IMG/VR virus record: IMGVR_UViG_3300044634_004095 | Length of the DNA: 20,000 nt | Origin: an uncultured virus (IMG/VR IMGVR_UViG_3300044634_004095) | Lineage: Duplodnaviria > Heunggongvirae > Uroviricota > Caudoviricetes | Strand: one strand, 5' to 3' | Shown: one piece after another, positions 1-20,000 of the stretch | Layout of the letters: every line of letters starts with the position of its first letter | Numbering within the stretch: the stretch's first letter is position 1 | The notes under the pieces: model-generated | The model's database searches: none | What the model was told of the DNA's origin: nothing | The model's input: only the letters and a program-made list of their open reading frames with translations | Program-made: the position numbers and the translations under genes

Positions 1-1553
1 CCTTCTGGGTCAACATACGTATCTACCTTATGGTAGTCAAATACTGGATCTAACGCTTGCTTTACGTGAAAAGCATAATCTGTGGATACTGGCAGGAAAT
101 ACGGCTTTTCTGGTTCAAAAGAATCTTCAAACGTACCGAACTCGGCTAGATGTTTGAATTTCCGCTTTTTTCTTCTTTTTCTTTTTACTATTCCACGCAG
201 TCCGGCAATAAACAGCTCTCCTGGATACTTGAACTCAAAGTCAGCAATATATTCGTTTTCGTTATCCTCTGTCTCGAATTCGTATTCTTTTTTGGCCATA
301 AAGTCGCCTTTTACAACACCTGGTGGGATTATGGCAAAGCGACACTTCCCTTCAGGCTCTATTGCCATGTCGATAATCTGGCAGCTGTTGTCCTTGTTAT
401 AAAAAACGCAGTTTGAGCATTTAACCCCAATTCCAGCAACTGGATTTTGTGCAGCTGGTTTGTAGCCTGCCCAAATTCCATCAGAATCTTCGTTTATTTT
501 TCCGTGACGCTTTACGATCTTTAGTAGTGCGTCTCTGAGGTCTGACTCTTCTTGATCCAGGTCATCGGCACTAATTGGCTTGCGGCTCTGCCCTTCGTAC
601 TGCACTGCTGGTAGGGGTACCACCGTCATTCCGTTTGGCCCTGGCTTTATGGCAATGGGAATCGATGGCATCTGGCTCGGACGAACAACCCTCTGGGGAT
701 CTACCGGAGGCAACCCGCCAACAGGCATAACTGGAGGTGAAGTTTGAGGCTTAGCAACGATCACTATTCTTTCTGGAGCGCCAAACATAAAGCGGCCATT
801 GCCACCTCTGGAAAAATGACATTTATACTTTTCCATTGAATTTGACTGGTCTGTTCTGTTGAAGGAGACCATTCCGTTGTCTTCGTCAACTTCCGTCACA
901 GAGACTTGATTTCCAAGAACTTTTTGCAATTCTATTTCTAGCTCATCGCTCATGGATGGACGTTGCTGAACCATAGGGCCGGAAGGGCTCTCGACGTCGT
1001 AAGTTCCTGGCATCCCTGCTTTTACCGAAATAGTGCCTGTTAGTTGATTTGCTCCGTGGAGAACTGGGCTAACTTCGTAGAGTTCAAGCTCGTAGATTAC
1101 GTTTGCTTGAGATTTTTGGTCAAATTGAGCTCTAAGAGTTTTGTAGCCTATTGACCACTCTTGGTCTTCGCCAAAAAAAGCAACATTAGCGAATGCTTCT
1201 TTGCCCTTTTCTGAATTTAAATTAAACTGGACACGGGCAAAAAGTCCTCCTATGCCAGCCATTTTCATTTTCATTGGCAGTCTTGGATCGGTGGACGGAA
1301 CTTCGTATATCTCTAGAACTTTGCCAATCGGGTCATTCCAGTTATGACCCCACACCACACGAGGCTTGCGCCGCATCAGGCTTTTGGTAAATGCTCCGCT
1401 CTGAACGATATCGCCAACAGAATCTTTGTTCCCTATTCCGGAAACGAAGCACTCGACCATGCCTTGAGCCTCGTCAAGATTCAGTACGCCGGATTTTCCG
1501 TTGACAACGGACGACATTGAACCAGCTTTATATTCAAAAGAATTTCCGGACAT
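1..1553 (-). CDS. HK97-family prohead protease with long C-terminal extension (Pro-rich linker, four-Cys HiPIP-like domain); 3' end lies outside the window
   Basis: Not in the ORF track because it has no stop inside the window. Manual translation from ATG at 1553 (AAGGTG upstream) is open to base 1: MSGNSFEYKAG...GNKDSVGDIVQSGAFTKSL...VVWGHNWNDPIGK...EWSIGY...LELYEVSPVLHGAN. These are the typical HK97 protease motifs (catalytic His in WGHN, Ser in WSIGY). It lies directly downstream of the portal. Confidence 0.92.
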   Translation of the reverse strand, partial: MSGNSFEYKAGSMSSVVNGKSGVLNLDEAQGMVECFVSGIGNKDSVGDIVQSGAFTKSLMRRKPRVVWGHNWNDPIGKVLEIYEVPSTDPRLPMKMKMAGIGGLFARVQFNLNSEKGKEAFANVAFFGEDQEWSIGYKTLRAQFDQKSQANVIYELELYEVSPVLHGANQLTGTISVKAGMPGTYDVESPSGPMVQQRPSMSDELEIELQKVLGNQVSVTEVDEDNGMVSFNRTDQSNSMEKYKCHFSRGGNGRFMFGAPERIVIVAKPQTSPPVMPVGGLPPVDPQRVVRPSQMPSIPIAIKPGPNGMTVVPLPAVQYEGQSRKPISADDLDQEESDLRDALLKIVKRHGKINEDSDGIWAGYKPAAQNPVAGIGVKCSNCVFYNKDNSCQIIDMAIEPEGKCRFAIIPPGVVKGDFMAKKEYEFETEDNENEYIADFEFKYPGELFIAGLRGIVKRKRRKKRKFKHLAEFGTFEDSFEPEKPYFLPVSTDYAFHVKQALDPVFDYHKVDTYVDPE

Positions 1554-1649
1554 TTAAGCACCTTTTCTCGTCTAATGAGATGATAGGTTAAATTGCTAAT
1601 CTGAAACGGAAAGTATTGTTATATTTTTTAAAGAAATAATATAAAGAAA

Positions 1650-3752
1650 CTATACTGTTTGAGCAAAAAGCCAGACCGATCGAGCTTCTGATTCAGCTAT
1701 CTCAAACTGATCATGAGCAAGAAGGTTGGCATACATCTCTCCAATTCCTTGCCTAAACGCTCTGAGTCTTTCTTCTTCGTTTGAAAAATCAAAAGACTTA
1801 ATCATCAGATTGTATATTTCTGAAGATATATCGCTGTTAAGAGATTTTATTTTCATCAGGTGAGACTCGATAGTTTTTACAACATCAATTGTCGGAATGG
1901 ACTTAACTTTAATCCCATTTTCTGATTTAAATTCTTTTCGTGAATCGAAAGAATCATTAATGATCGATGTGAGCACGGGCTTTATGTCGTCTTCCATCTG
2001 TCTATTCCAAACATCAACAGCCAGTACCTGCTCAATATCGAGAGTCCCAGCAGAAAGGGCTTTTTTGGCTTTTGCTCCAGAAGATTTCTCCATGACAACT
2101 CTTTGCTGACGCTCTAGCAGTCTTTCGATACTGCGAGCTAGTATCTCCGACCATCTCTCGATGGCTGTTTGACATTTTTCATCGTATGTCTCGCTGAGCG
2201 ATTTTGTCTCGATGGAGGCTTGACGTTCCCCCGCTGTTGCCATTTGCTGCTGCGGCATCCCCTGCGTGATTGCTTCCGATGGGATTGTAGTCTGAGCCAA
2301 ATCGCCAGCTGGAGGAGTTGCCTGCCCGGCCATGGATTCGGCGATTGCCCCTTGCATAGTGTTTGGATCGAGCGGAGGAGGTGCTCCTTCCATCCCTGGC
2401 TGTCCTGGCATACCTGGGGGCATCCCTGGCATACCTGGGGGCATACCTGGCATACCTGGGGGCTGTCCTGGCATACCTTGCTGCTCCCCCATCATCGCCT
2501 GATTTTCTTCCATTTTTTTCTTTGTGTTGGCAATTGGAATAAGATTTGGATTCATAAGCAAAGAGTCAGCGAGGTCTGCTTCTACTTCTTTTCTTGAAGA
2601 GCCGGTCCGGTATTCGTTTGCACTGATTAATCCAGTCTGAAATTCCTGGAGCAAATACCTGTCTCGCTCCTGCTTGTAGAGCATTAGGATTGGAACTTCG
2701 GAGGTGTCGAAGTCTAAATAGTACTTATCGTCTAACTCGTCTAGCCCCCGAGCGAGTGGCTCTAAATGTGGAAGCATTGTTTCCATCCAGAAAACACGGA
2801 TTTCTTCTGCGGCATTGCTAAAAGTACGACCGGACGCATTTCCGATAACAGACTCAGGAACTCCGAAAGCTGAAAGAATTTCTTCTTTTGTTATTTGTCG
2901 CATTTGTATGTATGCGGCGTCTCTGGGACTTGCAGATGTGTCGACAAAATCAACACCATCGTCTGATGAGATTACGGTTGTGTGACCGGCTTTAGACAAG
3001 TTTCCCCTAAATCTATTACGTAGCTCTTCTTTGTCATCGTCATCTATTTCTCCTCTTACTACGAGAAGACCGCCAGGTCTTCCATCGTTAAGTAAATAGT
3101 TCCTATTGTAAAGTTTTGCTAAGTTTTCTATTTCTATTGCCACCCCAGAAGCTTCAAGTGGAGTCAGTGAAAGATAAGGGTCAAGGGGGTGAGGTCTACG
3201 AATCCAGCAGACGTCGTCTGGCTTCATAATAACCTTGTCTCCGGTTGGCATCATGACTTCATAGCCTGAAACAAAAGTTTTTGGGTGAGGAATCGGAGAT
3301 GTGGATTGTGGCGGAAGAAGGTTTAGGGCGACAATTCCTCCATCGCGGCCACGAATTTTCTCTATAAACGCTCCTCGCGTTCCGAGAAGAAGCTGAGCTG
3401 AAAGCCTGTATCTGAAAATAAAAGAGTTTTCGCCTATGTTTGATTTTGTGTTCAGAAGCTCAAGGAGGGTTGATCTTTTGGCTTCTCTGCCAACAACCAG
3501 TTCACCCATATTGGAGTTATCTTTACGCAAAACTATAGGTAGTCGCGCTTGGTTTCCTGCGATCGCATCAATGCATCGATTAACCCAGGTTATCTTAGAC
3601 ATTCCCTCGCGGTATGCGCGCTCTATGTCCCACGAGTCCCTGTATGGCTTTCCTGCAAATGAGGGATTCATCGAAACGGGAGCGCCGTATACACCTAACT
3701 CTTTAGAGCTAGTGCTTTTAATTGATTTGTTTTGTGGTGTATTCCAGCCCAT
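1650..3752 (-). CDS. Phage portal protein, HK97 family, with Pro/Gly/Met linker and helical C-terminal extension
   Basis: WVNRCIDAIA, LLLGTRGAFIEKIR, HPLDPYLSLTPL, NDGRPGGLL, EEILSAFGVPESVIG, TFSNA and ISANEYR match HK97-type portal motifs. It lies upstream of the prohead protease. Confidence 0.93.
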   Translation of the reverse strand: MGWNTPQNKSIKSTSSKELGVYGAPVSMNPSFAGKPYRDSWDIERAYREGMSKITWVNRCIDAIAGNQARLPIVLRKDNSNMGELVVGREAKRSTLLELLNTKSNIGENSFIFRYRLSAQLLLGTRGAFIEKIRGRDGGIVALNLLPPQSTSPIPHPKTFVSGYEVMMPTGDKVIMKPDDVCWIRRPHPLDPYLSLTPLEASGVAIEIENLAKLYNRNYLLNDGRPGGLLVVRGEIDDDDKEELRNRFRGNLSKAGHTTVISSDDGVDFVDTSASPRDAAYIQMRQITKEEILSAFGVPESVIGNASGRTFSNAAEEIRVFWMETMLPHLEPLARGLDELDDKYYLDFDTSEVPILMLYKQERDRYLLQEFQTGLISANEYRTGSSRKEVEADLADSLLMNPNLIPIANTKKKMEENQAMMGEQQGMPGQPPGMPGMPPGMPGMPPGMPGQPGMEGAPPPLDPNTMQGAIAESMAGQATPPAGDLAQTTIPSEAITQGMPQQQMATAGERQASIETKSLSETYDEKCQTAIERWSEILARSIERLLERQQRVVMEKSSGAKAKKALSAGTLDIEQVLAVDVWNRQMEDDIKPVLTSIINDSFDSRKEFKSENGIKVKSIPTIDVVKTIESHLMKIKSLNSDISSEIYNLMIKSFDFSNEEERLRAFRQGIGEMYANLLAHDQFEIAESEARSVWLFAQTV
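2391..2478 (-). repeat. Imperfect coding tandem repeat (GGCATACCT/GGCATCCCT units) encoding (P)PGM repeats in the portal
   Basis: Seen directly: catccctggc tgtcctggca tacctggggg catccctggc atacctgggg gcatacctgg catacctggg; translates to GMPGQPPGMPGMPPGMPGMPPGMPGQPGM. Confidence 0.9.
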
Positions 3753-3760
3753 AATTTTAT

Positions 3761-3979
3761 TTACTCAAGCCCCAAGATGAATCCAAAAAGTCCGCAACCT
3801 ATACCCGCAACCACTATTCCAGCCGGTGGGAATATTAAGCCAACACCAATACTAGTAAGTATTATAAATGACAACATAAATACATAAGCGAAGGTAGTGC
3901 GATTTAGCTTTATTCTTTGCTGAATCGCTAATCGCCAATTATTCTGTCGTTGTTTCTTTTTTTTGTCCTGCACTGGCAT
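3761..3979 (-). CDS. Small membrane protein (72 aa, basic N-terminus, two hydrophobic helices) upstream of portal
   Basis: Start moved to ATG at 3979 (MPVQDKKKK...) to avoid overlap with terL. Hydrophobic region AYVFMLSFIILTSIGVGLIFPPAGIVVAGIGCGLFGFILG. Small membrane genes commonly precede HK97-type portals. Confidence 0.8.
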   Translation of the reverse strand: MPVQDKKKKQRQNNWRLAIQQRIKLNRTTFAYVFMLSFIILTSIGVGLIFPPAGIVVAGIGCGLFGFILGLE

Positions 3980-4033
3980 ATAACATACAGTAGCGCACAA
4001 TTTTGTCGCAGGAACAACTAAAGGTCTTTTACA

Positions 4034-5347
4034 ATGGATAATAAACCCAATTGGGCGGAGGTCCTCGAATACCTTCAACCTAAGGAACCTCCATTTTGCC
4101 CCGAGGAACCCTCTATTAACCAAAAAGTATTTCTTCGCACGAACGCTCTAGAAGCGTTGTTCGGGGGAGCGGCTGGCGGTGGAAAAAGTTCAGCATTGCT
4201 AATGGCAGCATTGCAGTACGTTGACGTACCTGGATATTCTGCACTTCTTTGCCGTCGTACATTTGCCGACTTATCGCTCCCTGGAGCATTGATGGACCGT
4301 TTTAAGTCATGGATGAGCAACTATGACGATATCCATTGGAATAACAACACTTTTATTGCTACGTTTCCATCGGGAGCAAGAATATCCTTCGGTTACCTCA
4401 ATAATGTCAACGATTATCTTAGATATAAGGGTTCGGAATTTCAGTTCATAGGGATGGACGAAGTTACGGAAATACGTGAATCTGACTACAGGTATTTGTT
4501 TTCTCGCCTCCGTCGCCCAGCTAACGGTCCAGTTTCGCAAGTCCCACTAAGAATGCGATGTGCGTCAAACCCTGCTCCAAACTGGGTGCGTCAAAGATTT
4601 ATAGTTGAAGGAAAAGAAACAAATAGAATTTTTGTACCCTCTACGCTGAAGGACAACCCAGGAATTGACGCCGACTCGTACAGGCAGTCATTGTCCGCAC
4701 TCGACCCCGTTGAGCGGCGAAGACTGGAAGAAGGAGACTGGTGGTCTACGACTCTTGGCACAATGTTTGACAGAACATCATTTGAGATAATAGACCCAAT
4801 TGACATCCCGATAATAACCAGCGCAGCAAGAGTGGTTCGTTTTTGGGACCTTGCAGCTACGGAACCAAGTGCCTCAAACCCTGACCCAGACTGGACTGTC
4901 GGCACTTTAATGCTTTTCAATGGCGGCGTAGCTTATGTTTTGGACGTAAGGAGAGCAAGAGTTCGGGGAGAAAAAGTAGAACAATTAATTTCTCAGACAT
5001 CAATAGAAGATGGGCATGGGGTAGCGATACGCATGGAACAAGAACCAGGCTCCTCCGGAAAAGCATTGCTGGATCAATACGCTAGATACGTAGTTCCTGG
5101 CTACGATTTCGGCGCTGTACGCGCTACGGGGGACAAAGTGACCCGCGCTAGACCATTCGCTGCAGCGGTAGCCAATGGAAACGTTCGGTTAGTTCGAGGT
5201 CCGTGGATAACTGGATGGCTTGATGAATTTGCCTCTTTCCCGGAAGCCTGCGACCACGACGACCAAGTCGACTCGGCTGTTGGAGCATTTACTCATTTAA
5301 CGGGCCTTGGGTTGCCACAGAGAAAACGAGCATCTATACTCATCTAG
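4034..5347 (+). CDS. terL: Terminase large subunit
   Basis: Walker A LFGGAAGGGKS, Walker B FIGMDE, motif III RCASNP, nuclease motifs RFWDLAAT, EQEPGSSGK and HDDQVDS. Confidence 0.95.
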   Translation: MDNKPNWAEVLEYLQPKEPPFCPEEPSINQKVFLRTNALEALFGGAAGGGKSSALLMAALQYVDVPGYSALLCRRTFADLSLPGALMDRFKSWMSNYDDIHWNNNTFIATFPSGARISFGYLNNVNDYLRYKGSEFQFIGMDEVTEIRESDYRYLFSRLRRPANGPVSQVPLRMRCASNPAPNWVRQRFIVEGKETNRIFVPSTLKDNPGIDADSYRQSLSALDPVERRRLEEGDWWSTTLGTMFDRTSFEIIDPIDIPIITSAARVVRFWDLAATEPSASNPDPDWTVGTLMLFNGGVAYVLDVRRARVRGEKVEQLISQTSIEDGHGVAIRMEQEPGSSGKALLDQYARYVVPGYDFGAVRATGDKVTRARPFAAAVANGNVRLVRGPWITGWLDEFASFPEACDHDDQVDSAVGAFTHLTGLGLPQRKRASILI

Positions 5348-5373
5348 CAAATAACTAAACAAAAGGGGTATTA

Positions 5374-5865
5374 ATGCTAGATAAAATAAAAACTTTACAA
5401 AAAGAGCTTGTAAATCTCGACAATGAACTTCAAGATTTTCTGAAAACAGCAACAACGCCAGAAGAAGCTTGCTTAATTTTGTCAGAGATTAATTTTCTTA
5501 AACGTGATCTTTCCATTGTCTACGATGGGTACTGCGCCGGAGTGCTTCAACTTATGGGAGAGAGCGACGGCTATACGCTTGAGAACGGTGCGGAGATTGA
5601 AAGAAAATCAGGCTACGACAGAAAAGCTTGGAAACACAAGGATCTCGGCGCTGAAGTTGTCGATAAACTAATCTCCATGTCTGTTGACATGGACACTGGG
5701 GAAGTGACAAAATCTACCAGACAAATAGCATTAGAAATTCTCGACTACTGCGCCCCCTCGTACTGGAGGATTAAAGAATTGGGCAAAATTGGCGTGAACC
5801 CAGACAACTACTGTGAAGTAGGCGAGCTCAAAACCAGTCTCATCGTTCGTAAATCAAAAAACTAG
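5374..5865 (+). CDS. Hypothetical phage protein (163 aa, N-terminal coiled coil), first gene of the recombination block
   Basis: Clean ORF with AAGGGG upstream, packed between terL and the annealase. No motif recognised. Confidence 0.8.
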   Translation: MLDKIKTLQKELVNLDNELQDFLKTATTPEEACLILSEINFLKRDLSIVYDGYCAGVLQLMGESDGYTLENGAEIERKSGYDRKAWKHKDLGAEVVDKLISMSVDMDTGEVTKSTRQIALEILDYCAPSYWRIKELGKIGVNPDNYCEVGELKTSLIVRKSKN

Positions 5866-5887
5866 AAACAGAACAAGGAAAATAAAA

Positions 5888-6589
5888 ATGGAAATTAATG
5901 TAACTGAAATGTCCGCTGCCCTTAGTGCTCAATTTCCTCAGGAAATGGAACGAGTTATTGTAAAAAGCGGGGTCGAACTAATTTACCTCCCTATCAGCGA
6001 AGTTATTAACAGACTAAACAAAGTAATCGGTGTTGATAATTGGTCCTTTCAAGTCATCTCGGTTGAGCGTGACTCCGTAGACCAAGACGAGATCATCGCC
6101 CACGTCAGCTTGACAGCGGTTATTGATAATAAAAAAGTTGTTAAACATGGCGTTGGTGGACAGCAGGTAAAACGTTCCAAGAAAGATGGTCGAGTAATTG
6201 ACTTGGGGAATGACTTCAAGGGTGCCGTATCGGATGCGCAAAAAAAAGCAGCGCAACAACTAGGAATTGGGCTATATCTAGCTCGTTCTGCTGACGCCCT
6301 TGATGCGGAAGAAGCAATAGAAGCCCACGTCGCCCCTGAGATCTCTAGCTCTAAACCAGTCTCGTCAGAAGTTGACGAAAGATGGGAAGCATTTGTCGAG
6401 ATCGTTGGTGGGTTGACAAAAGAACAAAAAGATCAGCTCAACACATTTTGGGCAGAACATGCAGGGGGCCGCGCAAAGCCAACCAAGGCAAGTGCCACTC
6501 TGGAAGATCTTGAACCACTTACCGTAGAAGCACTTCGTCTTCGTTTTGGTGGTTCTTATGTCAACAATGCGACTAGCAGCCCTGCATGA
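5888..6589 (+). CDS. Rad52/Rad22-family (Sak-like) single-strand annealing protein
   Basis: YLPISEVINRLNKVIGVDNWSF...KHGVG...KGAVSDAQKKAAQQLGIGLYL matches the Rad52/Sak core. AAGGA upstream. Confidence 0.88.
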   Translation: MEINVTEMSAALSAQFPQEMERVIVKSGVELIYLPISEVINRLNKVIGVDNWSFQVISVERDSVDQDEIIAHVSLTAVIDNKKVVKHGVGGQQVKRSKKDGRVIDLGNDFKGAVSDAQKKAAQQLGIGLYLARSADALDAEEAIEAHVAPEISSSKPVSSEVDERWEAFVEIVGGLTKEQKDQLNTFWAEHAGGRAKPTKASATLEDLEPLTVEALRLRFGGSYVNNATSSPA

Positions 6590-7359
6590 GCGATAAAGAA
6601 CTCATAGCTCCAGAATATTTATCACCATCCTCTGTCTCAACATTTAATCAATGTCCACTTAAGTTCAAATACAGTAAAATCGATGGCCTTCAGGACTCCG
6701 GAACAGAAGCAACAATGCTTGGTAACTTCGTTCATGAAGTTCTTGAAGCAATGTACGGGTTGGCTCCTGATTTAAGAACACAAGAAACTGCAAAGGTTCT
6801 TGCTCGGGAGTTGTGGGCTTCAAAATGGAGCGACGAAATATCAACCTTAATTCACGACGAAAAGAATCTAAATCGCTTCCGCTGGACCGCATGGTGGTGT
6901 ATCGAAAATCTTTGGCGCTTAGAGGATCCAGCCTTAGTTATTCCCCACTCTGTTGAATCTCACGTTAGAGGAGAGATTGGCGGAGTAAAAATACACGGCT
7001 TCATAGATCGTCTCGCTTTTGAAAACGACACAGCAACCGTAACTGACTACAAAACTGGCAAGACCCCTCGCAAAGGGGATCTAAATGACAGATTTTTTCA
7101 GCTAATAATTTACACACAGCTACTTGAAAGCGTTGACATATTTGCTGCAAATAATTTAGTAGAGCTACTTTATCTCAAAGATGGGATCCGCTTCCAAAAA
7201 GAGATAAATAAAGAAGATATAAATCAGATTACCGAAAAGCTTCAGTCCACTAGGGTTGGCATTGAAGAAAGATGCAAGGCTGGGTACTTTGAGCCTTCAA
7301 CTTCATTTTTGTGCAATTGGTGTGGATTCAAGCCTATCTGCCCAGCCTGGAAACGATAA
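6586..7359 (+). CDS. PD-(D/E)XK RecB/Cas4-like exonuclease with probable Fe-S cluster
   Basis: LSPSS...QCP, GNFVHEVLE, GFIDRL, DYKTGK, QLIIY and C-terminal CNWCGFKPICP. ATGA overlap with the annealase. Confidence 0.9.
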   Translation: MSDKELIAPEYLSPSSVSTFNQCPLKFKYSKIDGLQDSGTEATMLGNFVHEVLEAMYGLAPDLRTQETAKVLARELWASKWSDEISTLIHDEKNLNRFRWTAWWCIENLWRLEDPALVIPHSVESHVRGEIGGVKIHGFIDRLAFENDTATVTDYKTGKTPRKGDLNDRFFQLIIYTQLLESVDIFAANNLVELLYLKDGIRFQKEINKEDINQITEKLQSTRVGIEERCKAGYFEPSTSFLCNWCGFKPICPAWKR

Positions 7360-7361
7360 AA

Positions 7362-7895
7362 ATGCAACAACAAGAAAGATTCAAAATGAAAGTAAATGAC
7401 GACGCCTTTGCTCGCATGGTTGCCGAAGAAGTAAAAAATAAACTTTCCCCTCTCCATAAAAGCGAATTAATGAAAGAGGAGAACTGGCATTTGTGGCAAG
7501 CAGCGCTTATTGCTCTTTCTGAAAACCTTCAAAGTCAAATCTTAACCATTGAATCAGATGCTGAGTCAGATGAAAAAAGGTACTCCTCCCTTGGGGTTGG
7601 CGGTAAAAAACTTTCACATCAGGCCGCCTCTTACTACGGCGACAAAGCAACGCGAATCAAAAGATTCAAGTTTCACGTCGACAAACGATTAGATGAAGTA
7701 TCTTTAATGATTGAAACTGGTCAGGAGATGGAATCAGACGGCTGGGAAAAAGTAGATTTTTTTAGGCGAGCCATAACTAAGCATAGGAGCATGCTTAGGG
7801 AGTACGACATGGAAGATACGGCCATAGATAGATCCCTATGGGCTACACTTGACTACAAGTGGACGTTTGACGCTATTACTGAAGAAGATCTTTAA
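7362..7895 (+). CDS. Hypothetical helical protein
   Basis: ORF directly after the exonuclease stop. Start is ATG 7362 or 7386; the track start at 7311 overlaps the upstream gene. Confidence 0.75.
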   Translation: MQQQERFKMKVNDDAFARMVAEEVKNKLSPLHKSELMKEENWHLWQAALIALSENLQSQILTIESDAESDEKRYSSLGVGGKKLSHQAASYYGDKATRIKRFKFHVDKRLDEVSLMIETGQEMESDGWEKVDFFRRAITKHRSMLREYDMEDTAIDRSLWATLDYKWTFDAITEEDL

Positions 7896-7955
7896 TAATA
7901 TTTATTATTATTTATAAATCAAATTTGCGTTCACTTTTAGCAATGGAGATTTATT

Positions 7956-8318
7956 GTGATCAGACGGAACAAACCACTTAAAAATAAAACCGGCCTAAAA
8001 CGTCAACAGACCCCAATTGCAAAACGTTCAAAAAAAACTGAAGAAAAATATCTTGAACGTCGCCCTTTTGTTGAGAGAATTCTTAAGGAAAGGCCACTTT
8101 GTGAAGCCTGCAAAGTTTTTGCAAAACATGATGATAAATCTATATACAATCATCATATGAGCAAAGACGTACACGAAATTATTCGTCGGTCGCAGGGGGG
8201 CTCAATCTTGGATGACGATAATGTTCTTGCTGTGTGCAGGCCATGTCACGTCAGAATAGGCAATTATCCTCAGCTTGCGTTTGACCTTGGATTGGCAAAG
8301 CATGGGTGGGAAAAATAA
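7956..8318 (+). CDS. HNH endonuclease
   Basis: CEAC...DVHEIIRRSQGG...DNVLAVCRPCH, a zinc-binding HNH pattern. GTG start with GGAG upstream. Confidence 0.88.
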   Translation: MIRRNKPLKNKTGLKRQQTPIAKRSKKTEEKYLERRPFVERILKERPLCEACKVFAKHDDKSIYNHHMSKDVHEIIRRSQGGSILDDDNVLAVCRPCHVRIGNYPQLAFDLGLAKHGWEK

Positions 8319-8343
8319 TTAGCAGAACTATTACTCTTTTCTG

Positions 8344-8349
8344 TAAAAT
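8344..8349 (+). promoter_or_regulatory. Putative -10 element (TAAAAT) upstream of the structured intergenic locus
   Basis: ctgTAAAATg in AT-rich context, similar to gtgTAAAATt (13980) and ctgTACAATt (15828), which precede other gene blocks. Confidence 0.45.
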
Positions 8350-8421
8350 GTTTTAACCTAAAATCTTCTTAGGTACCTAATTCAGCGATAACTTTCGAGA
8401 ATAGAAAGGTCAGGTGGTCCA

Positions 8422-8475
8422 ATGTCTAGTGGTCTTATCCACGGCAAGGAAGCTGGAGTCGCGTCGAACTCATAG
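8422..8475 (+). CDS. Candidate 17-aa peptide MSSGLIHGKEAGVASNS
   Basis: ATG at 8422 directly after an exceptionally long SD-like tract; TAG at 8473-8475; followed by a terminator-like hairpin. Confidence 0.4.
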   Translation: MSSGLIHGKEAGVASNS

Positions 8476-8494
8476 TCACAGTCGACTAACGCCC

Positions 8495-8537
8495 ACAACC
8501 GCTGGCTCGCTCTGCAGGCCCCAGCGGTTGTTTGCTG
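8495..8537 (+). terminator. Terminator-like hairpin
   Basis: Perfect 11-bp stem ACAACCGCTGG (8495-8505) / CCAGCGGTTGT (8521-8531), followed by a weak T-rich tail. Confidence 0.65.
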
Positions 8538-8602
8538 TCTAGGAATAAAAATTGTTCTAACATATAGTTCTGGGCGCAACCAAAACCTTAGGATCGTTAC
8601 AG

Positions 8603-8642
8603 ATGCAGAAGCCGGGAGATTAATTTCTTCCGGCTTCTGCAT
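8603..8642. terminator. Long hairpin (terminator or RNA stem) upstream of ruvC
   Basis: ATGCAGAAGCCGGGAGA (8603-8619) pairs with TCTTCCGGCTTCTGCAT (8626-8642): 17 bp with one G-U. No poly-T tail. Confidence 0.6.
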
Positions 8643-8659
8643 ATAGTAGGATCGATTTT

Positions 8660-9220
8660 ATGAACGTAATGGGGCTAGACCTTTCCTTGACATCGACAGG
8701 ATGTTCCATAAACTCAAGAACATGTGTGGTTGGCACTAAAACAAAAAGTGCCGAAAGACTGTCCGTTATTTCTAAGTTAATATTAAATTTGGCACTAGAT
8801 AATTCAGTCGATGTTGCAATAATAGAGGGATACTCATTTGCCTCTCGCAACAGTCAAGCTCACAGTATCGGGGAACTCGGCGGAGCAGTAAGGATGAGGC
8901 TATGGGAAAACGGTATTCCCTTTATAAATGTCCCCCCAACATGCAGAGCTAAGTTTGCTACAGGAAAAGGAAATGCCGGAAAGAACGAAGTTATTTCAGC
9001 TATTTCTGCAAGGACAGGAATAGTCTGGTCAGGAGCGGGGGCAGACGACATGTGCGACGCCTGGATACTTGAGCAAATGGCTAAACAATTTCTCAATGAA
9101 TCCTCTTTTAGTTGGCCAAAAGTAAATATTGAATCTTTAGAAAAAATTGATTGGTCTCCGCTGGTAGGATTACCTAAAATAAAAAAGAAAAAAGGTTTTG
9201 ATGCGCAACTCCCCGATTAG
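8660..9220 (+). CDS. ruvC: RuvC-like Holliday junction resolvase
   Basis: VMGLDLSLTSTG, IIEGYSF, KFATGKGNAGKNEV and DDMCDA give the RuvC acidic catalytic pattern. Confidence 0.88.
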   Translation: MNVMGLDLSLTSTGCSINSRTCVVGTKTKSAERLSVISKLILNLALDNSVDVAIIEGYSFASRNSQAHSIGELGGAVRMRLWENGIPFINVPPTCRAKFATGKGNAGKNEVISAISARTGIVWSGAGADDMCDAWILEQMAKQFLNESSFSWPKVNIESLEKIDWSPLVGLPKIKKKKGFDAQLPD

Positions 9221-9536
9221 CCAAGTCGATATTGAAAATGAAATTTTACGTCTTTTGGATAGGCTTGAAAAAGAAACAGAGTCTTTTGAGTCACTTTCTG
9301 TTGACTCATCAAAAAAAGAAGCACACTACAAATCTAATTGGGCAAAAGAATATCTTGGGGCAAATGGAGCTATAAAGCAAAGAGAAGCATGGGCGGATTA
9401 TAAGTTGGAACAAGATTATTATGAATATAAAATTGCCGAGGCTTTAGTTAAATCAAAAAGAGAAGTGCTTCTAAGCTTACGGTCATCAATTGACGCAATG
9501 AGAACACTAAATGCGAATGTAAGGGTCCAAGTATGA
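9201..9536 (+). CDS. Hypothetical coiled-coil protein (possibly a UvsY-like recombination mediator)
   Basis: ATG 9201 with AAGG upstream; heptad-rich helical sequence next to ruvC. The UvsY resemblance is only an impression. Confidence 0.7.
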   Translation: MRNSPISQVDIENEILRLLDRLEKETESFESLSVDSSKKEAHYKSNWAKEYLGANGAIKQREAWADYKLEQDYYEYKIAEALVKSKREVLLSLRSSIDAMRTLNANVRVQV

Positions 9537-9823
9537 AATTTATAAAAAGAAATAAATCACTATTCCCAGAAAAACTAACAACGCATTGGGATTCCTTGCC
9601 TCATAAAAGATATTCAAGCATGAACGACGATGATCTTTGTCCTTGGAACCTGAGCCCAAAAACAATTGACGAGTTTGTGTTGGCATGTGATCAACGAAAT
9701 GAGTGGCACAAGAATAATGCTGGAGATCCTCGTTACTCCTGGTGGTCATGTCTATTGACCCACGATCTAATGGAAGACATCGCAAGAACGTTAAAGGAAA
9801 TTAAAGATGAACAACATTCATAA
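9533..9823 (+). CDS. Hypothetical protein (96 aa, Trp-rich)
   Basis: ATGA-coupled to the upstream gene and overlaps the start of the ParB-like gene. Confidence 0.7.
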   Translation: MKFIKRNKSLFPEKLTTHWDSLPHKRYSSMNDDDLCPWNLSPKTIDEFVLACDQRNEWHKNNAGDPRYSWWSCLLTHDLMEDIARTLKEIKDEQHS

Positions 9824-10667
9824 TTCTCTACAGCACTTGGCGGTTGACATATTGGACCTAATTCCACTTGAGGACAATCCCAGAAAGGGAAATGTTGACG
9901 CGATAGCATCTTCTTATCTTGAGTTTGGGCAGATTAAGCCTATTGTAATTCGACCAAACGATGACGGAACTGCAACAATCATTGCCGGAAACCACCAAGT
10001 CCAAGCAGCAAAGAAATTGGGATGGGATAAAATTGCTGCGGTTCCTTACGAAGTGGATAATCTTCGGGCGATCGCATTCGCAATTGCTGACAACAGGACG
10101 ATGGAACTTGGTTACACAGAGCCAGATCTGCTTAATAACGTTATTTTGGAGATTGGAGATTACTATCCTGAGCTGATTGAGGGCTTAGGATGGGATGAAT
10201 TTGAATTTGCCGAACTAGAACAAAAATCAATTCGAGAAGAAAATCAAGTGATTAGTTCAGGAAACTCCTACACTTCGCCTTCACTACAAACTCCCGCCAG
10301 CGATTTCGGAAACGGATTTGGAAACGGATTTGGAAGCCGCGAAGAAGAAGAAGAGCCACGTGCCCTACGAGAGTCTCCACGAATAGACATGAATGCAATT
10401 TCGATGACAAAAGACAGAGACGGCAAAACTGAATTAAACGTGAGGTCTGGAGTTAATCAAGACGATGCAGTCGTGAGGGGATCAACAACCGTTTCTCCTT
10501 CATCCGCACCTCAGGCAGTTGTCCAGTACACAATAGTTTTTGATACTCATCAACAGCAGGCAAGGTGGTATGAATTTATAAAATGGCTTCGATCTGACCC
10601 CGCAGTTGCTGGAACCACAACAGCAGAGCGAATAATAGACTTCATCGATCAGCACATCGAGCTATGA
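9807..10667 (+). CDS. ParB/Srx-like N-terminal domain protein with acidic linker and small C-terminal domain
   Basis: LIPLEDNPRKG...IASSYLEFGQIKPIVI...IIAGNHQVQAAKKLGW...AFAIADNR is the phage ParB-N signature. Confidence 0.88.
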   Translation: MNNIHNSLQHLAVDILDLIPLEDNPRKGNVDAIASSYLEFGQIKPIVIRPNDDGTATIIAGNHQVQAAKKLGWDKIAAVPYEVDNLRAIAFAIADNRTMELGYTEPDLLNNVILEIGDYYPELIEGLGWDEFEFAELEQKSIREENQVISSGNSYTSPSLQTPASDFGNGFGNGFGSREEEEEPRALRESPRIDMNAISMTKDRDGKTELNVRSGVNQDDAVVRGSTTVSPSSAPQAVVQYTIVFDTHQQQARWYEFIKWLRSDPAVAGTTTAERIIDFIDQHIEL

Positions 10668-11794
10668 CGCGTCAACGCCTATTCCTTGACATGTCGTGTG
10701 TTGACGCAGCACGTCAAAGAATAAGGCACGTTTACGACACTTTTGATACTGTTTGTGTCCAGTTTTCTGGAGGCAAGGACTCGACGGCCGTCTTGCACTT
10801 AGCGCGAGAAGTTCATGAGGAAAGAGGCCTAGGTCCAGTAAAAGTAATATTTCGTGACGAAGAAATGGTCAGCCCAACGGTGATCGACTACGTTGAGCGA
10901 GTCAGAAACTATCCCTGGGTTGATATGGAATGGTATTGCTTGCCATACCCTGCGGAAATATGGGTTCTTGGCAGAAGGCTAACAACTCTTTTGTGGAGTC
11001 AGGAAAGATATGAGCAAGGCCGTTGGGTTAGAGAGATGCCATCATGGGCTATAAGCGGTAAGAACTTTGGCCTATCTCACAATACATCACTCCCTGAGCA
11101 GACCGACTATTACACCATGCAGGGAAAAAAGGGGAATGTTGCATTTCTTACTGGCGTGCGCGCAAGTGAGTCAATGGTTCGCTACAGGTCGGTTGTCCAA
11201 AAACTTCACGAAAACTATATAAACATTCCTTATAGGTTGAAAAAGGGTATTCCGTTAAAGTTTGCAAAAGTTATTTATGACTGGAATACAAATGATGTAT
11301 TCAAGTACATAGCCGAAGAGTGCGGAGCCGAATATTGCGAATACTATGATTTAGCAGTACTAACTGGCAGCAACAACCGCATCGGTATTCCGCTGCACGC
11401 AACCGCCATCCGTAGAATCGGCGACGTAGTAGCAACTGAGCCTGAATTTTATGACCGACTATTTGAATGTTTTCCATATATCGATGCGCAGCGTAGACTA
11501 TGGCCAGAATTTAATGTCGAAAAATTAATCTCTAGCTATTCAGCAGATGGATTCGATGGAGCGTCAAGGTTTATTGACGAGTACCTCATAGGGGATCGAC
11601 GAAAAATGGAAGCCAAAGTCTATGTTTCAAAATTTAGAAAAAAACATCTGACAGATCCTCATGGTTATCCTGTCAGTTGGCTTATAAGGAATTTAATGCT
11701 GAACGAAATAGATGTTAATTCACCAACCCCGGTGGGGCCAAAGACACGAGCGTATACCGTCCGTGAATCAGAAATAGAGGATGCAACGGAATGA
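10664..11794 (+). CDS. PAPS-reductase-like PP-loop protein (IbrA-like)
   Basis: AARQRIRHVYDTFDTVCVQFSGGKDS (PP-loop), FRDEE, WYCLP, LTGVRASESMVR and IYDWNTNDVF. ATGA-coupled on both sides. Confidence 0.88.
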   Translation: MTRQRLFLDMSCVDAARQRIRHVYDTFDTVCVQFSGGKDSTAVLHLAREVHEERGLGPVKVIFRDEEMVSPTVIDYVERVRNYPWVDMEWYCLPYPAEIWVLGRRLTTLLWSQERYEQGRWVREMPSWAISGKNFGLSHNTSLPEQTDYYTMQGKKGNVAFLTGVRASESMVRYRSVVQKLHENYINIPYRLKKGIPLKFAKVIYDWNTNDVFKYIAEECGAEYCEYYDLAVLTGSNNRIGIPLHATAIRRIGDVVATEPEFYDRLFECFPYIDAQRRLWPEFNVEKLISSYSADGFDGASRFIDEYLIGDRRKMEAKVYVSKFRKKHLTDPHGYPVSWLIRNLMLNEIDVNSPTPVGPKTRAYTVRESEIEDATE

Positions 11795-12342
11795 TAGATA
11801 TTCAGTATGTCGAGCATTCTCAGCTCTCGGTCCCTGCTTGGAGAGCAACCTACGTTCTTCGTCCGGAGATGTTAATAATCGCTGGTTCACTTTCTCAGCA
11901 TGGATTCATACAGCCACTCCACGTAAGGAAGGATACTGGCGAAATAATCGATGGTTCAGAAAGATTCTTAATTGCTACGAGCATTCGTGAGCTTCTGAGA
12001 AAATCAGATGGCTTAATTCCCGTAGTTATGCACGACGTTGACCAAGCGGATGCGATGATGATGCACGTCCAGCTAAATAGAGGTCATTCGGTGATGACTG
12101 CAGCAAAAGTTTCAACGATAATCAGAGCACTAAAGAGATCAGGAAAGTATTCTGCTAGAGATTTTGAGTCGATCTTATGTATGCGGTCAGAAGAACTCTC
12201 ATTAATGCTTGACGGAGACCTAATAAAAAATAGAAAAATACTTGAACATAACTATGCTCGCGCATGGATTCCCATAGAAGCCCCCTCTTCAAAGGTGGAA
12301 GATGTCTTCGTTATTGAAAGACCACCCAATCCTGACCGTTGA
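11791..12342 (+). CDS. ParB-like protein (IbrB-like)
   Basis: SLSQHGFIQPLHV...EIIDGSERF...IPVV...MHVQLNRGHS resembles IbrB-type ParB proteins. It follows an IbrA-like gene. Confidence 0.8.
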   Translation: MIDIQYVEHSQLSVPAWRATYVLRPEMLIIAGSLSQHGFIQPLHVRKDTGEIIDGSERFLIATSIRELLRKSDGLIPVVMHDVDQADAMMMHVQLNRGHSVMTAAKVSTIIRALKRSGKYSARDFESILCMRSEELSLMLDGDLIKNRKILEHNYARAWIPIEAPSSKVEDVFVIERPPNPDR

Positions 12343-12388
12343 GTAAAGCTTTTTCTGGTATATTTTTTAAAAGCCAGAGGAGTTAAAT

Positions 12389-13168
12389 ATGCCAGGCGTA
12401 CGCTACGGTCCAGATATTGCTGATGATGCCGCTTATGTTATGAATAACCTCGTCGACATAAATCGTCGATACAGGGAAACCGGAAAACTTCCTAGAGAAT
12501 TTCAAAAATTTGCAAAATTAGCTAGAGAAGTATTCGGAGTAAGGGAATCCGACATAAGAAAAGGCAAGTACGGAGACCTTTCTAGACTTGCGCAATATAG
12601 CTCTGCAGGAAGAAGCGCACGCGGCAAGGCGTACCAGAGAGCAAAACTTGCACGAAGTTGGCGCACAAAGAAGATAATGAAACGCGGACTGCGCCAAGAG
12701 TTCCAAAAAAGGGGCGAGAAGCCATCTGGCCGAGCACAAAGCGGCGTACGTAAAACGAGCCGAGGAGATGCTATTTCGGGGATTTCCGGAGTAGAAAGGC
12801 AGGGCCGAGGTGGAGCCACTTATCTTGGCAGAACAAAGACCAAGACTTTTGATAAATTGGCAGATGCCGCCTATGCAAGAGCAAGAAGAAATAAAGTTCA
12901 AATAGGTGGAGCAAGAGTAACTCAAGCAACTGCTGCGTCAATAGACAAGCTAAATATAGCGCGAACAGGAAAATTTCTTCCAGGGTTTGATGGTCAGCCT
13001 TTTGGCGGCACTGGCCGCAGGAGCGGTTCCAGCATTAGACCTCCAAAATCTAAAACCGCTGCGGCAGCGTCTCAAGCAAAAAGAGCAAAGACCGTAAAGG
13101 GAGCAGGAAAACCAGGAAGAAACTCCACGGCAAGAGGTGGAAGATCTCCAAAGCGACCTAAAAAATAA
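12389..13168 (+). CDS. Highly basic Arg/Lys/Gly/Ala-rich protein, probably nucleic-acid binding
   Basis: Strong SD (GAGGAG) and TGGTATATT -10-like element upstream. The sequence is dominated by R/K/G/A/S, with few acidic residues after the N-terminus. Confidence 0.8.
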   Translation: MPGVRYGPDIADDAAYVMNNLVDINRRYRETGKLPREFQKFAKLAREVFGVRESDIRKGKYGDLSRLAQYSSAGRSARGKAYQRAKLARSWRTKKIMKRGLRQEFQKRGEKPSGRAQSGVRKTSRGDAISGISGVERQGRGGATYLGRTKTKTFDKLADAAYARARRNKVQIGGARVTQATAASIDKLNIARTGKFLPGFDGQPFGGTGRRSGSSIRPPKSKTAAAASQAKRAKTVKGAGKPGRNSTARGGRSPKRPKK

Positions 13169-13177
13169 AACACTTAA

Positions 13178-13567
13178 CTAAATAATCAAATGTTTTTCGT
13201 GCATCCCTATCAAGGGTTCATCGTCATTCTCGCACATGTCTTCTAGAAATGTTTGACTTTCATCTCCATAGTCCTCTTCGCACATGAATTTTTTAAAATC
13301 TTCTAAAGGTTTAACTTTTGCTATGTAATTTCCGTCTTCATCTTTGCCGACTATTTTTACACCTGCTGCTATGAGCGATATAACCGAGATGTCCCACATT
13401 GCTTGAAGAAAATCGTTTAAATTCTCTTCGTATTCCAATTCCTTGTCTTCATCTTCAAAGAAGTAAAATAGCACCTCTAGCATTTTTTGCAAAGACTCCA
13501 AGGTTGCTTTCTTTGCTTCTTTTTTGCTTATTGGCGTAATGCTTGATATATCAAGTGATGTTTTCAT
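13178..13567 (-). CDS. Acidic hypothetical protein, paralog of 13624-13908
   Basis: D/E-rich ORF. Aligns by eye with its neighbour (EVLFYFF / MWDISV / KPLEDFKKFM). TAGATT lies 6 nt before the ATG. Confidence 0.82.
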   Translation of the reverse strand: MKTSLDISSITPISKKEAKKATLESLQKMLEVLFYFFEDEDKELEYEENLNDFLQAMWDISVISLIAAGVKIVGKDEDGNYIAKVKPLEDFKKFMCEEDYGDESQTFLEDMCENDDEPLIGMHEKHLII

Positions 13568-13623
13568 GTTTTTAATCTACCCTCTCGAAGGACATTGGTC
13601 AAACAGCGTTTTTACTTTACAGT

Positions 13624-13908
13624 TTAAGAATTGTTGTTTAAAAATTCTTTTACATTTTTTACAGGGGTAAAGCCGATAACGTACTCATCTTCTCCATTTT
13701 TTTCTAGAACTTCCATTCCGACGGAAGCCATGCAAGCCACTGCAATATTCCAAAGGTGATTAACAAATTCGCTGATTGCTTCTTCGTTGTCTAATCCCGT
13801 TTCATTTTCAGAAAAAAAATGCCACAGAACCTCGGTTACGTGGTTCAGGATATCGACAATTCCCTCTTGCCGCATTTCATCAGTAATTGCATTTTTGGGT
13901 GATGTCAT
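13624..13908 (-). CDS. Acidic hypothetical protein (94 aa), paralog of 13178-13567
   Basis: Start reassigned to ATG 13908 (MTSPKNAI...). Motifs EVLWHFF / LWNIAV / TPVKNVKEFL. TATCTT lies 6 nt before the ATG. Confidence 0.8.
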   Translation of the reverse strand: MTSPKNAITDEMRQEGIVDILNHVTEVLWHFFSENETGLDNEEAISEFVNHLWNIAVACMASVGMEVLEKNGEDEYVIGFTPVKNVKEFLNNNS

Positions 13909-13979
13909 AGTCAGAAGATAGGCCTTTAGTTTCGTCGAGTCAAGTATTCTATATAGACCGAAGCCCTTGGCAAGTAGTG

Positions 13980-13985
13980 TAAAAT
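13980..13985 (+). promoter_or_regulatory. Putative -10 element for the neck genes
   Basis: TAAAAT in the divergent intergenic region, 41 nt upstream of the ATG at 14027. Confidence 0.45.
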
Positions 13986-14026
13986 TAAAAACATACGATT
14001 TCGAGATTGATTGACATGAGGCAATA

Positions 14027-14671
14027 ATGCTTGTTGGACTACCCGACATAAAGAATTACATGGATATTTCTCTCACTACGCGTCAAGAAGACGCTGCCTT
14101 AATGATCCTTGCCGGTCTGCAAAGCGAACTTGAATCCTATCTTCGACGCCCGATAGAAGTCCAGGAATTCACCGAGAGCATCCGCCTTGACTCAGGACAT
14201 ATAGGCATCCCATTGGGGTCCTTCCTCACGATGGGCGATAACGTCTTTGACACAAGTTTTCGCGAAACGACGGGAGTTGACGCAACGACTTTTGCGACTC
14301 CTCCACCGACGATATATCTTAAAAATACTCCTATATCAAACATAATCGAAGTTAAAGTGACGCCCCTGTTTGGCTCAGAAAGAGTTTTGGTCGAAGACAC
14401 CGACTACGTTGTGAGAAAATACGGCATTGATTACTACTATGGCTATGCAGACGATTTGGTTGAAATAACATACGAAGCAGGACTGGATGGGGATTCGATC
14501 CCAATTTTCAAGCTATTAATACTGCGTGCTGCGGCTCGAGAAATGCAAAACATGTATGACGACGTAGTTGGCGTAAAGGACTTAAACACAAGAAACGTTG
14601 GTCCATTGATAACTGGCTTCCTTGATACGGAGCTTGCATCGGTCCGTAAACATAAACGATCGAGGATCTAA
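14027..14671 (+). CDS. Head-tail adaptor/connector protein (gp6/gp15-like)
   Basis: LVGLPDIKNYM...ELESYLRRPI...LKNTPI...VEITYEAG...FKLLILRAAAR is a typical adaptor pattern. First gene of the neck block. Confidence 0.8.
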   Translation: MLVGLPDIKNYMDISLTTRQEDAALMILAGLQSELESYLRRPIEVQEFTESIRLDSGHIGIPLGSFLTMGDNVFDTSFRETTGVDATTFATPPPTIYLKNTPISNIIEVKVTPLFGSERVLVEDTDYVVRKYGIDYYYGYADDLVEITYEAGLDGDSIPIFKLLILRAAAREMQNMYDDVVGVKDLNTRNVGPLITGFLDTELASVRKHKRSRI

Positions 14672-14673
14672 AC

Positions 14674-15165
14674 GTGGCTGGCCGGAATGTAGTTGATGTA
14701 ATAATTACAGTTGACGTCGATAACGACGAAGCCCAAGACAGACTCAAGGCAATGCGTGATCGAGCAAAGAATCTCAAACCAGTTTTAAGATGGGCTGGAG
14801 AAAAACTTGAAAGAGCTTATTCAGCTAATTTTTCTACAATGGGGAGTTTCTCCGCAATGGCCATGCTCCGTGGAGCCTGGCCACCTTTGGACCCGGCATA
14901 CGCTGCGTGGAAGGCTACGAGGTTCCCTGGAGCTCCGACCCTAGTCAGGACTGGCGGGTTGCTCAAAGAGGTATCAAACATAAGCAGCAATTCAGCGAGC
15001 AATATTGACGATATGGAAGCGGAATTCGCAGTCGTCGGAAAAATTCCTAAATTCCATCAGTACGGAACCGAAAACATGCCTGCACGTAAAATAATATTCG
15101 TACCTCGCAATTTTGATCAAGATCTAGCGGATCAAACTGCTCGATTCATAAAGTTTGGGAGCTAG
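14674..15165 (+). CDS. Virion morphogenesis / neck protein (Mu gpG-like)
   Basis: WPPLDPAYAAWK...TLVRTGGL...FHQYGTENMPARKII matches the virion morphogenesis family pattern. GTG start. Confidence 0.82.
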   Translation: MAGRNVVDVIITVDVDNDEAQDRLKAMRDRAKNLKPVLRWAGEKLERAYSANFSTMGSFSAMAMLRGAWPPLDPAYAAWKATRFPGAPTLVRTGGLLKEVSNISSNSASNIDDMEAEFAVVGKIPKFHQYGTENMPARKIIFVPRNFDQDLADQTARFIKFGS

Positions 15166-15169
15166 TTGC

Positions 15170-15778
15170 TTGATTTACTTAATGAACGGTGCTCATGCTG
15201 CAAAAAGTTACGTCAATGAGTATTTGACAACCGACATCCCAGTTCGGCTGATTACATATCGCAATGGGTGGAATCTAGATAGCACAAAGCTCCCAGACCC
15301 AGAGCAATATCTTGTCCACGAACCTTTGGCAATAGATGGTTGGCCATCAATAGTTACGCTTGTTCTTTCTACAAATCAGATGCAGCGTATTGGTTTTGAA
15401 AATAACAATCCTATTTATCGAGTTTCTTATTCTATGCGTACATATGTATGGATTCGCACCGAGGGGTCCCAGGAATGCAGCCTCATGAGGGACAGAATGA
15501 TAACCGTTGTTAGGTCATCGATACTGGACTATCCCTGCCTAAAGGCATTCGATAGTAGATCAAATTTCCGAATTCTTATTGACGAGGGTACTATTCGTGA
15601 AGAATTTTCCGATACAACGCTACTAAAAGGCGAAAGGTACATGGCCGGAGCCTTCCTAGGATATACCCTTGAAATTGACGAAGTTGTTGAAAGACTCGAC
15701 GTCGGAACAATAGCAACATTTGACTTCGGAATACAGACAGCTTCTATTGGTGGTCTACTGCCAATATTTAATGACTAA
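15170..15778 (+). CDS. Probable tail completion/terminator protein
   Basis: Position between the neck gene and the sheath; beta-rich sequence. TTG start at 15170 follows GGGAG (alternative ATG at 15182). Confidence 0.65.
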   Translation: MIYLMNGAHAAKSYVNEYLTTDIPVRLITYRNGWNLDSTKLPDPEQYLVHEPLAIDGWPSIVTLVLSTNQMQRIGFENNNPIYRVSYSMRTYVWIRTEGSQECSLMRDRMITVVRSSILDYPCLKAFDSRSNFRILIDEGTIREEFSDTTLLKGERYMAGAFLGYTLEIDEVVERLDVGTIATFDFGIQTASIGGLLPIFND

Positions 15779-15827
15779 TTCAAAAAATACGAATAGATAG
15801 TTGCATAAAATAATCATCACCGCTCTG

Positions 15828-15833
15828 TACAAT
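15828..15833 (+). promoter_or_regulatory. Putative -10 element for the sheath/tube genes
   Basis: TACAAT 40 nt upstream of the sheath ATG, with AGGAAGG SD in between. Confidence 0.5.
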
Positions 15834-15873
15834 TAAAACCAGTACGGGATTCCCCCTAGAACAGGAAGGTCCT

Positions 15874-17334
15874 ATGCCAGGCGTAGTCATCTCAACATCA
15901 ATTAGAACAGGCCCTTCAACGGCGACAGTACGTGAGTCATCACAGCTGTTTATCGTTGGCTTAGCTGAACGCGGTCCCTCTGATACTGCCACGCTCATAC
16001 AGAGCATTGCGGAGTACGAAGACGTGTACGGAGAGTACGAGTCAGATTCTTACACTCATCCACTTGTCGAAACCTTCTTTGAAGAAGGCGGCACGCAGTG
16101 TTACGTAGCCAGAACGGTGGGCACCTCTGCCTCCGCTGGGTCACTGACGCTTCAGTCCGGCTCAGTGAATGTCCTTGCTCTTACCGCAAATGGCCCTGGC
16201 GCCTGGAGTGCCAACGTTGACATTCAGGTAGAGCAGCCAACAGTTGGAACTACTTTTAGAATAAATGTTTTTTACGATGATGTGATAAAGTACTCCACGG
16301 GTGTTGTGTCGACAGTTTCTCAAGCTGCTGGAAGAATAAATTCATCAGCAGTTGCCACAAGATACGTTTCAGCCTCTGTGGTCAGTACTTCAGGAATCCC
16401 AAGCATACTTGCGAAAACGGCACTACCCGCCGGAACCGATGACCGAGCAACGGTGGTCGACGCAACCCACCTTGCCGCGCTTGAGCTCTTTTCTGATTCT
16501 TTTGGAACCGGAGCAGTGATTGCCGCTGATTCGAGTAGCGACGCAATCGCTGCAGGACTTGTAACGCATGCCAATAATTACAATAGGGTTGCATTGCTTT
16601 ACGGGCCACAAGGCGACACCCCTGCACAAATTAAAGCGATGGCTCTCAGTATTCAAGCTGATGAATTCGCAGAACACGCAGCACTGTACTATCCTTGGGT
16701 AGTGGTTCCTACCCCTATACAGGGAGTTACGAGAACAATCCCACCAGTAGGATATGTCGCTGGGGCAAGATCTCGTGCACATAACGGAACTGGTCCTCAC
16801 GCTCCTTATGCCGGGCTAACTTCCGCATCTAGATTTGTTTTAAACACTTTTACAGAAGTCACAAAAGCTGTTGGAGATGAACTGGACGAAGGTTTTGTCA
16901 ACTCAATCAGAGGAATTCAGAACTCGGTTCGCATCTATGGTGCGCGGTCGTTGTCTTCAGATACAGATAACTTCCGGTACATAACTCAGCAGGACGTCGT
17001 TAACAGCATCGTTTCGGCTGCGTACCTGTCTCTTGAGGACTTGCTATTCACCCCGATCGATGCAAGAGGTGCAGTTTTTGCAGCAGTCGAGGCAAAATTG
17101 CTTTCAATTTGCGCAAATGCGCGAGACATTGGGGCTCTTTATCCAGCCTTCAATCCTGCAAATGGGACACTGCTTGATCCAGGATTCACCGTAAAGTGCG
17201 ACAGGACAATCAACCCTGTTTCGCAGCTTCAAAGTGGAACAATCAAAGCTCGAGTCGGCATTCGCGTAAGCGCAATAGGCGACAAAATTGAAATCGACAT
17301 TATTAAGTCCAACCTAACCGCTTCAGTGGTTTAA
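15874..17334 (+). CDS. Contractile tail sheath protein
   Basis: MPGVVI...FIVGLAERGP...FFEEGGTQCYVAR...AALYYPWV...PPVGYVAG...VNSIR...RIYGARSLS are canonical sheath motifs. Confidence 0.95.
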   Translation: MPGVVISTSIRTGPSTATVRESSQLFIVGLAERGPSDTATLIQSIAEYEDVYGEYESDSYTHPLVETFFEEGGTQCYVARTVGTSASAGSLTLQSGSVNVLALTANGPGAWSANVDIQVEQPTVGTTFRINVFYDDVIKYSTGVVSTVSQAAGRINSSAVATRYVSASVVSTSGIPSILAKTALPAGTDDRATVVDATHLAALELFSDSFGTGAVIAADSSSDAIAAGLVTHANNYNRVALLYGPQGDTPAQIKAMALSIQADEFAEHAALYYPWVVVPTPIQGVTRTIPPVGYVAGARSRAHNGTGPHAPYAGLTSASRFVLNTFTEVTKAVGDELDEGFVNSIRGIQNSVRIYGARSLSSDTDNFRYITQQDVVNSIVSAAYLSLEDLLFTPIDARGAVFAAVEAKLLSICANARDIGALYPAFNPANGTLLDPGFTVKCDRTINPVSQLQSGTIKARVGIRVSAIGDKIEIDIIKSNLTASVV

Positions 17335-17350
17335 TCGGAGGAGAAGCTAA

Positions 17351-17857
17351 ATGGCTAAGATCGCACAAAGACAAGTACTCGCCAATATGGAACCGAGCAC
17401 TTTTTCCAGCAATTCAAAACAACAGGGCAATATACAAACCAACCTTCCGAAGTGGGGTGTTTTTAAGTTTGCGCAAGTTTCAGGTGGAGAAATAACCGCT
17501 TCAGTAGAAAAAATCTACGAAGGTGGCAAATCACGTCCGACCGTATTGTGTGCCCCTTCTGAAATAGGCGATATTACTCTCACTGCGCACTACGACGACG
17601 ACATGACTGAGGACCAGGGTGAAGCAGGTATTGGGAAAAAAATTCAAAAACTGCGTCCGTACGTTGGTCTTGCATACTATGACATTACTGTCTCGGTCTA
17701 CGACTGCGACATTAAAGATCCGACCCTCGATCGCTTGTACTACAATGCACTCCTTGTAGGACTCACAGAAGCCGAAGGCGACTCGTCTTCTGGCGCTCCG
17801 GCAACTTTTGCCTTGACATTTGCAATCTCGGATGTTCAGAACCCTGTACCTAAATAA
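17351..17857 (+). CDS. Tail tube protein
   Basis: 168 aa directly after the sheath. FAQVSGGEITASVEKIYEGG...GDITLT resembles T4 gp19-like tubes. Confidence 0.85.
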   Translation: MAKIAQRQVLANMEPSTFSSNSKQQGNIQTNLPKWGVFKFAQVSGGEITASVEKIYEGGKSRPTVLCAPSEIGDITLTAHYDDDMTEDQGEAGIGKKIQKLRPYVGLAYYDITVSVYDCDIKDPTLDRLYYNALLVGLTEAEGDSSSGAPATFALTFAISDVQNPVPK

Positions 17858-17912
17858 TAACTAATATAACTAGTTACACCTTCAGCAAATTAACTGTGCT
17901 AGTTTAAGGCGC

Positions 17913-18461
17913 ATGACCGAAAACTCGCTTTACACACACGACGATGCCGACTCAGGCCGTTCAAAAAAATCAACACGAGACGACTCCATCTTGGAGAAGC
18001 CCAAAGAGGAAACTCAATTAAATCGGCTTAGAACTGTAGTTCAGCAAAAAGTTGAGCGCCCTATTGTCCTGATCCCGGTTCCAGAGCGTCTTGGGGTGAG
18101 CCTTAGAGTTAGCCCGAATATCACTCAGTCTCAGATGAAAAACTGGCGCAAAAATGCTGGCGAAGACTCGCGTAGCGGCTTAGATGCAACAAAATTTGCA
18201 TGTCTAGTAATAGGACATACAACAATTGGTTTTTGCATGGATGATGAGGAAATATTCGACGACAGCGGATACAACCTGACTTTTGCTCATCCCGCAGTTT
18301 TGGAAATGACCGAAGTAACTCGACCAGTGCCGGACGGTGTAAGAGCACTTTTCGGGGTTGATCCTCATATTGAATCAGCCGCTCTGGCGATTCTTGACGC
18401 TGCCGGTTACTCGGATACGGTTTCAGCTGTGGACCCTACGAAGGAGTCCTCGACGAACTAG
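17913..18461 (+). CDS. Tail assembly chaperone (short form)
   Basis: Position between tube and tape measure; ends in VDPTKESSTN and overlaps a start-less -1 frame ORF. Confidence 0.8.
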   Translation: MTENSLYTHDDADSGRSKKSTRDDSILEKPKEETQLNRLRTVVQQKVERPIVLIPVPERLGVSLRVSPNITQSQMKNWRKNAGEDSRSGLDATKFACLVIGHTTIGFCMDDEEIFDDSGYNLTFAHPAVLEMTEVTRPVPDGVRALFGVDPHIESAALAILDAAGYSDTVSAVDPTKESSTN

Positions 18462-18631
18462 TCGAAGACTCTTACATTAAATCCGCCGCAAGACTTGCTG
18501 AGCTATTTAACGTTAATCCATTGGATCTTTTAGATCTTGACGACACTAACTGGGCTATACTTTTTGCTTGTGCTAAAGTAATTAGTAACGACCGCGAAGA
18601 GCAAGAGAGAAAGTCGAAGACTCAGAGGTAA
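18434..18631 (+). CDS. Tail assembly chaperone C-terminal extension, expressed by putative -1 frameshift
   Basis: The -1 frame reads PYEGVLDELVEDSYIKSAARLAELFNVNPLDLLDLDDTNWAILFACAKVISNDREEQERKSKTQR, with TAA at 18629-18631. It has no ATG and fills the gap before the tape measure. Confidence 0.75.
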   Translation, partial: PYEGVLDELVEDSYIKSAARLAELFNVNPLDLLDLDDTNWAILFACAKVISNDREEQERKSKTQR

Positions 18632-18689
18632 TCCTCATAGCTCGGCAAAACCTTACACTCACGTGACCTAAAAATCACACGGAGCAGTA

Positions 18690-20000
18690 ATGGCAGACGA
18701 GAAGGTAAATGTACTAATTAAGTTTGACGCCAAAACGCGTCAGCTTGATACTGCCATAGCTAAAATGGCGTTACTCAACAAGTATGAAAAAAGGTTCGCC
18801 AGCGGTCAGCAACTTGAAAGATTTGCATCTCGTGGATCCGCAGCAGCAGGACAACTTGCCAGTAAATGGAAAAAGAGTTTTGATCTCATAGACGGCGCGG
18901 TCAAAATGACAGGAAAGTTCCTCACGGGATTTTTGAAGACTGCCATTAAAGGGGTGATCGCCCAAATGGGGCTTTTCGGAGCCGCAATGATGGGTGTCCA
19001 CGCAACATTTGTTCTCGGGCAGTTTGCTATGAAAGCCTATCGAGGAGCCATGCAACTTGTCGCCGGAGGAGCGGCAGCAGCGACTATGGCTATAGCGGCA
19101 TTTTCTTCTGCTCTTCGCGAGCAGCAGGCAGCAATGTTCGCCTACAGAGGCAAGGGGGCGAATGAGTTCGGTTCAGGGATGAATCAAACGCGAATGGGGA
19201 TGCGAAACCTTCAAGCAGACGCAAGTCTTGCAACTCTCGGAGTCGAAGCACTCAATAAAGCATATGGCACTATGTCAAAGTCGATGAACGTAGCGCAGAT
19301 AAATGCAAGCACTTCGACGATACGTGCTCTTATGGACTTCGGCTCAGCCGGACAAGATCCTGCAAAAGGGCTAGAGCAAGTAGCAGTAGTAATTGAAATG
19401 CTGTCAAACAAAAAGAAAAACATATCAGAAGTTATTACCGAGGCCAAAAAACTTGGTCCTGAGATGGAAGAAGCCTTAAAGACAGCAAATGTAAAAACTA
19501 AAGCTGAATTTGAAAAACTTCTTATGAGCGGTCAGCTTGCAAAGAAGGGTGGAGTATCTGGCCAATTTGGAGAAATCAACAATACTTTAATAGGGCAGCT
19601 TAAAAGTTACTTTACGCGCATACGTGTTGAGTTTGCAGACTTTGGCGATCAGTTTCTTGAACCACTCAAGGTTGCTTTTGAAAAAATATTTGACATCATC
19701 AGAAGAGACTTAACTCGCATCGAAGCAACGATAATGCAGACTGTCGGAACGCAAGGGATGATAGACGGCTTCGTTACGGCAACTGACAAAATAAGTAATT
19801 TTATGGTTAAACTCATGCGCGAATATCTACCAAAGACTGTTGGTATGTTCGGGCGTATTTCCGAATGGATGGAAGATTTCAAACGCGGATGGAACATTGT
19901 TTTAGACCGGCTGCGTCCACTAATAACTGGGGCACGCGTTCTATACAATGCGCTTTCGCCAATTTGGCAAGCAATAAAAGACGGTTTAAATCAAATATTT
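18690..20000 (+). CDS. Tail tape measure protein (5' part; runs off the window)
   Basis: Not in the ORF track. ATG at 18690 after GGAG: MADEKVNVLIKFDAKTRQLDTAIAKM... Ala/Gly/Met-rich helical sequence, in frame at base 20000, following the chaperone genes. Confidence 0.92.
   Translation, partial: MADEKVNVLIKFDAKTRQLDTAIAKMALLNKYEKRFASGQQLERFASRGSAAAGQLASKWKKSFDLIDGAVKMTGKFLTGFLKTAIKGVIAQMGLFGAAMMGVHATFVLGQFAMKAYRGAMQLVAGGAAAATMAIAAFSSALREQQAAMFAYRGKGANEFGSGMNQTRMGMRNLQADASLATLGVEALNKAYGTMSKSMNVAQINASTSTIRALMDFGSAGQDPAKGLEQVAVVIEMLSNKKKNISEVITEAKKLGPEMEEALKTANVKTKAEFEKLLMSGQLAKKGGVSGQFGEINNTLIGQLKSYFTRIRVEFADFGDQFLEPLKVAFEKIFDIIRRDLTRIEATIMQTVGTQGMIDGFVTATDKISNFMVKLMREYLPKTVGMFGRISEWMEDFKRGWNIVLDRLRPLITGARVLYNALSPIWQAIKDGLNQIF

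Follow-up and report, generated by a model that had tools for sequence, protein, structure and literature searches.

What is encoded in the spacer between two nuclease genes of an uncultured freshwater phage (genome 104,099 nt)? The original prediction, made on the window (the whole 20,000-nt stretch of DNA analysed here), placed a stand-alone transcription unit at 8340–8540 and suggested that its RNA either captures 30S subunits through the anti-Shine–Dalgarno (anti-SD) sequence or is translated into a micropeptide. From the comparisons described below, we consider it somewhat better than an even bet (roughly 0.55) that the feature is a stand-alone structured small RNA, RNA A, whose conserved purpose is to pair with the anti-SD tail of 16S rRNA, and that it lies beside a second RNA, RNA B, directed against helix 69 of 23S rRNA. 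Of the earlier interpretation, the self-contained unit, the pairing with the tail and the leaderless RuvC gene are retained; the micropeptide as a feature of the family is not.

A non-coding insert between two nuclease genes

The genes that flank the spacer are as follows.

7956..8318, + strand: HNH endonuclease gene, the upstream neighbour, outside the RNA module (PHROG HNH endonuclease, E 3.6e-11)
8647..8662, + strand: inferred promoter of the leaderless RuvC gene (TAGGAT, 7 nt, ATG at 8660)
8660..9220, + strand: RuvC-like resolvase gene, the downstream neighbour (Pfam RuvC, E 7.8e-05; PHROG 159, E 2.8e-34)

The HNH gene gave no Pfam match at 0.001; it is kept as the upstream neighbour in relatives both with and without the RNA element. 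The RuvC gene looks leaderless, as had been supposed of phage genes here: a TAnnnT box stands 6–7 nt 5' of the ATG or GTG in 13 of 13 sequences of alignment A3 and in every representative inspected from other clades. Among 50,697 deposited phage records, there is no near or distant match to 7900–9300. The phage encodes WhiB, which fits the probable actinobacterial host.

The spacer is a conserved insert that encodes no protein and is shared by about half of the related phages; many relatives are without the element, and there the HNH gene abuts RuvC. It is better conserved than the flanking proteins (77–84% nucleotide identity versus 57–75% for the RuvC protein in the same relatives), and it contains no conserved ORF on either strand. 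An 86-aa minus-strand ORF (8382–8642) was considered as a gene and rejected, being broken in 12 of 13 sequences into 40–67-residue pieces in different frames. The lack of a conserved ORF, a conserved −10 pattern and terminator hairpin of its own, and its absence from many relatives agree with the view that this is a stand-alone unit.

Extent and structure of RNA A

8326..8350, + strand: conserved upstream element ACTATTACTCTTTTCTGTAAAAT, including TAAAAT and an anti-SD-like CTC(C/T)TTTCT; near-invariant in the 13-sequence alignment A3
8359..8364, + strand: inferred −10 box of RNA A, TAAAAT; TAnnnT kept in 14 of 14 window-clade sequences
8371..8538, + strand: putative small RNA A of about 168 nt, its ends placed tentatively from the conserved −10 box and the terminator hairpin
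8392..8408, + strand: hairpin P1, CUUUC (8392–8396) with GAAAG (8404–8408); sequesters the 5' half of the tract
8429..8442, + strand: hairpin P2, GUGG (8429–8432) with CCAC (8439–8442)
8495..8538, + strand: terminator-like hairpin of A, 11 bp and a U-rich tail (8495–8505 with 8521–8531, then TTGCTGT)

The TAAAAT hexamer originally singled out as lying upstream is present at 8345–8350, but TAnnnT is kept there in only 5 of 14 window-clade sequences, compared with 14 of 14 for the second hexamer at 8359–8364. The letters of the latter vary within the pattern (TAAAAT, TAGAAT, TAAACT, TACAAT, TAATAT, and TAGTAT), and TGnTAnnnT stands at the equivalent place in other clades. Past a variable spacer of 6–10 nt, conservation picks up again at AGGTACC, which marks the putative 5' end. 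Palindromic hexamers (GGTACC, GCGCGC, and GAGCTC) occur at the inferred 5' ends. The 8326–8350 element, of which similar versions are seen in the L074, L311, and L321 clades, may be a site upstream of the promoter or may belong to the 5' portion of a longer transcript. Scanning with plain sigma-70 and terminator consensus patterns recovered neither the promoter nor the terminator of RNA A, and the evidence for both, which we treat as putative, is wholly comparative.

P1 appears in the minimum-energy fold of all 19 RNAs examined, with stem letters that differ by clade (CUUUC/GAAAG, CCUUUC/GAGAGG, CCUUC/GGAGG, and UUUCU/AGAAA); by column count 87% of its cells are paired, a figure weakened by register slips. 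P2 has both-sided changes in all four of its pairs, 100% of cells paired (19 sequences), and a covariation score reached by none of 500 shuffles. Taken as a whole, the structure has 93% of cells paired, versus 50–62% when the partners are slid. Two hairpins of A are backed by compensatory changes. The 11-bp terminator-like stem described earlier is found at 8495–8505/8521–8531 and has a counterpart hairpin in every clade; the hairpin differs clade by clade, with a UUUGCU-like tail each time. Rfam release 15 gave no match at gathering score over the whole window, and within 8250–8720 it returned only junk (E 0.12–8.8). ARAGORN found no tRNA or tmRNA gene in the window, nor any in this region at a relaxed setting. 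As part of the main reading (a structured small RNA that pairs with the 16S tail), and with the same slightly favourable odds, we suggest that RNA A belongs to a phage RNA family absent from Rfam.

Complementarity to the 16S rRNA tail

8403..8421, + strand: tract complementary to the 16S rRNA 3' tail; 7 + 10 bp, 2-nt bulge, one G-U

The tract reads AGAAAGG-TC-AGGTGGTCCA (8403–8421) and is followed by ATG (8422–8424) and the ORF MSSGLIHGKEAGVASNS with its stop (8422–8475), exactly as first described. It is complementary to the tail CCUCCUUUCU. The 17-nt tail quoted in the original prediction is the exact 3' end of every 16S gene inspected (8 of 8, one Micromonospora record, and 5 of 5 WhiB-rich actinobacterial chromosomes); the family reached through L097, in which the 16S ends look alpha-proteobacterial, was left out of the host inference. 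The duplex of tract and tail, at −24.7 kcal/mol, ranks first among all 208,152 windows of 24 nt that the two strands of the 104,099-nt genome provide, with the runner-up at −21.0. Scored on a 12-nt tail it reaches −15.0, compared with −12.2 for the best start-site SD among 113 heuristically called ORFs. Genes of the phage use SDs as well, which counts against the main reading: 32 of the 113 ORFs reach −6 kcal/mol or lower, versus 12% of background windows. The fit of the tract to the 16S tail exceeds chance.

The relatives tell the same story. In all 19 aligned RNAs, drawn from four clades, it is the tract that pairs with the true tail (−21.5 to −28.4 kcal/mol), although, the sequences being related, these RNAs amount to only a handful of independent events. 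Only 0–3 of 500 shuffled tails of preserved composition pair as well as the true one, and the net gain once the RNA's own structure has been opened is −5.4 to −18.1 kcal/mol. Among 131 distinct RuvC-upstream regions the distribution is bimodal: 62 have a site at −21 kcal/mol or below, and the other 69 lie at −18.6 or above. The letters of the tract differ over at least 10 clades (AGAAAGG-n-AGGUGGUCC, GGGAGGGGGUGGUCC, GGGAGGGGGUGAUCC, and others), yet complementarity to the 16S tail is kept throughout. Changes between clades are wobble compatible, with A or G opposite U (for example, GGUGAUCC versus GGUGGUCC), and bulges range from 0 to 3 nt; contiguous pairs number 17, several of them G-U, in the L074 clade and 13 in the L012 clade. 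In all tract variants seen, GGUG(G/A)UC is invariant, the sole change at its variable position being G to A, either of which pairs with U. The comparison supports the view that complementarity to the 16S tail is the feature kept by evolution.

The purine-rich tract might instead serve P1, or a pyrimidine-rich mRNA or small RNA target, in which case A would be a regulatory small RNA and its fit to 16S rRNA a by-product. The tract does pair with an anti-SD-like strand through P1 in every fold; indeed, the predicted folds place most of the tract in P1 and its extension, which counts against the main reading. Wobble lets any G/A-rich run pair with a C/U-rich tail, and the upstream CUC(C/U)UUUCU (8334–8342) is a possible alternative partner. 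Against this, only 0–3 of 500 shuffled tails of the same composition pair as well as the true one, and the invariant GGUG(G/A)UC(C), which lies mostly outside P1, matches the non-pyrimidine part of the tail, GGAUCACC. The only internal candidate partner tried, the seed of RNA B, pairs with A (GGUGGUCC with GGACCGUU) no better than shuffled B does (the fraction of equal or better shuffles is 0.23–0.99 over 15 RNAs), and B is independently antisense to rRNA. We regard this explanation as improbable.

Several other matches were set aside. A second rRNA match of A (CGGCAAGGAA, 8442–8451, against UUCCUUGUCG just past helix 69) has 10 bp, is near chance, and is missing in other clades; a 14-nt sense match to 16S rRNA at 8449–8462 has an E of 1.7, also chance level. 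A scan of the genome collection with a 17-mer of A gave 101 loci, all of them chance matches when judged with nhmmer, and L195 and L203 are chance matches within coding sequence.

The 17-codon open reading frame

8422..8475, + strand: 17-codon ORF, lineage restricted; open for 14–17 codons in 14 of 14 window-clade sequences

If the tract were simply a very strong ribosome-binding site, A would be a small mRNA and the 14–17-residue peptide (MSSG-hydrophobic-...) its effector. Much in the window clade is compatible with this. The ATG, 1 nt past the last paired base, is invariant in 14 of 14 sequences, and the U that pairs with the 16S base beside the CCUCC core sits 7 nt before it, which by the usual rule for SD sites is normal spacing. 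A second clade (L425, L475, and L476) also has ATG-TCT-AGT directly past the tract and a 15-codon ORF with the same MSSG start, its P2 loop being longer by exactly 3 nt; hydrophobic character is kept at the variable codons 5 and 6. The ORFs of the small mRNAs rreB and rreR, for which a peptide effector has been proposed, have 14 and 18 codons (PMC5711450).

The wider family does not bear this out. The tract is followed by an ATG in only 14 of the 39 distinct variants, confined to two clades; in the other 25, which represent eight clades or more, no ATG, GTG or TTG lies within 8 nt of it. The micropeptide is therefore not the conserved feature. Within the would-be ORF in sister clades there is a 1-nt indel between L240 and L239 and a 2-nt insertion in L243. 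Codons 1–4 and 7–11 show no synonymous change even though the flanking proteins are 57–75% identical, which argues that the constraint acts on nucleotides. Clades that lack a start codon, such as L357, retain these nucleotides too (UCUAGUGG...CCACGGCA), and the C-terminus and stop vary (codon 15 in most sequences, codon 18 in the window and L010). A peptide effector seems unlikely to us. On the main reading, the short ORF of the window's clade is a lineage-specific extra, possibly weakly translated.

A second small RNA and helix 69 of 23S rRNA

8558..8563, + strand: inferred −10 box of RNA B, TAACAT; TG.T.TAnnnT conserved in A3
8571..8646, + strand: putative small RNA B; single-stranded 5' part, seed CCUUAGGAUCGUUACAG (8586–8602), then a 40-nt hairpin (8603–8642)

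Unexpectedly, a second predicted small RNA, RNA B, lies 30 nt downstream of A. It has an upstream promoter pattern (in other clades TAnnnT stands 6–7 nt 5' of the seed), a 5' seed that is unpaired in the fold of the window's RNA, and a hairpin; most clades, but not the window clade, have a U run after it. The target to which the seed is antisense is a 17-mer within the large-subunit rRNA, in the helix 69 region of 23S rRNA, and the pairing (−22.8) ranks first of about 208,000 genome windows, the next being −17.3. (Duplexfold, run with 22-nt segments of both small RNAs on complete rRNA sequences, proved too permissive, long loops being allowed, and were usable only for B against 23S rRNA.) In most clades 17 of 17 positions are complementary, and the seed variants GGAUCG and GGGCCG are wobble compatible.

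Two features of the window's own copies weigh against the main reading: B pairs with an interruption of one G-U and one C-A mismatch, and A with a 2-nt bulge and one G-U. A Watson–Crick-only BLAST of the phage genome against an actinobacterial rRNA operon gave 11 hits, all at chance level, and flagged neither the A nor the B site. No host variant that would match the C-A mismatch of the window clade was present in 401 actinobacterial genomes. In each of the five WhiB-rich actinobacterial chromosomes, a single rRNA operon contains the two targets exactly, at a distance of 2.4 kb. In a sample of the class Actinomycetia, the segment occurs in 113 genomes, almost all of them with a helix 69 variant at two mismatches from B, which counts against the main reading. 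The helix 69 segment of an actinobacterial 23S rRNA, searched against deposited phage records, retrieved only records that contain genuine 23S genes; since matches of 17 nt are too short to pass the E limit, this search is uninformative on cultured actinophages.

Occurrence in other phages

Among 133 distinct RuvC-upstream regions, 47 have both A and B, 14 have A only, and 72 have neither; no region of this RuvC-anchored sample has B alone. The 17-mer exactly antisense to helix 69 is found at no fewer than 119 viral loci. Among the matches listed, 114 loci have the build of a small RNA, 67 with an A-type tract downstream and 47 without, and in all 114 of these the antisense seed is 5' of the hairpin.

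The constant position of A directly upstream of RuvC, with its terminator 13–120 nt before the start, invites a third explanation: a cis-acting leader or attenuator, in which transcription that starts at the A promoter continues into ruvC past a bypassed terminator, with ribosome binding at the tract deciding the outcome. The TAnnnT box that RuvC has 6–7 nt before its start in every clade examined means that the gene needs no upstream transcript, and a read-through mRNA would place its SD-less start codon internally. A conserved alternative (antiterminator) pairing was looked for and none was found, and L196 has an insertion of about 780 nt that separates A from B. We consider such a role very unlikely.

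The cassette could also act as DNA: it might be an operator, an origin, or a site for attachment or homing whose sequence was copied from rRNA genes. It is flanked by two nuclease genes, the B seed coincides with part of the 23S gene, one that we take to be the core of the I-CeuI homing site, and the palindromes GGTACC, GCGCGC, and GAGCTC stand at the inferred 5' ends. The variants, however, differ from rDNA in sequence, and what they keep is RNA pairing through G-U wobble and bulges, which would be meaningless for identity at the DNA level. The G-U pairs in P2, the terminator, and the B hairpin form solely on the + strand, the seed keeps its place 5' of the hairpin in all 114 B-type loci among the matches listed, and TAnnnT boxes lie 6–7 nt upstream. 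An element of this kind has, in our judgement, equally little chance of being the explanation.

Proposed action on the ribosome

Returning to an RNA that pairs with the 16S tail, we suggest that the phage probably acts directly on host ribosomes, since A is predicted to pair with the whole free tail and B is antisense to helix 69. Capture of the 30S subunit by RNA A is a proposal that the sequences motivate well. RNA A would be transcribed from its own TAnnnT promoter and ended by its own terminator. The exposed part of the tract (the bulge plus GGUCC) would seed on the 16S tail, P1 would melt, and the resulting 15–17-bp duplex would keep RNA A on the subunit. Holding of 30S has been shown experimentally for the rreB small mRNA of Bradyrhizobium (PMC5711450). 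Because the duplex reaches the position of the start codon and P2 begins 8 nt later, productive initiation on the bound 30S would be poor or impossible, so that the subunit would stay occupied with its anti-SD masked. Such masking would spare SD-independent mRNAs, for example, that of the leaderless RuvC gene next door. With the B seed antisense to 23S helix 69 beside A, the cassette would address both ribosomal subunits.

Helix 69 forms an inter-subunit bridge. The routes might include masking of the anti-SD so that leaderless phage messages win, or a block of subunit joining or of the maturation of new ribosomes. Our more general suggestion is a tentative one, which we hold with less than even confidence: that natural 'antisense antibiotics' are encoded by many uncultured phages, each with one or two tiny RNAs against the 16S anti-SD tail and 23S helix 69, the most exposed pair of functional sites in rRNA, and that these RNAs reprogram or disable host ribosomes; the cassette of the window would then belong to a far larger set. 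Of course, ribosomes far outnumber any small RNA, which speaks against the main reading. In addition, over-production of rreB left growth unchanged, and its authors state that simple ribosome recruitment is not its major function (PMC5711450).

If A and B truly pair with rRNA, they would constitute an RNA-only phage route to the takeover of translation; to our knowledge, phage takeover of ribosomes has so far been known via proteins. The unexplained rre-type 'extended-SD' RNAs would gain a function, and viruses would have found first the two rRNA sites picked by designers of antisense antibacterials. On this reading, seed variants should follow those of the host rRNA, a link that could help to assign hosts to uncultured phages.

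Relation to known systems

The portions of the literature that we searched describe no phage RNA antisense to rRNA. Going by its description, the nearest known counterpart of RNA A is the pair of alpha-proteobacterial small mRNAs rreB and rreR (PMC5711450; Hahn et al. 2016, RNA Biol). The rre family is defined on perfect complementarity to the 16S 3' end; in rreB the complement to the tail is 17 nt long, and this RNA co-sediments with 30S and is translated weakly. The rre RNAs resemble RNA A, as predicted here, in being stand-alone transcripts (about 165 nt; about 168 nt, inferred, for A) with their own promoter and terminator, in having a 16–17-nt region complementary to the whole free 16S 3' end, in having, like A of the window clade and of one further clade, a short ORF (14 or 18 codons in the rre RNAs) that begins where the complementary region ends, and in holding that region partly in a hairpin with a few seed bases left free. 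For rreB, 30S binding was shown, and translation is kept weak. The systems differ in that rre genes reside in alpha-proteobacterial chromosomes, whereas A is found in phage genomes with a probable actinobacterial host. Unlike the rre RNAs, A in the window has an interrupted complementarity (17 paired positions split 7 + 10 by a 2-nt bulge, with one G-U), lacks any start codon in most of its clades, and is accompanied by a second RNA antisense to 23S rRNA.

Synthetic antisense oligomers offer a second comparison. In a review (PMC12828698), a peptide nucleic acid against helix 69 of Escherichia coli 23S rRNA (Kulik et al.) is described as having blocked translation and growth. A and B would aim at the same two rRNA sites as these oligomers, also by short antisense pairing; the oligomers are man-made, have uncharged backbones, and are delivered from outside, whereas A and B are predicted to be natural structured transcripts.

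Trans-acting small RNAs of bacteria and phages have a free 5' seed and a Rho-independent terminator, and the known examples target mRNAs. B has the same layout (−10 box, 5' seed, long hairpin, and, in most clades, a U run), but the only partners found for A and B are rRNAs. The tract of A is also of the same sequence type (GAAAGGAGGUGAUCC-like) as the ordinary long SD sites of phage genes. Unlike those, the perfect 15-nt anti-SD complement, which occurs at 116 viral loci, precedes an ORF of at least 50 codons at only 14 of them; 100 of the loci are not ordinary gene starts, 60 having no nearby start codon and 40 having short ORFs.

Genome setting

The window is part of a virus record of 104,099 nt (44% G+C). 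The genes around the element are as follows.

Minus strand, in the window: prohead protease and portal genes
Plus strand, in order: terminase large subunit, Rad52, PD-(D/E)XK nuclease, HNH endonuclease, spacer
7956-8318, plus strand: HNH endonuclease
After the HNH endonuclease gene, 341 nt: HNH-RuvC spacer
8660-9220, plus strand: RuvC-like resolvase, then ParB and a PAPS-reductase-like gene

We searched viral contigs with the RuvC protein, which gave 80 loci, and gathered 14 distinct versions of the window's clade by two pattern scans. The whole spacer shows 77-84% DNA identity in relatives whose RuvC proteins are only 57-75% identical. No conserved ORF was found on either strand when the spacers of the window's clade were compared, and neither Rfam nor ARAGORN gave a match for the element. 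Since HNH directly abuts RuvC, without a spacer, in many relatives, we regard the element as an inserted cassette. At the RuvC start (8647-8662 and the equivalent site in all related loci printed), TAnnnT lies 6-7 nt before ATG or GTG in every clade, with no conserved SD and with TACCCT at the box site in two relatives (L010 and L234); the RuvC gene looks leaderless from its sequence. The contig also carries three tRNA genes, Met-CAT, Ile-TAT and Arg-TCT.

Complementarity to the 16S rRNA tail

The original prediction described a tract at 8403-8421, complementary to the 3' tail of 16S rRNA and directly followed by an ATG and a 17-codon ORF (8422-8475). Tract, ATG and ORF match that description exactly, and in every genome examined the 16S gene ends with the quoted tail. 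At -24.7 kcal/mol, the duplex of tract and tail ranks first among 208,152 windows covering both genome strands, and the next best reaches -21.0. The tract was also said to be longer than any other SD noticed in the window; with a 12-nt tail and 113 heuristically called ORFs, it scores -15.0 against -12.2 for the best start-site SD. The observation is confirmed, and far more strongly than could be known from the one sequence.

More distant relatives have the same build as RNA A, the small RNA that would carry the tract, in different letters.

Forms of the tract across clades (L handles are viral contig loci of relatives)
Window's clade and L066: AGAAAGG-(1-2 nt)-AGGUGGUCC
L074 group: (U)AGGGAGGGGGUGGUCC
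L012 group: GAGAGGGAGGUGGUC, AGAGAGG-C-AGGUGGUC, GGGAGG-C-AGGUGGUC
L287/L311 group: GGGAGGGGGUGAUCC
Further forms: GGAAGAAAGG-C-(A/G)GGUGGUC(C), GGAAGAAGGG-C-AGGUGGUC, others

Only GGUG(G/A)UC is invariant across the variants. In all 19 aligned RNAs the tract pairs with the true 16S tail (-21.5 to -28.4 kcal/mol), an energy reached with only 0-3 of 500 shuffles of that tail at constant composition, and the net gain once RNA A's own fold is melted is still -5.4 to -18.1 kcal/mol. Among 131 distinct RuvC-upstream regions, 62 have a site at or below -21 kcal/mol and the remaining 69 have none better than -18.6. The substitutions in the tract, A/G opposite U together with variable bulges, are of the type that RNA pairing would tolerate, unlike what identity with rDNA would require. 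The comparative evidence supports the proposed pairing with the anti-SD.

Architecture of RNA A

Part of the promoter assignment did not stand. The TAAAAT hexamer originally named (8345-8350) keeps TAnnnT in only 5 of 14 sequences, whereas another hexamer, 8359-8364, retains the pattern in all 14, its individual letters varying. Actinobacterial promoters usually consist of TAnnnT and lack a -35 box, and a plain sigma-70 and terminator scan missed both the promoter and the terminator of RNA A. A variable spacer of 6-10 nt follows the second hexamer, then a conserved AGGTACC (~8371). With its 3' end placed behind an 11-bp hairpin (8495-8531) and a U-rich tail, the RNA would be ~168 nt long. Within it, hairpin P2 (8429-8442) shows compensatory changes in four of four pairs, with 100% of cells paired. 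In hairpin P1 (8392-8408), an anti-SD-like CUUUC is paired with the tract's GAAAG, and letters vary between clades, but the register slips. Tested jointly, P1 and P2 outscore all 500 shuffles and all slid controls. The G-U pairs of the element occur on the plus strand only. Comparison across relatives supports the idea that the element is a transcription unit, as had been suggested.

Upstream of the probable -10 box, 8326-8350 is a strongly conserved element, ACTATTACTC(C/T)TTTCTGTAA, which includes an anti-SD-like CUCCUUUCU; if transcribed, this stretch could pair with CAGAAAGG. Six-base palindromes (GGTACC, GCGCGC, GAGCTC/GCTAGC) lie at or near the predicted 5' ends of RNA A in the window (8372-8377), L012, L239 and L066, and may be an operator or dimerisation site.

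The short ORF

A micropeptide had been offered as the alternative function. Of 39 distinct variants, 14 have a start codon no more than 8 nt from the tract. They belong to the window's clade and to a second, small clade (L425, L475, L476), whose MSSG... ORF is similar and whose P2 loop is 3 nt longer; no such codon is present in the other 25. Indels of 1 or 2 nt separate close relatives within the would-be ORF. In the window's clade, codons 1-4 and 7-11 are free of synonymous changes, from which we conclude that constraint acts on the RNA. Taken together, these observations argue against the micropeptide as the conserved function. Weak translation could still occur in the two ATG-bearing clades, where the micropeptide would be a lineage-specific extra at most.

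RNA B and helix 69

The rest of the spacer holds a separate module, the putative small RNA B (8571-8646). A TAnnnT box of its own stands 6-7 nt before it, its 5' end is free, and it has a long hairpin that a U run follows in most clades. In the window's clade RNA B follows A; in most other clades it precedes A, and the L012 group lacks it. In L196:1507-2619 (minus strand), ~780 nt are inserted between the two, so modules A and B are separable. Among 133 distinct regions, 47 have both, 14 have A alone, none has B alone and 72 have neither.

The seed of RNA B, CCUUAGGACCGUUAUAG, is the exact reverse complement of a 17-mer in 23S rRNA that occurs once per rRNA operon (three genomes), within the LSU rRNA model at ~position 1918 and, in one actinobacterium, at position 2080 of the 23S gene. 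We take this target to be the helix 69 region, presumably an inter-subunit bridge; the sequence context of the 17-mer matches that region. The window's seed (8586-8602), unpaired in the predicted fold, has one G-U and one C-A mismatch, against 17/17 in most related clades, and is the best of ~208,000 windows in the genome (-22.8; second best, -17.3). No counterpart of the C-A mismatch turned up among 401 genomes, and wobble pairing accommodates the seed variants GGAUCG and GGGCCG. With this adjacent helix 69 antisense RNA, a single oddity becomes a two-part, apparently ribosome-directed cassette.

One relative without A (L009:2886-3000) has a diverged B-like motif, GGGGATGGTATAGG, and a long hairpin between HNH and RuvC; the motif falls below the energy cut-off for counting B and is excluded from the B counts.

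Relation to known systems

The closest precedent for RNA A is rreB/rreR. PMC5711450 describes rreB, from Bradyrhizobium, as a small mRNA of 165 nt in which 17 nt are perfectly complementary to the 16S 3' end and an ORF spans 14 codons; the RNA sediments together with 30S, its extended SD keeps translation weak, and its stability depends on the start codon. According to the same text, over-production leaves growth unaffected, the function is termed elusive, and analogues occur in four alpha-proteobacterial orders. By analogy with rreB, RNA A would on present evidence work like an rre RNA. The likeness is drawn from the features described there, and differences are apparent: RNA A is found in a phage, its complementarity is interrupted whereas that of rreB is perfect, and in most clades it lacks an ORF such as rreB has.

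A review (PMC12828698) reports a block of translation and growth by a peptide nucleic acid that targets helix 69 in the 23S rRNA of E. coli, and cites another directed at the 16S mRNA-binding site; from this work both rRNA sites are known to be antisense-vulnerable. The literature searched yielded no phage RNA described as antisense to rRNA. Ribosome capture by RNA A would be the best-supported of the proposed mechanisms. It faces real objections in the stoichiometry, in the sequestered state of the tract and in the SD-led genes of the phage itself.

Possible hosts

A WhiB-family gene of the phage, outside the window (G000:C1:51185-51403, 52 bits), fits the earlier guess of an actinobacterial host; among 14 control genomes the family matches Corynebacterium only. 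The helix 69 segment is present in 125 of 251 genomes of a whole-phylum sample, with the exact form in 86 (including the unpublished record G311), a second form in 18 (including unpublished G274), the class form in 20 and a further form in one (unpublished G391, which supports no claim). In the class containing Micromonospora, as sampled, 113 of 201 genomes have the segment, nearly all as a variant two mismatches from B, and four have the exact form. Plausible hosts with both exact targets exist, because five of five exact-form chromosomes have between 6 and 10 WhiB genes and, 2.4 kb upstream of the helix 69 segment, the exact 16S tail; such hosts probably lie outside that class.

For L097 (G001-G026), the genome was reached via a record titled Candidatus Planktophila, and the family's 16S 3' ends look alpha-proteobacterial; record label and genome placement seem to disagree.

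Distribution in viral contigs

The exact B seed occurs in at least 119 viral loci (L367-L485). Among the matches listed, an A-type tract follows the seed by no more than 430 nt in 67; another 47 are seed-plus-hairpin without A nearby, with several unrelated hairpins and, in some, longer complementarity (28 nt with one mismatch in L428); and five are '23S-like' by a crude rule, true 23S flanks being present only in L463.

At least 116 viral loci (L486-L601) have a perfect 15-nt anti-SD complement. Among the 116 matches listed it is mostly not a gene start, with an ORF of at least 50 codons in 14, short ORFs in 40 and no nearby start codon in 60. In 57 of the 105 distinct loci listed, UCU comes within the next 10 nt, against 11 of 105 in a control window, a pattern to which the window's AUG-UCU-AG conforms, and 14 of these 105 have a terminator-like hairpin (e.g. 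L499, L512, L548). A few such loci (L501, L515, L517, L574) encode Lys/Gly-rich peptides of 13-18 residues.
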